A stretch of DNA of 64,000 bases from Candidatus Omnitrophota bacterium (GTDB lineage: Bacteria > Omnitrophota > Gorgyraeia > Zapsychrales > Zapsychraceae). The DNA is taken from NCBI GenBank assembly GCA_029261055.1, contig JAJDCA010000065.1:9581-73580 (forward strand). The letters are read 5' to 3'. A program made the translations under genes and the position numbers. The number at the start of each line of letters is the position of its first letter. The first letter of the stretch is position 1. A model generated the notes under the pieces. That model saw nothing but the letters and a program-made list of their open reading frames with translations, ran no database searches and was not told the origin of the DNA. This document shows, piece by piece, positions 1-64,000 of the stretch.

Positions 1-1018
1 TAATTTCTACCCCTTCTTCAATCCGCACATTTTGGGATAAAACAGAATGCTCCACATGACCACCTTCAATTACACACCCTCCGGCAATCATAGAATTCAC
101 AATAGAACCTTTTTGTGAAGACGTACTCACCATTTTAATCGGTGGATACTGTTCATGATAGGTTCTAACCGGCCAAGATTTATCATATAAATTAAATTCA
201 CAATCAGCCTTTAACAAATCCATATTCGCTTCATAATACGCATCCCTTGTCCCGATATCTCGCCAATATTTCGGTTGCCCCTTTTCATCAACAAAATTAT
301 ATACATACACTTTTTTCTGATTACGCAGCATTTGCGGAATCACATTTTTTCCAAAATCATGGGCCGAGCTGATGGAAGCATCCTCTCCAAGCTCCTTTAG
401 AAGCGCATCACGCTTAAACAAATAAATACCCATGGAAGCTGAAATTTCACCCGGACTTTCCGGAATCGTTTTAGGCTCTGCCGGTTTTTCTTGAAAACCT
501 AATACATGATGATCCGCATCCATTTCAATAACACCAAAGTGAGGCGATGTTTCTTTAGGCATAGGAACACAAGCCACCGTAACATCCGCATCTTTTTCTT
601 GATGAAAGGCAATCATTTCCTGATAATCCATTTTATAAATATGGTCACCGGCTAAAATCAAAACAAGTTCAGGATCACAATCTTCAATGGCATAAATATT
701 TTGATAAATAGCATCCGCCGTGCCTTTATACCAATCCGCACTGATCCTCTGTTGGGCTGGAATAATATCAATGAATTCTCCAAGCTGACTGGAAACAATA
801 TTCCATCCTGCTAAGAGATGTTTTTGCAGAGAAAATGACTTGTATTGTGTTAAGACATAAATACGCCGTAGGCCGGAATTGATGCAGTTACTCAATGTAA
901 AATCAACAATCCTGTAAATACCACCAAAAGGCACCGCGGGCTTGGTCCGATCCCGTGTCAAAGGATCCAATCGCTCGCCTCGTCCTCCCGCTAAAATGAA
1001 TGTTAATAATTCGCGCAT
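1..1018 (-). CDS. glgC: glucose-1-phosphate adenylyltransferase (ADP-glucose pyrophosphorylase), C-terminus runs off the window
   Basis: Reverse translation from the ATG at 1018 gives MRELLTFILAGGRGERLDPLTRDRTKPAVPFGGIYRIVDFTLSNCINSGLRRIYVLTQYKSF. These are the canonical GlgC N-terminal motifs (LAGGRGERL, PAVPFGG, IDFxLSNCINSG). The ORF is open to the window edge, so it is absent from the ORF track. Confidence 0.85.
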   Translation of the reverse strand, partial: MRELLTFILAGGRGERLDPLTRDRTKPAVPFGGIYRIVDFTLSNCINSGLRRIYVLTQYKSFSLQKHLLAGWNIVSSQLGEFIDIIPAQQRISADWYKGTADAIYQNIYAIEDCDPELVLILAGDHIYKMDYQEMIAFHQEKDADVTVACVPMPKETSPHFGVIEMDADHHVLGFQEKPAEPKTIPESPGEISASMGIYLFKRDALLKELGEDASISSAHDFGKNVIPQMLRNQKKVYVYNFVDEKGQPKYWRDIGTRDAYYEANMDLLKADCEFNLYDKSWPVRTYHEQYPPIKMVSTSSQKGSIVNSMIAGGCVIEGGHVEHSVLSQNVRIEEGVEI

Positions 1019-1085
1019 GATTGCCAATATTACCAAAAATTCAATTCAAAAACAATACAAATATAAAAGAAGTGTCTACAAAGAG

Positions 1086-1114
1086 TCGACAAATTCCATT
1101 TTAAATGCTATTAT
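1086..1114 (+). promoter_or_regulatory. candidate sigma70 promoter for the ZIP transporter gene (TCGACA-N17-TATTAT)
   Basis: -35-like TCGACA at 1086-1091 and -10-like TATTAT at 1109-1114, with 17-bp spacing. The ATG is at 1124, implying a very short leader. Confidence 0.35.
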
Positions 1115-1123
1115 CTGCCCACT

Positions 1124-1900
1124 ATGGATAAATCAGCTCTCATCTACTGGACAACTCTCACAGGCGTTATAAGTGCCTTAGCTACCGGCCTCGGGGCTAT
1201 TCCTGTACATTTTATCAAAAATAATTCCCCCAAATTAAGGGCCATGGCTTCAGCAGTGGCCGCTGGTATGATGATTTCGGCTTCCGTATTTTCCTTGGCT
1301 CAGGAAGGCATTGCCCTTCAAAGCAAATTTCCCTTGGCCCCATATATTGTCATTCTTGGACTTATCCTCGGAGCTACATTCTTTTATTATTCTGAAAAAA
1401 AAATCTCAGCCCTTAACATAGAAGGAAATCTTTTAACCCATGGATTAACTCAACGTGGATTTCTTATCTTTGCCGCCATGTTTGTTCACTCGATCCCTGA
1501 AGGCATTGCGATTGGCGTGGCCTTTGCCACCGGACATTTTCATTTTGGATTAGTTATGGCCTTAGCTATTGCCGTTCACAATATTCCCGAAGGCATCGCC
1601 ATATCGCTTCCACTTAAAGCAGATAATGTTTCTACAAGAAAATGCGCCGCTGTTTCCATCCTTACAAGCCTTCCTCAACCACTTATGGCAGCTCCTGCGG
1701 CTTTACTAGCCTGGTTTTTTGAACCGCTTCTACCTATTGGATTAGGTTTTGCCGGCGGAGCTATGATCTATTTGGTTGTCAGCGAATTAATTCCAGACGC
1801 TTTGGAAAATGGCGGAAAAAGTCTCACCGCATGGGGCGTTATGATGGGACTTTCAGGAATGCTATTGATTACAACTCTTCTTAATCAGATCCCGTATTAG
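1124..1900 (+). CDS. zupT: ZIP family metal (zinc) transporter
   Basis: 258 aa polytopic membrane protein with the two ZIP signature motifs HSIPEGIAIGVAF and HNIPEGIAI. Confidence 0.8.
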   Translation: MDKSALIYWTTLTGVISALATGLGAIPVHFIKNNSPKLRAMASAVAAGMMISASVFSLAQEGIALQSKFPLAPYIVILGLILGATFFYYSEKKISALNIEGNLLTHGLTQRGFLIFAAMFVHSIPEGIAIGVAFATGHFHFGLVMALAIAVHNIPEGIAISLPLKADNVSTRKCAAVSILTSLPQPLMAAPAALLAWFFEPLLPIGLGFAGGAMIYLVVSELIPDALENGGKSLTAWGVMMGLSGMLLITTLLNQIPY

Positions 1901-4900
1901 GAGTTGTCCAAATTGTTTTTGGACAATCTCTTAATTTGCCTTTCCTTTATCCAAGCATACAATACCGGCACTAAAATTAAATTAGCCAATGTTGCCGTGA
2001 CGAGTCCACCTACCGTTGGGGCCGCCATAGGTTTCATAATTTCAGAACCACTCCCCGTAGAAAACATAACCGGCAGCAAAGCAATGATGGTGGTCATGGT
2101 CGTCATCATAGCAGGCCTGACTCTTAATAATCCAGCCTCGATAACGGTTTGGCGCACATCAGTAATTGTTTTTGGCATTTTTTCTTTAAATAATTGTTCA
2201 AGGGTAGATAAAAGAACCACCGCATTATCAGTGGCAACACCGAACAGAGCGATAAACCCTACCCACACCGCTGTGGAAAAACGAAAATCTAATAAAAACA
2301 AAAGAATAACCCCACCCATTAATGATAACGGAAGTACGCCAGCTAATATGGCCAACACACTAAAATTTTTAAAAGCTATGTAAAGTAAAATAAGAATAAC
2401 CGCCAAGGCTATGATAATGGATGGCAACAACTTTTTACGAGATTCCATCTCCGCCTCAAACTGACCGGACCATGTAATGAAATACCCCGGTGGAATTTGA
2501 ACATTACCTTTTTGAATTTCCTCCTGAACAACTTTTTGCGCATCCGCAACAAAATCTACAAGACCTATTTTACTCTGATCTACACTGACAAAAACACGAC
2601 CATACGGCATAGTATTCTCGGATAAAATCATCGCCGGTCCCGGCACTTTTTTAAACTCTACCAATTGAGCCAAAGGTATCTGCGCTGGCCCCGGACTATT
2701 ACGCCACATCCATCTCGTCGGAACAAATATGCGTTTTAAATCTTCAGGGTTATCCCTTAACTCACGCATGTACCGTACTCTCACAGGATATCGCTCCCGC
2801 CCCTCGACCGTTGTCGTCACATTCATGCCACCAATCCCTGTCATAATTAAATCCTGAATATCCTGCACATGAATACCATAACGCGCGGCTTGTTTACGAT
2901 TAATGTCCATCTCAAAATACGATCGCCCTCCGATACGTTCAGCATACGGTGACACGGCGCCCTCTACCTTGCTCACAATCTTTTCTAACTGAATACCAAT
3001 CTTTTCAATTTCTTTTAAATCCGGCCCGAAAACTTTAATGCCTACCGGCGTCTGAATACCTGTAGCTAACATATCAATACGATTACGAATCGGTTGGGTC
3101 ATAATAGGGCTGACACCAGGCATCTTTGTCTTTTCCTGAATTTCTTCAATGAGCTTGGCCCGTGTCATACCAGGACGCCAATGTTTTTTATCTTTAAGAC
3201 TCACAATGGTTTCAATCATGGCTACTGGCGCAGGGTCAGTTGATGTCTCAGCTCTCCCCAACTTACCAACAACACGTTCCACCTCGGGAAATTCATTTTT
3301 GATAATAATATCTTGTTTCTGCATGATTTCCATCACTTGTGTCAATGAGGCTCCCGGAAGCAAAACCGGCATAAACAAAAGATCCCCTTCATCTAAAGGC
3401 GGCATAAATTCTTGTTTCATAACCGAACCTAATCCCAAACCAAGAACAAAAACACATACAGAAATAATAATAATGATTTTTTTGCATTTCAAAGCCCATT
3501 GAAGAAATGGCCTATAACCTTGATGCAAAAGTTTTGCCATTTTATTATCTTCAATACGAAGCAACCTTCCTCGTAATAAAATATAACACAGCGTCGGTAA
3601 AAGCGTTAAAGCAATGATGGCTGCTCCGATCATGGCAAAAGTCTTTGTAAACGCTAACGGACTAAATAATTTTCCAGCCTGACCTGTTAAAACAAAAACA
3701 GGAACAAAACTCACAATCGTTGTCAGTAAAGCAAACAATACCGGTCGGCCTACTTCTTGAGCAGCCTGAACACATACATCCAAACGCTCTGCGCGCGTTA
3801 AGGTCTGACCTTTTTTTTCTACACTCTTCAAAGCCAATTTTCTGTAAATATTTTCCACCATCACACACCCCGAATCCACCATCACACCAATGGCAATTGC
3901 AATGCCACCCAGAGACATAATATTGGCATCCACACCGAACTGTTTCATTAAAATAAAAGCGATTAAAATTCCAATAGGAAGGACGATAGAAATAATCACA
4001 CTGCCCCAAAAATGAAGAAGAAAAATAAGAATAACAACTACAGTGATTAAAATTTCCTGTGTCAAAGCGGAAGTTAATGTATGAACCGAATCCAAAATCA
4101 ATCTTGTCCTATCATAAAAAGGAACAATTTTTACGCCCTCTGGTAACCCCACAGAAATTTCTTCAATCTTTTCTTTGATCCGCTTAATCACCTCCAAAGG
4201 ATTTTCGCCAAAACGCATTAAGACAACGCCACCCGTCGCTTCGCGCCCTTCTTTATCCAAAGCGCCACGTCGGAAATCAGCCCCCAAGGCAACACCACCA
4301 ATATCTTTAATGCTAATCGGTGTTCCTTCATGCACACCAATCACAATATCTTCAATGTCTTCAATACTCTTAATAAACCCCAAACCACGCACCACATATT
4401 CCAGTCCGCCCTCTTCAAATACCTTTGCCCCTACATCAATGTTAGACATCTTGATCGCCTGTATGACATGAAGTAGACTTACGTTGTAAGCTAATAATTT
4501 ATTTGGATCGACATCAACTTGATATTGTTTGACATACCCTCCAACAGAAGCAACTTCCGATACCCCTTCGACACTTGTTAACTGAAACCGGACATACCAA
4601 TCTTGAATTGAACGAAGTTCATCTAATCCATAATCCTCACCCTCCACGGTATACCAAAATATCTGTCCTAAAGCGGTGGCATCCGGCCCCAAGGTAACCA
4701 CCGCATCCGCGGGCATATCCTTCTTCGCAAAATCCAACCGCTCAAGCACGCGCGTCCGCGCCCAATAATAATCTGTGCCATCCTCAAAGATCATATTAAC
4801 CAGGCCAAACCCAAAAGCCGCAGAGGAACGGACAACCTTAACTTTCGGCGTCCCCATCAAGCCCGTCGTCAAAGGATAAATCACCTGATCTTCTACATCC

Positions 4901-5076
4901 TGCGGACTCCGCCCCGGCCACTCTGCATACACAATCACCTGGAGCTCCCCAATATCAGGAATCGCATCAATCGGCGTCTGCCGCATAGCAGAGAAACCAA
5001 AGACAACAAGAAGCGCAAATGTCGTCAGCACCAAGAACCTGTTTTTAAGACAGCTTTTTATAATTGTGTTGATCAT
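1897..5076 (-). CDS. cusA: heavy-metal efflux RND pump, CusA/CzcA family
   Basis: 1059 aa. The N-terminus MINTIIKSCLKNRFLVLTTFALLVVFG plus twelve-TM RND architecture is typical of the HME-RND family. It is the last gene of the csoR-tolC-cusB operon. Confidence 0.9.
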   Translation of the reverse strand: MINTIIKSCLKNRFLVLTTFALLVVFGFSAMRQTPIDAIPDIGELQVIVYAEWPGRSPQDVEDQVIYPLTTGLMGTPKVKVVRSSAAFGFGLVNMIFEDGTDYYWARTRVLERLDFAKKDMPADAVVTLGPDATALGQIFWYTVEGEDYGLDELRSIQDWYVRFQLTSVEGVSEVASVGGYVKQYQVDVDPNKLLAYNVSLLHVIQAIKMSNIDVGAKVFEEGGLEYVVRGLGFIKSIEDIEDIVIGVHEGTPISIKDIGGVALGADFRRGALDKEGREATGGVVLMRFGENPLEVIKRIKEKIEEISVGLPEGVKIVPFYDRTRLILDSVHTLTSALTQEILITVVVILIFLLHFWGSVIISIVLPIGILIAFILMKQFGVDANIMSLGGIAIAIGVMVDSGCVMVENIYRKLALKSVEKKGQTLTRAERLDVCVQAAQEVGRPVLFALLTTIVSFVPVFVLTGQAGKLFSPLAFTKTFAMIGAAIIALTLLPTLCYILLRGRLLRIEDNKMAKLLHQGYRPFLQWALKCKKIIIIISVCVFVLGLGLGSVMKQEFMPPLDEGDLLFMPVLLPGASLTQVMEIMQKQDIIIKNEFPEVERVVGKLGRAETSTDPAPVAMIETIVSLKDKKHWRPGMTRAKLIEEIQEKTKMPGVSPIMTQPIRNRIDMLATGIQTPVGIKVFGPDLKEIEKIGIQLEKIVSKVEGAVSPYAERIGGRSYFEMDINRKQAARYGIHVQDIQDLIMTGIGGMNVTTTVEGRERYPVRVRYMRELRDNPEDLKRIFVPTRWMWRNSPGPAQIPLAQLVEFKKVPGPAMILSENTMPYGRVFVSVDQSKIGLVDFVADAQKVVQEEIQKGNVQIPPGYFITWSGQFEAEMESRKKLLPSIIIALAVILILLYIAFKNFSVLAILAGVLPLSLMGGVILLFLLDFRFSTAVWVGFIALFGVATDNAVVLLSTLEQLFKEKMPKTITDVRQTVIEAGLLRVRPAMMTTMTTIIALLPVMFSTGSGSEIMKPMAAPTVGGLVTATLANLILVPVLYAWIKERQIKRLSKNNLDNS

Positions 5077-5093
5077 TCTGCATCCTTATTTCA

Positions 5094-5250
5094 AAGAAGT
5101 AGAGAGGTAAAGGTGCAAGAAGCAGAGAAAAATAAAAAAAAACTTCATACAAACTTCTACTTTCTTGCCTCTTACATCTCTACTTCTCTGCTTCTCTGCT
5201 TCTTACTTCTCTACCTCTTGCTTCTTACACCTCTGCCTCTTACTTCCCCA
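5094..5250. repeat. CT-rich degenerate octamer tandem-repeat element (copy A). A purine-rich head (AAGAAGTAGAGAGGTAAAGGTGCAAGAAGCAGAGAAAAA) and A-tract are followed by about 12 units of CTTCTCTG/CTTCTTAC
   Basis: Direct reading of the cusB-cusA intergenic region. The purine head is largely the reverse complement of repeat units, giving long hairpin potential. The same architecture recurs at 46745-46903 and partially at 7701-7733. Confidence 0.5.
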
Positions 5251-6414
5251 TCAATGCTTATGCCCCGAGCCTTTCATCGATCCCTTTGGTTCAGCGGGCT
5301 CCAACGCTCCCCCATAAGACGAGGACACAACACCTGTAATCTGACTCTGCGAATCAATAAGAAAATTTCCTTTTGTCACGACATGCTCACCTTCTTTTAA
5401 ACCTTTCAAAACCGGATAATATTTTAATAGCTGATCCGCATGACTGATCGATTCAGGCCCAATCTCCACAAGCCTTCCTTCAAATTTCTCTTTTCCCTTG
5501 ACCACCCATACAATCCTTCTCCGCCCGGTATCTAACAAAGCGCTTTTAGGAATGGAAAGCACATCTTCATTGCCGTCGGGATCAGTGTATTGACTCATGA
5601 TTTCAACATCCACATACATTTCCGGCTTAAGTTTTTCATCAGGATTTTCCACAAGAGCACGAAATCGTACAGAACGCGTTAAAGGATCTACAACAGGATT
5701 GATGGATACTACCTTACCAAAGAACTCTTCTCCCGCGAAGCTGAGTGGACGCACTTTTACATAAGAATCTTTCTTGACCCAATTCAACTCATACTCAAAA
5801 ACATTTCCATAAATCCACATTCTTTTACCAGGAAGGATTAAACTTTCTTCGACTTCCTGAGTTTGCTCCAATACATTAATTTGATCTTCATTTAAACCCA
5901 GCAACAACAATTTACGCTTCGAAGAACTAATCATTGAAGCTGCCCGGTCAATAATTTCGACAATTTCACCCTGCGTAGCCTTGTAATAGGCCTTAACCGC
6001 AGAGATAAATTCATCCTGTGCAATAGCGAGTTGTGGATCATACGCCACACGTCCTACCGCACGAATTTCTTTAAAAAGATGACGTTTAACAACTTGTTCC
6101 GTTTTAATACCTGCCAATTTTAATTCTCTCGCCTTAATTTCAACCTTACTAATAACATTTGCATCAAATTTCTCTTCTACCATTCCCCCCTTTTTAACCG
6201 GAGTTAACGGCATAAAACAAATCGGACATTTGGTATCACCCTTTGCATAATTTTCCGGTGTTACTTTAACGCTAGGGTGCATACCACAGGTATAGTGGGA
6301 CACTTCTTCCACATGCTCAGGCTGATGACTTTCTTGAGAAGATACTTGCGCAAATCCATCTACTGCAAAAGGTCCCATCAACAAAATGACCATCATAAAA
6401 TTTACTAATTTCAT
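5251..6414 (-). CDS. cusB: RND efflux membrane fusion protein (CusB-like) with an N-terminal heavy-metal-binding motif
   Basis: A signal peptide starts at the internal Met (MKLVNFMMVILLMGPFAVDGFA), with RBS GGGAGG upstream. The HYTCGMHP motif matches the metal-binding YHYTCPMHP-type motif. It also has a His-rich region and a GSGHKH C-terminus. Biotin-lipoyl-like and beta-barrel MFP regions are present. The ORF track extends the start to 6486. Confidence 0.85.
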   Translation of the reverse strand: MKLVNFMMVILLMGPFAVDGFAQVSSQESHQPEHVEEVSHYTCGMHPSVKVTPENYAKGDTKCPICFMPLTPVKKGGMVEEKFDANVISKVEIKARELKLAGIKTEQVVKRHLFKEIRAVGRVAYDPQLAIAQDEFISAVKAYYKATQGEIVEIIDRAASMISSSKRKLLLLGLNEDQINVLEQTQEVEESLILPGKRMWIYGNVFEYELNWVKKDSYVKVRPLSFAGEEFFGKVVSINPVVDPLTRSVRFRALVENPDEKLKPEMYVDVEIMSQYTDPDGNEDVLSIPKSALLDTGRRRIVWVVKGKEKFEGRLVEIGPESISHADQLLKYYPVLKGLKEGEHVVTKGNFLIDSQSQITGVVSSSYGGALEPAEPKGSMKGSGHKH

Positions 6415-6427
6415 TTTATCCTCCCTA

Positions 6428-7714
6428 TCATAATTTCTCTCCAACAATTCTTTCCAAATACGCGATGGACTTATGATAATCCACAACCGCCTTGTAATAC
6501 GCTAGGCGTGTCTGTAAATACGTCCTTTCCGTATCCAACCAATCTAAAAAACTAATATTTCCCGTTTCAAATCCCGTTTGCGAAGAGTCAAACGCCTGCT
6601 GAGCCTGAGGCATCAAAGCTGTTTCATAAAGAGAAATAATATCGCGGTAAGTCGTAATTTTAAAATACATATCTTGCGCCTCAAAGGTAATCTGATTCCT
6701 AACACCCTTTTGACTTTCCTGTGCTGCTTTTAAAGATGATGTTTTTTCATTAAACAAGGCCTTTAATTTGCCAAACCATATTGGCACATTAACCGAAACT
6801 TTGGCTAGCCAAGCATCCTGGCCGTCATCAATAGAGGTCGTTGTCCCTCCGCCAATTTCAATAAATTCTGCCCCCAAAGTGAAATCTGGAAAATAATTCA
6901 TACGTGCTAAAGATTTTTCATATACAGCCCTTTCAACAAAAAAGTCCGCCGCCATCAACTCTTGTCGGGAATTCTGAGCTTTATTAACAACATCCTCCAT
7001 GGTATAAATAAAATCCTGATATTCTGCCTCTGTGATCTTTGCGATAATGACATTTGGTTTCCGGTTAAGCAGACTATTCATCCTCGCGGCTAGACTTTGC
7101 CTATTTTGTTTAAATAAAAATAATTTCCGGATAATATTAGAAAGCTCGACCTGCGCCTTGATCACGTCTTGCTGCGGAACAAGATTGGATTCATATTTTC
7201 GCTGGGCTACTTTTTCCAGCTTCTCCAAAATCGCCTTTTCTTCTTCATTAATCTCTACCGCCTTATCCACCCAGAACAAATCATAATACACAAACTTTAT
7301 ATCCTTAATGATTTCATTCTTAACTGCTTCGTATTGCTCCTTAAATATTTGCGCCTGCTTCGACTGCACTTTACCTTTCAGCCTTCGTTTCCCAGGAAAT
7401 GGGATTTTTTGCGCAAGGCCATATTTTTGCTTCTGCGGACCAACCCTTGTCTGCACCTCTTCCCCAAAATACCCATAACTGGCAACAGGGTCATCCAGAC
7501 TTTTCGCACTTTTAATTTTATATTCAGCCGTTTTCCATTTATGGTAGGCCTGTTGGATATTAGGATTATGATCAACAGCTTTCTCAATATAGGAATGAAG
7601 ACTTTCTTGCGCGGCCACTGAGATAGGCAAACACAAAAGAATAAAAACAAAAACAACCCATCTAAAACTTTGCTTATTAATTTTTAAAATTTGTTTGTAT
7701 CTTGTTTCTTGCAT
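6428..7714 (-). CDS. TolC-family outer membrane efflux protein (CusC-like)
   Basis: About 428 aa from the Met at 7714 (MQETRYKQ...) with signal peptide VVFVFILLCLPISVAAQ, preceded by RBS GAGGT. The body has the two-repeat OEP architecture. An alternative upstream start is at 7756. Confidence 0.8.
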   Translation of the reverse strand: MQETRYKQILKINKQSFRWVVFVFILLCLPISVAAQESLHSYIEKAVDHNPNIQQAYHKWKTAEYKIKSAKSLDDPVASYGYFGEEVQTRVGPQKQKYGLAQKIPFPGKRRLKGKVQSKQAQIFKEQYEAVKNEIIKDIKFVYYDLFWVDKAVEINEEEKAILEKLEKVAQRKYESNLVPQQDVIKAQVELSNIIRKLFLFKQNRQSLAARMNSLLNRKPNVIIAKITEAEYQDFIYTMEDVVNKAQNSRQELMAADFFVERAVYEKSLARMNYFPDFTLGAEFIEIGGGTTTSIDDGQDAWLAKVSVNVPIWFGKLKALFNEKTSSLKAAQESQKGVRNQITFEAQDMYFKITTYRDIISLYETALMPQAQQAFDSSQTGFETGNISFLDWLDTERTYLQTRLAYYKAVVDYHKSIAYLERIVGEKL

Positions 7715-7748
7715 CTTGCACCTTACCTCTTTTTTAAAGAATACCTTA

Positions 7749-8036
7749 TTACCCACTCTTTCTAAACGTCTTTAACAATTTTAATACTTCTTCTATTTTC
7801 TTTTTTTTCTCAGGTTCTGATTTTCCTTCAAAAGCCGTCTTAACGCAAGTATCCAAATGCTTTTCTAAAATATCACTCTGTACCCTTCCGACAGCACTGG
7901 ACACAGCGCTCAACTGCGTTAAAATATCCACACAATAACGCTTATCCTCGATCATTTTCTGAATGCCACGCACTTGCCCTTCAATACGTCTTAAAGCATC
8001 CAACTTCATTTTATGACTCGGTGACTTTTTCATCAC
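7749..8036 (-). CDS. csoR: CsoR/RcnR-family metal-sensing transcriptional repressor
   Basis: 95 aa protein with the DUF156/CsoR signature [13 protein letters not shown] and conserved Cys/His positions. It is the first gene of the cus-type efflux operon. Confidence 0.85.
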
Positions 8037-8048
8037 CCAAAGGATAAC

Positions 8049-8065
8049 ATACCCTATGGGGGTAT
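8049..8065. promoter_or_regulatory. CsoR operator ATACCCTATGGGGGTAT (GC-rich pseudo-palindrome)
   Basis: A near-perfect inverted repeat lies 13 bp upstream of the csoR start codon. It closely resembles the characterised Bacillus CsoR box (TACCC-N-GGGGGTA type). Confidence 0.6.
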
Positions 8066-8156
8066 GTCAATTTTTTTTGCCTTAATTTAATCTCGACAGA
8101 ATAGTGTGCAAATGCTATGATTTTTTTAAATCATAAAAATAACGAAAGGAACCCTG

Positions 8157-8390
8157 ATGAAAAAACGATCTATGCCCTATTTAGCTGTGGCCGGTGCCGT
8201 TATTGCCCTTCTATTACTATTAAATGTTAACGGTAATGCCTATAAAAAAGAATCCGCAACAGAAGATTTAAGCCAAACATTTGTTACCGACAAAAGTGAT
8301 CGTACACTTTTAAAAGAAATTCTTGTTTCTCAAAAAGAAACCGCTAAACTTTTAAAAGAAATTAAAATGCTTCTTGAAGAAAAAAAATAA
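8157..8390 (+). CDS. small secreted hypothetical protein with a K/E-rich C-terminus
   Basis: 77 aa with signal peptide MKKRSMPYLAVAGAVIALLLLLNVNG and a charged helical tail. Confidence 0.4.
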   Translation: MKKRSMPYLAVAGAVIALLLLLNVNGNAYKKESATEDLSQTFVTDKSDRTLLKEILVSQKETAKLLKEIKMLLEEKK

Positions 8391-8407
8391 GCATACTCAA
8401 AAAAAAT

Positions 8408-9340
8408 ATGAAATACGCCTTCATTGCCCTTTTCTTCTTCACGACAATTATTTCTACTGCCCTCGGACAAGAACAAAGAACAGACGGTTTGTATGAAGAA
8501 TTTTATGAATCTGGAGAGCTCCGACGCCTCGTCACATATGCCAATGGAAAACCGAATGGGCATTTTAATATCTTTGACAAAAATCGCAAACTCATAGGCG
8601 AAGGACTCTATATTGACGGCATATTGGATGACAAAGCCATTAGCTATTATCCTAACGGCTTGCCCAAACTAGAATTATTTTATACAAATGGAGCTCTCCA
8701 CGGAGTTTCCAAATCATTCTACGAAGATGGCACACTCAAAAGCGAATCACGCTATGAAAATAATCAACTCAACGGTCCCTCCAGAGAATACCGGGACAAT
8801 GGGGTCTTACATTATGAACGAAATTACAAAAATGATAAAGAACACGGCCTCGCTAAAGAATATTCAGACAACGGACTCCTTAAACGATCAACACAATTTG
8901 CAGATGGCGTTCAAAAAGGCATCATTCGGGAATACAGCAAACAAGGCCGACTATCACGAGCCTTTGAAGCACACAATGGGATCCCAAATGGTACCATAAA
9001 ACAATATTACCCTACTGGTGAACTACGCAGCGAGGGACCACTTACGCCTAAAGGAAAATTAGGTACCGGGCTCATTAAAGAATTTTATAAAAATGGGGCA
9101 TTATGGCGAGAAATTGATATTAAAAGTGGCAAACGTCATGGGCTCTTTCGTGAATTCCATAAAAACGGAACTATCAAAAGTACTGGCCATTTTAAAAACA
9201 GTAAACGTGAAGGCTTATTTGTGACTTACCGAGAAAACGGCATCTTAAAAAATAAGAAAACTTTCGAAACCAATAAAAAAATTCTAAGCAAAAATTATGA
9301 TGAATATGGAAATCTATTGCTTGGAGATGAAGAAGGATAA
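8408..9340 (+). CDS. secreted MORN-repeat (YwqK-like) protein
   Basis: Signal peptide followed by repeated G-x-Y-x-x-Y-x-N-G-x-L motifs typical of the MORN variant repeat. Confidence 0.6.
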   Translation: MKYAFIALFFFTTIISTALGQEQRTDGLYEEFYESGELRRLVTYANGKPNGHFNIFDKNRKLIGEGLYIDGILDDKAISYYPNGLPKLELFYTNGALHGVSKSFYEDGTLKSESRYENNQLNGPSREYRDNGVLHYERNYKNDKEHGLAKEYSDNGLLKRSTQFADGVQKGIIREYSKQGRLSRAFEAHNGIPNGTIKQYYPTGELRSEGPLTPKGKLGTGLIKEFYKNGALWREIDIKSGKRHGLFREFHKNGTIKSTGHFKNSKREGLFVTYRENGILKNKKTFETNKKILSKNYDEYGNLLLGDEEG

Positions 9341-9343
9341 AAT

Positions 9344-10018
9344 ATGACCTGGATACTCATCATCGTCGGAATTCTCCTATTAACAGGAGCCATTTTGTTA
9401 TCAAAACAATCGCCCTTTAAAGAAGTTACTCGAAATGACTTTCTTTTATCCCTGGCTAAAACCACCGATGGAACGCTTGAACCCTTACATACAAATGAGA
9501 ATTCTTTTAAAATTGATTTCACCTTTGAGAAGAAAAATTTCATCTATGAAGATATCGAGTATCCGGGCTTCCATGGAGAAGTATACAAATCATTTTTAAA
9601 AATTAAAACATCCAGCAAGCTATCTTTAAGTTTCCACGAAAAAAAGCGAACTAAAATCTTAGGATCAAAAATGCTTCTGGCCTCTGAAATACCTAACGAA
9701 GTGCCGGAGAGAGAAATAAAAATAAAATTACCTAAAGGTCTCAGTGGTCTTCATGTCAACACCTCTGACCGCCGACATGCAAATGCTTTATTAAATGATT
9801 CAAGAGCTTCACAAATTTTCACAGAATATAAATACTCTGATCGGGACGGCCTCCCCTATTCATCCTTGAGAATTCATAATGGCTCCATAACCCTGGAATT
9901 TCAGTCTGTCTCCACCCACAAACCCCGCCCATTATCTGAACACAATAACATCAATCAATTGGAAAATTATTTAGATAAATTGATAATTCTAGCAAAAAAG
10001 GTAGAACAGTATAAATAA
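9344..10018 (+). CDS. hypothetical single-pass membrane protein
   Basis: 224 aa with an N-terminal TM helix (ILIIVGILLLTGAILL) and no recognisable domain. The ATG lies 4 nt after the upstream stop. Confidence 0.45.
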   Translation: MTWILIIVGILLLTGAILLSKQSPFKEVTRNDFLLSLAKTTDGTLEPLHTNENSFKIDFTFEKKNFIYEDIEYPGFHGEVYKSFLKIKTSSKLSLSFHEKKRTKILGSKMLLASEIPNEVPEREIKIKLPKGLSGLHVNTSDRRHANALLNDSRASQIFTEYKYSDRDGLPYSSLRIHNGSITLEFQSVSTHKPRPLSEHNNINQLENYLDKLIILAKKVEQYK

Positions 10019-10023
10019 CGACC

Positions 10024-11658
10024 TTATTGTACGACAGGCTCCTCAGAATATAACTCTTTCCGCTGTTTCTTAACGTCTTCATTCATCAAATATTCATCAA
10101 GAGTTGTATCCGGCTTGTCAATAATGCCGTTAGGGGTGAGTTCAATAATGCGGTTGGCAATGGTTTGAACGAACTGGTGATCATGAGAGGAAAAGAATAC
10201 TGTACCACGAAATTTTTCAAGGCCTTCATTTAAAGCCGTAATAGACTCTAAATCCAAATGATTGGTCGGCTCATCCAAAATGAGAACATTAGCTTCCGTA
10301 TTCATCATCTTAGATAACATACAGCGTACTTTTTCACCACCGGAAAGAACGCCAACCTTCTTAAGCGTTTCTTCTCCTGAAAAAAGCATGCGCCCTAAAA
10401 AACCTCGCACAAAATTCTCATCAGAATCTTTAGAATACTGTCGCAACCAATCAATAAGATTTAAATCTTTTTCAAAATATTTTTTATTATCTTTTGGGAA
10501 ATAAGATCGTGTGGTTGTAATACCCCACTTTAAATTCCCTGTATCCGGGGCCAACTCCTCAGCAAGAATTTGAAAAAGCGTTGTTTTAGCCAAATCATTA
10601 CGCCCCATAAAGGCAATTTTGTCCCCACGATGAACCGTTAAATTTAAATTTTGAAACATATCAATATCGTTAACGGTCTTGCCCAACTTATTAAGTTCCA
10701 AAAGATCATTACCGGCGTCTCTTGCAGGTGTAAACATAATATGCGGATATTTCCTTGAGGAAGGTTTAATATCGTCCAGCGTCAATTTTTCTAAAACTTT
10801 TTTACGGGCAGTTGCCTGGCGAGACTTTGATGCATTCGCGCTAAAACGTGCGACAAAATTTTGCAATTCTTTTCTTTTATCTTCAACCTTTTTATTCGCA
10901 TCAGACCTTTGGCGCTGGGCTAACTGGCTTGATGCGGACCAAAAAGAATAATTCCCAGGGAACAACTGAATTTTCCCGAAATCAATATCGGCAATATGCG
11001 TACATACTTTGTCAAGGAAATGCCTATCATGCGAAACCACAATAGCCGTGTTTTCAAAATTATAGAGAAATTCTTCAAGCCACATCGACGTTTCCATATC
11101 CAAATGATTTGTGGGCTCATCTAAAAGAAGAATATCCGGATTACCAAACAAGGCCTGCGCCAACAGAACACGCACTTTTTGGCTGGCTTCAAGCTGCTTC
11201 ATATTGACCTGATGTAAATCTTCGCTAATTCCCAAATCACTCAATAATTTCCCCGCATCAGACTCTGCGTTCCACCCATCCATTTCAGCAAATTCCCCTT
11301 CAAGCTCAGAAACACGAATACCGTCTTCATCCGAAAAATCCGGCTTGGCATACAAGGCATCCCGGTCATTCATTACCTGATAAAGCCTCTCATACCCCAT
11401 AAAAACCGTCATTAATACCGGATGCTCATCATACGCAAATTGATCCTGCTTCAACATAGAAAGACGCTCCCCCTTACTCACAGAAACCGAACCTGCGGTT
11501 GGATCAATTTCGCCGGAAAGAATTTTCAAGAAAGTTGATTTACCGGAACCGTTGGCCCCAATAAGCCCATAACAGTTCCCCTTTGAAAAGACAATATTTG
11601 CCTCTTCAAAAAGCCGCCGTTTACCGTATTGTAAAGTTACATTATTTGCTGAAATCAT
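10024..11658 (-). CDS. ABC-F family ATPase (tandem ABC domains, no TM domain)
   Basis: NBD1 has Walker A GANGSGKST, an LSGGE signature and Walker B LLLDEPTNHLD. NBD2 has a second LSGGEKVR and ILDEPTNHLD, but a degenerate P-loop GRNDLAKTT. The start is set at the ATG at 11658, which has RBS AAAGGAG; the ORF track extends it to 11748. Confidence 0.85.
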   Translation of the reverse strand: MISANNVTLQYGKRRLFEEANIVFSKGNCYGLIGANGSGKSTFLKILSGEIDPTAGSVSVSKGERLSMLKQDQFAYDEHPVLMTVFMGYERLYQVMNDRDALYAKPDFSDEDGIRVSELEGEFAEMDGWNAESDAGKLLSDLGISEDLHQVNMKQLEASQKVRVLLAQALFGNPDILLLDEPTNHLDMETSMWLEEFLYNFENTAIVVSHDRHFLDKVCTHIADIDFGKIQLFPGNYSFWSASSQLAQRQRSDANKKVEDKRKELQNFVARFSANASKSRQATARKKVLEKLTLDDIKPSSRKYPHIMFTPARDAGNDLLELNKLGKTVNDIDMFQNLNLTVHRGDKIAFMGRNDLAKTTLFQILAEELAPDTGNLKWGITTTRSYFPKDNKKYFEKDLNLIDWLRQYSKDSDENFVRGFLGRMLFSGEETLKKVGVLSGGEKVRCMLSKMMNTEANVLILDEPTNHLDLESITALNEGLEKFRGTVFFSSHDHQFVQTIANRIIELTPNGIIDKPDTTLDEYLMNEDVKKQRKELYSEEPVVQ

Positions 11659-11797
11659 ATTTTTAAATATCTCCTTTAAAGAGCGCGGATTATAACACAA
11701 ATTCAACAAGACGGAAAAAATATTTTTATACCCAGAAATTCTATCCATAAACTCTTCATCTTGACATGCGGATAAGCCTCTGCTAAATTACGTCACC

Positions 11798-12601
11798 ATG
11801 CCAATCATATCTGACTATCACATGCATACCCCCCTTTGCGGACACGCCGAAGGAGCCCCTTTTGAATACGCTGAACATGCTATTAAGATGGGACTTGAAG
11901 AAATTGGATTTTCTGATCATGCACCTTTTGTCGTTCGCGAATTACCAGGCATTACAATGAAACATGAAGAACTCCCTGATTATTATCGTATGATTGAAGA
12001 GGTTCGCGCGAAATATCAAAATCAATTACGCATTAAAATCGCTATTGAAGCTGATTTTGTCCCCGGATATGAAGATAAAACTAAAGCCCTCTTAGACGAC
12101 TACCCTTATGATTATGTCATTGGATCTGTGCATTACATCAAAAATTGGGGATTTGATAATCCGGATGAACGGAATAAATGGGATGATCAAAGTATCAATG
12201 CAGTGTATTGTGACTACTATGAACTTCTACGCCAAAGCGCTGAGTCTGGACTTTATGATATTATTGCACACCCTGACCTCGTCAAGAAATTTGGACATCG
12301 TGCTACAGAAGATATTTTAGAAGAAATTGAAAAAACAGCCAACACCTTTAAACAATGCGGTGTGGCCATTGAAATTAACACTTCAGGTCTGCGTAAACCC
12401 GTCAAAGAAATGTACCCTGCCCTCTCTAATCTTAAGATTTATGCAAAAGCCGGCGTCCCTCTAACTTTCGGTTCAGACTCACACCAACCCACGGATGTTG
12501 GCTGCGATTTTGATAAAGCCCTTGCCTTGGCTAAAGAAGCCGGTTACACAGAGTATGTCTTATTTAAAAACCGCAAAATCGAACGCACGATAAAATTATA
12601 A
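11798..12601 (+). CDS. hisK: PHP-family histidinol-phosphatase
   Basis: N-terminal DYHMHTPLCGHA PHP motif, with further His/Asp metal-ligand motifs (SDHAP, HPDL, GSDSH). Confidence 0.75.
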   Translation: MPIISDYHMHTPLCGHAEGAPFEYAEHAIKMGLEEIGFSDHAPFVVRELPGITMKHEELPDYYRMIEEVRAKYQNQLRIKIAIEADFVPGYEDKTKALLDDYPYDYVIGSVHYIKNWGFDNPDERNKWDDQSINAVYCDYYELLRQSAESGLYDIIAHPDLVKKFGHRATEDILEEIEKTANTFKQCGVAIEINTSGLRKPVKEMYPALSNLKIYAKAGVPLTFGSDSHQPTDVGCDFDKALALAKEAGYTEYVLFKNRKIERTIKL

Positions 12602-12615
12602 AAAAGGATATTTCC

Positions 12616-13089
12616 ATGTCTAAAATCAAAGTTGGCAACAAAGCTCCAGATATCAACTTACCTGCCAGTAACGGCAAAAATGTTTCTCTCAAAGATTTTA
12701 AAGGTAAAACCAATGTGGTCTTGTATTTTTATCCTAAAGATGACACGCCTGGATGCACAACCCAAGCCTGCGCCTTCCGTGATAGCATCAAAGACATCGC
12801 CAAAAAAGAAACTGTCGTCTTAGGTGTCAGCCCTGACCCTGTCGACAAACACAATAAATTCATCGAAAAGTTCCAACTCCCCTTTATTCTTCTAAGTGAT
12901 ACAGAAAAGAAAACCTGCCAAAATTATGGCGTATGGGTTGAAAAAAGCATGTACGGCCGAAAATACATGGGCGTGGCGAGAACAACATTTGTGATTGATC
13001 AAGAAGGCACGCTCGTCAAAATATTTGAAAAAGTCAAACCCAAAGGGCATAACGAAGAAGTACTTGAATGTCTCAATACGCTTACTTAA
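12616..13089 (+). CDS. bcp: thiol peroxidase / peroxiredoxin Bcp
   Basis: 157 aa with the peroxiredoxin active-site motif YFYPKDDTPGCTTQACAFRD. Confidence 0.85.
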   Translation: MSKIKVGNKAPDINLPASNGKNVSLKDFKGKTNVVLYFYPKDDTPGCTTQACAFRDSIKDIAKKETVVLGVSPDPVDKHNKFIEKFQLPFILLSDTEKKTCQNYGVWVEKSMYGRKYMGVARTTFVIDQEGTLVKIFEKVKPKGHNEEVLECLNTLT

Positions 13090-14854
13090 AACGCGCCTCT
13101 AAATTTCTTATATAATTTTGGTCTATGGAATACCCTAACGATTTTGCATGTAAAGCATCTTCCAAAGCCTTTTGATAAGCACCGCTAGATTTATAAACAA
13201 CCGACCGATAAGAATAAACTTTTGCAAATCGTGAGTTAATACGCAAAGCAGAAGTAAAATCTTTCAAGGCTAGATCATATTGCTTAAGTATGTAAAAGAC
13301 AATCCCTCTATTGACATAAGTTTTCGCAAGCATTGGGTTCATTTTCAAAGCCTGAGTGTAATCCTTAATAGCTAAAGAATACTTGCCAGCAGCTTTGTAC
13401 AAATTCCCCCTATTATTTAAAATAAAATAATTCTCCTCTAAGGCTAACCCGCTATTGTAATCTTTAAGCGCCAGATCGTATTTCTTAAGATTCGCATAAA
13501 CGCCGCCCCTATTCGCATAAATTCTAGCACGCGTTGGATCTATCCTTAATGAAGCCGTAAAATCATCGATGGCAAGATTGTATTGTTTCTCCTTTACGAA
13601 ATAATTCCCACGATTATTGTAAGCTATACTCAAATTTGGATACTTTGCGAGAACATCATTCCATAACGTTAAACTATTTTTCCAAACGCCACACCTTTGA
13701 AAAGTTAAAAAAGAAAAAAAAGATACTACACAAATTAAAAATACAATTGCTGCATATTTCAATTGAGGTTTTTTATTGATCAATACGTTGTACCCTTGAC
13801 CAATAATAATAAACAATCCTAAAAAAGGAACATACGTAAATCGATCGGCTACAACAAATTTAATAGACGGCACAATCAAAACAATAAAGATTGTAGAAAT
13901 ATAAAAAAGAAACCCAAAAAGAATTTCTTTCGAAGTTTTACCTAATTTAACTATGAGATAAATGACAAAAAAAGAAATGAGCGGCGCAATGTAGATCTCC
14001 AGGGAAAATGAATTATTTATTTTCTGCGGATAAGGATAAAAACAAGAAAGATTAAATGGGAAAAAAAGCTTATAAATATACGTGTTAAACGCATAAGCAC
14101 TAAGTAGGATTTTTTCTAAGAAAAAATCTACCATGTTCATCTGCCATTTTCCGGCTAAACCTTGCGCCAATTGAAAAAACCCGAAAGAAAGCGAAATAAC
14201 AAAAAATGGAATTTTCTCAAATATAATTCTCGAACAAAATTTTCTTTTTAAGCAAAAATCAATATACAAAAGTATTACAGGAAGCGTTACCGCCATTACT
14301 TTAGAAAATACCGCGAGTAAAAATAATAGAAATGAGATTACAAAATATCTTTTTCTTAATTTTTCCCCGCTGCAATATAAGATGTAACTAATCAAAGAAC
14401 TAAAATAAAAAAAGGCATACAAAACATCTTTACGTTCTGAAATCCAGGCAACTGATTCAACATGCATGGGATGCACTCCAAACAAAATCGATGCAATCAA
14501 TGCGATGTCTAGTTTTTTGAATAGCAAAAAAATAAAAATGAATGCGAGTATTGTATTGAAAAGATGAAGAATTAGGTTATTGAGGTGAAATATCTTAGGA
14601 TTCAAACCGAAAAAATGATGCTCGAATGCGAATGAAGTTAATGTGAGCGGCATATAACCAGGTTTTTTAAGGCTTATTCCGCTAAAAAAGCTTTTTAGAT
14701 TATTTACAGATAAGCTTTTTATAGAATCATTTTGTGTGACATACGCAGGATCGTCAAAATTAGTAAAATCATTATTAATGGAAGGAAGGAACGCAACGGT
14801 TGTAAGGATTGTAATAAGCAGCAGTGAAGTTAGTATTTTCTTTATTTCAAACAA
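13082..14854 (-). CDS. polytopic membrane protein with C-terminal TPR repeats (PMT_2/GT39-like family)
   Basis: 590 aa. The N-terminal NDFTNFDDPAYVTQN motif and about 10 TM helices are followed by 6-7 TPR units (AYNNRGNYF..., IYANRGGVY...). Its 3' end overlaps bcp convergently by 8 nt. Confidence 0.7.
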   Translation of the reverse strand: MFEIKKILTSLLLITILTTVAFLPSINNDFTNFDDPAYVTQNDSIKSLSVNNLKSFFSGISLKKPGYMPLTLTSFAFEHHFFGLNPKIFHLNNLILHLFNTILAFIFIFLLFKKLDIALIASILFGVHPMHVESVAWISERKDVLYAFFYFSSLISYILYCSGEKLRKRYFVISFLLFLLAVFSKVMAVTLPVILLYIDFCLKRKFCSRIIFEKIPFFVISLSFGFFQLAQGLAGKWQMNMVDFFLEKILLSAYAFNTYIYKLFFPFNLSCFYPYPQKINNSFSLEIYIAPLISFFVIYLIVKLGKTSKEILFGFLFYISTIFIVLIVPSIKFVVADRFTYVPFLGLFIIIGQGYNVLINKKPQLKYAAIVFLICVVSFFSFLTFQRCGVWKNSLTLWNDVLAKYPNLSIAYNNRGNYFVKEKQYNLAIDDFTASLRIDPTRARIYANRGGVYANLKKYDLALKDYNSGLALEENYFILNNRGNLYKAAGKYSLAIKDYTQALKMNPMLAKTYVNRGIVFYILKQYDLALKDFTSALRINSRFAKVYSYRSVVYKSSGAYQKALEDALHAKSLGYSIDQNYIRNLEARFK

Positions 14855-14893
14855 TTATTATTCCCAATTCCTGCCGTTCCTACACATAAAAGA

Positions 14894-16111
14894 TCATTGT
14901 GAATATCTTTTTTGAATATATTCTTCTAAAATATTCGTAAATTCTTCTTTGATCTTTTTCCCTTTAAGTGTGATCATTTGATGACCGTCGGCATAGACAG
15001 GGGCAATGGGTTGTTCGGAGGTTCCAGGCAGGCTGATGCCGATGTCGGCGTGGCGACTTTCACCAGGGCCATTAACTACGCAACCCATGACGGCAACTTT
15101 TAATTTTTCCACACCGGGGTACTGCTTTTTCCATATCGGCATATTTTGTTGAATATATGTAGTGATATCTTGTGCAAGCTCTTGGAAGTAAGTGCTACTG
15201 GTTCGTCCACAGCCAGGACAGCTGGTGACACTGGGAGCAAAATAACGTAGCCCCAGGGATTGTAGTAAAGCCTTACAAACTTCGACTTCACGTGCACGTT
15301 TGACGTTGGGTTGCGGTGTGAGTGAAACACGAATGGTATCGCCTATACCCTGCTGCAATAAAATAGCTAACGCCGCAGAACTAGCAGAAACCCCCTGAAT
15401 GTCACCTCCCGCTTCCGTCAATCCCAAATGAAGAGCATAATCACACTGTTGCGCAAGTCGCGCATAAACAGTCACCATATCCTGTAATACAGACATCTTA
15501 ACACTCAGAACAATTTTATCTTTTTTAAGTCCGATTTTCTCCGCACAGGCTGCGCTGGTCAAAGCACTTTGAATCATAACTGCATACATCACTTCCTGCA
15601 ATTCTTTAGGTTCATTGTGTTGCGCATTTTGATCCATCAATTCGGCTAAAAGCTCCTGGTCCAAAGATCCCCAATTCACGCCAATACGTACGGCCTTATC
15701 ATGCTCAATCGCTATTTTGATAATCTGCGCAAAATTATTATCATGCCGCTCTCCCTTACCAACATTGCCAGGATTAATACGATATTTGTCCAAGGCCTTA
15801 GCGCACGCTTCATTTTTCCCTAATAAAATATGGCCATTAAAATGAAAATCCCCTATGATCGGTGTCGCATATCCCGCAGCCCTCAGGCGCCCGATAATTT
15901 CCGGGGCAGCAGATGCAGCCTTATCATCATTGATCGTCCAGCGTACCATCTCACTGCCAGCTTCAATTAACTCAACCGTCTGCTGATAGGTAGCCTCTTG
16001 ATCAGCCGTTGGTGTATTGGTCATAGATTGCACTACCACCGGATGCCCCTGCCCCATGCTGACGGAGCCAATTTTTACTGCAGGTGTTTTTCTTCGTATT
16101 TTCATATTCAA
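14894..16111 (-). CDS. ispG: 4-hydroxy-3-methylbut-2-en-1-yl diphosphate synthase
   Basis: 405 aa. N-terminus MNMKIRRKTPAVKIGSVSMGQGHPVVVQSMTNT, and a C-terminal Cys cluster CPGCGR. Confidence 0.9.
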   Translation of the reverse strand: MNMKIRRKTPAVKIGSVSMGQGHPVVVQSMTNTPTADQEATYQQTVELIEAGSEMVRWTINDDKAASAAPEIIGRLRAAGYATPIIGDFHFNGHILLGKNEACAKALDKYRINPGNVGKGERHDNNFAQIIKIAIEHDKAVRIGVNWGSLDQELLAELMDQNAQHNEPKELQEVMYAVMIQSALTSAACAEKIGLKKDKIVLSVKMSVLQDMVTVYARLAQQCDYALHLGLTEAGGDIQGVSASSAALAILLQQGIGDTIRVSLTPQPNVKRAREVEVCKALLQSLGLRYFAPSVTSCPGCGRTSSTYFQELAQDITTYIQQNMPIWKKQYPGVEKLKVAVMGCVVNGPGESRHADIGISLPGTSEQPIAPVYADGHQMITLKGKKIKEEFTNILEEYIQKRYSQ

Positions 16112-16186
16112 CTTTTATAATTTACTATTGAAAAAATCATGTTATAATTACGCCCGATTATAGGGTATAGGTTTTAATATTGCAAT

Positions 16187-17107
16187 ATGGAAATATATCT
16201 CGCTAAAACTCAGGGCTTTTGTGCCGGCGTTTCTTTTGCCGTGGACATCGTTGAAAAAACGCTTGAAAAATACGGCGCCCCCCTTTATGTGTATCACGAA
16301 ATTGTTCACAACACCTGCGTTGTCGAAAGTTTTAAAAAACGTGGCGCTGTTTTTGTTGAACATATCACAGATATTCCCGAAGGAGAACGCATTATCTTAA
16401 GTGCCCATGGCGTCCCCCCTTCTGTTATCCGTAAAGCTGCCGAAAAACATTTAAAAGTTATCGATGCCACCTGCCCTTTAGTAACCAAAGTTCACAATGA
16501 AGCTGTAAAATTCTCTGAACTTAATTATCAAATTATCCTCATCGGGCACAAAGGACATCAAGAGCTCATCGGCACGGCTGGTTATGTTAACCCAGACCTT
16601 TTACATATCGTTGAAAAAGAAGAAGACATCGAAAACCTCAACATTGATCTCAAAGCACAGGTTGCTTACATCACACAGACTACCCTTTCGGTCGACGACA
16701 CAACAGCCATGATTGAAAAACTTAAAAACAAATTTCCTAATCTGATTGCCCCTCCTCGCTCTGATCTCTGTTACGCAACTCAAAACCGACAAGATGCGGT
16801 TAAAGATCTGGCGACAGTTTGCGATGTGATTATTGTCTGCGGCTCCCCAAATAGTTCGAATAGTAACCGCCTCAGAGAGACGGGTGAAAAATCAGGGATC
16901 CCAAGTTATATTATTGATAATGTTGATCAACTGGATATGAGCATCCTAAAAGGTAAAAAGAAAATTGGCATAAGTTCTGGAGCTTCTGTACCACGAATTA
17001 TTGTGGAAAAATTAGTTGAACGCATTCAAAAAGAATTCTCAAATACAGATGTCCATAATTTTGACAACCCGGAAAAAAATATTGTCTTTGCTTTACCAGA
17101 AATTTGA
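16187..17107 (+). CDS. ispH: 4-hydroxy-3-methylbut-2-enyl diphosphate reductase
   Basis: 306 aa. N-terminus MEIYLAKTQGFCAGV, with conserved Cys and His motifs of LytB. Confidence 0.9.
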   Translation: MEIYLAKTQGFCAGVSFAVDIVEKTLEKYGAPLYVYHEIVHNTCVVESFKKRGAVFVEHITDIPEGERIILSAHGVPPSVIRKAAEKHLKVIDATCPLVTKVHNEAVKFSELNYQIILIGHKGHQELIGTAGYVNPDLLHIVEKEEDIENLNIDLKAQVAYITQTTLSVDDTTAMIEKLKNKFPNLIAPPRSDLCYATQNRQDAVKDLATVCDVIIVCGSPNSSNSNRLRETGEKSGIPSYIIDNVDQLDMSILKGKKKIGISSGASVPRIIVEKLVERIQKEFSNTDVHNFDNPEKNIVFALPEI

Positions 17108-17370
17108 TACATGCCATGGCAAAATTACTTATAAATAATTCAGAACACGAAATTCCAGACGGCGCACGTATTGATGAAACATGCGAAAATGCTGGCATAC
17201 CTTTTAGTTGTAACACTGGCGTTTGCGCAACCTGTCAAATCCTAATCCTTGAAGGCCACGACAATCTCGGCGAACTTACCGAGGAGGAAGTCGATTTAGA
17301 CATGGACCGCGATACACGCTTAGCCTGCCAATGCATCATTAAAAGCGGCACGGTTAAAGTGAGCTACTAA
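17104..17370 (+). CDS. small 2Fe-2S ferredoxin (beta-grasp), translationally coupled to ispH and moaE
   Basis: Cys pattern C-x4-C-x2-C ... C-x-C (SCNTGVCATC ... LACQC). Its start overlaps the ispH stop (ATGA), and its stop overlaps the moaE start (TAATG). Confidence 0.7.
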   Translation: MIHAMAKLLINNSEHEIPDGARIDETCENAGIPFSCNTGVCATCQILILEGHDNLGELTEEEVDLDMDRDTRLACQCIIKSGTVKVSY

Positions 17371-17828
17371 TGTTTGCCATTTCCTCAACACCTCTAGAAG
17401 ATATTCATCTCAAAGAAGGCCTTATCTCAGACCGCGCCGGTGCCCTCAGCATCTTTGAAGGACTTGTGCGTAATCACAATGAAGGAAAAGAAGTCCATGC
17501 CCTCGAATATGAGGCAGCCACATCCCTTTGCGAAAAAGAAGCTCAAAAAGTATTAACCGAAGTTACAGAAAAGTTTGATATCCTCCATACGAAATGCATC
17601 CACCGCGTTGGTAAATTAGCGATTGGTGAAATGGCTGTTTGGGTAGGCGTAACAGCCGCCCATCGCGATGAAGCTTTTTTAGCCTGCCGTTACATCATTG
17701 ATGAAATCAAAATCCGATTACCTATTTGGAAAAAAGAATATTACGTCGATGGAAATGCAGAATGGGTTAATTGCCAGGCCTGCGCAAACCATAAACATGA
17801 AAAACACCAAGATAGCCCCTCTGTGTAA
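17370..17828 (+). CDS. moaE: molybdopterin synthase catalytic subunit
   Basis: It aligns along its length with E. coli MoaE: VRNHN, HRVGKL..GE..V.VGVTAAHR, PIWKKE. Confidence 0.8.
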   Translation: MFAISSTPLEDIHLKEGLISDRAGALSIFEGLVRNHNEGKEVHALEYEAATSLCEKEAQKVLTEVTEKFDILHTKCIHRVGKLAIGEMAVWVGVTAAHRDEAFLACRYIIDEIKIRLPIWKKEYYVDGNAEWVNCQACANHKHEKHQDSPSV

Positions 17829-18753
17829 AATACAGGATAATGCACGCCTATCCTCTTTCACAACTTTCCAACTAGGCGGTCCTTGCCGTGGGCTAATAAC
17901 TTGCCAAACACCAGAACAGCTGCAACAATCCGTCCTTAATATGATCAATCAAAATCATCCATTTATTCTCATCGGAGGAGGATCCAACATTGTTGTTTCA
18001 GATAAAGGATTAAATTGTTACGTTATTCGTTACCTCACCGACATCCCTATTATCGAACATCATGGCAATGAACTCATTGTCTCAGGAAGTACAAAGTTGG
18101 ATACCTTAGCTGAACATGCGGCTGAAGCTGGACTCGAAGGACTTAATTACACAAGTGGCATTCCGGGAACCGTTGGTGGCGCTATTGCAGGAAATGCCGG
18201 AGCCTTTGGACAACAAATCGGCGATGTTGTTACCTCTGCTGATTTAATTTCTTTACATGGTAAAAATAACACCGTCCCAGGGTCATCTTTACAATTTTCT
18301 TATCGCCACTCCTGCCTTAAAGAAACCAATGATATCGTATCTTCTGTTTGTTTAAACTTAAAATCCGGTCATAAAAAGACCTTACAAAAAGAACGTATTG
18401 ACATCCTAAAACTTCGCCACGAAAAACACCCTGACCTTTTTACCCAACCATGCGCCGGAAGTTTTTTCCGCAATATTGAACCCTCTTCTAAAGCTGAAAA
18501 ACGACAGGCTGCTGGTTGGTTTTTAGAGCAAACCGGTGTCAAAACATTCGCATGTGGTGGTGCCAAAATTTTTGAAAAACATGCTAACATTATCATCAAA
18601 AATGACAACGGCACAGCTCAAAATGTATTTGATCTTTCCCAAAAAATGGCTCAAGCCGTTAGAAATCAATTTAATATTGATCTCATCCGTGAAGTCCGCT
18701 TTGCAGGCCCCTTTGACAACATGCCACCCAATATTCACAATATCCTATGGTAG
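17797..18753 (+). CDS. murB: UDP-N-acetylenolpyruvoylglucosamine reductase
   Basis: FAD-binding FQLGGP...LIGGGSNIV motif and a C-terminal MurB domain. The start is placed at the Met at 17797, overlapping the end of moaE; the ORF track start of 17698 lies inside moaE. Confidence 0.8.
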   Translation: MKNTKIAPLCKIQDNARLSSFTTFQLGGPCRGLITCQTPEQLQQSVLNMINQNHPFILIGGGSNIVVSDKGLNCYVIRYLTDIPIIEHHGNELIVSGSTKLDTLAEHAAEAGLEGLNYTSGIPGTVGGAIAGNAGAFGQQIGDVVTSADLISLHGKNNTVPGSSLQFSYRHSCLKETNDIVSSVCLNLKSGHKKTLQKERIDILKLRHEKHPDLFTQPCAGSFFRNIEPSSKAEKRQAAGWFLEQTGVKTFACGGAKIFEKHANIIIKNDNGTAQNVFDLSQKMAQAVRNQFNIDLIREVRFAGPFDNMPPNIHNILW

Positions 18754-18826
18754 ATAAGTGGCACGATCTTAAAAAATATTGTATACTTCAAATGTACTCA
18801 AATTAATCTATTAAAGGAGTTTAATA

Positions 18827-19342
18827 ATGAAAAAATTAATCCTAGCCCTAATTGTGGCCATAGCCACAGGATTCACATCCCTATCCTATGCCCAAGAAAC
18901 CAAAACTATTACACTGACAGACGGCTCAAATCTCAAAGGCCAAGTCGTTTCATTTGAAAATGATGTTTATACAATTGAAACGCCCCATTTGGGTGAAATT
19001 GAAATTGATGACGCCGATATCCTCAGCATAAATGCCGGAAATGCTCTGCCGACACAAAACACGCCTAACAATGACCCATCATCCTCAAGAGATGCGCAGT
19101 TAAAAAATCAAGTCATGCAAATCCAAAGCAGTGTAATGTCCGACCCTTCCCTAATGGAAGATATTGAAGGGTTATTGGAAGATGAAGGTATTCGATCTAT
19201 TCTTGCTGATCAAAATTTTGTCAATGATGTCATGAGCTATGACATGAACAAAATCGAGCAAAATTCCAATACACAAGAGTTAATGCAAAATCCCTCGATC
19301 CAGGCATTAATGGAAAAAATCAATCAGAAAGTGGCCCCGTAA
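18827..19342 (+). CDS. secreted hypothetical protein
   Basis: Signal peptide MKKLILALIVAIATGFTSLSYA, then an N-terminal ITLTDGSNLKGQVV...YTIET module, then an acidic Q/N/M-rich tail. Confidence 0.5.
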   Translation: MKKLILALIVAIATGFTSLSYAQETKTITLTDGSNLKGQVVSFENDVYTIETPHLGEIEIDDADILSINAGNALPTQNTPNNDPSSSRDAQLKNQVMQIQSSVMSDPSLMEDIEGLLEDEGIRSILADQNFVNDVMSYDMNKIEQNSNTQELMQNPSIQALMEKINQKVAP

Positions 19343-19357
19343 GAAATTAAGTAGAAA

Positions 19358-20392
19358 TTACTTTTTCTTAATTCGTAACTGCCCGCAAGCGGCAGCAATG
19401 TCTTGTCCACGAGGACTGCGGATAGTGGCATGAATTCCAAAACTTTTTAACTGATCACGAAATTTAAACATATCTTGACGTGATGGCGTTTTATGATTGA
19501 ACTCTAAGACGGGATTATAAGGTATAAGGTTCATCTTACAAATCAACCCTTTGAATGCTTTTTTTAAAGCTTTAATTGCTTTTTCTGAGCACGTCACACC
19601 TTTAATAAGGATATATTCAAATGTAATCTGTCTACGATAATTCCTTTGATAATCTTTACAGGCTTGAATCAAATCATCGAAGGGATACTTCTTGTTAACT
19701 GGCATAAGGACATCTCTAGATTCATTATCATATCCGTGCAAAGAAATGGCTAATTCAATCTGAAGTCCTTCTCTTCCCAATTGTAAAATGTTTGGAATAA
19801 CCCCGCATGTAGAAACTGTTATCCTTCGCGCCCCGATGTTAATGCCTTTTTTATGATTAATAATCCGAATTGCTTTCATCAAATTTGAAAAATTATCCAG
19901 CGGCTCTCCCACCCCCATAAAAACAATATGCGACAATGGATTATCATGTTTTTGAGCCTCTTCTTTGACGTACAATACTTGATTCATTATTTCAGCGACC
20001 GAAAGATTTCTCTTCCAACCACCAATACCACTGGCACAGAATTTACAACCAAACTTACACCCTGCCTGAGTCGAAATACATACCGTTGTCCTACTTTTAA
20101 CGGGAATAAGCACTGTCTCAATTTTCTCATTATCATTAAGATCAAATAAAATTTTCGTTGTACCATCAGAAGAAATTTGCTTTTCTCCTACTTTTGGCTC
20201 AAAAAATACAAAATCTGATTGTAATCGCTTTTGGAGATGAGAAGAAAGATTGGTCATCTGAGAAAAATGTTTAACCTGCTTCTGATAAATCCATTCAAAT
20301 ATCTGACCTGCCCGAAACGCAGATTCCCCGATGGATTTCATGTACGCCAATAATTCTTCATAGGAAAAATTTCTAATATCAGGGAGGGACAT
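19358..20392 (-). CDS. rlmN: 23S rRNA / tRNA m2A methyltransferase, radical SAM
   Basis: Radical SAM motif CKFGCKFCASG and a C-terminal Cys. The start is set at MSLPDIRNF; the ORF track extends it to 20455, overlapping accA. Confidence 0.85.
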   Translation of the reverse strand: MSLPDIRNFSYEELLAYMKSIGESAFRAGQIFEWIYQKQVKHFSQMTNLSSHLQKRLQSDFVFFEPKVGEKQISSDGTTKILFDLNDNEKIETVLIPVKSRTTVCISTQAGCKFGCKFCASGIGGWKRNLSVAEIMNQVLYVKEEAQKHDNPLSHIVFMGVGEPLDNFSNLMKAIRIINHKKGINIGARRITVSTCGVIPNILQLGREGLQIELAISLHGYDNESRDVLMPVNKKYPFDDLIQACKDYQRNYRRQITFEYILIKGVTCSEKAIKALKKAFKGLICKMNLIPYNPVLEFNHKTPSRQDMFKFRDQLKSFGIHATIRSPRGQDIAAACGQLRIKKK

Positions 20393-20393
20393 C

Positions 20394-21347
20394 TTACTCT
20401 TCTGTGTATTCGCCAATATTACGAAAACGATTGTAACGATGATCAAGGAGCTCATCTTTGGAAAGGGCAGATAAATCTCGAATATAATCTAGAAGAACTT
20501 TTTTAAGGTGAGTTACCACCATATCCGGGTCTTTATGCACACCACCGAGAGGTTCTGGGATAATTTCATCAATAATACCAAATTTTTTAAGATATTCCCC
20601 TGTGAATTTTAATGCGGCTGCTGCCTCTGGAGCCTTCACGCTATTACGCCATAAAATAGAAGCACAACCTTCCGGGGAAATTACAGAATAATATGAATGT
20701 TGCAAAATACAAACACGATCAGCCACACCAATACCTAAAGCCCCACCGCTACCACCTTCACCAATAACTGTCATAATAATCGGGACCGTTATTCCAACCA
20801 TGTCACGTAAGTTTTCCGCAATGGCCTGAGCCTGACCTCTCTCCTCAGCCCCAACGCCGGGATACGCGCCTGGTGTGTCGACAAAAATAATAATAGGCAA
20901 TTGAAATTTCTCAGCCATTAACATTAAACGCCTCGCCTTACGATACCCTTCAGGATGTGCACATCCAAAATTCCGCATAATATTTTCTTTAGTATCTCGA
21001 CCTTTTTGATGCCCCATAACCATCACTTTTTGCCCGTTTAACTCTGCAAAACCTGCCACCAGGGCCAAATCATCGACAAACTGCCGATCACCATGCAATT
21101 CAACAAAATTAGACATCATCATACGAATATAATCAAACGTATACGGTCGGTCAGGATGTCTGGCGATTTGAACCCTCTGCCAGGCTGTAAGGTTACTGTA
21201 AATTTTGGATTTCATATGTTCCAATTTCTCAGTAAGCTTTTCCACTTCCGGCTCAATAGCAATATTTTTGTCAGAACCAAAACTTCTTAGCTCTTCAATT
21301 TTTGCTTCTAACTCTACAATAGGTTTTTCAAAATCTAGAATGGCCAT
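20394..21347 (-). CDS. accA: acetyl-CoA carboxylase carboxyltransferase alpha subunit
   Basis: 317 aa with colinear AccA motifs throughout (PGAYPGVGAEERGQAQAIA). Confidence 0.9.
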   Translation of the reverse strand: MAILDFEKPIVELEAKIEELRSFGSDKNIAIEPEVEKLTEKLEHMKSKIYSNLTAWQRVQIARHPDRPYTFDYIRMMMSNFVELHGDRQFVDDLALVAGFAELNGQKVMVMGHQKGRDTKENIMRNFGCAHPEGYRKARRLMLMAEKFQLPIIIFVDTPGAYPGVGAEERGQAQAIAENLRDMVGITVPIIMTVIGEGGSGGALGIGVADRVCILQHSYYSVISPEGCASILWRNSVKAPEAAAALKFTGEYLKKFGIIDEIIPEPLGGVHKDPDMVVTHLKKVLLDYIRDLSALSKDELLDHRYNRFRNIGEYTEE

Positions 21348-21349
21348 AA

Positions 21350-22168
21350 TTAATCCACAATTACCACTTCTGTTCCCATAGGAACTAAACTGTACAACTC
21401 TTCTACCTGTTCATTATGCATACGCACACAGCCAGCCGTAACCTGCTGACCTATCGTTTCCGGCTCAACGGTTCCATGAATACCATATCCAGGTATGTTA
21501 AATCCAAGCCAGCGGCTTCCCAACACATTACTGGGACTTTCCGGCGGCACAACGATTCCCCTATTAAACCAAACAGGATCTTTTAATTTAGTTGAAACCT
21601 TAAATGTCCCGACAGGCGTAATATTATTTTCCCCCGTTGAAACATTATATACTTTAACAACCTCTTCACCGTCTTTCAAAATAAGAATATTCTGAGATTT
21701 ATCGACATAAATATTAAACGTACCCGTCCAAATACGAAGTTTTCGGCCGATACGAATAATATTATTTTTAAGGTTATTGTTAATTTTAATAAGTTCAATG
21801 GTGGTATTATATTTCTTTGCTAGCTTTCCCAGAGTATCGCCACTCACAACATCATGCATCACAGTTTGCGACGTTGGGGTATTGGAAAAAATAATTTTAA
21901 GATTAAGTGCTTCCAGCTCTTTTTGAACAGACTCGACATGCTCATAATCAGAATATTCTGTAAGGATTTTCTGATACGCTTCTTTCGTTTTCACCACATC
22001 TCCATCCTCAATCAAAGCGGCAGCTTGAGTGTAAAGCTCTTGGGCTGTAACTTCCTGTTCCGGCGTAACCTCAACGGCTTCTTGAGTTTTTCGTCCTGAT
22101 AACCCTACCCAAATAAAAACACCTAAAAGTACGACAGCTCCACCAATCAAAATTTTTCTATTATTCAT
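21350..22168 (-). CDS. LysM domain L,D-transpeptidase (YkuD family)
   Basis: N-terminal TM/signal, a LysM motif (VVSGDTLGKLAKKYNTTIELIKINN), and the catalytic HGT...GCVRM motif. Confidence 0.8.
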   Translation of the reverse strand: MNNRKILIGGAVVLLGVFIWVGLSGRKTQEAVEVTPEQEVTAQELYTQAAALIEDGDVVKTKEAYQKILTEYSDYEHVESVQKELEALNLKIIFSNTPTSQTVMHDVVSGDTLGKLAKKYNTTIELIKINNNLKNNIIRIGRKLRIWTGTFNIYVDKSQNILILKDGEEVVKVYNVSTGENNITPVGTFKVSTKLKDPVWFNRGIVVPPESPSNVLGSRWLGFNIPGYGIHGTVEPETIGQQVTAGCVRMHNEQVEELYSLVPMGTEVVIVD

Positions 22169-22275
22169 GAACTAATCTCCTAAATTTAGAATTTCCAGCC
22201 GTATAGGAAAGTATAAAACTTTCCTATCAGCACCAAAAATCGCCTCAAGTTATCGTTGTAGGCGATTTTCTTGCC

Positions 22276-22719
22276 TCACCAAGCTCGATAAAAAATCCAT
22301 GCCAAGCCAATCCCTAAAAAACCACCGATAATAACCTGCAAAGGGGAATGCCCTATAAGCTCCATAAGACGATCTCCTTCAAGCTTTCCTTTCCAATAAA
22401 TGTCATCCAATACCTGATTAAGGATAGCCGCCTGTTGACCAGCACACCGTCGAACTCCTTGAGCATCAAACATCGTTACAATCGCAAAAACCGTAGCCAA
22501 AGCAAACACGACAGATTGAAAACCTTCCTGCAAACCGCAGCTGGTAGCCAAAGCCGTAGCTCCGGCGGCATGACTGGATGGCATCCCTCCAGTTCCAATA
22601 AACCACTTAAAATTGAATCGCTTCTCACGAAAAACCCCTAAAACAACCTTCAATCCCTGAGCAATCGCCCAAACGGACATCGTAATAAGCAATATTTTAT
22701 TCTGAAAAATCGCGTTCAT
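22276..22719 (-). CDS. divergent PAP2-family membrane protein (DUF212)
   Basis: 147 aa with TM helices and a PSSHAA phosphatase-like motif. Confidence 0.7.
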   Translation of the reverse strand: MNAIFQNKILLITMSVWAIAQGLKVVLGVFREKRFNFKWFIGTGGMPSSHAAGATALATSCGLQEGFQSVVFALATVFAIVTMFDAQGVRRCAGQQAAILNQVLDDIYWKGKLEGDRLMELIGHSPLQVIIGGFLGIGLAWIFYRAW

Positions 22720-22853
22720 TGCCCACCATTATAATCGGCGACTTTGAAAATGCAAGGGGTTTTGAAGGTAGGTATTCCATAAATTTTAATATTATATTTC
22801 GAAAAAGAATAGATCACATTTATGTGTCATTGATAAAAACCCCCCTCAGAAAT

Positions 22854-23375
22854 TTATCTAGCATGAAATCCAATAGATCCTTTAGATTTCGTAGGTGGCT
22901 CTAGCAGGCGCTTGATCGCTTCGAAAACAATTTGGAATTGGTGATCATATTTTTTCTCCATCTTTTCAATCTTCTCACGCAAGTCGCGGTGCTCGATCAT
23001 CAGTTCACGGAGTTTTGCGAAGGTGCGCATGATTTGAATATTGACCTGAATAGCTCGCTTACTGTTGAGTACACTGGAAAGCATGAGAATACCATACTCT
23101 GTAAAGGCATAGGGTAATTTGCGTGGGCCTCCCCAACTTGAAGTGCCAAAATGGCACTTCAAGTTTGCAACCTCTTGTTGTGTAAGGGGTAATAAGAAAT
23201 CTACTGGAAACCGATCTTTATTACGGCGTACCTGTCGTGTTAAATGTTTTGTTTCCACACCATAAAGCTCTGCCAAATCTTTATCTAACATGACCTTCCT
23301 CCCACGAATCAACAAAATTTTGTTTTGGATGATTTCTTCGGGAACTATTTTGGTTATTATTTTCTTTGTTGTCAT
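22854..23375 (-). CDS. ORF6N-domain (KilA-N-related) protein, paralog A
   Basis: N-terminal LIRGRKVMLDKDLAELYGVETKHLTRQVRRNKDRFPVDF matches the ORF6N domain, with a C-terminal coiled coil. It contains a perfect 13+3+13 palindrome at 23136-23164. Confidence 0.7.
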   Translation of the reverse strand: MTTKKIITKIVPEEIIQNKILLIRGRKVMLDKDLAELYGVETKHLTRQVRRNKDRFPVDFLLPLTQQEVANLKCHFGTSSWGGPRKLPYAFTEYGILMLSSVLNSKRAIQVNIQIMRTFAKLRELMIEHRDLREKIEKMEKKYDHQFQIVFEAIKRLLEPPTKSKGSIGFHAR

Positions 23376-23408
23376 TTTTTAATCCTTTCATAAATTATTT
23401 AGCATCAC

Positions 23409-24968
23409 TCACCGCCCCCAGCTTCGATCCAGACTCCGATACTGTATCGCCTCGGCGATGTGGTCGGGTTGGATGCTTGATTGACCGTCCAAATCGGCAA
23501 TCGTGCGGGCGACTTTGAGGATTTTGTCGTGGGCACGGGCGGAAAGGGTGAGTTCATCAATAGCTCTCCTGAGCAAATCTTTGCCTTCATCAGTCAAGGC
23601 ACAATGTGTCCGAATTCTTTTTTGATTTAAATGGGCATTTGTAAATATTTTCTCTGGTGGTGCCAAAAGATTAATTTCGTCTTGAGATCTTTTTTGCTGA
23701 ACCTCACGCGCCGCAACAGTTCTCTTTTTGATAGCTGCCGAAGCCTCTCCTCTATTACCGACAGTCATTAATTCCACAGACTTCAGCGAAGGTACTTCTA
23801 AATGAATATCAATACGATCAAGCAAAGGGCCGGATATTTTGGACATATAGCGTTGAATTTGATTAGGATTGCAATGACACTCTTTCGCTGGATCTGAATA
23901 CCAACCACACGGACAAGGATTCATCGTCGCAATCAGCATAAAACGTGAAGGAAAACGAACGGTTTGGCTGGCACGAGAAATAGTTACCTGATGATCTTCT
24001 AAAGGCTGCCGTAAAGATTCCAATACATTGCGGCTAAACTCAGGCAATTCATCCAAAAACAAAATCCCATTATGCGCCAACGTCACTTCACCCGGCCGGG
24101 GCATTGACCCGCCGCCAACCAAAGCCACATCGGAACTTGTATGATGCGGTGAACGAAAAGGACGCTGATGAATAATCCCACGATTAGCCTGTACCAATCC
24201 CACCACTGAATGAATTTTAGTAGTTTCCAGAGCCTCATCGAGTATCATATCAGGCAATATCGTCAACATCCGTCTGGCAAGCATGGTCTTACCGCTTCCC
24301 GGAGGGCCTATCAAAAGAACATTGTGTCCTCCAGCCGCTGCAATTTCCAAACCCCGTTTAACATGCGCCTGCCCTTTAACCTCGGAAAAATCTGTATCGT
24401 AAAAATTAACCTTATTCCACAAAGATTCCATATTAACTTTAAAAGGCTCAATAATCGTAGGGTTTTGAAAAAAATACACGACTTCGTTGAGCGTCTTCGC
24501 CGGATAAACGGAAACATTCTTAGTCACAGCCGCCTCTGCAGCATTAGCCAATGGAAGAATCATTCCTTGAAATTGATCTGTTTCAAGAGACATGGTAATA
24601 GGCAAAACCCCTTTTATGGGTTGAATACGTCCATCTAAAGAAAGCTCACCCAATAGGACATAATTTTTCAAAGGCGTAATATCAATTTGTTCACTGGCTG
24701 CAAGAATCCCCAAAGCGATCGCTAAATCAAAAGAAGGCCCTTCCTTTTTAACATCCGCCGGAGAAAGGTTCACCGTAATCCGTCCCATTGGAAAATCGTA
24801 ACCACTATTCTTAATCGCCGAACGTACCCTCTCCTTACTTTCCCGCACCGCACTGTCTGGCAAACCTACAATATGCACACATGGCAATCCCCGCGACACA
24901 TGCACCTCAATAATAATCGGATAGGCATCCAATCCGGCAATACTATAACTACATACTTTGGCTAACAT
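23409..24968 (-). CDS. comM: YifB/ComM-family Mg-chelatase-like AAA+ ATPase
   Basis: 519 aa with an N-terminal Lon-like domain, Walker A GPPGSGKT, sensor motifs, a Cys cluster CPCGWYSD..CHC and a C-terminal Mg_chelatase_C region. Confidence 0.9.
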   Translation of the reverse strand: MLAKVCSYSIAGLDAYPIIIEVHVSRGLPCVHIVGLPDSAVRESKERVRSAIKNSGYDFPMGRITVNLSPADVKKEGPSFDLAIALGILAASEQIDITPLKNYVLLGELSLDGRIQPIKGVLPITMSLETDQFQGMILPLANAAEAAVTKNVSVYPAKTLNEVVYFFQNPTIIEPFKVNMESLWNKVNFYDTDFSEVKGQAHVKRGLEIAAAGGHNVLLIGPPGSGKTMLARRMLTILPDMILDEALETTKIHSVVGLVQANRGIIHQRPFRSPHHTSSDVALVGGGSMPRPGEVTLAHNGILFLDELPEFSRNVLESLRQPLEDHQVTISRASQTVRFPSRFMLIATMNPCPCGWYSDPAKECHCNPNQIQRYMSKISGPLLDRIDIHLEVPSLKSVELMTVGNRGEASAAIKKRTVAAREVQQKRSQDEINLLAPPEKIFTNAHLNQKRIRTHCALTDEGKDLLRRAIDELTLSARAHDKILKVARTIADLDGQSSIQPDHIAEAIQYRSLDRSWGR

Positions 24969-25522
24969 TATTTGCTCTCCTTTTTAGTCCTCGGGGGATG
25001 AAATCCAATAAGTTTCTTACGCTTTACCGGGGGATCGATTAAGCATTTGATTGCATCAAAAACTACTTTGAATTGATAATCATATTTTTCCTCCATCACT
25101 TCGATCTTTCGCTTCAAATCTTTATGAGTTACCATCAACTCTCTAAACTTTACGAATGTTTTCATGATTTGAATATTGACCTGAATAGCTCGCTTGCTAT
25201 TTAAAACACTTGAACGCATCAGGATGCCGTGTTCCGTGAAGGCAGATGGAAGTTTACGCGTACCTCCCCAACTTGAAGTCACAAATTGTGACTTCAAGTT
25301 TGAAACCTCTTCCCTTGTAAGAAGAAACATAAATTCGACTGGAAACCGACCCTGATTACGTTTTACAGCTTGATTAAGTACTTTTGTATCAACACCATAA
25401 AGTATTGCTAAATCTTTATCCAACATGACTTTCTGCCCTCTTATGAATAGAATCTTAATTTCTATCATGTCTTGAGCAACAACACTTGCAAAAGTATTTT
25501 TCTCTTTAACCATACAGATCAT
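24968..25522 (-). CDS. ORF6N-domain (KilA-N-related) protein, paralog B
   Basis: FIRGQKVMLDKDLAILYGVDTKVLNQAVKRNQGRFPVEF. It shares identical 30-nt blocks with paralog A at the DNA level and contains the equivalent palindrome at 25268-25296. Confidence 0.7.
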   Translation of the reverse strand: MICMVKEKNTFASVVAQDMIEIKILFIRGQKVMLDKDLAILYGVDTKVLNQAVKRNQGRFPVEFMFLLTREEVSNLKSQFVTSSWGGTRKLPSAFTEHGILMRSSVLNSKRAIQVNIQIMKTFVKFRELMVTHKDLKRKIEVMEEKYDYQFKVVFDAIKCLIDPPVKRKKLIGFHPPRTKKESK

Positions 25523-25667
25523 TCCTTTCTCTAAATTATTGGGGAAATCAAAAAATCAGTGGGGATGTATTCTTGGGGAATTGTGCTGCTTATTGGGGAA
25601 TGTTGATGCTTAACTTATCATACTCGATAATGCGCGTCAACCTGTTCGACAATCTCAAGGTTTACTC

Positions 25668-27293
25668 TTAGTCCAAAGGCAATTCGATAATTACTTCTGT
25701 TCCGGAACCCTCTTCACTTTTCACACTGATTTTACCACGATGATTTTCCATAATTCCTTGTGCAATGGACAAACCCAACCCCGTATGCCCTTCTTTTAAA
25801 CTAAAAAAAGGATCAAATATTTTAAGAAGTTCTTTCGCATCTATACCACAGCCTGTATCTTTGAATATGATTTGAAAAAAACCACCACCTTCTTTAACTT
25901 CAATCCAAAGCTTTTCATTATGCTCCATTGCCTCAACAGAATTCATAATAATATTCAAAAAAGCCTGCCGTATCTGATTAGAATCAATATGCAGGATAAT
26001 GTTCTTATTCATTTCAAAATTCTTAGAAATTTGAATATTTCGTTCAAAAAAATTACTTTTTAACAAATCAATAGTATCATTCAATAATTTAAGAACATCT
26101 GTATCATCCATAGAAGGCGGCGCCGGATGACTGTAATCTTTAAGAAGTTCAATCAAATTATTAATTTTACTCACTTCGCTTTCATGAATTTTGGCAAATT
26201 TCTTTAAAAATTCTTTATCATCTAATTTATTGGGTAAATGATATCCATAGGCTTTCAATGATGTAAGAGGATTTTTTATACCCTCAACAATATTGGCAAT
26301 TAAAGTAGCTAATGTTTTATACCGATCCGTCTGGGACACTTCTTGAAGAAGAAGCTCATTTTCTTCGGCAATCTCAGATTGCGTGCCTTTGTAAAATAGT
26401 TTATCAACAAAATGCTGAATCCGATTCCTTACCGGAATAATCATCATTCCGATGATAAGAGCCGCTCCGATAGAACCCAATATGGTCGTGTAACCTAAAA
26501 CACCTTGCGATAGCCGTTCGAAAAAAATAACCAAAACCAAAAGCGTTAAATAGATACAGCTAATTAATAATGAATACCCAAGACTTTTTTTAACAATAAT
26601 ACTCATATTAAACAGACGATGACGAACCATCGCATATCCCATAATCACTGGATAAAACCCTATTAAGAAATTAGACCATGGATAAATATTTCCGCCAAAA
26701 TAAATAAAAAAGTTACCCTGCCCACCAATCCATCCCACAATAGAAGCAGTAATAAAATATCGCATTTGTTGATGTCTTAACCCCGTAGATTGTTGTAAAT
26801 ACTTCAACATCAAATAAAATGCATACAAAAAAAGCAGTCCATAAAATCCAACAAAAAAAGTCAACCAAAGTGGGCTTTTATGCACCGGCCAATCAACCAC
26901 ATAAAATTGACCAAATGCAAATCTGAGATCGCCTAAAAATAATTCTCTGGCAAAAAAATTGTAAAAAAGAAAAACCCCACCTAAGGTATACAAAATGGCC
27001 AACACATAATCTTTTTTTATTTGTAAAAATGAAAAAACAAAATGAACATACAGTGGTGGAATAAATATTTTGGCAATATACGCAATTTGATACCAAAAGA
27101 AGGCCTTTTCTTTAACGTTTGTTGTCGCAATTTGATACCCACAAAAACCCCAAAGAGCTACCAATAAACTAATCCAACCAAAAATCGTTGTGACCCTTTT
27201 CCCGCTACCTTTTAAAAAAACAAATATCGTCATGATTAAAGTAGAAATCAAAACACATAATGACGATATGGCAAATGGATTGAGTTGTGACAT
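25668..27293 (-). CDS. orphan sensor histidine-kinase-like protein with a 7TM-type N-terminal domain and a degenerate H-box
   Basis: About 9 N-terminal TM helices and a central coiled coil. The HisKA-like box reads VEGIKNPL where AHEIKNPL is expected. The HATPase_c N, G1, F and G2 boxes are intact (NIIMNSVEAM, DTGCGI, FDPFFS, GLGLSIAQ). No response regulator lies nearby. Confidence 0.75.
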   Translation of the reverse strand: MSQLNPFAISSLCVLISTLIMTIFVFLKGSGKRVTTIFGWISLLVALWGFCGYQIATTNVKEKAFFWYQIAYIAKIFIPPLYVHFVFSFLQIKKDYVLAILYTLGGVFLFYNFFARELFLGDLRFAFGQFYVVDWPVHKSPLWLTFFVGFYGLLFLYAFYLMLKYLQQSTGLRHQQMRYFITASIVGWIGGQGNFFIYFGGNIYPWSNFLIGFYPVIMGYAMVRHRLFNMSIIVKKSLGYSLLISCIYLTLLVLVIFFERLSQGVLGYTTILGSIGAALIIGMMIIPVRNRIQHFVDKLFYKGTQSEIAEENELLLQEVSQTDRYKTLATLIANIVEGIKNPLTSLKAYGYHLPNKLDDKEFLKKFAKIHESEVSKINNLIELLKDYSHPAPPSMDDTDVLKLLNDTIDLLKSNFFERNIQISKNFEMNKNIILHIDSNQIRQAFLNIIMNSVEAMEHNEKLWIEVKEGGGFFQIIFKDTGCGIDAKELLKIFDPFFSLKEGHTGLGLSIAQGIMENHRGKISVKSEEGSGTEVIIELPLD

Positions 27294-27381
27294 ACGTAAA
27301 TATCCCTTATTTTTAATAATACCTATTACTTCAAGTATAACATTTTATCTTCTTATTGAGTAGGGAGCGCAAAAACAAAAA

Positions 27382-27420
27382 AATAACGGCCACTTTATTT
27401 TAAAAAAAGTGGCCGTTATT
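27382..27420 (-). terminator. rho-independent terminator (12-bp stem AATAACGGCCAC / GTGGCCGTTATT) downstream of the repeat-protein gene
   Basis: A perfect 12-bp stem with a 15-nt loop. On the minus-strand transcript it is followed by a U-run (plus-strand AAAAACAAAAAAA at 27371-27381). It probably also insulates the kinase gene. Confidence 0.6.
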
Positions 27421-27454
27421 TCTTTACTGTATGTAGATCTACCCATCACCTAAT

Positions 27455-28291
27455 TTATTTATTTTTTCTCGCACGATGCTTCGCCTTCAACCCCTTCCGC
27501 TGGTGATTAACATTTTTACGTATTTGTTGCTTAGCCTCCCGCTGAGATGAACCAGGATTATTCGCCCGATATTTATCCGCGCCACTTTTAAACTTTTCTC
27601 GCTTTCCCTGACGATTATCTCGGCGATCTTGACGTTTTTCTTGACGATTTTCACGATTCTCGCTCCGATTTCCCTGACGATCATCTCGCCGATCTTGACG
27701 TCTTTCCTGACGACCTTCTCGATTTTCACTCCGATTTCCCTGACGATTATCTTGGCGATCTTGACGTCTTTCCTGACGGCCTTCTCGATTTTCACTCCGA
27801 TTCCCCTGACGATCATCTCGGCGATCTTGACGTCTTTCCTGACGACCTTCTCGATTTTCACTCCGATTCCCCTGACGATCATCTCGGCGATCTTGACGTC
27901 TTTCCTGACGGCCTTCTCGATTTTCACTCCGATTTCCCTGACGATCATCTCGACGATCTTGACGTCTTTCCTGACGGTCATCTCGATGTTCTTGCCTTTT
28001 TTCCTGACGGTCTTCCTTATTACCTTGTTTATGCTCTTTAGCCTCTTCTTTAAAACCTTTCATCTTTTCACGAATTTCTTCAGGGGACAACCCTTGATCT
28101 TTATACTCTTCAATGGATGATTTCCTTCTGGATTGAAAATCACTCCACCACTGCTTATTTTCTTCTTGTTCCTGATCTCTATACTCTCTAAATTCTGATC
28201 TCGAATCTACCTCACCCGTAGAATCTTCTTGCGCCCAAACAGCAGGTACTAATACGATACTTAGAAGTACTACTAGTGTTAGCTTATTCAT
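27455..28291 (-). CDS. secreted highly charged tandem-repeat protein (about five 22-aa REGRQERRQDRRDDRQGNRSEN units)
   Basis: Signal peptide MNKLTLVVLLSIVLVPAVWAQ, followed by an R/Q/D/E/N-rich low-complexity body. The repeats are encoded by a 66-bp tandem array. Confidence 0.6.
   Translation of the reverse strand: MNKLTLVVLLSIVLVPAVWAQEDSTGEVDSRSEFREYRDQEQEENKQWWSDFQSRRKSSIEEYKDQGLSPEEIREKMKGFKEEAKEHKQGNKEDRQEKRQEHRDDRQERRQDRRDDRQGNRSENREGRQERRQDRRDDRQGNRSENREGRQERRQDRRDDRQGNRSENREGRQERRQDRQDNRQGNRSENREGRQERRQDRRDDRQGNRSENRENRQEKRQDRRDNRQGKREKFKSGADKYRANNPGSSQREAKQQIRKNVNHQRKGLKAKHRARKNK
27597..27990. repeat. 66-bp tandem DNA repeat, about 6 copies, inside the repeat-protein CDS
   Basis: The unit start CTCGATTTTCAC recurs at 27717, 27783, 27849 and 27915 with an exact 66-bp period. 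It generates the spurious overlapping ORFs 27487..27981(-) and 27629..28120(+). Confidence 0.8.
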
Positions 28292-28394
28292 AATTTGGCT
28301 CCTTTTTTTAAATTGCTTCTCTCATTCTTGTTTTCCCATGGGTCCTACTATATTAAACACCCGATGCTCCAAAAAGTTTCGGTAAAAAATGCCC

Positions 28395-28991
28395 TTATCT
28401 TTTTTTCCTATGCTCTCGCTGTAATTTCTTATGCGTTCTCTTTTTTTGCTTCACATCTTTTTTCCGTTCTGCTGATGATTTTTTTAACCGATTATGCTTT
28501 TGCCGAAGTTGCTGCTTTTGTTCCGGAGAAAATTTTTGCCATTTTTCCTTTTTTTGTTTTAACCTATGCCTTTCATCTGGCTTGGTTTGACGAAAACGTT
28601 TATGTTCTTTAATAATACGCTGACGCTCTTCCGGTGTTGTTTTTTTCCACCGTTCAAACTTTTTCTCAACCATCTTACGCCGATGCTTCGGCAAATCATT
28701 ATGTTTTTTCCAATTCTTTTGAATACGAGACTTCTCTTCTTTAGAAAAATTTTTAAACCGGTCATAATTCTTACGTATTTTAGATTTTTCTTCAGAACTA
28801 AGATTTTTCCATTCTTTCCATCGTTGTCGTAATGCTTCTTTTTGTTCCGGCGCTAAATTACGCCATTTCTTCTGCGCAGCCTCTTCAGAGCTCATTTCCT
28901 GGGCTTGAACTTCTAAAACAATACCCACACCCAATAAATTTGCCGTTAGTAAACAGCTTAAAATAATTACCAAATATTTCTTATTATTCAT
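28395..28991 (-). CDS. secreted, extremely basic repeat protein, DUF3106-like
   Basis: A signal/TM peptide, then repeated W-x-x-L-(S/A)-P-E-(Q/E)-K-x-x-(L/I)-R-x-(R/K/N)-(W/Y) units rich in K and R. An 8-nt overlap with the upstream gene indicates translational coupling within the sigma operon. Confidence 0.55.
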   Translation of the reverse strand: MNNKKYLVIILSCLLTANLLGVGIVLEVQAQEMSSEEAAQKKWRNLAPEQKEALRQRWKEWKNLSSEEKSKIRKNYDRFKNFSKEEKSRIQKNWKKHNDLPKHRRKMVEKKFERWKKTTPEERQRIIKEHKRFRQTKPDERHRLKQKKEKWQKFSPEQKQQLRQKHNRLKKSSAERKKDVKQKKRTHKKLQREHRKKR

Positions 28992-29217
28992 CTTTATCGT
29001 CCTCTCTCATTTCATCTAAAACTTCGTATTCTTCTAAAAAAGATAAATCTTGTTCAAGCATATCTATGTTCTCTAAAAAATCTAAATTACCAATGATCTC
29101 TAAATCTTCCTCCGACATTTCTTTTTCAACAACTTCGTCTGCACGACCTGCCTGCCCACTCACAATGGGAAATATTTGAATCAAACATAAAATAAACAAA
29201 ACATAATATTTCCTCAC
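28984..29217 (-). CDS. small secreted acidic protein, related to the periplasmic tail of the adjacent anti-sigma factor
   Basis: 77 aa with signal peptide MRKYYVLFILCLIQIFPIVSG. EIIGNLDFLENIDMLEQDLSFLEE resembles EIIEDIDFLVDLEVIENLDVLE in the anti-sigma C-terminus. Confidence 0.5.
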   Translation of the reverse strand: MRKYYVLFILCLIQIFPIVSGQAGRADEVVEKEMSEEDLEIIGNLDFLENIDMLEQDLSFLEEYEVLDEMREDDKDE

Positions 29218-29723
29218 GCTTCGCCCTCCAAAACATCCAAATTCTCAATAACTTCTAAATCCACCAAGAAATCAATATCTTCAATAATTTCATAATGCTC
29301 AATCAATTCCATATTTGCCACCATTTCAAAATACCCTTCATTCAAATGGGCCAAACCTTCATCAGATAACCGCCCATTAAAATAATTTTGTATACTCAAA
29401 AACCCAACAATAATCATAATACAGGTTGTTGCTAAAACAGGTACAAGCGGCCTTTTAGACAATCCAGCGCTTAAATTCTTTAAAATAGCTTCATGCCACG
29501 GTGTCCGTAACGAAAGTTCTGTCCAAAAACGGGACACATAATCCGGTGCCGGCTCAATATCGGCTATTTCATCCAACATATCCCAAGATCGCTCAAAGGC
29601 TGAAATCTCCTTTTGACACAGCAAACAAGAAGCCAGATGATCTTTAACCTCTTTACTTTCTTGAGGTTGCAGCTCACCTTCCAAATAAATCGGCATTAAT
29701 TTTTTTATACTCTCACAGTTCAT
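29214..29723 (-). CDS. zf-HC2 anti-sigma factor, single-pass membrane protein
   Basis: N-terminal C..GEL....H..C..C zinc-finger (CESIKKLMPIYLEGEL...HLASCLLCQ), a central TM helix, and an acidic periplasmic tail. It lies immediately downstream of the ECF sigma gene. Confidence 0.7.
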   Translation of the reverse strand: MNCESIKKLMPIYLEGELQPQESKEVKDHLASCLLCQKEISAFERSWDMLDEIADIEPAPDYVSRFWTELSLRTPWHEAILKNLSAGLSKRPLVPVLATTCIMIIVGFLSIQNYFNGRLSDEGLAHLNEGYFEMVANMELIEHYEIIEDIDFLVDLEVIENLDVLEGEA

Positions 29724-29778
29724 TTTCTTATGCCTCCATTACTTCTAACACCAAACAAGCCAAAAAGTTCCGATGTTT

Positions 29779-30387
29779 TTATACCCATTTCACTAATTTA
29801 GTCCTCAAATTCTCTTTAGCTCTATTCAATAATGACTTCACAGCTTTTTCCGACGTCCCCATAGTTTGCGCAATTTGCTCATAAGAAAATTTGTCATACC
29901 TCCGCAAAAGAACCGCCAGACGCTGATTTTCCGGTAAACTGTTGATCGCTTTGCGAATAGCCGTCACCTTTTCCTTCTGCACCATAGCCTGATCAGGACC
30001 CAAAGTTTCCGTATCCGCCATTTGCCTTTGCATCTCATTTTTGCCTGTATCAAATGGTGCATCCAATGAAACCATACCTTTTCGATTTCGTCTCAATTCA
30101 TTCAAACTCATATTTTTTGCAATAGTGTACACCCACGTCTGAAATTTTGATTGAGGCTGATAATAGGATCCGCTTTTGTATACTTTAATAAAGACTTCCT
30201 GCGTGATGTCTTCCGCAATCTCACGGGTACCCACAAAACGATAAATAAAATTCAGTAAGCGAGGAAAATATTTACGCAACAAGGCCTCAAAAGCCGCCTT
30301 ATCGCCTTGTTGAAAAGATAACATCAATTGAACATCTGGGTCGGAAAGATAGGGATTTAAATTATCGTTCGGATTAAACACGGTCAT
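29779..30387 (-). CDS. ECF (group IV sigma-70) RNA polymerase sigma factor
   Basis: 202 aa with a sigma-70 region 2 (FIYRFVGTREIAEDITQEVFIKVY) and a region 4 helix-turn-helix (LPENQRLAVLLRRYDKFSYEQIAQTMG). Confidence 0.85.
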   Translation of the reverse strand: MTVFNPNDNLNPYLSDPDVQLMLSFQQGDKAAFEALLRKYFPRLLNFIYRFVGTREIAEDITQEVFIKVYKSGSYYQPQSKFQTWVYTIAKNMSLNELRRNRKGMVSLDAPFDTGKNEMQRQMADTETLGPDQAMVQKEKVTAIRKAINSLPENQRLAVLLRRYDKFSYEQIAQTMGTSEKAVKSLLNRAKENLRTKLVKWV

Positions 30388-30983
30388 GCGGATAAAAACG
30401 CTAATTCCTCGGGGGTTGAAACACGATTAAGAACCTTATTCCGGTGCGGAAAACGCTGAAATCTTTTAACCGTTTCACAATGATTTTTCGCATAATTAAG
30501 ATTGGCTTCGTAATACGACAGATTAGCCGGATTTACTTTTTTAACTAATTCCATCAACCCGGTAAAACATGCTACAGAAAATTCTTGCACCTCTATATCT
30601 TCAGCATGCATAAATGGCAAATAAACAAATTTACGTTCAATCAAGGATAAATCTTCATCCATTGTATCCCGCACCATCTCTTGGCTTAACGCGAGGGCTT
30701 TGGGATCACTCGCATACATCTTTACTGTATTGCGATACATATTCCTGGAAAATTGATCAAACAAAATGATCAAAGCCAATCGGCCGCGGGCCGTTTTTTC
30801 CCATTCGCGATACTGGCCATCATAAGCCTTATTCCAATCATCTTCAAATAATTCACGAATTTTTTCATCAAAGCGCCTGTTAGAAGCAAACCACCGGCTA
30901 AACGGAGGATTCTTTTTCTTAATTAAAACCTGATCATTGGCCCCTTCCAGCCAAAAATCTAATATTGCCGTGTAATCACGCAT
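30384..30983 (-). CDS. DUF924 family protein
   Basis: LILFDQFSRNMYRNT and YLPFMHAED match the conserved DUF924 motifs. Confidence 0.7.
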   Translation of the reverse strand: MRDYTAILDFWLEGANDQVLIKKKNPPFSRWFASNRRFDEKIRELFEDDWNKAYDGQYREWEKTARGRLALIILFDQFSRNMYRNTVKMYASDPKALALSQEMVRDTMDEDLSLIERKFVYLPFMHAEDIEVQEFSVACFTGLMELVKKVNPANLSYYEANLNYAKNHCETVKRFQRFPHRNKVLNRVSTPEELAFLSA

Positions 30984-31716
30984 GGGATACAGTCTCTAAA
31001 AGATAATTTTGTCGAATATTTTGAAGACTACGAAAAATATTTTTAACCATCGCTGGATTATGCCGCTCCATGTCACGGATCATAGATTTAATAATCATGC
31101 GATGCGAGGTGTCCTCATTCGCACATTTGGACTGTCCCATTGATGCGATTCCTAACTCTTTAGCAAGAGCCTGCATATTGTATTCTCGCTCGTAAGCAAG
31201 AGGACGGATGATTGTGACCTTTCCACCGAAAAGCTCTTGTTTAGGTTTCATCGCCCCAATCTCACCGCGATAAAATTGATTCAAAAGAATCGTCTCTACA
31301 ATATCATCCAAATGATGCCCAAACGCTATTTTCGTAAAACCTTTACGGTCCGCCAATTGAAAAAGTGCTTTACGCCGTGCGCGTGACCAAACAAAACAGT
31401 CAATCCCTTCGTATTGCTCTTCTTTTAATGAATCCACCTTTTCTAGAAAATATGGAAACTCCGCTTTTTGAAAATAATCAATAAGGTCCTGTGGATCAAA
31501 ATCCGGAAATCCAAAATCAACATGTACCGCACAAAATTCAAATTTTACCGGACTGATCCGCAAGCGATCCCTCAACACATGCAAAAGCGACAAGCTATCC
31601 TTGCCGCCGGATACCGCCACAGCAATCCTGTCGCCTTCTTCAATCATGCCGAAATCCATAATCGCCTGACCGGCCAAACGTGAGACTTTAATTAATTGAG
31701 TGGGTTCATTTTTCAT
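30976..31716 (-). CDS. PP-loop ATPase, TtcA-like tRNA 2-thiocytidine synthase family
   Basis: PP-loop AVAVSGGKDSLSLL, plus AFGHHLDDIVETILLNQFYRG matching the TtcA GHH(R)DD region. Confidence 0.75.
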   Translation of the reverse strand: MKNEPTQLIKVSRLAGQAIMDFGMIEEGDRIAVAVSGGKDSLSLLHVLRDRLRISPVKFEFCAVHVDFGFPDFDPQDLIDYFQKAEFPYFLEKVDSLKEEQYEGIDCFVWSRARRKALFQLADRKGFTKIAFGHHLDDIVETILLNQFYRGEIGAMKPKQELFGGKVTIIRPLAYEREYNMQALAKELGIASMGQSKCANEDTSHRMIIKSMIRDMERHNPAMVKNIFRSLQNIRQNYLLETVSHA

Positions 31717-31739
31717 AGATGTCTAACTTCTCACTACCT

Positions 31740-32591
31740 TTAATCAAACACAACGGTTTTATTCCCATACCGAAGAATTTTGTGGTGGAGGTGTAAGCGG
31801 AGGGCACGATTGAGGACAAGTTTTTCTAGATCTTCGCCTTTAAGGATGAGGTCTTGCAGTGAATCACGATGACTGATGTGTACCGTGTCTTGTGCAATGA
31901 TGGGGCCCTCGTCTAATTGGGCGGTCACGTAATGGCTAGTGGCACCAATAATTTTGACGCCTTTTTGATAGGCCTGCGCATAAGGACTTTTACCGGCAAA
32001 AGCAGGTAAAAAAGAATGATGGATATTAATAATCCGATCGACATAATTTTGAATAAATGATTCTGTCAAAATTTGATGATATCTAGCTAAAATAATCCCA
32101 TCAATATTTTCTTTCTGTAATAAATTTATTTGCTGTTTTTCCTGATCCATTTTATTTTCTTGCGTAATCGGAAATTCTGCAAACGTAATACCAAATTCAT
32201 TCGCAATAACCTCAGCATCAGCATGATTGCTTACGATCAACGGAATTTCACAGGCCAGCTGCCCGGCCTTGTATCGCAAAAGTACATCATAAAGACAATG
32301 CGTATGCCTAGAAACGAATAAGGCCATACGCGGCAAAATATCTGTAAAATACACATTCCATTGCATGGAAAATTGTTGTGCAATGGCTGAAAACTGTTCC
32401 GCAATCGCTTGTTTTTCAATGGAAAATCCTTCAAGCTCCCATTCAATACGCATAAAAAACGTATTACTCTGCTCATCAATATGCTGATCAGCGTGCACAA
32501 TATTACCCTTATTTTGATAAACAAAATTGGTAACTGTAGCGGTAATACCTTTTTGGTCGGGACAGGATATAAGAAGAATAGCGTGGGACAT
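31740..32591 (-). CDS. purU: formyltetrahydrofolate deformylase
   Basis: N-terminal ACT domain (ILLISCPDQKGITATVTNFV) plus a formyltransferase core (HHSFLPAF, IIGATSHYVT). Confidence 0.85.
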   Translation of the reverse strand: MSHAILLISCPDQKGITATVTNFVYQNKGNIVHADQHIDEQSNTFFMRIEWELEGFSIEKQAIAEQFSAIAQQFSMQWNVYFTDILPRMALFVSRHTHCLYDVLLRYKAGQLACEIPLIVSNHADAEVIANEFGITFAEFPITQENKMDQEKQQINLLQKENIDGIILARYHQILTESFIQNYVDRIINIHHSFLPAFAGKSPYAQAYQKGVKIIGATSHYVTAQLDEGPIIAQDTVHISHRDSLQDLILKGEDLEKLVLNRALRLHLHHKILRYGNKTVVFD

Positions 32592-32595
32592 TTTA

Positions 32596-33735
32596 TTATT
32601 TCTCTAAAGCATTATCTAAATCAGCAATCAAATCTTTAACCTCTTCAATGCCGACAGAAACCCGAATAGTCTCTGGAGTAATACCAGACGCTTTAAGACC
32701 ATCCTCACCCATGGAGGCATGACTCATATGCCAAGGCGACTCAATGAGAGATTCTATCCCGCCTAAAGATTCGGCAAGATTGAAATATTGCAACTTGGCA
32801 AAGAATTGATCAAGGGACACTTTGCTCGTATCTAACTCAAATGAAAGCATACCGCCAAAACCTTTCATTTGCTTTTTAATAAGATCCTGCTGAGGATGAC
32901 TGGCCAAACCAGGATAATACACTTTTTTGACATGCGCATGCTGTTCTAAATGTTGCGCAATCGCCAAGGCATTAGCCTGATGTGCTTCCATGCGATGGGC
33001 CAAAGTTTTGACGCCACGTAAAACTAACCACGCATCAAACGGCGCCTCAGATACTCCTAAAGCATTTACCAAATAACGAATACGATCTTCCATCTCTTCG
33101 CTATTAAAAATAATCGCTCCACCCACCACATCACTATGCCCATTAATGTATTTTGTCGTTGAATGCATGACAATATCCGCACCCAACTCGAGAGGATTTT
33201 GAAAATAAGGTGACATAAACGTATTATCTACCGCCGTCACAATACCTCGCTCTTTAGCCAGCGCAATCATAGCTTCTAAATCGACAATATTTAATAAAGG
33301 ATTAGATGGCGTTTCAATCCACATCATTTTTGTTTTATCCGTCATGGCACTCTTGACTTCATCCACGTTGCGCATATTCACAAAAGAAAATGTCAAACCC
33401 ATCTGCGACATAACTTGATTAAACAATCGATAAACCCCACCGTAAATATCATTACCCGTTACCACATGATCTCCGGGCTTAAGAAGAAACATCAATGCCG
33501 TCACGGCGGCCATACCTGTGGCTGTCACACAACACCCCCTACCACCTTCGAGGGATGCTAAATTTTCCTCCAAGGCTGTGCGTGTAGGATTACCGCTGCG
33601 CGTGTAATCGTATCCTTTATTTTTACCGATCGCATCATAATAAAACGTTGAGGTAGGATAAATAGGTGTGGTAACGGAGTTGTAACTTTTATCTTTGTAA
33701 ACACCCGTATGGACAGAGTTGGTTTTAATATTCAT
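32596..33735 (-). CDS. Cys/Met-metabolism PLP-dependent enzyme (cystathionine gamma-synthase/lyase or methionine gamma-lyase family)
   Basis: 379 aa with YTRSGNPTR and a PLP-binding STTKYINGHSD lysine motif. Confidence 0.8.
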   Translation of the reverse strand: MNIKTNSVHTGVYKDKSYNSVTTPIYPTSTFYYDAIGKNKGYDYTRSGNPTRTALEENLASLEGGRGCCVTATGMAAVTALMFLLKPGDHVVTGNDIYGGVYRLFNQVMSQMGLTFSFVNMRNVDEVKSAMTDKTKMMWIETPSNPLLNIVDLEAMIALAKERGIVTAVDNTFMSPYFQNPLELGADIVMHSTTKYINGHSDVVGGAIIFNSEEMEDRIRYLVNALGVSEAPFDAWLVLRGVKTLAHRMEAHQANALAIAQHLEQHAHVKKVYYPGLASHPQQDLIKKQMKGFGGMLSFELDTSKVSLDQFFAKLQYFNLAESLGGIESLIESPWHMSHASMGEDGLKASGITPETIRVSVGIEEVKDLIADLDNALEK

Positions 33736-33753
33736 AAAATTATGATACCTTTA

Positions 33754-34680
33754 TCAAAACGCATAGTCAATGGAGGAAATTAGGCGAAAATCATTCTTTT
33801 CGGCACTGCCGGAAGGTTTTGAATTATAATCGTCAATAAAACTCAAACGCCATTCGATATGCTCACTGAGAGGATTTATTAAAGATGTCTCGGAATGCAA
33901 ACGGAATTGCTCAAATTCTTCCAAAGAAGGATACATAGTAATATCTTGAGATACTTTTAAATCGTCAAATAATACCTTTTCAAAGAAAGCTCGCGGTACG
34001 AAAACGACTTGATTTTCATTCTCTGTTCCATCCCGGTAATTTGTATGTTCAAAACCGAGAGCCCCTTCAATCATAGCCTTCCATTCTTCTTCATCGGAAA
34101 ACCAATACCCCACACCCGCAGAGGGAATCAAACGATAATTTACATTAGCAAAACGATCTTGATTCCCTTCAAATTTGTAAAAATTGTACCATTTGTACTC
34201 CTGACCGAAACTAAAGGCATATCGCAACATACCGTTAAATTTTTTGGCATCCATTTTTTCATTCGCTGAAGAAATGTAACTATGCAATTTCCCTGACCAT
34301 TCTGCATGATCTAACTTCCGACTGATATCAAATTTACCTGAAAACTGACTCGCTTCCGTATTCCCGCTGGCTTGGCTGTATCCCAAAGAAATTTTACGAC
34401 TCCATTTACTTTTTTCATCTTGTGGAACTTTTTCCGTTTCTAAAAAAATATCTTCTACAATCGCTTCGACATCATCTGTTAAGCCATAATCAACAAATTC
34501 TTTATCTACAGAAACTTTCCCAAAAGCTTGTGTTTGCACAATAATCTTTTTTTTGGTTTCTTTGACAATTTCACCTGTCACCTTATCGCCATTTTTAAGA
34601 AAAATTTCTTTAGCGTGAAGCTGCGAGGAAGTTAAAAAAATAGCTGCCAGTATCAGCAGCAAAATTGAAGGATGTTTCAT
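33754..34680 (-). CDS. DUF481 (YdiY-like) outer-membrane beta-barrel protein
   Basis: A signal peptide, then the N-terminal IFLKNGDKVTGEIV module, then a GNT-containing beta-strand region with an aromatic C-terminus (DYAF). Confidence 0.65.
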   Translation of the reverse strand: MKHPSILLLILAAIFLTSSQLHAKEIFLKNGDKVTGEIVKETKKKIIVQTQAFGKVSVDKEFVDYGLTDDVEAIVEDIFLETEKVPQDEKSKWSRKISLGYSQASGNTEASQFSGKFDISRKLDHAEWSGKLHSYISSANEKMDAKKFNGMLRYAFSFGQEYKWYNFYKFEGNQDRFANVNYRLIPSAGVGYWFSDEEEWKAMIEGALGFEHTNYRDGTENENQVVFVPRAFFEKVLFDDLKVSQDITMYPSLEEFEQFRLHSETSLINPLSEHIEWRLSFIDDYNSKPSGSAEKNDFRLISSIDYAF

Positions 34681-34686
34681 AATGAG

Positions 34687-35307
34687 TTAAAATAAACTTG
34701 CTTGTTCGACAGGAACAATTTTAAAATTTGGTTTATCGACGCCAAAACTTTCATAAATTTGCATGAAAGTTTCAAGTCTTTGGTCTTGAGCCACTTCCAA
34801 AAGTCGCGTAAACATTGTGTAGGTTAACTCTACGTCAGCGAGGGCCCTGTGCGTTGCCCCCACCGGCACCCCTAAATATTGAGCCACACTGGCTAATTTG
34901 TGATTACTCAAATGCGGCAAAAGGTTCTTAGCCATTTTTAACGTATCTACGGCAGGTGTTTCTTTCTTCAATTTACGACCAATTTTGGATAACCCATGAC
35001 ACAAAAAGCCTAAATCAAATTTTACATTATGTCCGACTAAACATGCCCCGCCAATAAAATCAGTAAACTTAGGTAAAACTTCATTTGCCAGTGGCGCTGT
35101 CGCAACCATTTCTTCAGTAATCTTATTGACCTGTTGCGCTCCAAGCGGAAGTGATCGCTGAGGATTAATTAAAGATTCAAAGGTATCAATTGTTTCCCCT
35201 CTTTTCACCTTTACCGCCGCAATTTCAATAATACAGTCGCCCCCTACGGGAGACAAGCCTGTTGTTTCGACGTCAAATACTACATATTCTGTATCTTTTG
35301 CAATCAT
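34687..35307 (-). CDS. DnaQ-like 3'-5' exonuclease (DEDDh family)
   Basis: Exo I VVFDVETTG, plus Exo II and Exo III (HRALADVELT) motifs. The start is set at the Met preceded by AAAGGAG; the ORF track start is 35328. Confidence 0.75.
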   Translation of the reverse strand: MIAKDTEYVVFDVETTGLSPVGGDCIIEIAAVKVKRGETIDTFESLINPQRSLPLGAQQVNKITEEMVATAPLANEVLPKFTDFIGGACLVGHNVKFDLGFLCHGLSKIGRKLKKETPAVDTLKMAKNLLPHLSNHKLASVAQYLGVPVGATHRALADVELTYTMFTRLLEVAQDQRLETFMQIYESFGVDKPNFKIVPVEQASLF

Positions 35308-35325
35308 TCTGTCTCCTTTAAAGAA

Positions 35326-35384
35326 CATGATAAATCATGCCCCTACAAATCAACATTCCCGTACGGGCATGATAAATCATGCCC
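35326..35384. promoter_or_regulatory. pair of palindromic sites (CATGATAAATCATGCCC; the second copy is the perfect palindrome GGGCATGATAAATCATGCCC) in the sufU-exonuclease intergenic region
   Basis: Direct reading: copy 1 is at 35326-35343. Copy 2 is at 35365-35384, a perfect palindrome with 8-bp arms and a 4-bp centre. The copies are 39 bp apart, start to start. Confidence 0.35.
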
Positions 35385-35393
35385 TTGACTTAA

Positions 35394-35849
35394 TTATTCC
35401 GTCGTAATACTTTCTTTATTTTCCAAAGCTCCATTCATCGTATGCCAACAGAGACTGGCGCATTTAACGCGGGAAGGAAAATGCCATATGCCGGAAAAAA
35501 TAGCTAACTTACCTAAAATGTGGGCGTCTTTTTCTGGATTAAGTTCACCGATAACCAGCTGATGAAATTGTCGAAAAAGCTCTTTAGCTTCTTCAACATT
35601 TTTTCCTTTGAGCGCTTCTGTCATCATGGATGCGGAAGCTTTTGAAATCGCACAACCTTCGCCCTCAAAAGAAACGTCTTCAATAATGTCACCTGTGACA
35701 TGAAGATAAACACTCAAATGATCTCCACACAAAGGATTATAACCTTCGGCATCATGCGTGGCTAGTTCTATTTTGTGGAAATTACGCGGTTTTTTATTAT
35801 GTTCGAGAATTACCTGCTGATAAAGTTCTGCGCGGCTGTCCATGCTCAT
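35394..35849 (-). CDS. sufU: SUF-system Fe-S scaffold/sulfur acceptor SufU (NifU/IscU-like)
   Basis: NPLCGD, GEGCAISKASASMM and a C-terminal Cys motif. Confidence 0.85.
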   Translation of the reverse strand: MSMDSRAELYQQVILEHNKKPRNFHKIELATHDAEGYNPLCGDHLSVYLHVTGDIIEDVSFEGEGCAISKASASMMTEALKGKNVEEAKELFRQFHQLVIGELNPEKDAHILGKLAIFSGIWHFPSRVKCASLCWHTMNGALENKESITTE

Positions 35850-37081
35850 TTAAAAACGTCTTTCACTTTTTCAATCGCCTTGACCAAGGCATCTAATTCT
35901 TCTTTTGTATTGTAAAATGTTAATGAAGCACGTGACGTTGCAGGAACTTTGAAATGCTTCATGACCGGTTGTGTACAATGATGTCCTGTACGAATAGCCA
36001 CCCCTTCGTCGCTAACAATAGTTCCAATGTCATGCGGATGAATTCCTTCCAAGACAAAAGATAACACGGAAGTTTTTTCTTTAGCGGTCCCAATAAGCCT
36101 AAGCCCAGGGACAGCCTGAAGAACCTGTGTTCCGTAATCCAAAAGATCTTTTTTGTATTCACCGATGGCATCAAACCCGATGGATTTTACATAATCCACC
36201 GCTGCGCCCAATCCAATCACTCCGGCCACATGCGGCGTGCCAGCTTCAAATTTGTACGGCAACACATTGTATGTCGTTTTCTCAAATGTCACCGAAGCAA
36301 TCATATCGCCCCCGCCTTGAACAGGTGGCATTTTTTCTAACAAATCTGTTTTACCATACAACACACCAATTCCCGTCGGGCCAAATAATTTGTGACCGGA
36401 AAATGCTAAGAAATCACAATCCAACGCCTGCACATCAATAGGGGCATGGCTAATAGATTGGGCGGCATCCACCAAAACAGGCACATCATATTGACGGGCC
36501 GCCTTGATAATTTTTGCAATAGGATTAATCGTGCCTAACGAATTTGAGATATGTACCACAGAAACAAATTTTGTTTTAGGCCCCAGCACCTTTTCAAATT
36601 CTTCCCAAATCAATTCAGCGTCTTCATTAAAAGGAACAACCTTTAGCGCACATCCTTTTTCTTCACACAACATTTGCCAAGGAACAATATTGGAATGATG
36701 TTCCATTTCCGTAATAATAATTTCATCGCCTTCTTTTAAAAAGGCCCGACCATAACTTTGAACCACCAAATTAATCGATTCGGTTGTGCCGCGGGTAAAT
36801 ATGATTTCCGACGGATGCTTTGCATGAATAAAATTCTGAACCTTACGACGAGCGCCCTCAAAATCTTCCGTAGCTTTTTCACTCAAATAATGCACCCCAC
36901 GATGCACGTTGGACGCCCCTTGACTGTAATGCTGTTCCACTGCATCCACCACACATTGAGGTTTAAAGGTCGTGGCCGCATTATCCAAATACACCAAGGG
37001 TTTGCCATGAACGGTTACATCTAAGTTTGGAAAATCTTTGCGTATTTTTTTAATATCAAGCATGGGCGTTGTCGTTATCAT
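35846..37081 (-). CDS. sufS: cysteine desulfurase SufS
   Basis: 411 aa class-V aminotransferase with SGHKLFGPTGIGVLYGK (PLP lysine) and catalytic RTGHHCTQP. Confidence 0.9.
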   Translation of the reverse strand: MITTTPMLDIKKIRKDFPNLDVTVHGKPLVYLDNAATTFKPQCVVDAVEQHYSQGASNVHRGVHYLSEKATEDFEGARRKVQNFIHAKHPSEIIFTRGTTESINLVVQSYGRAFLKEGDEIIITEMEHHSNIVPWQMLCEEKGCALKVVPFNEDAELIWEEFEKVLGPKTKFVSVVHISNSLGTINPIAKIIKAARQYDVPVLVDAAQSISHAPIDVQALDCDFLAFSGHKLFGPTGIGVLYGKTDLLEKMPPVQGGGDMIASVTFEKTTYNVLPYKFEAGTPHVAGVIGLGAAVDYVKSIGFDAIGEYKKDLLDYGTQVLQAVPGLRLIGTAKEKTSVLSFVLEGIHPHDIGTIVSDEGVAIRTGHHCTQPVMKHFKVPATSRASLTFYNTKEELDALVKAIEKVKDVFK

Positions 37082-37127
37082 AAATCATAACTTCCTTTGG
37101 AATTTCTTTAAAGCTAGAAATTCCTAA

Positions 37128-38384
37128 TTAACTCTTTGTACAAAAAGCCGGTTGAAGCAAGCTGTTTAATTTTTGATGCACATGATCATTTTTAATCATA
37201 TCCAAAACATCTTCCACAAAAGCACGGTACAACATCTTAACCGCATCTCGTTGGGAAACACCGCGTGTCTGCATGTAAAACATTTCGTCTTTATTCAGCT
37301 GTCCAATAGTAGCTCCATGAGTACACTTAACGTCGTCGGCAAAAATTTCTAACTGTGGTTTGGTATCCACCCGACAACCATCTCCCAAAAGAAGATTTTT
37401 ATTCAACTGATATGAATTTGTCTTTTGAGCTGGCGGCCGCACAAAAATCTTTCCATTAAATACCGCTCGCGCTGAATCATTAAGAACCCCTTTGTACAAT
37501 TGATGACTCCCACAATTGGCTACTTTATGTTCAACAGACGTATGATTATCCACATGCTGATCTTCCCAAGCCGTGTACAAACCATTAATGATGGTTTCCG
37601 CCCCTTCGCCATTTACAATAGCATCTAAATCATTACGTACAATTTTACCGCCGGCACTCAATGAAAACCCATCGAAACAACTATTCCCTTCCTGAAAAAC
37701 CCGTGTTTGCCCGACGTGAAATGCCTGAAGACTTTCTTTCACAGCCTTAATGTATTGCAACCGTGCATTTTCTTGAAGATAAATATCTGTTTGGGCGCAT
37801 GAAAAATAAATATTCTTATCATTAAAACAGACATGTGTTTCTAAAACATTAGCTTCGCTGGACTTACCTAAAAGTACACACGTACGTGGTGCGGTTAATA
37901 AATTTTCTTCCGTAAGACTCGTCACATGAACGATATGAATCAATGTCTTTGAAATCGCATTATCGTTGACCTCAATAAACACCCCATCTTCAGCTAAATC
38001 TTTATTGACCGAAGTAAACGGAGTGGCCTTGGGCCACGCACATTTTTCTTCAAACTTTTGCAAACAGGATGAATCCTGTGCAAGAGCGTCTTTGATCGTT
38101 AATAATTTTACACCTTCGGGCATTTTCTCTAAATTTGAAAATTTCGAAGAAAACACACCATTCACAAAAACCAAATTAATATCTTGCGACTCACAATATT
38201 CCCTCAAAACTTCCTCTTCATGCATAACTTGAGGGACATCAGTGACGTACGTATATTTTCTTATGGCCGAAAGATTTGTGTATTTCCAATCTTCTTGTTT
38301 TATGCTCGGAAAACCCGATTGCTCACAACCTTCACTGAAATTTAAATTGTCATTTATTTTTGTTATCATTTTGCTATCAACCAA
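37128..38384 (-). CDS. sufD: Fe-S cluster assembly protein SufD
   Basis: 418 aa SufB/SufD-family beta-helix protein lacking the SufB Cys motifs. It sits between sufC and sufS. Confidence 0.8.
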   Translation of the reverse strand: MVDSKMITKINDNLNFSEGCEQSGFPSIKQEDWKYTNLSAIRKYTYVTDVPQVMHEEEVLREYCESQDINLVFVNGVFSSKFSNLEKMPEGVKLLTIKDALAQDSSCLQKFEEKCAWPKATPFTSVNKDLAEDGVFIEVNDNAISKTLIHIVHVTSLTEENLLTAPRTCVLLGKSSEANVLETHVCFNDKNIYFSCAQTDIYLQENARLQYIKAVKESLQAFHVGQTRVFQEGNSCFDGFSLSAGGKIVRNDLDAIVNGEGAETIINGLYTAWEDQHVDNHTSVEHKVANCGSHQLYKGVLNDSARAVFNGKIFVRPPAQKTNSYQLNKNLLLGDGCRVDTKPQLEIFADDVKCTHGATIGQLNKDEMFYMQTRGVSQRDAVKMLYRAFVEDVLDMIKNDHVHQKLNSLLQPAFCTKS

Positions 38385-39121
38385 TCGTAACCTTTTTCTT
38401 CAACTTCTAAGGCTAAACTCTTATCACTGGATTTAATAATTCTCCCATCGTACAAAATATGAACAACATCCGGGACAATGTAATTGAGAAGCCGTTGGTA
38501 ATGAGTAATCACAAGCGAAGCATTTTCTTTCGTCTTAAGTTTGTTTACCCCGTCAGCCACAATACGCATGGAATCGATATCCAAACCGGAATCTGTTTCA
38601 TCAAGAACAGACATCTTAGGATTAAGGATGGCCATCTGAAGAATTTCATTCCGCTTTTTCTCTCCACCGGAGAAATCAACATTAACCGCACGATTAATAT
38701 ATTTATCATCCATTTCTAAAATTTTCATTTTAGAACGCAAATATTCATCAAAATCCAGAGGATCCATTTCCGATATTCCCTGTTGTTTACAGACTTCATT
38801 GAATGCGGCCCTTAAAAACGTCGCCATATTCACACCTGGAATCTCCACAGGGTATTGAAAGGCCAAAAACAACCCAATACGAGCGCGCTCTTCCGGTTCC
38901 ATCTCTAAAATATTTCTTTTCTTAAAATCAATCTCATAAATGATTTCCCCAGTCGTCACTTCATAGTCCGGATGACCGGCAATCACTTTCGATAAAGTAC
39001 TTTTGCCAGAACCATTTGGTCCCATAATCGCATGCACTTCACCTGCATTTATTTTTAGATCAATCCCTTTTAAAATTGGTATTCCGTCGATACCGGCATG
39101 TAAATTATTTATTTCTAGCAT
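38366..39121 (-). CDS. sufC: Fe-S cluster assembly ATPase SufC
   Basis: Walker A GPNGSGKST, FSGGEKKRNEILQ and Walker B LDETDSGLD. Confidence 0.9.
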   Translation of the reverse strand: MLEINNLHAGIDGIPILKGIDLKINAGEVHAIMGPNGSGKSTLSKVIAGHPDYEVTTGEIIYEIDFKKRNILEMEPEERARIGLFLAFQYPVEIPGVNMATFLRAAFNEVCKQQGISEMDPLDFDEYLRSKMKILEMDDKYINRAVNVDFSGGEKKRNEILQMAILNPKMSVLDETDSGLDIDSMRIVADGVNKLKTKENASLVITHYQRLLNYIVPDVVHILYDGRIIKSSDKSLALEVEEKGYDWLIAK

Positions 39122-40617
39122 TATCCAACACTCCCTTCTAATTTCATTTCCAAAAGCCTCACTGCCTCGACGGCAAATTCCATGGGAAGCTCCTTAAAAA
39201 CTTCTTTACAAAATCCATTAATAATCAATGAAATCGCGCCTTCCATATCTAGACCACGCGACATCAGATAAAAAATTTGTTCAGCATTAATTTTTGAAGT
39301 CGATGCCTCATGCTCTAATGTGGCTGTTCTATTATTGACTTCAATGTACGGAAACGTATTCGCGCTACAATTATTACCCACTAACATTGAATCACATTGA
39401 GAATAATTCCGTGCGCCATCAGCAGAAGGAAGAATTTTGACCATCCCGCGGTAACTATTATTAGAATAATCCGTCGAGATACCTTTGGAAATAATCGTAC
39501 TGCTGGTATTCTTTCCAATATGGATCATCTTGGTCCCTGTGTCCGCTTCCATACGATGATTCGTGAGGGCTACAGAATAGAATTCACCTATGGAATTATC
39601 CCCTTTTAAAATCACACTGGGATACTTCCACGTAATCGCTGCACCAGCCTCAACCTGCGTCCAGGAAATCTTAGAACTTACACCGGCACATTTACCCCGC
39701 TTAGTCACAAAATTGTAAATACCGCCTTTACCGTCTTTATCACCGGCATACCAATTTTGAACGGTAGAATATTTTACCTCTGCTCGATCCAAAGCCACAA
39801 TTTCAACCACCGCGGCATGCAATTGATTCTCATCACGCATCGGTGCTGTACACCCTTCCAAATAACTCACATAACTATCATCTTCCGCTACAATCAATGT
39901 CCGCTCAAACTGACCGGACTCGGCGGCATTAATACGAAAATACGTCGACAATTCCAAAGGACTTCTCACTCCTTTAGGAATGTAACAAAAAGAACCGTCG
40001 CTAAAAACCGCCGCATTCAATGCCGCAAAATAATTATCTCCATAAGGAACCACAGAACCCAAATATTTTTTCACCAAATCCGGGTGATTTTTAATCGCTT
40101 CAGAAATAGAACAAAAAATAATCCCGACTTTCGCTAATTCATCTTTATGTGTTGTCCCGACGGATACACTGTCAAAAACCGCATCCACGGCCACACCGGA
40201 AAGACGCTTTTGTTCTGTCAAAGGAATGCCTAATTTATCAAAGGTCTTAACCAACTCCGGATCAACCTCATCCATACTTTTAGGGCCATCTTTTTTGACC
40301 TTCGGCGCATTGTAATAGCTGATTGCCTGATAATCGATCGGGCCATATTCAAAATTTGGCCAATGAGGTTCTTTCAATGTTTGCCAATGCCGAAATGCCT
40401 TAAGCCGCCAATTTAACATCCATTCCGGCTCTTGTTTCTTCTCAGAAATAAGTCTTACCGTATCTTCATTGAGGCCTTTGGCAATACGGTCCGTTTCGAC
40501 ATCCGACACAAAACCGTATTTATATTCCCGGCTGGATAGCGTATTTTCTTCAATGGTTTTCTCGTTTAATAATTTTTCTTCAACTGTTTTAGACATATCT
40601 TTATCTTTCTTCGTCAT
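39121..40617 (-). CDS. sufB: Fe-S cluster assembly protein SufB
   Basis: 498 aa, colinear with SufB, with conserved Cys residues in the N-terminal region. Confidence 0.9.
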
Positions 40618-41081
40618 TTTACGGCAGCCGATTCTTTGGCTTGCTTTTTACGAATGCCCTTTTCCCCTTGATGTTTAGCTGCAATCAAGTCGGTCACCGT
40701 AATTGTGTGAAACAAAGAATTAATACGTTCATTTAAATTCAGCATCGGGGCAATAATATGACAATTCGTCGATATTTCACAATGCGAATAATCTCCATGA
40801 AAACAATTTACAATCTCAATTGGCCCGATGAGCATATCCGAAAGCTCTTTCATCGTCACCTTTTCCAAACTCTTAACAATCTGGTACCCTCCATGAGCGC
40901 CTTGTTCAGCTTGTAATATTCCGTGCTGCGTCATAATTTGTAAAACACGCGAAGTCGGATCAAAAGGCGTTTGATAAATATCACAAATTTCCTTGGCCGA
41001 AGTCAATTGCCCCGGTATCTTTGCGCTCATATGTTTGAGAGCAATTAATGCATATTCGATTTTTCGATTAACCTTAAACAT
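40614..41081 (-). CDS. Rrf2-family transcriptional regulator (IscR/SufR-like)
   Basis: An N-terminal winged HTH ([13 protein letters not shown]...[24 protein letters not shown]). Cys and His residues downstream are candidate cluster ligands. Confidence 0.8.
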
Positions 41082-41082
41082 A

Positions 41083-41439
41083 CTACTCCTTTAACTCAAC
41101 AGGTATTTCATTAATCTTAGCCGCAACAATAAAATCATTCTTAGATAAACCACCGATAGCATGCGTACTCAAATCAATACGCAAGCGTCGGTATCCTTCC
41201 AGATGAATATCCGGATGATGGTTTTCTGATGCCGCAATTTTGGCAATTTGATTAACACAATTTACCGCAGTCACAAAATCTTTCATAAAATACGTACGCG
41301 AAATCATTTTTGCCTGTTCATCTATTTGCCATCCGGGGACATTGCGGAGAAATTCCTCAACCTCTGTTGAACTTAAAGGTTGTGTCGTCCCCTCACAGGG
41401 CTCACACTTATGCTGGCTTAATGAACTGACCTTGCTCAT
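41083..41439 (-). CDS. pterin-4a-carbinolamine dehydratase (PCD/DCoH family)
   Basis: 118 aa with the catalytic HHPD motif (ENHHPDIHLEGYRRLRIDLSTH). Confidence 0.75.
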   Translation of the reverse strand: MSKVSSLSQHKCEPCEGTTQPLSSTEVEEFLRNVPGWQIDEQAKMISRTYFMKDFVTAVNCVNQIAKIAASENHHPDIHLEGYRRLRIDLSTHAIGGLSKNDFIVAAKINEIPVELKE

Positions 41440-41455
41440 AACTCTCTCCCCTAGC

Positions 41456-42031
41456 CTATTCTGGAATAGGATCTCCTAATTCCACCGTGACATCCGGATT
41501 AAACTGCTCTTTTAAAATATTCTCAATCGCGTACATCGTGCCCATCGTCGAACTTGGACAAGTTCCACAGGCGCCTTGGTAAAAAATCTTCACCTTATTA
41601 TCCTGATATTCCAATACCTGCACATCTCCACCGTCCATCTGAAGGGCCGGACGGATCGTCTGATCCAACACGGTATTAATCTTGTCTAAATCCGGGCTGG
41701 ACGCAACCGCAGGTTTCTTGGCTTGATCCGTAACAGGAAGGGTAAAATCCGGATTATGTGCGTCGATTTTGTCTAAAATAACAGCCCGGGTATTTTGTTC
41801 CAGTTCATCCCAATCACCGCTACCATCCTGCGTAACTGTAATGTAATTGTCAAAAAAATACACCTCACTCACAAAGGCCCCAATCTCAAATACCGCCTTC
41901 GCCAAAGCATTTTCCTCACATTCCTCCGCTGACTTGTAAGTAACATTCCCTTCTGTCTTAACCGATTTATTTAAGACAAATTTCAACGCATTTGGGTTGG
42001 GTGTACTCTGAATCATTAATTGTGTATCCAT
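41456..42031 (-). CDS. NFU1-like Fe-S scaffold (Nfu_N domain plus a C-terminal NifU CxxC domain)
   Basis: An N-terminal PNPNALKF Nfu_N motif and a C-terminal GACGTCPSS motif. Confidence 0.75.
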   Translation of the reverse strand: MDTQLMIQSTPNPNALKFVLNKSVKTEGNVTYKSAEECEENALAKAVFEIGAFVSEVYFFDNYITVTQDGSGDWDELEQNTRAVILDKIDAHNPDFTLPVTDQAKKPAVASSPDLDKINTVLDQTIRPALQMDGGDVQVLEYQDNKVKIFYQGACGTCPSSTMGTMYAIENILKEQFNPDVTVELGDPIPE

Positions 42032-42142
42032 ATTATTTCTCCTCTTAAAACGTTATCACAATAAGTCTCTCTACTTCAAGTATACTACACAAAGCTTAAT
42101 AAATGTCAACAAATACTTCATAAAATAACTTATTTAAAAACC

Positions 42143-42595
42143 TTAATCTAAAAAGGCTGCGAGAGATTTACGGAAAAGCTTGAGACCATCACCGGGAACA
42201 ACAATAGGAAAAGAAACTAAATTTTTAATACCTGTTTTCATAAAATCCCTGGTATTCCATGTGACAAAAGCATCACTATTAGAAAGGTGGGCTGAACATA
42301 AAATAGCAGCATCTGCGAAAGGAAGAATTTTCTTAAAACGCTTTACTTGTGCCTGCGTTGGTTCGGAAGCAATTTCAGGTGCAATATTTTTCCAAAGCTT
42401 ACGACTTTCTTCAACAATATCAGGAAACTTACGACTTAAAACATTATCAGACTCAATAATCACTCTTTCAGAAACAACCATTTGAATACTGCCGTATTCT
42501 GCTAGTTGAATTAATTCTCCTGCTGCTCCTTTGGGTGACAATAAAGCCGCAACATACACGCTTGTATCAAAAAACATTCGGTATCGAGCAACCAT
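42143..42595 (-). CDS. PIN-domain protein (VapC-type toxin candidate)
   Basis: Conserved acidic residues appear in the FFDTSVYVAAL, SERVIIE, FADAAIL and WNTRDF contexts. It is paired with the upstream antitoxin-like gene. Confidence 0.65.
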   Translation of the reverse strand: MVARYRMFFDTSVYVAALLSPKGAAGELIQLAEYGSIQMVVSERVIIESDNVLSRKFPDIVEESRKLWKNIAPEIASEPTQAQVKRFKKILPFADAAILCSAHLSNSDAFVTWNTRDFMKTGIKNLVSFPIVVPGDGLKLFRKSLAAFLD

Positions 42596-42599
42596 AAAA

Positions 42600-42836
42600 T
42601 TATTGCTTTCGAATTTCTTTTAGATCTTTTAGAAGACTCTTCAAACTAATAGAATCTTTTTGAGCTTGTTTGGAAAATTTACCCGAAACCGACTCAAATA
42701 AGGATTTTTTTGATGTCAAAATAATAGAGTCCCCGACTTTAGCAACAGACAGCACAGAATCTTTTGAAATATGCAATGCCTCCCGAATACTCGAGGGAAT
42801 TGTAATTTGTCCTTTATCACGAACGCGCGTTAGCAT
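42600..42836 (-). CDS. AbrB/SpoVT-fold antitoxin-like protein
   Basis: 78 aa with ITIPSSIREALHI...GDSIILT swapped-hairpin motifs. It lies 4 nt upstream of the PIN gene. Confidence 0.6.
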   Translation of the reverse strand: MLTRVRDKGQITIPSSIREALHISKDSVLSVAKVGDSIILTSKKSLFESVSGKFSKQAQKDSISLKSLLKDLKEIRKQ

Positions 42837-42919
42837 AAAAACCCTCCTTTTCCTATTTTCCTACTATTTCCTATTTTCCAACTTAATAATAACATGAAAA
42901 TACAGTTGTTGCAAATTTT

Positions 42920-44740
42920 TCATTTCATAACACAGCTTGTGTTAAACGTTTTCATCATGAGTTCTGTAGTTTCCGGCTGATCTTTCAAATATTGAATGAT
43001 GGCATTCACTCCTACCCGACGGTGATAAACCCCCATGCTTTCATTATTTTGTGCATTGGTTTTGTAATATTTAAACAGGGCATCGATGACTATCGGCACT
43101 TTGTCGCGTTCCACCGATCGTAAATACATTAACTGACCATCGGTAGAAATAAGCGGTTGGCCCTGGTGACGACCGGATTCATCACCCATCAACTTAAACT
43201 GGTAGCGATTGAGGCCTGAACCGACGAGTCCGATAGTCTTGGTGGCTGGACGGAAACATTGTCGTTCACAGCCTGTGACACCGATAGATTCTGCCATGTC
43301 GCCCCAACCCATTTTCTCAAGCTCATCCATTAGGTAGGGCTCATATTTTTCTGAATCTGTGTATGCCAGCCGGCAAGTATCCCGCCCCACACACGCTCCA
43401 GAAGACAAACGCAAGGCCGAATAATCTTTACCATTTCTCTGGCCATATCCAAAATTTTTGACATCCGCTTCAAACACATCCTTAACATCAGCAGGAATAT
43501 TTGTAAAAAGAATATCTTGATTCGGTGTAACCATAAGCTCAACCGAATATTTTTTCATCATTGCACGAATCATCGTCTTTAGCTGACCGTTGGGACTATT
43601 ATCCGTGATACGGCCATTTTCAATAAAAACGCCGTACACCCAAAGGCCATTACTTAGCTGAACATGCCATCCAAAATGCAGGTGACGTTGTCCATAATCG
43701 TGATTTAATTCTGGCTGCCCCAGCTCAAAACCTACAATCTCTTGAACCTGTTCACGACACCACTCAATACCCTTACTTTTTATCAAATATTTAAATCGCG
43801 CCCAATGACGATTCTGTCGATCACCCCACCCCTGTTGCACCTGGACAACCGCATCCAAAATTTTCAAAATCTGCTCTTCAGACACCATGGCCAACGGTTG
43901 ACCTAACGTAGCCATAGCGGGCTTACCGTTGCGCTCCCCTTGTCCTCCACCGACATAAATTTGAAACCACTCAACTTTATCATTTTCAATAACAGGGGCG
44001 ACAGACAAATCATGCGTTAAAAGTTCAACACAATTATCCGGTATTAATTTACCGGTTTGCGGATCACGATGAACACTTGAAAAAGCGATCTTAAATTTTC
44101 GGTTCAATAAATTCGGCCCATATGAAAAAGACTCCTCTGGCTTACGCACATGATTTGGATCAATCGCAAAAATTTGAATGTACGGTTCTACAGGAAGCTG
44201 AAAATAATCGGTCACCTTTTGTGCCCACGCATGCGTATTAAAAACATCAGAATGCCGGGACAAAGGACACGTCATCACGTTACGCGTATTGTCGCCGCAA
44301 CCATTGATACTGTAAAAACCGGCTTCCGCCAACGCTCTTACGATCTTAAGCACGTCTGGCTTTTGGACCCAATGAAACTGAATCGTCTGTCGCGTTGTCA
44401 AACGTAGCGATGAATGCCCTTGCGGATCAATAGCAAACTGTTCCGACAACTCATCAAAAACCAACCACTGCTCTCTGGTAATCGGTCCACCGCCAGGATT
44501 ACAAATACGCAACAAATACACCCACTCTTTTTCCGTACCTGTCGGAGCCCGATTAAATTCCAGATAAATACCGTACGATTTGGCCAATTGCTCCGATTCC
44601 CAGGCAATATCCGACTTTTGCAAATCCTGCCAATCCCCAGCCAAATTACCCCGAATCCCGTTGGAATTTAACTTATTTATTTCTTCCTTGCAATAATCTG
44701 CCTGAGGTGTTTTGAAATTAGGTGTGAATGGCTTTTTCAT
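42920..44740 (-). CDS. nitrite/sulfite reductase hemoprotein (siroheme-4Fe-4S, CysI/NirA-like)
   Basis: 606 aa with duplicated NiR/SiR ferredoxin-like halves and a cluster motif C-x5-C...C-x3-C (CVGRDTCRL...GCERQC). Confidence 0.8.
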   Translation of the reverse strand: MKKPFTPNFKTPQADYCKEEINKLNSNGIRGNLAGDWQDLQKSDIAWESEQLAKSYGIYLEFNRAPTGTEKEWVYLLRICNPGGGPITREQWLVFDELSEQFAIDPQGHSSLRLTTRQTIQFHWVQKPDVLKIVRALAEAGFYSINGCGDNTRNVMTCPLSRHSDVFNTHAWAQKVTDYFQLPVEPYIQIFAIDPNHVRKPEESFSYGPNLLNRKFKIAFSSVHRDPQTGKLIPDNCVELLTHDLSVAPVIENDKVEWFQIYVGGGQGERNGKPAMATLGQPLAMVSEEQILKILDAVVQVQQGWGDRQNRHWARFKYLIKSKGIEWCREQVQEIVGFELGQPELNHDYGQRHLHFGWHVQLSNGLWVYGVFIENGRITDNSPNGQLKTMIRAMMKKYSVELMVTPNQDILFTNIPADVKDVFEADVKNFGYGQRNGKDYSALRLSSGACVGRDTCRLAYTDSEKYEPYLMDELEKMGWGDMAESIGVTGCERQCFRPATKTIGLVGSGLNRYQFKLMGDESGRHQGQPLISTDGQLMYLRSVERDKVPIVIDALFKYYKTNAQNNESMGVYHRRVGVNAIIQYLKDQPETTELMMKTFNTSCVMK

Positions 44741-44815
44741 TTTTTTAATACCTTACTTTACATAAATTCGACATATGTATTACCCTTGCGCCATTCAAAT
44801 ATGTACTGCTCAACG

Positions 44816-46015
44816 TTAAACGTCAAGATATTTTTTAGCCACATACTCTGCAAAGGGAAAAGAGCAGGTAAAGGCGGGGGAAACGGCGTTGAGGATGTGG
44901 ATGCTGGTGGCATCGCCTTCGACTACAAAGTCTTGGACGAGTTTCATGTGTTTTTTGTCTAATAATTGGGCGCGAATGCCGGGCCTCGTAAATTCTGTAA
45001 ATCCTTGAGGATCAATATGCCGAACCATTTTTTGCGCCAGGCCGACAAAATAGGCCTTGCGGTATTTTTTCATTTCTTCAATAGCTAAATTGCGAAAGCC
45101 AAAGGCATTGGTTAAAAATAATTTGGCTTCTTGCCATACAATCTGCGTCAATTCGTCAACCTTAAAATTATCTAACCCCTCATAATTTTCCCGCCAAAAA
45201 GCCGGGATGGCGGTTGGGCCAATTTTAATATCCCCATGAACGGTCTTTGTAAAATGCACACCCAAAAAAGGATTTTTCAAATTTGGCACGGGATAAATAT
45301 TAATTTTCACATCTGTTTTATTTTTGGTATATTTCAAATACAAGCCTTTAAACGGAATGATCGTGTAACGCTGGCCAAAACCAAAATCATTGGCAATTTT
45401 TTCAGCATAAAGCCCGGAACAATTAATAATTTTATCCGCCTGAAAATCACCGGTCGTCGTTTGAATCCCGTGAGAGCCACATCGATGCAGATACTTTGAA
45501 TCAAATTGAAACGCTACCCCGGCCTGTATCAAATCTTCCTTCAGGGCGCGGCAGACTTCCACCGGATCCACACTAGCGGTGTCCGGAGAATAAAGGGCTT
45601 TTTTGTAAGTCTTAACATTAGGATCTATTTCACAAGCCTGAGCTTCGCTCATCATCTCTACATTCGACCCATTGCGTCGCCCACGCTTCTCCAATTCGTA
45701 CAGCCCAGCTAACTCTTCCTCATCATTCGCCACAACTAACTTACCGCAGGCATTCACCGAAATATTCTTTTCTTTACAATATTGTTTTAAAGCCTTGTTT
45801 CCCTCAACCGTAAACTGCGCCTTAAAACTATCCGCCGCGTAATAAAATCCGGCATGTAAAACACCACTATTACGCCCCGAAGCATGCGCCGCTTCTTTTT
45901 TTTCTTTATCAATAATCAAAATCTTTGCATTGGGCTGCGTCTTTTTGAGCTCACGCGCGATCGCCAAACCGATGATACCAGATCCAATAATGATGTATTG
46001 ATATTTAGAAGTCAT
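44816..46015 (-). CDS. lhgO: FAD-dependent L-2-hydroxyglutarate oxidase/dehydrogenase
   Basis: An N-terminal GxGxxG Rossmann motif (IIGSGIIGLAIA) with RNSGVLHAG. Confidence 0.8.
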   Translation of the reverse strand: MTSKYQYIIIGSGIIGLAIARELKKTQPNAKILIIDKEKKEAAHASGRNSGVLHAGFYYAADSFKAQFTVEGNKALKQYCKEKNISVNACGKLVVANDEEELAGLYELEKRGRRNGSNVEMMSEAQACEIDPNVKTYKKALYSPDTASVDPVEVCRALKEDLIQAGVAFQFDSKYLHRCGSHGIQTTTGDFQADKIINCSGLYAEKIANDFGFGQRYTIIPFKGLYLKYTKNKTDVKINIYPVPNLKNPFLGVHFTKTVHGDIKIGPTAIPAFWRENYEGLDNFKVDELTQIVWQEAKLFLTNAFGFRNLAIEEMKKYRKAYFVGLAQKMVRHIDPQGFTEFTRPGIRAQLLDKKHMKLVQDFVVEGDATSIHILNAVSPAFTCSFPFAEYVAKKYLDV

Positions 46016-46066
46016 TTTGCTATTATTGTTTTTTTAACAAACCTGTAACCATTGAAGGAGGTTTTT

Positions 46067-46291
46067 ATGAGTGACAATAATCACCCTTATGTTCAAGAAA
46101 TGGAACCCGGTAAATATGCCTGGTGTTCCTGTGGTAAATCACAAAACGAACCATTTTGTGACGGCGCCCACAAAGGGTCTGACTTAGCCCCTATCGTCGT
46201 TGAAATAACCGAAAAACAAAAAGTTGCCTGGTGCGGATGCAAAAAAAGTAAGAATGCGCCTTACTGCGATGGAAGCCATAGTCAACTTTAA
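46067..46291 (+). CDS. CDGSH iron-sulfur domain protein (two CDGSH motifs)
   Basis: CSCGKSQNEPFCDGAHK and CGCKKSKNAPYCDGSH. The start is at the ATG with RBS AAGGAGG; the ORF track uses an upstream TTG. Confidence 0.75.
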   Translation: MSDNNHPYVQEMEPGKYAWCSCGKSQNEPFCDGAHKGSDLAPIVVEITEKQKVAWCGCKKSKNAPYCDGSHSQL

Positions 46292-46293
46292 AA

Positions 46294-46542
46294 ATGTCCA
46301 AAAAAAAATTTCCACACGCTCAAAATGCCCCGTTTGTCCTGGAAATGAAACCCGGACGATATGCCTGGTGCTCCTGTGGCGAATCTCAAAAACAACCTTT
46401 TTGCGACGGTCGCCACGGGGAAACCGGCATGTACCCTGTCATTGAAGAAATCACTGAAACAAAAACCATTACCTGGTGCGGATGCAAATGTAGCGAAAAA
46501 GGCGCCTTTTGTGATGGATCGCATGTAAAAAGAGGTACGTGA
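46294..46542 (+). CDS. CDGSH iron-sulfur domain protein, tandem paralog
   Basis: CSCGESQKQPFCDGRHG and CGCKCSEKGAFCDGSH. It is about 50% identical to the upstream paralog. Confidence 0.75.
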   Translation: MSKKKFPHAQNAPFVLEMKPGRYAWCSCGESQKQPFCDGRHGETGMYPVIEEITETKTITWCGCKCSEKGAFCDGSHVKRGT

Positions 46543-46547
46543 TCCGT

Positions 46548-46726
46548 TATTTAAAAAACTTATCCCCCACCGCCCAATTCTCCCCGGAAACTTCATCAAT
46601 CACCAAATACGTATGCTCTTTAGGTTTATTCGCAACGTTTAAAAGCGTATCGGAAAATTGTTTAGCGATTTCATCCTTCTGTTCGCTGGTAAGCGTCCCC
46701 ACAAGTTTCAAATTAATGTATGGCAT
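46548..46726 (-). CDS. 4-oxalocrotonate tautomerase family protein (59 aa; not in the ORF track)
   Basis: Minus-strand translation gives MPYINLKLVGTLTSEQKDEIAKQFSDTLLNVANKPKEHTYLVIDEVSGENWAVGDKFFK. It has the Pro-1 tautomerase fold signature, and an RBS GGAG lies 5 nt upstream of the ATG. Confidence 0.65.
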
Positions 46727-46744
46727 TCATGTCTCCTTTATTTA

Positions 46745-46903
46745 AAGAAGCAGAGGTGCAAGAGACAAGATGCAGAGAAAAAAACAAAAAATTAATTAAT
46801 TTTTTTACTTCTCTACCTCTTACTTCTCTGCTTCTTACCTCTCTACTTCTTGCCTCTCTGCATCTTGCATCTCTACTTCTTTACCCCCTACTTCCCCCTC
46901 TCC
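46745..46903. repeat. CT-rich degenerate octamer tandem-repeat element (copy C), overlapping the metW stop codon
   Basis: A purine head AAGAAGCAGAGGTGCAAGAGACAAGATGCAGAGAAAAAAA, then an A/T tract, then about 12 CTTCTCTAC/CTTCTTACC-type units. The architecture matches 5094-5250. Confidence 0.5.
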
Positions 46904-47472
46904 AACAAATACACGCCTGCATTAGCAAATAAATTTGGCCTGACTAAAACTTTTTTATTCCCCACAATACCGATTTCTTGCAAAATTTTTATGCTATTGT
47001 CCCGGCAAAAATAACGAAAATCTTTTAGACTTAAAAATCGCAAGTTAGGCGTATCGTACCATTGGTAAGGCAGTTCTTTGGTAATCGGCACACGACCGCG
47101 AAAGAAAATTTGAAACCGGGCACGAATGTGGGTGAAATTCGGAATAACAACAATAACCTTTTTCCCGACACGAAACGATTCTAGAATTACTCTCCGTGGA
47201 TTAAGCACCTGCTGAAGACTTTCACTTAAAATAACGTAATCAAACCGTTTATTCGAATAATCCGCCAACCCTGAATCAATATTTTCATGGGATACCGTCA
47301 AGCCTTTGGCAATACATTCGTAAATGGCTTTTTCATCCAATTCAATACCTGTACCGGTACAACTTTTCTCTTTAATAAGCAGCGCCAACAGACTTCCGTC
47401 TCCGCAGCCAAGATCAAGCAGTTTGGACTGTGGCTTAACAAAATCTAAAATAATTTTATGATCTAATCTCAC
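46888..47472 (-). CDS. metW: methionine biosynthesis protein MetW
   Basis: 194 aa with a SAM-MTase-like LDLGCGDGSLL motif. It lies immediately downstream of metX, overlapping it by 1 nt. Confidence 0.85.
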   Translation of the reverse strand: MRLDHKIILDFVKPQSKLLDLGCGDGSLLALLIKEKSCTGTGIELDEKAIYECIAKGLTVSHENIDSGLADYSNKRFDYVILSESLQQVLNPRRVILESFRVGKKVIVVIPNFTHIRARFQIFFRGRVPITKELPYQWYDTPNLRFLSLKDFRYFCRDNSIKILQEIGIVGNKKVLVRPNLFANAGVYLLERGK

Positions 47473-48596
47473 TAAATTTTAGCTCTCTTTAAAAAAGGTC
47501 GAACAAGCTTGGTTAACCCTTCGGCTTCAACCAAAAAAGCATCGTGCCCATAATCACTATTAATGACGATGTCCGAAACATCCAAATCATTTACTTTTAA
47601 AGCCTTAACCATTTGTTTGGATTGATACGTCGGATACAGCCAATCTGATGTAAATGATACAATCAAAAACTTTGCCTTGGCTCTGGAAAATGATTTGGAT
47701 AAACTCCCATCTTCTGCCATGTCAAAATAATCCAAGGCCTTGGAAAGATACAAATAAGAATTTGCGTCAAAACGCTGCACAAAGGTATCACTTCTGTACT
47801 TCAAATAACTTTCTACCTGAAAATCTTGGTTAAAATCATACCCAAGCCGCTCTTTACTAATAAGTTTACGACCAAACTTTTCTTCCATGGATTTATCGCT
47901 CATGTACGTGATGTGACCGACCATACGCGAAAGGGCCAAACCACGTGCTGGAATAGACTTGCCGTAGTAATCGCCATTGTGCCAATCCGGATCCCCCATA
48001 ATGGCCTGACGCGCCACTTCATGCAAAGCAATTTGCTGAGCGGTGTGCCGTGTGTTGGCCGCAATGACAATAACCGAAGCCGTTGTCTCCGGATACATCA
48101 CCGACCATTTCAGGGCTTGTAAACCACCCATGGAACCACCGGCTGTACACACTAATTTTTTAATACCCATATGGTCGATCAATAATTTCTGCGCACTGAC
48201 CATATCGCCAATCGTCACAAACGGAAAACTTAACCCATAAGGTTTACCTGTTTTAGGATCAATAGAGGCTGGACCGGTACTTCCCTTACACCCACCAATC
48301 ACATTGACGCTAATAAGAAAATATTTATCCGTATCAAAGGCCTTTCCCGGCCCGATCATCTTGTCCCACCAGCCAGGTTTTTTATCGCCTTCATGAAATC
48401 CCGCGGCATGCGCATCGCTGGTTAAAGTATGAAAAATAAGAATGGCATTAGATTTATTTTGATTAAGTTCGCCGTAGGTTTCATAGGCGAGGGTGATAGG
48501 CCCCAACTTTTCGCCGCTCTCTAAACGCAACTCATTAGGCTGTTCACAAAACGTGATGGTCTGGGTTGTAATAATATCTTGATTGTTAAAAGGCAT
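47472..48596 (-). CDS. metX: homoserine O-acetyltransferase
   Basis: 374 aa alpha/beta hydrolase with the nucleophile motif GGSMGG, colinear with MetX. Confidence 0.9.
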   Translation of the reverse strand: MPFNNQDIITTQTITFCEQPNELRLESGEKLGPITLAYETYGELNQNKSNAILIFHTLTSDAHAAGFHEGDKKPGWWDKMIGPGKAFDTDKYFLISVNVIGGCKGSTGPASIDPKTGKPYGLSFPFVTIGDMVSAQKLLIDHMGIKKLVCTAGGSMGGLQALKWSVMYPETTASVIVIAANTRHTAQQIALHEVARQAIMGDPDWHNGDYYGKSIPARGLALSRMVGHITYMSDKSMEEKFGRKLISKERLGYDFNQDFQVESYLKYRSDTFVQRFDANSYLYLSKALDYFDMAEDGSLSKSFSRAKAKFLIVSFTSDWLYPTYQSKQMVKALKVNDLDVSDIVINSDYGHDAFLVEAEGLTKLVRPFLKRAKI

Positions 48597-48598
48597 AA

Positions 48599-49627
48599 TT
48601 AAGCACTAAATTCAAACATCGCTTCAATACATTTTTTAGCTCTTTGAACGACTTCTTTATCAATAACAACCCGATCTCTCGGGGTAGGATTCGTTAAAAC
48701 ACGACGGATGTCTTCTAAGGTATTCGATTTCATGTAACGGCACAACGTACAGGTGCCCACCAAATGCTTGTCCGGAAATTCCTTCTGCAACCGTGCGGAC
48801 AAACCGCACTCGGTTAACATCAAAAATTGATGCGCATCCGTTGTTTCCATGTATTGTAACATCTGGGAAGTGCTGCCGACAAAATCCGATTGATCACAAA
48901 CTTCAGGTTTACATTCCGGATGGCTGACGACTTTGGCTTGAGGATATTCTGTACGAATCTTAAAAATTTGCTCCGTATCATATTCTTCATGCACGTAACA
49001 TTTCCCCTCAAAATAACGCACATCTTTGGCCACACCGCGTTTGGCCATTTCCTTAACAAGATTCTGCCCCATCAATTCATCCGGCAAAAAATAAATTTTA
49101 TCATTCGGAATTTTTTCGACAATGTCATACACATTAGCTGATGTCACACACACATCACACTCGGCTTTAACAGCTGCGGTGGTATTGATGTAACAGACAA
49201 AGGTGTACTCAGAAAATTCCTGCCGCAATGCACGAACACGTTCCGCGGTAATCGCATCGGCCAGACTACAACCGTCTTCTAAACCAGGAATCAGCACTTC
49301 TTTTTCAGGATTGAGTATCTGGGCTGTTTCTCCCATAAATCGAACCGCCGCAAAGACAATCGTATCGGCCGTGGTTTCCATCGCATTTTTACTTAAGCCG
49401 TAAGAGTCTCCAACATAATCACCTACACCATAAATAATTTCGGGGTTCACGTAAGAATGGACAAGAATAACCGCGTTCTTTTTTTCCTTAAGATCACGAA
49501 TTTCATTAATCAAAGGCGTCATTTCCTCACATTTGCGCAAGGAATACTGGCACACGCTCCCCGTGACCTTGATATTCTTCAAAGTTTCGTAAAGCTCTTC
49601 AGCTGTTGTGTGATTAGTTGTAATCAT
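48599..49627 (-). CDS. nadA: quinolinate synthase
   Basis: 342 aa with the NadA triple-repeat architecture and conserved Cys ligands. Confidence 0.85.
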   Translation of the reverse strand: MITTNHTTAEELYETLKNIKVTGSVCQYSLRKCEEMTPLINEIRDLKEKKNAVILVHSYVNPEIIYGVGDYVGDSYGLSKNAMETTADTIVFAAVRFMGETAQILNPEKEVLIPGLEDGCSLADAITAERVRALRQEFSEYTFVCYINTTAAVKAECDVCVTSANVYDIVEKIPNDKIYFLPDELMGQNLVKEMAKRGVAKDVRYFEGKCYVHEEYDTEQIFKIRTEYPQAKVVSHPECKPEVCDQSDFVGSTSQMLQYMETTDAHQFLMLTECGLSARLQKEFPDKHLVGTCTLCRYMKSNTLEDIRRVLTNPTPRDRVVIDKEVVQRAKKCIEAMFEFSA

Positions 49628-49681
49628 AGTAACGCATTTTACCTAATTGCGAGGATAACGCAACTAAAATATCTGATGGAG

Positions 49682-50038
49682 TTACACCTTACTAATAAAT
49701 AACAGCAGCCAACCAGCTAGAAAACTAAGACCACCAATGGGTGTAATCGGGCCAAAGATTTTCATCTGTGTTGTGGCCAAAAGATACAAAGATCCGGAAA
49801 AAAACACAATCCCTACCGTAAAACACCACCCTGCCATATTGATTTTCGGATCAACTCCTTGCGTGGCTAGCCAGGCAACCACAAACAAAGCTAAAGCATG
49901 AATAAAATGGTAAAAAATACCGGTTTGAAACACATCAAAATAATGCTCAGACAATTTTGACCGCAACATATGCGACCCAAATGCCCCCAAAGCCACCGCA
50001 CAAAACATCATCAAACTTCCCATTTTAATCCAAATCAT
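49682..50038 (-). CDS. DUF423 family small membrane protein
   Basis: 118 aa with 4 TM helices and the N-terminal AVALGAFGSHML motif. Confidence 0.7.
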   Translation of the reverse strand: MIWIKMGSLMMFCAVALGAFGSHMLRSKLSEHYFDVFQTGIFYHFIHALALFVVAWLATQGVDPKINMAGWCFTVGIVFFSGSLYLLATTQMKIFGPITPIGGLSFLAGWLLLFISKV

Positions 50039-50193
50039 TTTATTTTCCTCTTTCTAATTTTGTCTTATGTATTTTCACAACTTCTCTAAATTAGCGACAC
50101 GTGCATGTCAACCCGGCTATTGGAGATTCTGTTAAAGCCTTCCAGCTCAGAGGAGATCTCCTTCTGGTCGAGAAAGCATCCATGATCTATTTT

Positions 50194-50303
50194 AATAAAA
50201 ATTTTGCATGTTTAAGGTGAAGGGGTATCCTTGAATGGGAGGATCCACACTGGGCGGAGGGGCCCAGTCAAGGATACCCCTTCATCTATGCAAAATTTTT
50301 ATT
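50194..50303. repeat. GC-rich nested palindromic element: 16-bp core stem GAAGGGGTATCCTTGA / TCAAGGATACCCCTTC around an inner hairpin CTGGGC-GGAGGG-GCCCAG, flanked by an outer inverted repeat AAAATTTTGCAT / ATGCAAAATTTT
   Basis: Direct reading: core arms at 50219-50234 and 50268-50283, outer arms at 50194-50209 and 50288-50303. A further 10-bp palindrome GGAGATCTCC lies about 60 bp to the left (approximately 50141-50150). It sits between the miaB stop and the DUF423 start. Confidence 0.5.
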
Positions 50304-51635
50304 TCACTCGTAGAAATATTCCCCTTTTAACAAATGTGGGGTGGCCTCTTGTATTTTAACTTTCACAAAATCACCGCGGCCATACGCTCCGGCCGGTACG
50401 ATGACACGTTTATTCCCATCAGTCCGACCTTGAAATTTATCGGTCGACCGTGTTAACTCTGTTTCTTCAATCATGACATTGCAAACATCACCAATATGAG
50501 CTTCATTCCTTTTTAACGAAATATCTTTTTGCATATCAACGAGTTGGACAATGCGTGCCGTCTTTTTTTCCTCCGGTACATCATCCGGAAACTTACGTTC
50601 GGCAATCGTGCCTTTACGCTCAGAATATTTAAAAATAAACGCCGCATCAAATTCAACCGCCTGCATGACCTTTGCCGTATCTGAAAATTCTTCATCTGTT
50701 TCCGAAGAAAACCCTACAATAATGTCACTGGTCAACGCCATCTGAGGGTAATACCCGCGAATTTTATCCACCAAATCTAAAAATTCTTTTTGTGTGTAAA
50801 ACCGATCCATCAATTTCAGCATACGATCATTACCGGATTGTAATGGCAGATGAATGTGCTTACAAACCTTAGGATTATTCGCCATCACCTCGAGCAAATC
50901 ATCTGGAAAATCTTTCGGATTCGGCGACGTAAATCGAATACGTTCAATGCCGTTGACCTTGGAGGTAGCCTCTAATAACGCCGCAAAATCTCCACCTTCC
51001 CCCGAATACGAATTCACATTCTGCCCGAGAAACGTGACCTGCTTAAACCCTTCCCCAGCCAACCGCTTAACCTCTTCCACCACATTCGCCACCGACCGGC
51101 TACGTTCCCGTCCGCGCGTGTACGGCACCACACAAAACGTACAAAAATTATTACATCCCCGCATCACCGCCACCCACGCATTCACCCCTTGCACCCGCGA
51201 AGGATACACATCACTGTAAGTCTCAAACTCCGACAATGTCGTATCAAATGCTTTAGCCCCGATCCCAGCCGCCTCACGAATCAATCCAGGCAAACGCTTG
51301 TAACTATCCGGCCCCGCAATAAAATCAATCTTCAACGCCTTATCCTCAAGCAAATCCTTACGCAAATTCGTCGCCATACACCCCAGCACCCCAATCATCA
51401 ACGAATCACCATCCCCATTAGAACGCTGCTTGTATTTATGCCGAATCTTATGAATCCTCCCAAACACCTTCCGATGCGCATGCTCCCTGATCGCACAAGT
51501 ATTAAGAAGCACAATATCCGCCGCCGTCTCCTCCTGCACAAACACATACCCATCCTTCGTCAGAATCCCCCGCACGAGTTCCGAATCATATTCGTTCATT
51601 TGGCAACCATACGTTTCAAGAAAAATTTTCTTCAT
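50304..51635 (-). CDS. miaB: tRNA-i6A37 methylthiotransferase
   Basis: 443 aa with an N-terminal MTTase Cys triad (YGCQMN), radical SAM CNNFCTFC and a C-terminal TRAM domain. Confidence 0.9.
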   Translation of the reverse strand: MKKIFLETYGCQMNEYDSELVRGILTKDGYVFVQEETAADIVLLNTCAIREHAHRKVFGRIHKIRHKYKQRSNGDGDSLMIGVLGCMATNLRKDLLEDKALKIDFIAGPDSYKRLPGLIREAAGIGAKAFDTTLSEFETYSDVYPSRVQGVNAWVAVMRGCNNFCTFCVVPYTRGRERSRSVANVVEEVKRLAGEGFKQVTFLGQNVNSYSGEGGDFAALLEATSKVNGIERIRFTSPNPKDFPDDLLEVMANNPKVCKHIHLPLQSGNDRMLKLMDRFYTQKEFLDLVDKIRGYYPQMALTSDIIVGFSSETDEEFSDTAKVMQAVEFDAAFIFKYSERKGTIAERKFPDDVPEEKKTARIVQLVDMQKDISLKRNEAHIGDVCNVMIEETELTRSTDKFQGRTDGNKRVIVPAGAYGRGDFVKVKIQEATPHLLKGEYFYE

Positions 51636-51881
51636 TTGACCCCCAAAATTTTTCTTAAAACGTTACGAGGTGTTGCGATGCTTCTACGCAACACCGACAA
51701 AAACGCAACACCACCCATTTCAACAATTATTTTCTTCACATCTTTTCCCATACCTAATCCCCACTAATTTGATTCTTCTCTTTAAATTCTCTTTTAAAAT
51801 TTGCAAGGGAGGTGGCAATTTGCCTCCACCCTTTTAATAATTTATTTTTATTGTCCATCTTTAATTACCCCTATTTACACC

Positions 51882-52403
51882 CTACTCAACAACCCTCTTC
51901 AAATCCCCCAACCCCTCCTCAAACTGCGCCCCCACCATCTTGTCACAATCCATCACCAAACTCATCGCCTTCATCATAAAATTCTTTAAACCAAACATCG
52001 CCCATGTCACAACAGCTTGATTACCTTGAGGCTGAAACATAAATTCATAAGTACTAGTAGATTTAAACGGTTTTATCCAATCACTTTTGATCTGTATTAA
52101 TTCAGCGGGGCGGCTAACGACAATGCTGTTGCTTCCTTGCCCTATGTCTTTGTTTCCATTCCAACTGAAAATGGACCCTACTCCTTTGGGAGATCCTGCA
52201 TATTCGTATTGGGCATTTGGATCAAGCTTAACCCATGGCGACCATTTTTGCCAATGATGAAAATTATTAACTTGCTCAAATATTTTTTCCGCAGGAGCTG
52301 TGATGGCTAAACTACGCGTTACCCGCAGCTCATTTGACTGCACGTTAACATAAAAACCCAAGCTAATTAATACTACAAAAATGACCAACCCAATTTTTTT
52401 CAT
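51882..52403 (-). CDS. secreted SRPBCC-superfamily protein
   Basis: 173 aa with a signal peptide and an AHSA1/polyketide-cyclase-like fold signature (W..W motifs). Confidence 0.5.
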   Translation of the reverse strand: MKKIGLVIFVVLISLGFYVNVQSNELRVTRSLAITAPAEKIFEQVNNFHHWQKWSPWVKLDPNAQYEYAGSPKGVGSIFSWNGNKDIGQGSNSIVVSRPAELIQIKSDWIKPFKSTSTYEFMFQPQGNQAVVTWAMFGLKNFMMKAMSLVMDCDKMVGAQFEEGLGDLKRVVE

Positions 52404-52677
52404 CAGCGTATCCCTCTCCCTTATTAAAGCCTTTCCAATAATCCGTCAACTTATTACGGGTTTCCTGGCCCATCATGCGTTGCTGGATCCATTTTTTGCT
52501 TCTGCCCTGCTTCTGCCAATATTCACGAGAACGATTAAGAGCTTTTTCAGAATCAGTCATTTCCTGCATACGCTCGTATCCAACCTTTGCCAGCCACAAT
52601 TTAATAAATTCTGCTTTTGGGCTTGGAACGGATTGAATAATACGTAATAAAGTTTCAGGACTGGCGGCGCCTGTCAA
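52363..52677 (-). CDS. hypothetical protein (overlaps the SRPBCC start by 41 nt; may be a gene fragment)
   Basis: 104 aa ORF rich in W/K/R/Q (LWLAKVGYERMQEMTDSEKALNRSREYWQKQGRSKKWIQQR). I do not recognise the family with confidence. Confidence 0.3.
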   Translation of the reverse strand: MTGAASPETLLRIIQSVPSPKAEFIKLWLAKVGYERMQEMTDSEKALNRSREYWQKQGRSKKWIQQRMMGQETRNKLTDYWKGFNKGEGYADEKNWVGHFCSIN

Positions 52678-52745
52678 ATATCTCTTTCCATCAGCCGCCT
52701 ATTTTACGTCTTTACCTTTATTTGTCAAAAAATTAATATTTCCGT

Positions 52746-52829
52746 GCCAGCCCCTGGCTAATTAGAAGGGGTCAGATCCTGAATTATCATATTTTGATAG
52801 AAATATCATCTTTCAAGACCTGACCCCGC
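52746..52829. repeat. second member of the GC-rich palindromic element family (GAAGGGGTCAGATCCTGAA ... TTCAAGACCTGACCCCGC), preceded by the small hairpin GCCAGCCCCTGGC
   Basis: Direct reading: arms at 52765-52783 and 52812-52829, small hairpin at 52746-52758. The arm sequence is similar to the 50219-50234 core. It lies just downstream of cydB. Confidence 0.45.
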
Positions 52830-52877
52830 ATATTTATTCATTGCCGTTTAACTTTATATTTTTTTGCAAATTACATA

Positions 52878-53912
52878 TCAATAACTATCTTTTGTAATCT
52901 GTACCTTCCCCCTAAAAATCCAATAAATTGCAATCGTGTAGGACAATACAAATGGAATACCAATAACGGCAATATTTAACATATAATTAAGTGATTTCAC
53001 CGATGAGGAAGCATTATAAATAGTCAAACTATATTCAGGATTAGGGGTGGATAGAACAAAGTTTGGGAAAATACCTCCACCAAAAATAAAAATTAACGTT
53101 ACCATCGCAACGCAAGATGATAAAAAAGCATTTAAACTTCGATTATGATAAATTTCGCGGGGAATATTAGCGATGGCAAGCATATTAATTAAGGGCACAA
53201 TAAACAAAATTGGAAATTGTCTGAGTTTGTCCGCCATATGCGGCAGATAAACCAATGTTGCCAACGTTGTCGTCGCATAACAAATAATAAAGAAAATAAT
53301 GCAATTATTAATCCAACCACGGGCTTTCTTGTGAAACTCCCCTTCTGTTTTTAAAAGAACATAAATTGAGCCGTGCATCATAAAAAGCGCCACTGTAGTT
53401 AGTCCTACAAGCAACGCATAGGGATTGAAGAGATTCCAGAATCCGCCCATATATTCTTTATCTGCGCCAAGAGGTATACCCCAAATAATATTCCCAAGAG
53501 CAACACCTAAAACAAAACTTGCGAGTATACTGGAAAGACTAAAAGCGATATCCCAAGATTGACGCCAACGTGGATTTTCTACTTTGCTTCTAAATTCAAT
53601 AGCGACAGCCCGAAAAATTAACGATAACAAAAGTAACATGACCGCTAAATAAAATCCGGATGTAAGTGTGGCATACACATCAGGAAATGCTGCAAACAGG
53701 GCTCCGCCTCCAGTAACCAACCATACTTCATTCCCATCCCACACAGGACCGATGGAATTAATCATGATTCGTCGTTCTTTATCTGTCTTGGTTAACAAGT
53801 GCAAGGCGCCAACGCCCAAGTCAAATCCATCCAGAATGGCGTACCCACTAAATAAAAGACCAAGCAGAACAAACCAAATAAGATTTAAATCTAAATGTGT
53901 AAAATCAAACAT
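52878..53912 (-). CDS. cydB: cytochrome bd ubiquinol oxidase subunit II
   Basis: 344 aa. N-terminus MFDFTHLDLNLIWFVLLGLLFSGYAILDGFDLGVGAL is typical of CydB. Confidence 0.9.
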   Translation of the reverse strand: MFDFTHLDLNLIWFVLLGLLFSGYAILDGFDLGVGALHLLTKTDKERRIMINSIGPVWDGNEVWLVTGGGALFAAFPDVYATLTSGFYLAVMLLLLSLIFRAVAIEFRSKVENPRWRQSWDIAFSLSSILASFVLGVALGNIIWGIPLGADKEYMGGFWNLFNPYALLVGLTTVALFMMHGSIYVLLKTEGEFHKKARGWINNCIIFFIICYATTTLATLVYLPHMADKLRQFPILFIVPLINMLAIANIPREIYHNRSLNAFLSSCVAMVTLIFIFGGGIFPNFVLSTPNPEYSLTIYNASSSVKSLNYMLNIAVIGIPFVLSYTIAIYWIFRGKVQITKDSY

Positions 53913-53915
53913 AAT

Positions 53916-55259
53916 TTAAGCTATCTGTCCTTTGGGTAAATCAGTTGTATCTTCTGGACCAATTTTTATTTTCCGGTTAAGTAAGAAAATAAATAATACA
54001 AAAAGCAGCGTATACACAATTGTAAACATAATTAAACTAGTCACAACCATATTGGCTGTTACCGCTTTAGACAACCCCTGAGATGTTCTTAACAGTCCAT
54101 ACACAATCCAGGGTTGACGCCCCACTTCAGTTGTTATCCAACCAATTTGATTGGCTATCTGCGGGCCTAACACCGAACCTACAAATCCCCACAACAACCA
54201 GCGTGTTGTAAACAACTTTCCTTTAAACAAATAAATAACACCCATAATATTTAATGCAATTAATAACATACCAATCAAAACCATTAAATGAAATGATTGA
54301 AAAACAATTTGTACAGGAGGTCTGTCTTCTTTTTTAAATTCGTTTAACCCCGTCACAGGCGTTTGGAAATCATTATGGACAAGAAAACTTAACATATTCG
54401 GTAACTTGATACCCTTAACGGTTTCATTTTCCTCATCAACCCATCCGAATAAATATAAATCGGCAGGTGCGGTTTCATAATGCCCTTCCATCGCCGCTAG
54501 CTTAGCTGGCTGATACTCACCTGCAAGCTTTGCACTACTATGACCGGAAATAAGCTGCGCAATGGAAGCAAAAATAGCTAAACCTAAAGCGATCTTCATG
54601 GAAGCTTTAGCAAATTCTTGATGGCGATTACGCAATAGATAATACGCACTGACACTTAAAACCAAAGTAGCTCCAGCCTGCCAACAACCAAGAATGACGT
54701 GAACAAGCCGATCCATGCTGGACGGGTTAAATACCATGGCCCAAAAATCTACAATTTCAGCTCGCGCTTCCATTCCTTCTCCAACAATATGATAACCTGC
54801 TGGTGTCTGCATCCAACTTCCAGCAACAGTAATCCACACCGATGAAAAATGCGCGCCTAGACAAACCATCATGGCTGAAAAGAAATGCACCCATGGTTTA
54901 ACTTTATTCCAGCCAAATAATAAAATGGCTAAAAAACCAGATTCTAGAAAAAAGGCAAAAATTCCTTCGGCGGCCAATGCACTACCAAAAATATCCCCCA
55001 CATATCTGGAGTATGTAGCCCAATTCGTTCCAAATTCAAATTCCATGACAATACCCGTCGCTACCCCAATCGCAAATGTCAATCCAAAAATCTTAACCCA
55101 AAAACGCGTCATATTATGATAAAGAGGATTCTTAGTCTTTAGGTACATTCCCTCCATAATTACCAAAAGAAGTCCGAGTCCAATAGAAAGTGGAGGGTAA
55201 ATGTAATGAAAAGCAATTGTTACAGCGAATTGTATTCTTGAGAGTAATAATACATCCAT
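53916..55259 (-). CDS. cydA: cytochrome bd ubiquinol oxidase subunit I
   Basis: 447 aa with conserved haem-ligand His/Met positions and a Q-loop region, colinear with CydA. Confidence 0.9.
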   Translation of the reverse strand: MDVLLLSRIQFAVTIAFHYIYPPLSIGLGLLLVIMEGMYLKTKNPLYHNMTRFWVKIFGLTFAIGVATGIVMEFEFGTNWATYSRYVGDIFGSALAAEGIFAFFLESGFLAILLFGWNKVKPWVHFFSAMMVCLGAHFSSVWITVAGSWMQTPAGYHIVGEGMEARAEIVDFWAMVFNPSSMDRLVHVILGCWQAGATLVLSVSAYYLLRNRHQEFAKASMKIALGLAIFASIAQLISGHSSAKLAGEYQPAKLAAMEGHYETAPADLYLFGWVDEENETVKGIKLPNMLSFLVHNDFQTPVTGLNEFKKEDRPPVQIVFQSFHLMVLIGMLLIALNIMGVIYLFKGKLFTTRWLLWGFVGSVLGPQIANQIGWITTEVGRQPWIVYGLLRTSQGLSKAVTANMVVTSLIMFTIVYTLLFVLFIFLLNRKIKIGPEDTTDLPKGQIA

Positions 55260-55380
55260 AATTTTTCCTAAATTATTTAATTAAAAAAATAACACATGTG
55301 CTTTGCATGAAAATTTATACCATTGTGCCATACAATAATCCAAATTTTTAATCATTTCAACAAATGTATTCTTAGTCAAT

Positions 55381-56271
55381 TCAAAGCCCTCTGCCCGTAA
55401 TCATTTGAAGAGCCTGGAGATATTTTTCGGTGGTTTTATTGACGATTTCCTTTGGTAGCTCTGGTGCAGGCGCTGTTTTATCCCAGTCAAGTGTTTCTAG
55501 ATAATCCCGAACAAATTGCTTATCAAAGCTTGGCTGCTCCTTTCCAGGTTCATATTTATCTTTAGGCCAAAAACGAGATGAGTCAGGCGTAAGCGCCTCA
55601 TCAATAAGGATAATGTCATCATCAATTTTCCCAAATTCAAATTTTGTATCAGCAATAATAATGCCACAACCTTCTGCAAATCGAGTAGCCTTATTATAGA
55701 GCGCCATACTAATCTCTTTTAGTTTCTCGGTAACGTCCGATCCTATTTCTTTGGCCATGTATTCCTGACTTACATTAATATCATGACCTTCCTCTGCCTT
55801 TATTGCCGGAGTAAATATAGGTTCTTGTAATTTGTCTGACTCTTTTAATCCTTTCGGCAACTTAATTCCACACACCGTTTGATTTTTTACATATTCCTTC
55901 CACCCTGATCCAGACAAATAACCGCGCACGACACATTCGAATGGGAAAACTTGTGCTTTTTTCACGAGCATTGAGCGCCCTTTTAAAGTGTCCGAATATT
56001 TTCTTAACTCTTCTGGAAAATCTTCCACATTCGGCGTAATTAAATGATTGAGTACGATGTCCTTCGTAAATTCAAACCAAAAGACTGAGAATTGCGTCAG
56101 AATATGGCCTTTGTTCGGTATGCAGGTGGGAAGGATAACATCAAAACAAGAGATTCTATCTGTCGCGATAACTAACAGCTTGTCATCAAGGTCATAGACA
56201 TCTCGAACTTTGCCTTTCTTAAAAAGTTTAAGTTCTTTTAACTTTACGGATGATAAAGATTGTAAACCCAT
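55381..56271 (-). CDS. purC: phosphoribosylaminoimidazole-succinocarboxamide synthase (long form)
   Basis: 296 aa with the ATP-grasp-like SAICAR synthetase motifs GKVRDVYDL and [10 protein letters not shown]. Confidence 0.85.
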
Positions 56272-56318
56272 AGTATTTTCTTAGCCTTTCATTAATGATA
56301 GTTTTTTATGAAAATAAA

Positions 56319-58202
56319 TTATTTATCCTTTAAAGAAACACGTTTTCTTTTGCCTAACAAAATCGCGTCGCGTAAACCTTGATCATTCTTAGCACGTAAC
56401 CATATTTGACTAAAGAGAGCATTACTTACAATCTGAGCAATAGCAGACAAAGCCCTTAAATGATAAGCACGTTCGTCCTTGCTTCCGTAAAGGATAAAAA
56501 CAGCATTAATTTCCTGATACTCTTCATCGAAAACAATACCCTCTCGACAACGGACTAAAACAATTCCGAATAATTTTGTTCCATCAACAATGACATGAGG
56601 GATGGCAACATCGTGATTAATAACTGTCGCCCCCTCTCTTTCCCTTTTTAAAAGAGCAAGTTCAACAACTTCCTTCGGACATGATGATTTTTGTGCAATC
56701 TTATCGGATACAGTTTCAAACAATTGATCAACCGTTATTTTTTTATCAATATCAATAACATCACAATCTTCAATCATATGATCGAAACGATCTTTGATAA
56801 TTTCATCTCTTTCTTGAATAATGCCCTTTAATTCTTCTTCAAGGCCTCCTGTAACTAATTCTTTTGCCGTCAATCGTGCAATAATATGAAGCACAGCAGA
56901 CTTCTGTTTAGTTCTTAGCCTCCCATAAAACCAGTAAATGATAAACGCAACCGCAATCAGTACAATTTTTATAAAAAAGACCTGTGTACTCATCTCAAAA
57001 AGAATAAAGAGAAACAACACTGTGCCGATAATTTGAACCCACGGGTACATCGGTGATCGAAATGTTGGTTGATAATTTTGTATTTTACTTTCACGCATAA
57101 TTATGACGGACAAATGAGAGAAGAGAAATGTAAGAATAAGGACAGATGAAGCAAGTTCAACGAGCATATCTAATTTTAAAAATAGACATAATACAAGGAC
57201 TACCCCGGATAAAAGAATGGATACAACTGGAGTTTGATACTTAGGATGAAGCCTGCTTAAAAACTTTGGTAGTAGTTTATCTCGACTTAAAGCCAATGGA
57301 TATCTTGATGCCGCCATAATACCGGCATTAGCCGTTGTGATAAAAGAAGCGATCGCGGCCAAACTCAACAGTATTACGCCCCACTTCCCCATTGACACTT
57401 GTGCACCAATAGACAACGGCGTCAAAGAACCATCCAACTGTTCACTTCCTAGAATACCCGTCGTAACAAAGACAACAAGAGAATAAAACAATGTAACAAC
57501 AATCAGTGACGCAATCATTGCCTGCGGAACAACCTTCTCTGCTTGTTTGACCTCTTCAGCGACACTGGCAACCTTTAATAACCCCCCATAGGATACAAAA
57601 ATAAATCCAGCTATTACAAAAATAGATTCAAACCCATAAGGCGTAAATGGGGTAAAATTCTCAACTTCAATAAATTTAACTCCATTGAATATGTAAATGA
57701 GCAAAGCTCCTATGAGAAAAAATACAAGATACACCTGTGCTCGACCAGCTTTCTTAGCTCCCTTCAAATTGAGAAAAGTAAAAAACAAACCTAAAAGCAT
57801 ACCAACCCAAGGAATAACAGACATGGATGCCGCTAATTGCGGAAGGATTAGTTGAACAAAAGCCGCAATACCAACTAAAGCAAATGCGGCCTTTAAAAGA
57901 AGTGAAAACCATGTAAGCAAACCTTGAATAGTGCCGACCGCAGGCCCTAAACTTCGTGTTACAAAAAAGTAGGCCCCTCCTGATTTAGGCATAGCTGAAA
58001 CAAGCTCCGCCTGACTGAAAACCCCCGTCAAAGCCAAAAGACCCGCAAAGAAATATGCAATAAATAGCGCTGGCCCTACTTTTGCATGGGCAATTCCAGG
58101 CAAAATAAATAATCCAGAACTAATCATAGCGCCAGTTGCTAGACAAAACACATCAAGAAATGTCAGCTCTTTTTTTAGTCTTTTCTCATGCTTCATCGTC
58201 AA
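56319..58202 (-). CDS. APC-family amino-acid permease fused to a C-terminal PTS EIIA(Ntr)-like (EIIA-2) domain
   Basis: About 12 TM helices with APC motifs, then a cytoplasmic tail. LLKREREGATVINHDVAIPH and AVFILYGSKDERAYHLRALSAIAQIV match the two PtsN signature regions. Confidence 0.75.
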   Translation of the reverse strand: MTMKHEKRLKKELTFLDVFCLATGAMISSGLFILPGIAHAKVGPALFIAYFFAGLLALTGVFSQAELVSAMPKSGGAYFFVTRSLGPAVGTIQGLLTWFSLLLKAAFALVGIAAFVQLILPQLAASMSVIPWVGMLLGLFFTFLNLKGAKKAGRAQVYLVFFLIGALLIYIFNGVKFIEVENFTPFTPYGFESIFVIAGFIFVSYGGLLKVASVAEEVKQAEKVVPQAMIASLIVVTLFYSLVVFVTTGILGSEQLDGSLTPLSIGAQVSMGKWGVILLSLAAIASFITTANAGIMAASRYPLALSRDKLLPKFLSRLHPKYQTPVVSILLSGVVLVLCLFLKLDMLVELASSVLILTFLFSHLSVIIMRESKIQNYQPTFRSPMYPWVQIIGTVLFLFILFEMSTQVFFIKIVLIAVAFIIYWFYGRLRTKQKSAVLHIIARLTAKELVTGGLEEELKGIIQERDEIIKDRFDHMIEDCDVIDIDKKITVDQLFETVSDKIAQKSSCPKEVVELALLKREREGATVINHDVAIPHVIVDGTKLFGIVLVRCREGIVFDEEYQEINAVFILYGSKDERAYHLRALSAIAQIVSNALFSQIWLRAKNDQGLRDAILLGKRKRVSLKDK

Positions 58203-58210
58203 CCTCCCTT

Positions 58211-59119
58211 CTATTTGATTGGAGAAATAAATCCATCAGGTTTAACAGTTAAAACCGAACAATTCACCTGTTGCAATACACTTTCAGCTGTATTTCCAAT
58301 AAGGATTCCGACCAAACCACTACGAGAAACCGTTCCCATAACGATCAAATCAATATTAAGATCTTTTACCATCTTCGGAATAACAGATATTGATTCTCCT
58401 TTAACAACATGGATTTTTGTTGTAGATTTATTCAAATTATAACTCTTAAGAAGCTTCTTCATTTTTATCTTAAGTTCTTGCTTCGTCTCTTTCTCAAGGC
58501 TTCGCAATTCATCCCATGATACATGATTCAGATAAGATTCACCGTATAAATGCCATGCACAAATAATGTGCAGATTACTTTTATCCCAATCAGCTAGGGA
58601 AGTAGCTAAATCCATAATTTTCACATTTAAAGAGTTATCAGAATTCTTATACTCACTAAGTTTTACAGCAGAAAGAATTCGAAAATACTTCTTTCGCCTT
58701 GCAGGTTTGACAACCCATACAGGACATGGGCATTTACGCATGAGATGCATAGATGTACTGCCAAAAATATGTTCTTTAAAACGTGTTTTCCCTTCCGCTT
58801 GTATAATAACTAAATCATGATTATCCTGTAGAACTTTACGAATAATTTCGACAAATGGCCGGCCTCTTAACACGTGACAAGTAACATTTGGTAATTGACC
58901 CTGTACTGAAGAAATATCCTGCTCCATTTTCTTTTGTTTTTCTCTGAGAACATCCTCTTGTATTTTTTCTAAAGATTTGGGCAGATCATTTAGAAAATCT
59001 ACAATTGTCAAGTCCGCTTGATTTCGTTCTGCTAAAGCTAAAGCCCTTTCTAAAGCAGCACGTCCTGTGGGTTTTAAGTCAGAAACCAAAAGAATATCTT
59101 TAAAACGTTTCATAGCCAA
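58211..59119 (-). CDS. tandem universal stress protein (UspA family, two USP domains)
   Basis: 302 aa with two alpha/beta USP modules, each carrying the ATP-binding-type G-x2-G-x9-G(S/T) region (GTVSRSGLVGILIGNTAE). Confidence 0.8.
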   Translation of the reverse strand: MAMKRFKDILLVSDLKPTGRAALERALALAERNQADLTIVDFLNDLPKSLEKIQEDVLREKQKKMEQDISSVQGQLPNVTCHVLRGRPFVEIIRKVLQDNHDLVIIQAEGKTRFKEHIFGSTSMHLMRKCPCPVWVVKPARRKKYFRILSAVKLSEYKNSDNSLNVKIMDLATSLADWDKSNLHIICAWHLYGESYLNHVSWDELRSLEKETKQELKIKMKKLLKSYNLNKSTTKIHVVKGESISVIPKMVKDLNIDLIVMGTVSRSGLVGILIGNTAESVLQQVNCSVLTVKPDGFISPIK

Positions 59120-59133
59120 TCCCTCCTTCCAGG

Positions 59134-60900
59134 TTAATTAAACGGCAATAACAAAAAAAATGTTATAAATAATGTCAAGAACATTACTCCAAAAACTTTC
59201 CAACTTCCAAAATTTTGCGCAAAATGATCAATGTGCTTCGATTGAGACGTTATCCTATGCCGCAACTCAATAAGGGACGTCGACAATTCTTCTTTTCTCT
59301 CATTGATAAACCGGACAAAGACCAAAATAGCAGATTGGCATAAGGTCAACACTCTTGTATAAACAGTTAACACATCGCCTTCCGGAATACAAAAAGAATT
59401 TTTCCATCGTCTTGTAAGTGCAACCCATGTTATGACACCTCCAACAACCAATGGCCAAAGAGCGCTCCACTTTAAAAAGGTGAACGTTTCTTTTCCCGGA
59501 AGCTTGATAAATTCCTGAACTTGCGTCAAAACAGGTAATAATCCAACCATGCCAAGCATTAAACCCCAAGATAAGTAAACTCCCAATTTGACTGAAACCT
59601 CTTTCTCCTTTTCAATCTTTTTTGGCCATACCAGCCAAAGAAAACGTGCCATGATAAATGTTGTTCCAATGGCCGCACCACTGATCAGCCATTTAACTAA
59701 ATAAGCCCACTGATAGTGATAACTCACACTACTCATAACATATTTTAACGATCCCTTAGCTAATGCTCCGCTAGTAAAGGGTGCTCCGATGATCGCAAGA
59801 GCTGGTAGAAGCAGACCAAAATTCCGTAAATACCTTAATAATGGGACAGAAATCTTTGTTGCAGCCGTACCGACACTCAAAAATAAAGCCCCTTTAGCCA
59901 AAGCATGATGGGCCGCATAGACCATTAAAACAGCCCAACAACCGGGCCATAAATCCGGCACTAGCAATCCTAATCCAACAATGATTGTCATCATTCCCAT
60001 TTGACTGATCGATGAATAAGCTAATACCGTCTTAGCATTGCTCTGCGTAAGTCCGACAAACACCCCGTAGAAAGCCGCCAACAAACCTAAGCCGATAACA
60101 AGAATTCCCCATTGAGGAAAAGCCGATTCTCCCAAAGGTAAAATACGTAACCAACCCAATAATCCCGCATTGATCATGGAACCACTTAAAATCGCACTGG
60201 CTGGAGTCGGCGCCACAGGATGTGCAAGCGGTAACCAAACATGAAACGGTAACGCGCCGGCCTTGATTCCAAAACCCAGCAAAGCCAGACCAATGATTAT
60301 GTCTCTCATCGGTGAGCCTACAATACTTGCGGGTAAATGCGAAAGATAAATATTTCCTGTTAAATGAACGGCCATAACCAAACTAGAAAAAATAAAGGCT
60401 TCTCCAAGAATAACTAAACAGATGTAAACCTTACCCGCATGATGAGCAGACTTTGTTTTAGAATGAACCACCAGCCCATAGGAGGCAAAACTCATTAACG
60501 CAAAAAAGAAATAAAAACTAATCACATCTTGCGCCAAAATCAATCCAATATTTCCACACATGGCAAACAAGTAATAGACAAAGAATCGGGACTTCTTATC
60601 TTTATCCGACAAATAAAAAACAGCGTACACGCCTGCTATTAACCAGATAAGTGCTGTAAAAAAAAGAAATACTTTAGCTGTAGCATCCATCCCAAACTGA
60701 GCATCCAGTAATAACCATGGAATACGAATCGAGCTGCCAGACTTGACGAATACAGCCATAAGAAACGCCGGCAATGCCATCCATGGAGCCAACAGCGTCA
60801 ATCCAGGGCGCCATCGTGGAACTAAAAAGGCACAAGCAACTAGTAAAGGAGCAAATACTAGGATAAGCCAAAATAATTTATTTGATAATAAAAATATCAT
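59134..60900 (-). CDS. proton-conducting membrane transporter, NuoL/NuoM/MrpD (complex I antiporter-like) family, paralog 3
   Basis: 588 aa polytopic protein with conserved W..HA..KA and PF00361-type TM motifs (HVWLPLAHPVAPTPASAILSG). Confidence 0.7.
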   Translation of the reverse strand: MIFLLSNKLFWLILVFAPLLVACAFLVPRWRPGLTLLAPWMALPAFLMAVFVKSGSSIRIPWLLLDAQFGMDATAKVFLFFTALIWLIAGVYAVFYLSDKDKKSRFFVYYLFAMCGNIGLILAQDVISFYFFFALMSFASYGLVVHSKTKSAHHAGKVYICLVILGEAFIFSSLVMAVHLTGNIYLSHLPASIVGSPMRDIIIGLALLGFGIKAGALPFHVWLPLAHPVAPTPASAILSGSMINAGLLGWLRILPLGESAFPQWGILVIGLGLLAAFYGVFVGLTQSNAKTVLAYSSISQMGMMTIIVGLGLLVPDLWPGCWAVLMVYAAHHALAKGALFLSVGTAATKISVPLLRYLRNFGLLLPALAIIGAPFTSGALAKGSLKYVMSSVSYHYQWAYLVKWLISGAAIGTTFIMARFLWLVWPKKIEKEKEVSVKLGVYLSWGLMLGMVGLLPVLTQVQEFIKLPGKETFTFLKWSALWPLVVGGVITWVALTRRWKNSFCIPEGDVLTVYTRVLTLCQSAILVFVRFINERKEELSTSLIELRHRITSQSKHIDHFAQNFGSWKVFGVMFLTLFITFFLLLPFN

Positions 60901-60921
60901 TTAAGATTCCTAAAAAATAAA

Positions 60922-62418
60922 TTAATGTCCATATTCTCGTAATGTAATCAATTTTACCCAACCCAAAGGACTAAAAGGCAACCCAGCAAATATACCCATT
61001 AATAACGTCAGCCCTGCTGTTACAAGAGGAGGATATAAAAGGTACCGACGATTCTGTGTCCATTTCGTGGTTAATCCTTGAAAACTTACCTCCTTTGAAT
61101 CTTTAAACCATGCCGCATAAATAATGGGCAAAAAATAAGCGGCATTGAGTAGGCTACTTAGTAAAAGGACAAGCACAATCCATAACTGACTCGATTGCAA
61201 CGCACCCATTCCCAAATACCATTTACTGATAAATCCTGCCATCGGCGGAACCCCAATCATTCCCAGGGCTGCTATTGTGAAAGCGCCCATCGTCCACGGC
61301 ATATGCCGCCCCACACCATTCATTTCACTTATGCGGCTAATGTTCATCCCTTCTGCCAAATTACCTGCGCAGAAAAACAATGTAATTTTCATAATCCCCT
61401 GATGCACAAGATGAACAATTCCACCGATGGTCGCTATGGGACCGATCGCGGCCACACCAAGGATGATATAAGAAACCTGGCTTACCGTGGAGTACGCTAA
61501 ACGCCGTTTTAAATCGTCTTGAAACAAAGCACGGATAGATCCGTAAATAATTGTAATAGCGGCCATTATGGCCAGCCCTTGTAAAATTTTTAATTGCTGA
61601 CAAAATTCAATACCATAAAGATCATATACAACGCGAATAATGCCGAAGGCACCCGCTTTAACCACGGCGACAGCATGAAGTAAAGCACTAACCGGAGCAG
61701 GCGCAACCATTGCTTTTGGCAGCCATCCATGTAACGGTACAAGGGCTGCCTTAACTCCAAACCCCAATATCAAAAGAAAAAAGATAATAATAATTTGTGG
61801 ATGATATTCGGTTGCCACACTCGAAAGAATGCCGCGCTCAGTAAAGTCTGCTGGACCTGCTAAAGAGCTTAACCAAACCATGGCAAAAAATAATACCGCA
61901 CCGCCCAATAATGTATACATCAGATACACTCGCCCGGCTTTTACAGCCTCTTTTGTTCCTTTATGAACAACCAGTGGATATGTTGTTAAAGTTAAAAATT
62001 CATAAAACACCAAAAGAGTAAATAAATTACCTGCTAACGCTATCCCGGTCGTGGCGCTAACACATAAACTGAAAAACCCAAAAAAACGACTTTGATTAGA
62101 AGTCCCTTTGAGATAACCAATGGCATAAATAGTCGTAAGTAACCACAGAATCGCTGAAAGACAAACAAATAATAAAGAAAGAGAATCGGCATTAAGAACA
62201 ATGTCAAACCCCAAAAATAACGGAAAACGGAATTCATAAACATGACCGTTAAAAACCCCCCACATAAGCAGACCTACCAAGAATATCTTCAAGACAGCAT
62301 TAAATATATTTAAAAAAGAACGTGTGGAATGATTTTCCTCACGAAGAAAGAAAATCGCAATACCTGTCAAAAAGGATGTCATCAAAATAAATAAGGGTAA
62401 CCAATTCGACATAATCAT
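60922..62418 (-). CDS. proton-conducting membrane transporter, NuoM/NuoN/MrpD family, paralog 2
   Basis: 498 aa with LHGWLPKAMVAPAPVSALLHA. Confidence 0.7.
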   Translation of the reverse strand: MIMSNWLPLFILMTSFLTGIAIFFLREENHSTRSFLNIFNAVLKIFLVGLLMWGVFNGHVYEFRFPLFLGFDIVLNADSLSLLFVCLSAILWLLTTIYAIGYLKGTSNQSRFFGFFSLCVSATTGIALAGNLFTLLVFYEFLTLTTYPLVVHKGTKEAVKAGRVYLMYTLLGGAVLFFAMVWLSSLAGPADFTERGILSSVATEYHPQIIIIFFLLILGFGVKAALVPLHGWLPKAMVAPAPVSALLHAVAVVKAGAFGIIRVVYDLYGIEFCQQLKILQGLAIMAAITIIYGSIRALFQDDLKRRLAYSTVSQVSYIILGVAAIGPIATIGGIVHLVHQGIMKITLFFCAGNLAEGMNISRISEMNGVGRHMPWTMGAFTIAALGMIGVPPMAGFISKWYLGMGALQSSQLWIVLVLLLSSLLNAAYFLPIIYAAWFKDSKEVSFQGLTTKWTQNRRYLLYPPLVTAGLTLLMGIFAGLPFSPLGWVKLITLREYGH

Positions 62419-63935
62419 TTAATAAAACCCTCCATAGACTGAAAAAACACCGGACTATCAATCTTTAATATTTCTAGGGGTATCGTCGCTGCTAAACCAA
62501 GTAATATCGCAAAAAAAGACATTGCCAAGGACGAAAGCTGCATTCGTAATGGAATGTGTAAGGCTTTTTCACCCGGATTGGCTGCCTTTAAAGTAATTTC
62601 CAAAACACGAAAAATGTAACATGCGGCTAATATACTCCCGGCAACAATCAAAAGAGCGTACCACCATTGTCCCGTTAACATAGCGGCTTTAAGAAGCATC
62701 CATTTCCCAATAAATCCTCCACTTGGCGGCAATCCCATCAGACTCATGCCCGCAAGAGCAAAAGCAAATACCCCTATTGGAAAACGCTGTGCCAACCCAC
62801 GAAAATCCTTAATGCGATCATGGCCCAATGCATACATGATTGATCCCGCCACCATAAAAGCTGCAGCCTTGGCGCAAGCATGGGAGATTGAAAAGTAAAT
62901 GCCTCCACCCCAGGCAAATCCCTGTCCAATTGAATTCCCAGCTAACAAAGGAAACAATAAAAACATGTAACCAATTTGAGCAACCGTGGAATAAGCCAGC
63001 ATCATTTTTAACCGCGATTGCCTAAGAGCCTGTAGGGCTCCCCCCAAAATGGCTATGGCTCCTAATACGCCTAATAACTGTCCAGCTACAGGCATAATGA
63101 CACCCGTAAAAGTCTCAAACCAAAGGCGGACAAGTAAATAAAAAGATCCCATGACAACTAAGCCTGAAAGTATTGCGCTTACCGGAGCAGGAGCATTGGC
63201 ATGGGCCGGGGGTAACCAAAAATGTATCGGAAAAAGAGCTGTTTTGATAATGAGTCCCAAAGTCATAAGTGTTATTGCAACAGTAGAAATCATTCCCGGA
63301 CGAATCACTGTTTCCAGTAATCCTAAATCCAGTACACCATAAGCACTGTACAAAAAACCTACGCCAAACAAATAAACCAGCGAACCTAAAAGTGTCAGAA
63401 AAAAGTATCGTGTCGCCGACAAAAGAGCATCAACCGACCCCTTGAGTGCAACTAAAGCAATCGCCGAAAAGCTCACGATTTCCAAGGCAACATAAATGTT
63501 AAAAATATCCGATGACAAAAACAGAACATTTAGCCCTCCCCAAGCAAAAAACCATAATGGCCAAAAATAAGTTCCCATTTTGGCATAATGTTTATTTTTT
63601 TCTTTTTTCAAACCTTTTCGATCTTTAAAATATCCAAAAGCATACATACTGATGCATGTCCCTACAATAGCCGTGAATCCCAGCATAAGGACACTCAACC
63701 CGTCAAGATGAATATCAATGCCTAATGGGCTAGACCACCCTCCTATGGCATATCGAGACGGCCCCGACTGAAATACGCTTACTCCCAAATTCAATGTTAA
63801 GATTGTTAAAATAAATGCCGTCACAACACCAATTAATGTCCCTATCCGGCGTCCCGCCATAAAACACAAAACACCGGATAAAAAAGGAAGCATAATGGTC
63901 CACACGCTCGCATGAGAGGCAATAATTTGTGTCAT
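62415..63935 (-). CDS. proton-conducting membrane transporter, NuoM/NuoN/MrpD family, paralog 1
   Basis: 506 aa with HFWLPPAHANAPAPVSAILSG. RBS AGAGGTG lies upstream, and an upstream gene end is visible at about 63955. Confidence 0.7.
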   Translation of the reverse strand: MTQIIASHASVWTIMLPFLSGVLCFMAGRRIGTLIGVVTAFILTILTLNLGVSVFQSGPSRYAIGGWSSPLGIDIHLDGLSVLMLGFTAIVGTCISMYAFGYFKDRKGLKKEKNKHYAKMGTYFWPLWFFAWGGLNVLFLSSDIFNIYVALEIVSFSAIALVALKGSVDALLSATRYFFLTLLGSLVYLFGVGFLYSAYGVLDLGLLETVIRPGMISTVAITLMTLGLIIKTALFPIHFWLPPAHANAPAPVSAILSGLVVMGSFYLLVRLWFETFTGVIMPVAGQLLGVLGAIAILGGALQALRQSRLKMMLAYSTVAQIGYMFLLFPLLAGNSIGQGFAWGGGIYFSISHACAKAAAFMVAGSIMYALGHDRIKDFRGLAQRFPIGVFAFALAGMSLMGLPPSGGFIGKWMLLKAAMLTGQWWYALLIVAGSILAACYIFRVLEITLKAANPGEKALHIPLRMQLSSLAMSFFAILLGLAATIPLEILKIDSPVFFQSMEGFIK

Positions 63936-64000
63936 AGTTTCGCACCTCTATCATCATTATGAATTGCTTCAAAACTAGTATGCCCTGTTGCCGCATGTAA

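Follow-up and report, generated by a model that had tools for sequence, protein, structure and literature searches.

The question raised by this locus is what a membrane protein built like a sensor histidine kinase might do when the phospho-acceptor histidine is absent from its H-box. The gene, on the minus strand (25668..27293) of the 64-kb stretch of DNA analyzed here (the window), is complete according to the ORF list, its translation and Pfam, and encodes P0001, a histidine-kinase-like protein of 541 aa whose ORF is intact, with 541 codons in frame. Its architecture is HisKA_7TM/DHp/HATPase_c. In Pfam, HisKA_7TM (PF16927) covers residues 14-230 (26604-27254, minus strand) at 43.4 bits, above its cut-off of 28.6; HATPase_c (PF02518) covers residues 437-540 at 83.3 bits; and HisKA (PF00512) matches weakly over residues 329-388, scoring 20.4 bits, below the gathering cut-off of 26.9. 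The best NCBIfam models, AtoS and ZraS, both fall far under their cut-offs, and the best Foldseek matches of the structural model are HK853 and ZraS.

The membrane sensor region spans residues 1-301 (26391..27293, minus strand; Pfam and AlphaFold2). The original prediction described a 7TM protein, and the 7TM domain is indeed present, but the AlphaFold2 model contains nine predicted TM helices, two more than that domain, along with a short beta-hairpin at residues 122-134. The TM-domain invariants W48, Y220, Y240 and P287 are all kept. Alignments to ZraS, ThkA and HK853, together with the AlphaFold2 model, define the DHp helical hairpin at residues 305-388 (26130..26381, minus strand), with alpha1 at 305-355, the turn at 356-359 and alpha2 at 360-388. 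The CA (HATPase_c) domain follows at residues 396-540 (25674..26108, minus strand; PF02518, AlphaFold2 and alignments).

The degenerate H-box reads VEGIKNPL (residues 336-343; 26265..26288, minus strand; alignments and translation), the codons GTT GAG GGT encoding V336, E337 (26283-26285) and G338. In gap-free phmmer alignments to solved kinases, E337 lies opposite the phospho-acceptor His and G338 opposite the Glu that follows it, the facing motifs being 'aHEirnpl' in ZraS, 'aHEirnp' in ThkA and 'sHElrtpl' in HK853 (H260). These alignments confirm the register first proposed, in which His is replaced by Glu and the next Glu by Gly. Because column 337 is His in 155 of the 155 His-bearing members of a 170-protein family alignment, neither misalignment nor chance variation accounts for the replacement. 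A frameshift or assembly error was considered and rejected: the codons are in frame, an identical protein was recovered from an independent Logan assembly (SRR15505515), and a clade shares the trait. P342 of the H-box is invariant, and N341 is present at H+4, the phosphatase T/N position, where Thr or Asn is a requirement for phosphatase activity. At H+1, where the other aligned family members carry E, D or A, P0001 has G338; an acidic residue here is needed for kinase activity (PMC3510030). Read from its sequence, P0001 is without two features of a competent class I kinase, the acceptor His and the acidic H+1 residue.

The closest relatives of P0001 are 7TM kinases from Omnitrophota-type assemblies. 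A word-indexed search and alignment A1 gave only His-bearing relatives, in keeping with a lone lineage-specific mutant; this view was overturned by an exhaustive HMMER search, which furnished 170 family representatives, 15 of them His-less. Distance-based (NJ) trees of the best 150 matches, built from divergent sequences (31-53% identity) over residues 305-541 without columns 337 and 338, placed the 15 His-less proteins and two His-bearing members in a single 17-member clade. This exact clade was recovered in 79 of 100 bootstraps, and all 100 placed P0001 inside a clade of mostly His-less proteins. Besides P0001, the subfamily comprises P0137, P0149, P0150, P0152, P0145, P0166, P0192, P0222, P0153, P0126, P0146, the paralogues of locus L094 and the His-bearing P0131 and P0158, with the highest cytoplasmic identities of P0001 being to P0149 (53%) and P0137 (50%). 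The original prediction had missed this clade of His-less paralogues, with its remodelled DHp core and changed G2 box, and the group, a small one, has apparently not been described so far.

Canonical Omnitrophota 7TM kinases (P0002-P0022, P0125 and others) resemble P0001 in architecture and length, at 31-44% identity, but differ from it in carrying an H-box of the NtrB/AtoS/ZraS type, AHE[IV][KR]NPL, with His337/Glu338, a GTGLGL G2 box, and A332, T348, F349 and E351. The His-less subfamily is instead marked by Y325, T/I332, I335, G/A348, Y349, Y387 and H/N503, which in P0001 read Y325, I332, I335, A348, Y349, Y387 and H503. Two stretches of alpha1 carry much of this signature: DRYKTL (residues 323-328; 26310..26327, minus strand; alignments and differential conservation), with Y325 and L328, and KAYGYHLP at the lower end of the helix (residues 347-354; 26232..26255, minus strand; differential conservation and structure), with A348 and Y349. 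Tyr is invariant in the subfamily at DHp positions 325, where canonical relatives have L/F/M, and 387, and nearly so at 349. Positions 348 and 349 (H+11 and H+12) we take to be response-regulator specificity positions. In the alignments, the DHp core and these specificity positions are seen to be replaced in a coordinated way across the His-less clade. Two members, P0131 and P0158, retain His337 although their DHp core shows the full signature.

The position vacated by His is itself unconstrained. Residue 337 is D, E, L, Q, N, K, T, S or V across the subfamily, with eight different residues in alignment A2; an acidic residue, found in 11 of 19 members, is enriched but not required. The suggestion that E337 might be a conserved phosphomimetic is therefore not supported. 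Constraint is relaxed at H+1 and H+4 as well: the 21 clade members carry E, A or G at 338, and at 341 only 12 of them have Asn, with A, K, D, G, S, E or T in the others.

The TM region follows a separate pattern. Trees of this part alone scatter the subfamily members rather than grouping them with the clade, and the TM part of P0001 lies closest to the canonical His-bearing P0138, P0125 (42%) and P0127. The placement of P0001 beside the canonical P0125 in a full-length NJ tree was traced by domain-wise analysis to the TM region only and was set aside. Intact His-less genes also occur as tandem copies, two in locus L092 and four in L094, the latter all His-less; such tandem duplication argues for function over decay. 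A metagenome scan with alignment A4 recovered a 1.2-kb subfamily fragment (L096) with an in-frame stop, and the same scan returned one unrelated PilS-like kinase. Alignments A2 and A3 failed to recover the subfamily when used as search queries. A contig scan with the A1 pattern Gx[AV]HE[IV][KR]NPL gave mostly unrelated NtrB-type kinases, with only L002 (Ca. Omnitrophota) being relevant.

The ATP-binding domain had been called fully canonical. This holds for its N, G1 and F boxes but not for the first Gly of the G2 box, which is H503 in P0001. The N box, QAFLNIIMNSVEAM (residues 443-456; 25926..25967), contains N447 and N451; the G1 box, DTGCGI (residues 479-484; 25842..25859), contains D479, G481 and G483; the F box is FDPFF (residues 493-497; 25803..25817); and the altered G2 box is HTGLGL (residues 503-508; 25770..25787), all located by alignment on the minus strand. 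In subfamily alignment A2, N447, N451, D479, G481, G483 and G505-L508 are invariant, and the ATP/Mg ligands and the F-box Lys as a whole are invariant or nearly so, although overall identity is 31-39%. The first G2 position is H or N in 13 of 13 subfamily members, whereas it is Gly in 97% of canonical relatives and in 89% of 121 more distant kinases. Three distant clade members (P0224, P0258 and P0261) have lost N-box and G-box residues as well. Overall, the alignments indicate a nucleotide pocket (N, G1, F and most of G2) that has stayed invariant while constraint on the H-box was relaxed.

Genomic context sets the His-less genes further apart. Searches with phmmer (four receiver queries), Pfam on ORFs of at least 110 aa and a cognate-receiver profile found neither a receiver domain nor a second kinase in the 64 kb, so P0001 is indeed an orphan, as first described. 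A cognate response regulator nearby is usual, though not obligatory, for class I kinases. In all seven canonical loci compared, a REC-domain gene lies within about 1.6 kb of the kinase gene or genes, and the conserved arrangement is HTH-cupin > REC > kinase(s), convergent with 7TM-GAF-HK > REC > HD-GYP. The cognate-receiver profile found no REC around the His-less genes over 64 kb in the window, 20.8 kb in L092 and 12.3 kb in L094, the three independent loci with usable flanks on which this comparison is based. The His-less genes have left the regulator-receiver-kinase locus of their canonical relatives. Tandem paralogues of the canonical loci, and 7TM-GAF-HKs without a Pfam HisKA match, were also considered as His-less partners and rejected, since all have the His.

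Taken as a whole, the evidence is best fitted by the first of the readings offered earlier, that of a pseudokinase, and P0001 is best read, from its sequence features, as joining the known class of histidine pseudokinases such as DivL and PsmA. More specifically, we tentatively favor, at somewhat less than an even chance, a kinase-dead, ATP-binding, signal-regulated membrane pseudokinase that modulates a multikinase network. P0001 would still dimerize and bind ATP or ADP, and its nine-helix domain would sense a membrane or periplasmic signal. Its DHp helix would be unable to carry a phosphoryl group, and its action would therefore be by partner binding. The partner, either a receiver protein or a His-bearing paralogue, would be encoded elsewhere and bound in a signal- and nucleotide-dependent manner. 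Such binding could tune a network of canonical 7TM kinases, stand-alone receivers and an HD-GYP phosphodiesterase, with a logic like that of DivL or RetS. One feature sits uneasily with a pseudokinase: the strict conservation of the ATP/Mg ligands exceeds that of the known cases DivL and PsmA, and with such ligands the CA domain could still catalyze phosphotransfer to something. A second feature, the retained N341, is compatible with a phosphatase role.

A dedicated phosphatase (K-minus P-plus) is one alternative, although we regard it as unlikely. Here, P0001 would speed the dephosphorylation of receivers phosphorylated by its canonical paralogues, with nucleotide as a cofactor and the sensor as a switch. 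What P0001 has lost is the kinase-specific pair, the His and its neighboring Glu, and the conserved nucleotide pocket would suit such a role: the phosphatase activity of EnvZ and NtrB is stimulated by nucleotide, EnvZ G2-box mutants are K-P+, and NtrB H139N and EnvZ H243V retain phosphatase activity. Against this stands the H+4 Asn, present in only 12 of the 21 subfamily members. Moreover, the canonical kinases that would supply the receiver substrates differ from P0001 at specificity positions 348 and 349, and no receiver is encoded nearby. In HK853, furthermore, the acceptor His takes part in activating the catalytic water, and the phosphatase activity of H260A is diminished (PMC5727384).

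It is also possible, but decidedly doubtful, that the CA domain remains a working phosphotransferase with another acceptor, be it the His of a partner in a mixed dimer, a Ser/Thr/Tyr of P0001 itself or of another protein, or an acidic residue at 337. The near-invariance of the ATP/Mg ligands and the F-box Lys at so low an overall identity speaks for this. Complementary mutants of EnvZ and NtrB are well known to phosphorylate one another in trans, and the clade does contain compatible His-bearing partners for a dimer, since P0131 and P0158 combine His337 with the whole DHp-core signature. However, no such His-bearing member of the subfamily is seen in the 64-kb window, all four tandem paralogues of L094 are His-less, and the G2-box change could lower catalysis. 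The acidic enrichment at 337 is likewise suggestive, but L, K, T, N, Q, S or V also occur there, so that no single alternative acceptor is conserved at this position. The conserved DHp tyrosines at 325, 387 and 349 also speak for it, but the spacing of 325 and 349 puts these two on heptad positions expected for the bundle core, not the surface. The bolder claim that the subfamily as a whole is not inert, its re-tooled ATP site phosphorylating either a non-His acceptor (Asp/Glu 337, forming an acyl phosphate) or the His of a mixed-dimer partner, strikes us as quite improbable. If true, it would make these proteins a split or re-targeted two-component transmitter, with an 'Asp/Glu kinase' on the DHp helix as one option.

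The gene could instead be a duplicated kinase copy that no longer functions and is on its way to being lost, which we consider improbable. Only one cluster member is known for the exact P0001 protein, the H-box and several neighboring positions have diverged, the L096 fragment carries its in-frame stop, and P0224, P0258 and P0261 have lost residues of the nucleotide pocket. Yet the P0001 ORF is intact, and the CA catalytic residues, P342 and the TM invariants are kept at 37-44% identity to the closest full-length relatives, in a subfamily that is old, diversified and tandemly expanded.

A functional tie to the neighboring operon, as suggested by the original prediction, is very improbable. The P0001 gene lies directly downstream, on the same strand, of genes for an ECF sigma factor (29779-30387), its own zf-HC2 anti-sigma factor (29214-29723; both minus strand, from Pfam and the ORF list), a DUF3106 protein and a repeat protein. 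This position might suggest that P0001 serves the ECF sigma/anti-sigma/secreted charged-protein operon, either as an anti-sigma sensor or as an RsbW-type GHKL Ser kinase. However, the 161-bp spacer upstream of the P0001 gene (27294-27454) holds, between it and the repeat-protein gene, a strong intrinsic-terminator-like hairpin with a U-tract (27371..27425, minus strand; sequence and RNA folding), at -35.3 kcal/mol (z = -6.2), a stability reached by 0 of 200 shuffles. This hairpin was found by eye and by folding, its long stem having been missed by a consensus scan; a consensus scan of the minus strand across the spacer gave no sigma-70-like promoter. In addition, the other His-less loci (L092 and L094) have no ECF sigma, there is no STAS gene among the neighbors, P0001 has no HATPase_c_2 (PF13581) match, and it possesses a DHp, unlike RsbW or SpoIIAB.

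Least probable of all, to the point of being hardly tenable, is a conventional autokinase with H352 of YGYHL (codon 26238-26240, minus strand) as a relocated acceptor: this His does lie on helix alpha1, and several subfamily members have His at 351, exactly two heptads below 337, but P0001 has Tyr at 351, and H352 itself is 15 residues past E337, not 11 as first counted, three residues from the hairpin in the AlphaFold2 model and, going by helix geometry, about 22 A (four helical turns) away from where the CA domain reaches. Its distribution is that of a neutral variant: just one of the 13 subfamily members has it, as do 12% of the His-bearing canonical relatives. H351 in turn arose before the loss of His337, because P0131 and P0158 have both.

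Annotation routinely labels degenerate 'kinases' of this kind sensor histidine kinases, and they enter two-component censuses as such. The absence of His at 337, His/Asn at the first G2 position and Tyr at 325/349 together offer an annotation signature that separates the present subfamily from true kinases. If its ATP site is functional, the subfamily would provide a natural system for studying the role of nucleotide binding in a kinase that does not autophosphorylate, and the wiring of multikinase networks by non-phosphorylating members.

Among known systems, the K-minus P-plus mutants of EnvZ and NtrB resemble P0001 in having a changed acceptor His and/or G2 box alongside a preserved nucleotide pocket; the phosphatase-only and trans-complementation models derive from them. 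They are, however, laboratory mutants of bifunctional kinases with known regulators, whereas the state of P0001 is natural, old and accompanied by a remodelled DHp core. RetS of Pseudomonas, which modulates GacS by several mechanisms, is like the proposed P0001 an orphan-gene 'kinase' with a 7TM sensor that modulates another kinase (PMC5992135). It differs in having receiver domains and in acting partly as a phosphate sink and transmitter phosphatase, and its sensor is a 7TMR-DISM rather than a HisKA_7TM domain.

Close parallels are the characterized pseudokinases DivL and PsmA, neither of them orthologous to P0001. DivL of Caulobacter crescentus shares the class I HK fold (DHp and CA), the missing acceptor His and the membrane anchor, and its structure (4q20) is matched by P0001 in both Foldseek and phmmer, the latter over the CA domain only (E = 1e-6). 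It is without kinase and phosphatase activity, binds DivK~P on its RR-docking face, and binds the ATP analogue TNP-ATP weakly (PMC4211667). DivL has PAS sensor domains and a conserved Tyr at the His position; P0001 has a 9-TM sensor, a variable residue at that position and a strict ATP pocket. PsmA of Streptomyces shows no autokinase activity, and its His position is taken by Glu, Asp, Gln, Val or Tyr (PMC12963549). As in P0001, the residue is Glu in the S. venezuelae protein, and its variation among orthologues repeats the lack of constraint seen here at the acceptor position. PsmA has, however, lost its ATP-binding and E/DxxT/N motifs, whereas P0001 keeps N341 and all ATP ligands; moreover, PsmA is a cytoplasmic, hybrid-HK-like protein that has PAS domains and a receiver and binds DivIVA, in contrast to the membrane sensor of P0001. 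In the present case, a whole paralogous lineage of a poorly known phylum has given up its phospho-acceptor with the ATP site still tightly constrained, whereas DivL and PsmA have weakened or lost theirs.

The histidine-kinase-like gene (25668..27293, minus strand) is an intact ORF whose 541-residue product carries, by Pfam, an N-terminal HisKA_7TM domain (residues 14–230, 43.4 bits) and a C-terminal HATPase_c domain (residues 437–540, 83.3 bits), with a weak HisKA match between them (residues 329–388) whose 20.4 bits fall short of the 26.9 gathering score. The top curated NCBIfam models, AtoS and ZraS, both fell far under their equivalog cut-offs. Ungapped phmmer alignments to ZraS, ThkA and HK853, all of solved structure, placed E337, within the VEGIKNPL motif (residues 336–343; 26265–26288, minus strand), on the phospho-acceptor His (H260 of HK853) and G338 on the adjacent Glu. 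Given this register and an identical copy of the protein in an independent Logan assembly, the original prediction of an H-box lacking both residues was right in its description, with three amendments. The AlphaFold2 model (mean pLDDT 79) contains nine TM helices rather than seven, together with a dimerisation hairpin (DHp; alpha1 305–355, hairpin 356–359, alpha2 360–388) and a catalytic/ATP-binding (CA) domain at residues 396–539. The latter, described as fully canonical, does retain its N, G1 and F box residues, but His (H503) stands in place of the first G2-box Gly. Finally, the His suggested as an alternative acceptor, H352, lies 15 and not 11 residues past E337. Relative to a competent HisKA kinase, the protein thus lacks the acceptor His, the acid at H+1 and a HisKA score above the Pfam threshold; it has the histidine kinase fold, the HisKA_7TM domain and a place in a clade of His-less paralogues.

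A word-indexed search recovered about twenty full-length relatives with 31–40% identity, one of them (P0017) encoded on a contig labelled Omnitrophota, and since all carried AHE[IV][KR]NPL, the window protein seemed a lone mutant. This view was overturned by an exhaustive HMMER search over 1.84 billion representatives, from which the best 150 further family members were taken: in the MAFFT alignment, 15 of 170 proteins have no His at column 337 (Asp in five, Leu and Glu in two each, and Lys, Thr, Asn, Gln, Ser and Val once each). Distance-based neighbor-joining trees of these divergent proteins, built from the cytoplasmic region alone (234 columns, leaving out 337 and 338), united all 15 with the His-bearing P0131 and P0158 in one 17-member clade. 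Exactly this clade was recovered in 79 of 100 bootstrap trees, and in all 100 replicates His-less proteins made up at least 70% of the smallest clade of 6–25 taxa around the window protein. Over the cytoplasmic part, its closest relatives are P0149 (Asp337, 53%) and P0137 (Gln337, 50%). The fetched loci added three more subfamily paralogues, from L094, and one fragment (L096), each with Asp at 337, so that the acceptor position across 21 clade members reads Asp in nine, Glu, His and Leu in two each, and Gln, Asn, Lys, Thr, Ser and Val once each; the Glu of the window protein is not conserved. An in-frame stop interrupts the conserved 'HLS*YS' motif of the L096 fragment (170–511; JGI Ga0114945_10173992), reflecting either pseudogenisation or a sequencing error.

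The His-less proteins and the window protein share several motifs absent from canonical members: 'ERYKTL' ahead of the H-box, 'LKGY.HF' after it (LKAYGYHLP in the window protein), 'QIRQA' running into the N box, and 'HTGLGLS..QGI' in place of the canonical 'GTGLGL'. The eight columns best separating the subfamily from its canonical relatives are 349 (Tyr; canonical Phe in 97%), 332 (Thr/Ile; Ala in 92%), 503 (His/Asn; Gly in 97%), 385 (Thr/Lys/Ser; Leu in 92%), 348 (Gly/Ala; Thr in 90%), 351 (His/Tyr; Glu in 78%), 325 (invariant Tyr; Leu/Phe/Met) and 335 (invariant Ile; Met/Leu/Ile), and the window protein shows the subfamily state at all eight. Positions 325/332 and 328/335/349 stand in a heptad relation and, by spacing alone, would belong to the DHp core, while 348 and 349 correspond to H+11 and H+12, which we take to be classic response-regulator specificity positions. 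As P0131 and P0158 carry the full signature with His retained, the signature, including the G2 change, is older than the loss of His.

The His-less and canonical kinases also differ in their genomic contexts. In six of seven independent canonical loci, an HTH_3–Cupin_2 regulator is followed by a stand-alone receiver and one to three tandem 7TM kinases, all retaining His; in the seventh (L090), the upstream regulator is of the sigma-54 type. Convergent with the kinase string runs a second one comprising a 7TM-GAF-HK protein (H-box LSHQINNR), a receiver and an HD-GYP protein, and the whole looks like a multikinase/c-di-GMP module. These loci lie among contigs L082–L091 (e.g. L084 6951–13360 and L089 3255–11384), one of them labelled Omnitrophota, and SpoVG and 23S-rRNA-IVP genes are often close by. 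The His-less kinases occur as two tandem copies with Leu at the acceptor position in L092 (10001–13252; K8S27_07260 and K8S27_07265), a 20.8-kb contig of a Ca. Omnitrophota MAG, and as four tandem copies, all with Asp, in the 12.3-kb L094 (1327–9079); a profile of cognate receivers detected no receiver gene in either contig. Overall, a receiver accompanies the kinase in 7/7 canonical loci versus 0/3 His-less loci with usable flanks (Fisher's exact p ~0.008, on small numbers). For the His-bearing signature member P0131, an HTH-cupin gene, receiver genes and a canonical 7TM kinase are still found in the neighbourhood.

In the window, the gene comes after a minus-strand string encoding an ECF sigma factor (29779–30387), a zf-HC2 anti-sigma factor (29214–29723), a 77-aa acidic protein, a DUF3106 protein (28395–28991) and a 278-aa repeat protein (27455–28291). 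The last, which has no Pfam match and appears from its N-terminal sequence to bear a signal peptide for secretion, contains a 66-bp (22-aa) unit, NRSENREGRQERRQDRRDDRQG, repeated 5.9 times with 92% identity (27603–27991). This operon ends in a long perfect hairpin that runs into a U-tract (27371–27425, minus strand; −35.3 kcal/mol, z = −6.2, equalled in 0/200 shuffles), not picked up by a consensus terminator scan, and the kinase-like gene therefore most likely forms its own transcription unit. Downstream, two ORF6N paralogues (22854–23375 and 24968–25522, minus strand; 65% identical) lie on either side of comM/yifB (23409–24968), which encodes a Mg-chelatase-like ATPase and whose start overlaps the stop of the upstream ORF6N. 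The other genes are housekeeping (efflux pump, isoprenoid, Suf, cytochrome bd, Mrp/Nuo-like and others). As originally predicted, no response regulator is encoded nearby: phmmer, Pfam and the cognate-receiver profile found no receiver, GGDEF, EAL, HD-GYP or second kinase in the 64 kb. An amino-acid permease with a fused C-terminal PTS EIIA_2 domain (56319–58202, minus strand) adjoins a tandem-Usp protein and Mrp/Nuo-type antiporter subunits. From ~19 kb to 64 kb all Pfam-assigned ORFs of at least 110 aa lie on the minus strand, and GC skew is negative in each 2-kb stretch of the window, consistent with a single replichore.

The sensor and transmitter halves have different affinities. Over residues 1–240 the window protein is 35–54% identical to canonical P0125, P0127 and P0138 and only 11–32% to His-less P0149, P0137 and P0158, a ranking that flips from about residue 260, the DHp–CA part (260–541) being nearest P0149 and P0137. 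TM-only trees do not cluster the His-less subfamily. Either the modules have been shuffled among paralogues, as the different nearest relatives of the two halves suggest, or the sensor domains may evolve too fast to keep signal.

In an alignment of 13 subfamily members, 31–39% identical to the window protein, the invariant residues are N447 and N451 (N box), D479, G481 and G483 (G1), D494 and P495 (F) and G505-L-G-L508 (G2), along with P342 and several TM residues. Eight different residues occupy position 337 in this alignment; in the 21 clade members, Glu, Ala or Gly stands at 338, and 341 (H+4), where Thr or Asn is required for phosphatase activity (PMC3510030), is Asn in only 12. Judged by this contrast, constraint on the catalytic chemistry of the H-box has been relaxed, and purifying selection acts strongly on the nucleotide pocket. 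N-box and G-box residues are also gone in three distant clade members (P0224, P0258 and P0261). Among 121 more distant kinases, 89% have Gly at the first G2 position; His or Asn there is unusual but not unique.

Comparative sequence analysis thus places the protein, devoid of acceptor His and catalytic Glu, in a clade with a freely varying acceptor position, a conserved ATP site, a remodelled DHp core and specificity residues, and a lost receiver neighbourhood. We tentatively favour a signal-regulated pseudokinase that would bind nucleotide and, as partner, a receiver or His-bearing paralogue whose gene lies elsewhere, and so might modulate the multikinase network to which the canonical 7TM kinases belong, on the model of DivL (PMC4211667) and RetS (PMC5992135). 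A phosphatase-only protein is unlikely: N341 is retained and both lost residues are kinase-specific, but H+4 varies across the clade and the His contributes to HK853 phosphatase activity (PMC5727384). Somewhat less probable is a CA domain still active on another acceptor, even with invariant ATP/Mg ligands and His-bearing clade members sharing the same DHp core. It is quite improbable that the gene is a decaying relic, and more so that its product partners the ECF operon, a joint function first proposed for two units that the hairpin splits apart. Least credible is H352 as acceptor, His occurring there in one of 13 subfamily members, yet in 12% of canonical members.

No report of HisKA_7TM proteins forming a His-less subfamily turned up in the literature searched. 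The pseudokinase reading would usefully correct the annotation without being surprising in kind, and the protein could serve as a model for what ATP does in pseudokinases. Histidine pseudokinases as such are well known: DivL has Tyr in place of the acceptor His, and in PsmA this residue is Glu, Asp, Gln, Val or Tyr and the ATP motifs are gone (PMC12963549). The window protein is orthologous to neither, and its one unusual trait is that the nucleotide pocket is strictly conserved, with the first G2 residue being His or Asn.

Follow-up and report, generated by a model that had tools for sequence, protein, structure and literature searches.

The cluster lies on the minus strand at positions 27455 to 30387 of the window, which is the whole 64-kb stretch of DNA that was analyzed. 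Five open reading frames occupy this interval at the limits given in a first-pass annotation of the sequence, and the Pfam assignments agree with the identities proposed there for three of them (a sigma factor, a zf-HC2 anti-sigma factor, and a DUF3106 protein). The genes and associated features are as follows.

29779 to 30387, minus strand: ECF (group 4) sigma factor, 202 aa (Pfam Sigma70_r2, PF04542, 62.8 bits; Sigma70_r4_2, PF08281, 64 bits)
29742 to 29773, minus strand: P2, ECF-type promoter motif TCGGAACTTTTTGGCTTGTTTGGTGTTAGAAG, in the 55-nt spacer between the sigma and anti-sigma genes
29214 to 29723, minus strand: class I (zf-HC2) single-pass anti-sigma factor, 169 aa (PF13490, 31.7 bits against a cut-off of 22.2)
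28984 to 29217, minus strand: acidic protein, predicted to be secreted or signal anchored, 77 aa (GTG start; GGAGG 8 nt upstream)
28395 to 28991, minus strand: DUF3106 protein, 198 aa (PF11304, 84 bits against 24.3, in two stretches)
28351 to 28382, minus strand: P3, ECF-type promoter motif CCGAAACTTTTTGGAGCATCGGGTGTTTAATA, between the DUF3106 gene and the fifth gene (gap of 103 nt)
27455 to 28291, minus strand: charged repeat protein, predicted to be secreted, 278 aa (open reading frame with RBS)
27603 to 27991, no strand assigned: 66-bp tandem repeat, 5.9 copies, 92% matches (TRF score 638), coding for 22-aa units
27366 to 27426, minus strand: intrinsic terminator, a 21-bp stem (27376 to 27426) with the U run UUUUUUUGUUUUU

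Overlaps of 0 to 8 nt had been reported between the genes. The acidic gene does overlap the anti-sigma gene by 4 nt and the DUF3106 gene by 8 nt, but the sigma and anti-sigma genes are separated by the 55-nt spacer. Nor is the upstream boundary of the operon confirmed: the start of the sigma gene overlaps the stop of an upstream DUF924 gene by 4 nt. The sigma gene also lies outside both of the internal sigma-type promoter motifs. From the overlap with the DUF924 gene, the sigma gene is probably cotranscribed with the genes upstream of it. At the other end, the strong terminator described after the last gene is present as a hairpin of −27.2 kcal/mol (z = −7.24), and none of 200 shuffled sequences was as stable. 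A consensus scanner missed this terminator, and an Rfam scan of positions 25000 to 33000 returned no match. The adjacent degenerate kinase, offered earlier as evidence for the system, lies beyond the terminator, and no kinase stands by the module in any of the other loci (designated here by L numbers) wherever the downstream sequence is readable. The genes beyond the module are miaA in L001, an unrelated open reading frame in L162, and unrelated genes in L006. The 7TM kinase and the DUF924 gene were both rejected as parts of the system, since neither adjoins the module in other loci with readable flanks.

The sigma factor consists of the sigma2 and sigma4 domains only, without regions 1.1 or 3, as in ECF group 4. 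It scores 119.6 bits against TIGR02937 (cut-off, 42.9), and no equivalog was reached. Orthologues are 65% (L171), 57% (L162), and 55% (L001) identical to it; a metagenome scan with the sigma factor as the query returned no relative above 43% identity. The anti-sigma factor carries the cytoplasmic zinc motif H29-x3-C33-x2-C36 (H29-LAS-C33-LL-C36), read from the sequence, and a hydrophobic segment at approximately residues 91 to 113, with one predicted transmembrane pass; H-x3-C-x2-C together with one transmembrane segment is the combination that defines the class I or ZAS type. Its outer tail (56 aa, net charge −15) contains hexad-like h-E-x-h-D/E-h repeats and is conserved in L001, L162, L163-166, and L171. 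The tail, of about 55 residues, is an acidic helix, and at 14.8 bits against a threshold of 59 bits it falls below the LED repeat family (PF20854).

Signal peptides of the module proteins were judged by eye. The extreme charge attributed earlier to the three downstream products is confirmed by computed net charges for the mature parts of −19 over 55 aa (acidic protein), +39 over 167 aa (DUF3106 protein), and +21 over 258 aa (repeat protein), and the charge of the DUF3106 protein is nearly balanced by those of the anti-sigma tail (−15) and the acidic protein together. The DUF3106 protein has a signal peptide (…VQA, followed by QE) and then eight 18-aa repeats of the form [WF]+xLsPEE+xxI+xx[WYF]x+. 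A single-sequence AF2 model of it (pLDDT 74, pTM 0.34) consists of helices of about 15 residues split by 3-residue turns, followed by longer helices at 120 to 152 and 156 to 197. Orthologues occur in L001, L162, L163, and L171. The fourth gene encodes DUF3106 in L162 and L171 (E = 1.7e-30 and 5.3e-29), and PF11304 scores of 101 and 106 bits were obtained for orthologues. Searches of the PDB found no match by sequence and none by Foldseek with the model, for which a pTM of 0.34 makes fold comparison weak. We also considered the protein as a Metal_resist homologue and rejected this, because hhalign aligned the signal peptides alone and there is no detectable homology. The window protein has no PF13801 match at E ≤ 0.1 and no Pfam match to PF07813 (LTXXQ); a 13.7-bit subthreshold trace to Metal_resist/LTXXQ (PF13801 or PF07813) appears in L162. 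The CnrX/Metal_resist and CpxP/Spy proteins are marked by a hooked-hairpin helical fold.

The product of the fifth gene comprises a signal peptide (…VWA, followed by QE), a conserved N-terminal part (approximately residues 21 to 95), about six 22-aa repeats QDRRDDRQGNRSENREGRQERR, and a basic C terminus, and 55% of its residues are charged. Over 47 aa, this N-terminal part shares 40% identity with the fifth open reading frame of L163; in L171, the corresponding position is held by another kind of secreted charged repeat protein. The protein belongs to no Pfam family, and its full-length database matches are of low complexity. Kinship to the RcnB family (R/D tracts) and to others was rejected, as these matches are compositional and those to RcnB cover 4 to 6% of the query. 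The copy number of the 66-bp repeat is uncertain because the fifth gene is cut by a break in a second, independent assembly of this organism (Logan). The repeat region is open in three frames.

Wherever the context is visible, the genes follow the order sigma, anti-sigma, acidic, DUF3106. This order is kept in independent metagenomic loci (L162, L163-166, L167-169, L170, L171, L172, and L173) and also appears in four further contigs, from gene listings alone. All of the source organisms are uncultivated. A fifth gene for a secreted charged repeat protein follows the DUF3106 gene in two other loci (L163 and L171). The first-pass annotation had described the sigma, anti-sigma, and DUF3106 genes as a triad known from other bacteria and the acidic and repeat genes as additions to it. 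The triad is indeed found elsewhere, in L001 (Omnitrophota), L006 (Nitrospiraceae), L087, and L090, but the two supposed additions are not peculiar to this genome and belong to a conserved module of four to five genes. Since these three-gene relatives lack it, the acidic protein is an accessory and not a core part. In more distant relatives, with 30 to 45% sigma identity, a membrane-anchored Metal_resist/LTXXQ protein takes the slot after the anti-sigma gene. The acidic type of tail co-occurs with DUF3106 in every locus seen, and the Metal_resist relatives have different tails. Judged by gene content and conservation, the cluster is a real stress-signaling ECF module shared by several uncultivated bacteria.

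This conservation bears on one alternative, namely, that the acidic and repeat genes are chance reading frames, one in a spacer and one in a tandem repeat, and that the system comprises the sigma factor, the anti-sigma factor, and DUF3106 alone. The acidic protein has no Pfam, NCBIfam, or PDB match and was a singleton in a word-index protein search, although its status as an orphan was overturned by an exhaustive HMMER search, in which the 50 matches at E ≤ 1e-3 consisted of the protein itself, about 47 clusters, and two long proteins. The clusters contain full-length small homologues (64 to 104 aa, 32 to 58% identity), each of which has a strongly conserved core and, at its N terminus, a hydrophobic stretch that resembles a signal sequence. 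They occupy the same gene slot wherever context is seen, and as a family they are covered by no entry of Pfam, NCBIfam, or the PDB. For the fifth gene, the three open frames and the break in the second assembly would fit a chance origin, but the gene is preceded by an RBS and by a conserved promoter motif, its product carries a signal peptide, and L163 and L171 each have a homologue or analogue of it. Their presence in other organisms indicates that both reading frames are more than chance, and the alternative, already contradicted by this conservation, is very improbable.

The ECF-type motif cGAAACTTTt-N11-GTGTTTAA precedes both the anti-sigma gene and the fifth gene, here and in relatives. 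When about 128,000 positions of the window were scored with a PWM derived exclusively from the sites of other loci, P3 ranked first at 26.8 bits, against a maximum of 14 in shuffled sequences (scored with a seven-site version of the PWM), and P2 was the second best at 14.5 bits (external PWM). The motif of P2 is found in the same place in L001, L162, L163, L167-169, L171, L172, and L173, that of P3 also stands before the fifth gene in L163 (1640) and L171 (2243), and a related motif occurs in the sigma/anti-sigma spacer of 10 of 36 more distant loci, compared with 1.3 expected. The gap of about 100 bp in which a TGAAAC-like motif had been noted measures 103 nt and does contain a CGAAAC motif. 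The first-pass annotation had pointed to the regions upstream of both 28291 and 30387 as places to look for a promoter motif of the sigma factor; the ECF-type motif is present before 28291 (P3), but no site is supported before 30387. The sequence ahead of the sigma gene yielded no motif in any of the three loci where it could be read, namely, the window, L001, and L171 (240 nt). One candidate upstream of the sigma gene (30452 to 30476, GAAACGGTT…GCGTT), obtained with a self-tuned loose pattern, ranked outside the top 10 of the external PWM and has no equivalent in L001 or L171, and a loose-pattern match in L001 (9882 to 9906, before a SecDF-like gene) fell below the PWM threshold. The motif could also be read as a sigma-70 promoter, with TTTAAT matching five of the six positions of TATAAT, but GAAAC, which is invariant, makes a poor −35 element, for which reason an ECF-type promoter is judged likelier. 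From the co-conservation of these motifs with sigma factors that are 55 to 65% identical, we infer that P2 and P3 are read by this sigma factor.

The acidic protein had been proposed to mimic the anti-sigma tail, and the two are in fact collinear and homologous over about 35 residues. BLASTP within the window gives E = 0.006, and phmmer with the acidic protein as the query against the anti-sigma tails of other loci gives E = 5e-8 to 3e-5. These similarities support the view that the acidic protein is a paralogue of the outer tail. An AF2 model from 32 sequences (pLDDT 72.6) predicts a helix at residues 2 to 20, a disordered segment at 21 to 35, and one long helix at 36 to 75. Within the acidic family, PF20854 matches weakly in 4 of 32 members (best E = 7.6e-4).

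This arrangement suggests an undescribed control of a sigma factor from outside the cytoplasm. The sigma factor itself would be made with the upstream genes, and free sigma factor would turn on its own inhibitors, in a negative feedback, along with one output, the polyampholyte repeat protein. In the periplasm, the basic DUF3106 protein would bind the acidic anti-sigma tail, and this binding may set the stability or conformation of the anti-sigma factor, as in CnrX/CnrY, RseB/RseA, and CpxP/CpxA. The free acidic paralogue could take the same site on DUF3106 and thus act as a decoy that sets the threshold and the rate of reset. Because charge would dominate these contacts, the system probably responds to shifts in the ionic strength or the cations of the periplasm, or to polyions reaching it, although this stimulus is a guess. 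The first-pass suggestion of polyelectrolyte sensing or partner switching remains a reasonable inference. Taken whole, the explanation that combines a conserved module, promoters read by the sigma factor, and binding of DUF3106 to the tail with a secreted decoy has, in our estimation, somewhat less than an even chance of being correct. More doubtful is its most specific form, a periplasmic decoy partner switch in which the exported paralogue and the tail compete for the polycationic DUF3106, the resulting three-way electrostatic equilibrium senses polyions or the ionic strength of the periplasm, and sigma control is confined to the inhibitors and a single polyampholyte output, without positive sigma autoregulation.

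Alternatively, the three secreted proteins may simply be cargo of the regulon, with DUF3106 a Spy/CpxP-like chaperone of the periplasm or a polyanion binder, the acidic protein its neutralizing partner or pro-peptide-like escort, the repeat protein a hydrophilin-type protectant, and the anti-sigma factor under ordinary regulated proteolysis alone. All three lie behind sigma-type promoter motifs, as stress effectors would, and Spy/CpxP-type relatives, themselves induced effectors, occupy the same slot in related loci; the repeat protein, with its many charged residues, also has an 11/22-aa periodicity. However, the conserved acidic motif shared by the anti-sigma tail and the secreted protein would be left unexplained, as would the pairing of this tail type with DUF3106 in every locus seen and the different tails of the Metal_resist relatives, and we consider this explanation unlikely. 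Another alternative, which we rate as quite unlikely, is a sensor of divalent cations or metals of the CnrYXH or ECF281 kind, in which a cation such as Ca2+ or Mg2+ is bound by the Asp/Glu-rich tail and by its secreted copy, and DUF3106 reads whether they are loaded. In its favor, heavy-metal resistance proteins are associated with ECF281, the closest group in the classification, the relatives carry PF13801, and most of the weak low-complexity matches of the repeat protein fall among the periplasmic Ni/Co proteins of the RcnB family. Yet the conserved acidic core lacks a His, Cys, or Met ligand motif and DUF3106 lacks a CnrX-like ligand set, no efflux or transport genes lie beside the module in loci with flanking sequence, and the RcnB matches are of the compositional kind described above.

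Pairs of ECF sigma and anti-sigma factors form the third pillar of signaling in bacteria, yet for most anti-sigma factors the sensing of extracytoplasmic signals has, to our knowledge, still to be explained. The module places DUF3106 in a functional setting for the first time, brings out a family, unnamed until now, of acidic proteins of about 80 aa that are predicted to be secreted and are paralogues of an anti-sigma tail, and presents a conserved promoter layout in which the inhibitors, and not the sigma factor, appear to be under sigma control. If the decoy model is true, the module would also offer synthetic biology a small and portable switch that responds to salt or polyions. Although the sources are uncultivated, its small parts (five genes and two 32-bp promoters) would allow the model to be tested entirely in a heterologous host. 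The system had been put forward as undescribed, and a full-text literature search likewise found no paper on the module and, across 8 million full texts, nothing relevant for DUF3106 or PF11304.

Among classified groups, ECF281 has a zinc-finger anti-sigma factor at +1 and a heavy-metal resistance protein (PF13801) at +2 (Casas-Pastor et al. 2021, PMC7826278). The distant relatives show exactly this arrangement, with a related spacer motif. In the window, the zinc-finger anti-sigma factor is likewise at +1, but the acidic protein is at +2 and DUF3106 is at +3; the accessory slot thus holds DUF3106, without detectable PF13801 homology, plus the tail paralogue and a fifth repeat gene. In the absence of detectable homology, the analogy of DUF3106 to Metal_resist is positional only. 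No characterized ECF281 member was found in the searched literature. CnrYXH of Cupriavidus metallidurans, whose genes lie in the order cnrYXH, is similarly a three-component ECF system with a periplasmic accessory protein and a membrane anti-sigma factor. On the periplasmic side, CnrX acts on CnrY, the anti-sigma factor, so that the sigma factor is released, and the regulators are themselves sigma controlled (PMC6851896); CnrY is of a different structural class of anti-sigma factor, according to a title cited in that review. CnrX is a Metal_resist-type metal sensor, and the system is not known to have a tail paralogue. The window module is without evident metal ligands.

In the sigmaE system, as proposed here for DUF3106, a periplasmic protein acts on the outer domain of a single-pass anti-sigma factor: RseB binds RseA and gates its proteolysis. 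However, RseB is a large, mostly beta protein, DUF3106 is predicted to be all helical, and rseABC follow rpoE under the promoter upstream of rpoE. In function, DUF3106 and the acidic tail are best compared with CpxP-CpxA and its Spy/ZraP relatives, where a membrane sensor is inhibited by a periplasmic protein that is basic and all helical; CpxP is induced by the pathway that it inhibits. The inner cavity of CpxP carries positive charges that are important for contact with CpxA, from which high salt displaces CpxP (PMC4160245). CpxP-CpxA differs in being two-component and not ECF, and its LTXXQ family is not matched by the window DUF3106 protein. We know of no decoy protein for CpxP-CpxA. Titration of a binding partner by a paralogous mimic has its precedent in PhyR-NepR-EcfG. 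There the mimic copies the sigma factor and is cytoplasmic, whereas the putative mimic in the window copies the anti-sigma tail and is predicted to be exported; if the decoy model is true, the module would be an extracytoplasmic counterpart of the PhyR/NepR mimicry switch.

Five consecutive ORFs on the minus strand of the window make up the module and lie at exactly the coordinates where the first-pass annotation had placed a five-gene ECF sigma factor operon:

29779-30387, minus strand: sigma factor (202 aa)
29214-29723, minus strand: anti-sigma factor (169 aa)
28984-29217, minus strand: acidic protein (77 aa, GTG start)
28395-28991, minus strand: basic protein (198 aa)
27455-28291, minus strand: repeat protein (278 aa)

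Pfam matches were obtained for the sigma factor (Sigma70_r2/r4_2), the anti-sigma factor (zf-HC2), and the basic protein (DUF3106; PF11304, 84 bits), while Pfam searches with the acidic and repeat proteins and NCBIfam searches with all three small proteins were empty; NCBIfam assigns the sigma factor to the ECF superfamily only. The genes had been described as overlapping, which holds for the anti-sigma and acidic genes (4 nt) and for the acidic and basic genes (8 nt). However, a 55-nt spacer separates the sigma and anti-sigma genes, and the observation is thus real except at this one junction. A 103-nt gap lies between the basic and repeat genes, and the operon is followed, as proposed, by a strong terminator (21-bp hairpin plus U run, -27.2 kcal/mol, z = -7.2). 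On the upstream side, the start codon (ATG) of the sigma gene overlaps the stop codon of a DUF924 gene, which belongs to a long run of co-directional genes and is itself preceded there by ttcA- and purU-like genes.

The first-pass annotation had also linked a neighboring degenerate kinase to this system, which is contradicted by its position. This 7TM-receptor histidine kinase (HisKA_7TM, HATPase_c; 25668-27293, minus strand) lies beyond the module terminator in its own transcription unit, and no kinase was seen beside the module wherever downstream sequence is readable. Its H box (I-V-E337-G-I-K-N-P-L) has Glu in place of the HisKA phospho-acceptor His, and no response regulator gene adjoins it. 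The DUF924 gene was not seen upstream of the sigma gene in L001, an Omnitrophota MAG locus. Both genes are outside the module. Further along (22854-25522, minus strand), a ComM/Mg-chelatase-like AAA+ gene (23409-24968) has an ORF6N-domain gene on either side (24968-25522 and 22854-23375).

L001 contains the closest named relative of the sigma factor (55% identity). Its sigma gene is followed by an anti-sigma gene, whose product has an acidic tail of the same type, and then by DUF3106 and miaA, with neither the acidic gene nor the fifth gene in the locus. This three-gene form is likewise found in a Nitrospiraceae MAG (L006) and on two metagenome contigs (L087 and L090). Locus L162 encodes a sigma factor (57% identical), a zf-HC2 anti-sigma factor, a 78-aa acidic protein, and a 194-aa DUF3106 protein, and L171 (GCA_023247755.1) encodes a sigma factor (65% identical), an anti-sigma factor, a 76-aa acidic protein, and a 218-aa DUF3106 protein, followed by a fifth gene. 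The same pieces are present on short contigs in L163-170, L172, L173, and four contigs listed without DNA. Gene order was identical in all contexts retrieved for homologues of the acidic protein; these are mostly contigs of 0.5-3 kb from uncultivated and rare organisms, with assembly gaps in L163. That the extra ORFs are spurious is highly improbable, as their conservation excludes such a reading.

In a word-index search the acidic protein appeared to be a singleton, a view overturned when 1.84 billion representatives were searched exhaustively with HMMER. This returned 50 matches at E <= 1e-3, namely the query, two long proteins, and ~47 clusters of 64-104 aa (near end-to-end, 32-58% identity). 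Common to the small homologues are a signal peptide, which varies, and the core SEEDLEIIENLDFLENLDxLEEDxxFLExYExID; they fall outside Pfam, with weak LED_rpt matches for 4 of 32, and a PDB sequence search with the family found no match. In the two long proteins, P0053 (727 aa) and P0072 (584 aa), the acidic motif is present 11 and 4 times, respectively, and P0053 additionally matches a guanylate/adenylate cyclase domain. The motif is therefore also found in repeated form within large signalling proteins, and these repeats are possibly related to the Pfam LED repeat.

The idea that the acidic protein mimics the anti-sigma tail, put forward from the sequence at first reading, is backed by homology. 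A BLASTP match within the window between the tail and the acidic protein pairs DLEIIGNLDFLE with DLEVIENLDVLE (E = 0.006), and the DNA at this match is ~80% identical across 36 nt. A phmmer search with the acidic protein as the query also retrieves anti-sigma factors, those of L001 and L162-L166 (E values as low as 5e-8), and six tails and five mature acidic proteins are collinear over ~35 residues in a joint alignment. The hydrophobic helix at the N-terminus of the small protein aligns with the anti-sigma transmembrane segment. Judged by sequence, the acidic protein and the tail are paralogues, and the small protein is in effect an anti-sigma factor minus its cytoplasmic sigma-binding domain. 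AF2 (32 sequences) predicts two helices, one at residues 2-20 and a long one at 36-75, joined by a disordered linker. In the tail and the small protein alike, hydrophobic residues recur with periods of 3.0-3.2 and ~6 residues, not 3.6, while the periods of DUF3106 are 3.6 plus 6 and 9, harmonics of its 18-aa repeat. Numerologically, the period of the acidic motifs is ~6 residues, and the 18-residue repeat is three times six.

In the window, the repeat protein is built on a 22-aa repeat, encoded by a 66-bp DNA repeat with 5.9 copies and 92% matches (27603-27991). An independent short-read assembly of the same organism (L161, Logan SRR15505515 contig) ends inside this gene, so the number of 66-bp units is insecure and could vary. 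The ORF after DUF3106 in L163 shares 40% identity with the N-terminal part of the repeat protein across 47 aa, and the contig then ends. In L171, the product of the fifth gene (2333-3253, plus strand) is a secreted protein whose sequence is unrelated to that of the window protein, although its character is similar: about seven 15-aa units (NREWLNxHPxVAxxxY) precede a series of REDVRDH heptads, within which the contig ends. Thus, what is conserved at the fifth position is a secreted, highly charged, tandemly repetitive protein and not one sequence.

Both window spacers, between the sigma and anti-sigma genes and before the fifth gene, contain GRAACTTTTTGG-N7-GGTGTT, in motif sites at 29742-29773 and 28351-28382, respectively. 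The same motif is present in the sigma/anti-sigma spacer of L001, L162, L163, L167-169, L171, L172, and L173 and in the spacer preceding the fifth gene of L163 and L171, with the consensus cGAAACTTTt-N11-GTGTTTAA across loci. With a weight matrix from eight sites, all external to the window, the two window sites take the top two ranks of ~128,000 positions (26.8 and 14.5 bits), with the next at 10.3; the maximum in mononucleotide shuffles, scored with a 7-site version, was 14. The regions before the sigma and fifth genes had been singled out earlier for such a motif; it was found before the fifth gene, but no site before the sigma gene is supported. A third candidate, GAAACGGTTAAAAGATTTCAGCGTT (30452-30476, minus strand), is located within DUF924, at the 3' end of that gene and ~65 nt upstream of the sigma ATG. 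It fits a loose GRAAC-N15-GYGTT pattern yet falls outside the top 10 with the external matrix and is unlikely to be a promoter of this family. L001 has no motif site upstream of the sigma gene, and neither do the 240 nt that the L171 contig offers there. A loose-pattern match in L001 (9882-9906, plus strand), 49 nt before a SecDF P1-head-domain gene, is under the matrix threshold and is probably due to chance.

In 10 of 36 loci of more distant relatives, versus 1.3 expected, the anti-sigma start is preceded at 46-63 nt by a related motif (ACCGCAAGTTTTT…YGTCTAA); this pattern was devised post hoc with the sites already seen. The spacers of ECF281-like loci L005, L012, L022, L026, L081, L082, L092, L097, and L111 have ACCGCAAGTTTTT-N-YGTCTAA/CGTTTAA at this distance. 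An internal sigma-type promoter between the sigma and anti-sigma genes thus appears to characterize the clade more widely. We infer that the conserved motif is the cognate ECF promoter, that the visible regulon would comprise the anti-sigma/acidic/DUF3106 unit and the fifth gene, and that the sigma gene would be transcribed from elsewhere. Such a regulon, lacking the sigma gene, would provide negative feedback without the usual positive autoregulation.

All three small proteins start with a basic n-region, a hydrophobic stretch, and a predicted A|Q-type cleavage site (identified by eye). The net charges of the mature parts are opposite: -15 for the anti-sigma tail and -19 for the acidic protein, against +39 for DUF3106, with +21 for the repeat protein. 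As a matter of numerology, the charge of DUF3106 nearly balances the tail plus the acidic protein (28395-29723, minus strand). These small proteins might be stress cargo and not regulators, which we regard as rather unlikely though a serious alternative. Under the regulatory reading, DUF3106 would bind the anti-sigma tail and modulate the anti-sigma factor, for which there is precedent in the action of CnrX on CnrY (PMC6851896) and of CpxP on CpxA, where the positive charges of CpxP matter and CpxP is displaced by salt (PMC4160245). The secreted paralogue of the tail would act as a competing decoy, the signal may be ionic, cationic, or polyion, and the output would be a periplasmic polyampholyte; the mechanism as a whole is proposed from these features.

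Relatives of the sigma/anti-sigma pair at 30-45% sigma identity encode, after the anti-sigma factor, a membrane-anchored Metal_resist (PF13801) or LTXXQ (PF07813) protein of the CnrX/CpxP/Spy family, so DUF3106 occupies the position of the periplasmic sensor of these relatives. Cation or metal sensing in the ECF281/CnrX tradition would suit this position but appears quite unlikely. When DUF3106 was compared with Metal_resist by hhalign, the signal peptides alone aligned and homology was not detected; PDB sequence and fold searches with DUF3106 were empty, and its single-sequence model is all-helical with a pTM of only 0.34. The acidic hexad-type tail was found only in loci with DUF3106, while the Metal_resist relatives carry other tails. 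Their arrangement, with a Metal_resist gene after the anti-sigma gene, is published for group ECF281 (PMC7826278), which is scarcely named in the full-text literature searched apart from that classification paper. ECF281-type relatives thus have a periplasmic accessory sensor in the slot that holds DUF3106 in the window. As a whole, the module represents a conserved and so far undescribed variation on the three-component ECF theme; its small-protein family is new, and its promoter layout is unusual.

Follow-up and report, generated by a model that had tools for sequence, protein, structure and literature searches.

The intergenic region 3' of miaB in the 64-kb stretch of DNA analyzed here (hereafter, the window) harbors a 110-bp nested palindrome (positions 50194-50303) that is genuine and far beyond chance. 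We tentatively interpret this element, with a probability of roughly 0.45, as an orphan palindrome of DNA-level origin that probably functions as the miaB terminator or as a barrier at the miaB 3' end. An inverted-repeat search resolves two tiers, an outer and an inner stem. The first-pass annotation had placed a nested palindrome between miaB and the DUF423 gene, and a check of the sequence finds every string it quoted where it was said to be; the palindrome is larger than described there, with inner arms of 25 nt, and the outer inverted repeat, given as 12 bp, is in fact 16 bp long and perfect. The features of this region are as follows.

48599-49627, minus strand: nadA, after the DUF423 gene
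49682-50038, minus strand: DUF423 gene, the next gene downstream of miaB (Pfam)
50039-50193, minus strand: remaining spacer, 155 nt, not significantly structured (z -0.34)
50194-50209: outer left arm, AATAAAAATTTTGCAT, 16 nt, 100% complementary to the outer right arm
50210-50214: one-sided 5-nt bulge, GTTTA, separating the outer stem from the inner one (folds and sequence)
50215-50239: inner left arm, AGGTGAAGGGGTATCCTTGAATGGG, 25 nt, 92% complementary to the inner right arm (23 of 25 paired)
50240-50262: apical part, asymmetric, 23 nt (sequence and folds)
50263-50287: inner right arm, CCCAGTCAAGGATACCCCTTCATCT (inverted-repeat search)
50288-50303: outer right arm, ATGCAAAATTTTTATT, abutting the miaB stop codon TGA (50306-50304, minus strand)
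50304-51635, minus strand: miaB, 443 aa, with UPF0004, Radical_SAM and TRAM domains (Pfam)
52878-55259, minus strand: cytochrome bd subunits

The palindrome starts one base past the miaB stop codon, upstream of DUF423-nadA, and forms Watson-Crick pairs at 39 of the 41 positions of its stem. Both exceptions fall in the inner arms (50217 G/50285 T and 50235 A/50267 G), the left of which contains a perfect 17-nt core, TGAAGGGGTATCCTTGA. The core GAAGGGGTATCCTTGA is found at 50219-50234 on the plus strand and at 50268-50283 on the minus strand, which are its sole exact matches in the window. The apical part contains GGATCC (50241-50246) and CTGGGC (50250-50255), the latter of which can pair alternatively with GCCCAG (50262-50267). 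TA dinucleotides are present at 50196-50197 and 50300-50301, on either side of the 12-bp repeat AAAATTTTGCAT, and there are no direct repeats outside of 50194-50303. When read as minus-strand RNA, the left outer arm becomes the 3' strand of the outer stem, AUGCAAAAUUUUUAUU, the last 8 nt of which (50201-50194) constitute the U-rich tract UUUUUAUU; the order is thus UGA-AAUAAAAAUUUUGCAU-(G+C-rich hairpin)-AUGCAAAAUUUUUAUU-AAAAUAG, and the 3' strand of the hairpin finishes AUGCAAAA-UUUUUAUU. The element had been called GC-rich, which is true of its inner 73 bp (G+C of 0.575) and not of the whole (0.43 vs. 0.40 for the window), with the outer arms having a G+C content of 0.125.

RNA folding of the palindrome gives -59.5 kcal/mol (z -10.0) on the minus strand and -62.2 kcal/mol (z -8.6) on the plus strand, and folding as DNA gives -39.2 (z -10.5), with 0 of 200 shuffled sequences folding as well as the palindrome. 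In a sliding fold of all 120-nt segments on both strands of the 64 kb, the palindrome ranks first, with the runner-up at -46.2. The mean 120-nt fold over the window is -23.4 for the G+U-rich minus strand vs. -17.9 for the plus strand. We favor a DNA-level origin because 39 of 41 stem positions are Watson-Crick pairs and because the two strands of the palindrome fold about equally, unlike the window, in which the minus strand folds better. A near-perfect Watson-Crick duplex on both strands would be the signature of a palindrome that originated in DNA, rather than of an RNA shaped by selection.

Nearly all genes from ~19.3 kb to 64 kb, and all genes near the palindrome, are encoded on the minus strand; transcription through miaB therefore includes the palindrome as its 3' end. 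The C terminus of MiaB is of normal length relative to 40 homologues and stops five residues past the conserved LKG motif, and the element therefore lies outside of conserved coding sequence; the same normal length rules out a miaB truncated by insertion. Among 7,726 MiaB homologues, the highest identity is 70%, with named matches from Caldithrix, Calditrichia and Omnitrophota MAGs, and MiaB is no more than 70% identical to anything among 5.8 billion proteins; the exact MiaB and DUF423 proteins are confined to two Logan contigs from run SRR15505515. The ~58 ORFs of the window encode housekeeping functions, toxin-antitoxin pairs and phage-type anti-repressor (ORF6N) paralogues, and a Pfam search finds no transposase, integrase, Y1 (RAYT) or recombinase among them. 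The paralogous ORF6N/anti-repressor-like genes (22854-23375 and 24968-25522) are 2,135 bp apart and flank a Mg-chelatase/ComM-like gene, and inside each lies one perfect palindrome of 14-15 bp (23135-23165 and 25270-25300, respectively), the two sharing the half-site AACTTGAAGT.

The palindrome occupies part of a miaB-DUF423 spacer that totals 265 nt. The remaining 155 nt (50039-50193) do contain the 10-bp palindrome GGAGATCTCC (50152-50161) that had been reported alongside the element, although this part of the spacer is not significantly structured. A TTGACA hexamer (50111-50106, minus strand) is accompanied by a weak -10 hexamer, a Shine-Dalgarno-like AGAGGA precedes the DUF423 ATG, and a promoter scan returns only a weak 9/12 promoter-like site at 50066-50037. 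On these signals, the 155-nt segment is a possible promoter region. Searches by tblastn with the proteins encoded downstream of miaB in relatives revealed no gene relics in the spacer. Several small ORFs of 22-42 aa are present on both strands; the sole one on the minus strand (30 aa) has no Shine-Dalgarno sequence, and none was accepted as a gene. At its other end, the miaB start is bracketed by a 19-nt inverted repeat (51611-51663, 95% complementary), ACGTTTCAAGAAAAATTTT / AAAATTTTTCTTAAAACGT, which on the minus strand places a Shine-Dalgarno-like GGGGG and the AUG inside a 15-nt loop. A AAAAATTTT motif is common to this repeat and to the outer arms of the palindrome (blastn, 17 nt, 94%); miaB thus bears a palindrome at each end, which may be coincidence.

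We propose that the palindrome is a terminator because it shares the layout of other terminators of this genome and closes with UUUUUAUU. There is precedent in the literature for palindromic repeats at gene 3' ends that resemble terminators and probably function as such (SPRITE, PMC3049150; MITEs, reviewed in PMC10969869). The lineage clearly uses intrinsic termination, judging from textbook layouts at 27377-27425, an A-tract/stem/U-tract terminator with a 23-bp stem and a 9-nt loop followed by a U run, and at 22169-22275, which contains two A-tract/stem/U-tract hairpins. Adjacent genes likewise each have a hairpin on their 3' side, the SRPBCC-type gene in the spacer 51636-51881 and cydB at 52766-52828. 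The palindrome resembles the genome's own terminator at 27377-27425 in its A-tract/stem/U-tract order and in its position after a stop codon among co-oriented genes, but differs in scale, with 41 paired positions in two tiers and a 23-nt apex, where the genomic terminators have a stem of ≤23 bp and a 9-nt loop. Both the apical part and the stem length are far outside of canonical terminator dimensions, and a scan for consensus terminators does not call the palindrome. The G+C-rich tier is separated from the U tract by 16 nt, and in the minimum-energy fold the U tract pairs with the upstream A tract. The first-pass annotation had remarked that this is more structure than a simple terminator needs, and we concur, since the near-perfect stem extends over 41 bp; the origin of the palindrome is therefore probably a DNA-level event, and any function may be a by-product of an origin that was selfish or accidental.

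We infer termination, RNA protection and the origin of the palindrome alike, and the scheme can be outlined as follows. The palindrome would have arisen or persisted at the DNA level, by a MITE-like insertion, a local inverted duplication or template switching. As miaB is transcribed, the nascent minus-strand RNA would fold into a two-tier hairpin, with a lower A/U-rich stem of 16 bp and an upper G+C-rich stem in which 23 of 25 positions are paired, so as to present the A-tract/stem/U-tract layout of an intrinsic terminator with an oversized stem. This hairpin would stop most transcription past miaB. Those RNAs that read through would carry a long duplex predicted to block 3'-to-5' exonucleases and to be a substrate of RNase III, for which the duplex is long enough. 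miaB would in this way be uncoupled from DUF423-nadA, which would use a promoter of their own in the 155-nt spacer, where the match to consensus is only weak. The palindrome is probably where the miaB transcription unit ends on its 3' side.

A second hairpin, at 52746-52829, had been put forward as a related element. It is a genuine hairpin, with a 16-bp stem that includes two G-U pairs on the minus strand (52766-52828), located after cydB, and in the scan of 120-nt segments it folds to -42.7 (minus strand) vs. -33.1 (plus strand); its similarity to the palindrome, on the other hand, is at the level of chance. The palindrome arm and this hairpin share a gapped 15-nt stem match with a Smith-Waterman score of 11, which is below the mean best chance score of 12.1 obtained with shuffled windows (n = 100), and the arm attains a better score, 14, inside an unrelated gene. 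Neither blastn nor MAFFT aligns the two elements, and a gapped motif that matches both was devised post hoc. We therefore regard 52746-52829 as unsupported as a second copy of the palindrome. The AAGGGG...CCCCTT ends common to the two hairpins also occur in a predicted hairpin in the spacer 51636-51881, and seem to reflect how this genome's terminator stems are usually composed. The 52766-52828 hairpin adjoins a 48-nt segment (within 52718-52828) that recurs, ~96% identical, ~16 kb away (positions 295-342 of the neighboring Logan contig L055), where it comprises the last 11 codons of an SNase-homologue gene and 20 nt downstream. The copy in the window is a relic that is closed by an upstream stop codon, and the neighboring ORF (52363-52677) matches only positions 80-172 of the 274 positions of phage family phrog_15286; the spacer between cydB and the SRPBCC-type gene is therefore a patchwork of remnants of genes.

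We searched for further copies of the palindrome. Within the same genome, the search covered 78 kb, comprising the 64-kb window, in which exact and 3-mismatch core searches and word-7 blastn return no second copy, and ~14 kb of additional flank, in which a walk along neighboring Logan contigs returns none; no IS was found in these 78 kb. Among public collections, the 16-/17-nt arm core matches 4 loci in IMG/VR, 19 in GTDB (185,579 species genomes) and 26 in JGI metagenomes. Each of these loci matches a single arm over ≤~23 nt, none of the three collections contains a two-arm match, and we regard these single-arm matches as chance on the basis of their length and form. The terminal-repeat 20-mer has no match in IMG/VR. 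Sensitive blastn returns no match in phages and one 29-nt match in plasmids (E 0.03), which covers the outer right arm along with the miaB end and which we take to be chance. Concatenated six-frame peptides of the palindrome have no match among 5.8 billion proteins; there is therefore no ORF miscalled over a similar element elsewhere. We find no evidence for a repeat family, and the palindrome is solitary in all data searched; a lack of further genomic copies is among the outcomes that the first-pass annotation had named as counting against its own reading.

REPs are single stems of ~20-40 nt with a conserved 5' tetranucleotide that occur in hundreds of copies and are linked to RAYTs, and REP/BIME elements act as 3'-exonuclease barriers and weak terminators. 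The palindrome had been described as REP-like, which is apt for its form, a nested extragenic palindrome after a stop codon, and not for its repetition, which is not found in the data searched. Like the REP/BIME elements of enterobacteria and pseudomonads (overview in PMC3184786), it is an extragenic G+C-rich palindrome just 3' of a gene; unlike them, it is 110 bp long and two-tiered rather than a short single stem and is present in a single copy, with no Y1 transposase (RAYT) in the window. MITEs are <500 bp in length with terminal inverted repeats of ~4-30 bp, and their families can comprise as few as 1-22 copies per genome (PMC10969869). The palindrome, at 110 bp with perfect 16-bp terminal repeats, is within this size range, but the further copies expected of a MITE are found neither in the window nor in the flank or public collections, and the window contains no cognate IS. 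It shares with the Correia/NEMIS, RUP and ERIC MITEs (PMC10969869, PMC3184786) a length of ~100-150 bp, terminal repeats, stable stem-loop transcripts, A/T-rich insertion sites, an intergenic location and possibly a TA duplication, whereas those elements occur in many dispersed copies, usually with a cognate IS, as opposed to the one copy and no IS in 78 kb here. The closest published analogue is the SPRITE of Streptococcus pneumoniae, a repeated palindrome that ends in AAAA/TTTT and forms a duplex of 18 bp with a U-rich tract; it is enriched at gene 3' ends and has been proposed to be co-opted as a terminator (PMC3049150). SPRITEs are defined by an HMM, are A/T-rich over their whole length (G+C content of ~28%) and are found in ~30 copies per genome in pneumococcus and S. 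mitis only (PMC3049150). The palindrome is not a member of this family: both are extragenic palindromes near gene 3' ends with A/T termini and a duplex longer than that of ordinary terminators followed by a U-rich tract, but the palindrome has an inner stem of 57.5% G+C, two tiers and one copy in the data searched, and comes from an unrelated uncultivated lineage, such that no relationship in sequence would be expected.

With regard to its origin, the palindrome may be one copy of a low-copy MITE- or REP-like mobile family with other copies, and the transposase, encoded elsewhere in the genome, and with an effect on miaB that is incidental; this explanation, which concerns origin and is partly compatible with a terminator, is one that we take seriously yet consider doubtful. 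The length of 110 bp, the perfect 16-bp terminal repeat, the A/T-rich ends and the stable hairpin fit the published description, and since MITE families may number 1-22 copies per genome, one copy in 78 kb is not decisive (PMC10969869). Arms this close to perfect Watson-Crick symmetry suggest that the DNA-level event was recent, and the window does hold another, two-copy family of intergenic elements. A TA on either side of AAAATTTTGCAT is what an IS630/mariner-type insertion predicts, and the TA flanks could be a target-site duplication, in which case the empty site would read ...GAGTGAAATATTAAAATAG...; these flanks, however, lie inside of the palindrome and are self-complementary, and are thus not independent evidence. 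Also against mobility are the lack of a second copy in the window or the 14-kb flank, the candidate at 52746-52829 being at chance level, the lack of any two-arm match in IMG/VR, GTDB or JGI, the chance-level plasmid match and the lack of phage matches, the lack of proteins matching any frame of the palindrome, and the lack of a transposase, integrase or Y1 (RAYT) gene among the ~58 ORFs. This solitary state, with no associated mobile gene, and a near-perfect complementarity that has no G-U bias toward the transcribed strand are instead what would be seen if a neutral palindrome had been born in place by inverted duplication or template switch, and was tolerated without function owing to its short length and 23-nt spacer. 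We judge this unlikely, given clean boundaries located exactly at the stop codon, and an A/T-rich base, G+C-rich middle and U tract that mimic the genome's terminators, which are unexpected for a random duplication. A composite is also conceivable, in which the palindrome is the founding copy of an undescribed MITE/REP-like family in a poorly sampled lineage, co-opted as an oversized terminator and with a short apical loop that flips in the population, as a break of the Logan assembly at a single k-mer would permit, but we hold this to be quite improbable.

Other explanations assign the palindrome to a DNA site, to the assembly or to an RNA gene. The Logan assembly of SRR15505515 breaks at the apex, with contig L001 ending at 50237 and contig L054 beginning at 50265; the two overlap by 29 nt, which consist of GGG, the loop and CCC, and the stretch between the two arm mismatches, the 31-mer TGGG-loop-CCCA, stands as a separate node of the graph. 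We take the Logan k to be 31, in agreement with the computed 30-nt overlap between contigs L055 and L001. A separate node is expected if some reads join the loop to the arms in the opposite orientation, and is equally compatible with flip-flop inversion and with fold-back artefacts. This break and the separate node, along with the DNA fold (z -10.5), are consistent with a DNA-level site, i.e., a cruciform, a protein-binding site or a flip-flop element with an inverting 23-bp loop; nevertheless, fold-back or strand-switch artefacts in the library produce an identical pattern in the graph, a loop of 23 bp falls short of what recombinase-mediated inversion requires, there is no recombinase gene nearby, and the loop has no promoter or coding feature to switch, all of which make such a site very improbable. 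An invertible promoter switch (inverton) in particular is rejected, with 23 bp between the arms vs. roughly 100-500 bp and no recombinase found. That palindromes are typical of chimeras, and that an independent assembly breaks inside this one, could point to a fold-back artefact of the assembly itself, which is scarcely credible, since the genes on either side (miaB on one, DUF423-nadA on the other) are unique, collinear and intact, contigs L001 and L054 together reproduce arms and loop with 100% identity while overlapping at the apex, and the arms are distinguished by two mismatched positions and a bulge of 5 nt, unlike a fold-back copy. The recovery of both arms at 100% identity between unique genes therefore excludes an assembly chimera, and the palindrome itself explains why short-read assemblies break at this site. 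As for a structured ncRNA, no part of the window scores at the gathering threshold of any Rfam family, and the flanking loci L055 and L056 give no matches; a permissive scan of the locus returns eukaryotic models only, namely five miRNA precursors and two snoRNAs, all of them sub-threshold, of which the best, MIR847 (38 bits vs. a threshold of 184), fits any long hairpin. In the four closest retrievable relatives, miaB is followed by different genes after spacers of -4 to 41 nt, and a comparable hairpin is absent from all four. A cis-regulatory RNA or sRNA, e.g., a leader or riboswitch for DUF423-nadA, would be in keeping with the location of the palindrome upstream of these genes in the 265-nt spacer and with the high stability of the hairpin, but in addition to the negative Rfam scan, which in permissive form includes no match to the NAD+ (nadA-motif) riboswitch, and the lack of a counterpart 3' of miaB in the nearest relatives (comparing the regions downstream of miaB), the duplex is continuous and nearly free of mismatches, with no internal loops resembling a ligand pocket, forms Watson-Crick pairs on both strands, is followed by an unstructured spacer and has no homologues from which to obtain covariation. 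We accordingly find no evidence for a structured ncRNA gene, and give very little credence to a regulatory RNA. Among specific candidates, 6S RNA and the NAD+ riboswitch are ruled out by the lack of a covariance-model match, and a retron ncRNA by the absence of a reverse transcriptase. Integron attC sites are imperfect palindromes with R''/L''...L'/R' boxes (RYYYAAC...GTTRRRY) that lie beside cassettes or an integron integrase; the arms have no GTTRRRY/RYYYAAC pair and the window no integrase.

As a DNA-level orphan that probably terminates or protects the miaB transcript, the palindrome is ordinary in kind and matters little beyond annotation, but for the observation that an uncultivated lineage carries very long extragenic hairpins. 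Should many copies be present in a complete genome, an under-sampled phylum would have yielded one more MITE family that resembles terminators, as SPRITE does; such a family would be useful for repeat annotation and conceptually familiar.

The window contains further repeats. The two-copy family is a different intergenic element, found at 5092-5245, in an RND efflux operon, where it separates the HlyD-like gene from the AcrB gene, and at 46745-46885, directly upstream of a 4-oxalocrotonate-tautomerase gene. On the minus strand, each consists of ~75 nt of purine-rich 7-8-nt units (GTAAGAG, GCAGAGAA, GTAGAGAA...), followed by an A/T-rich loop with a T run and then by a pyrimidine-rich complement. 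Neither copy has an Rfam match at gathering score; they fold to -53.7 and -55.9 kcal/mol, respectively, and align with 75% identity over 173 nt. Finally, an ORF without a Pfam match (27455-28291) contains, at 27534-28061, ~7 tandem copies of a 66-nt repeat that has a sub-period of 33 nt; the copies are 61-92% identical to the reference copy.
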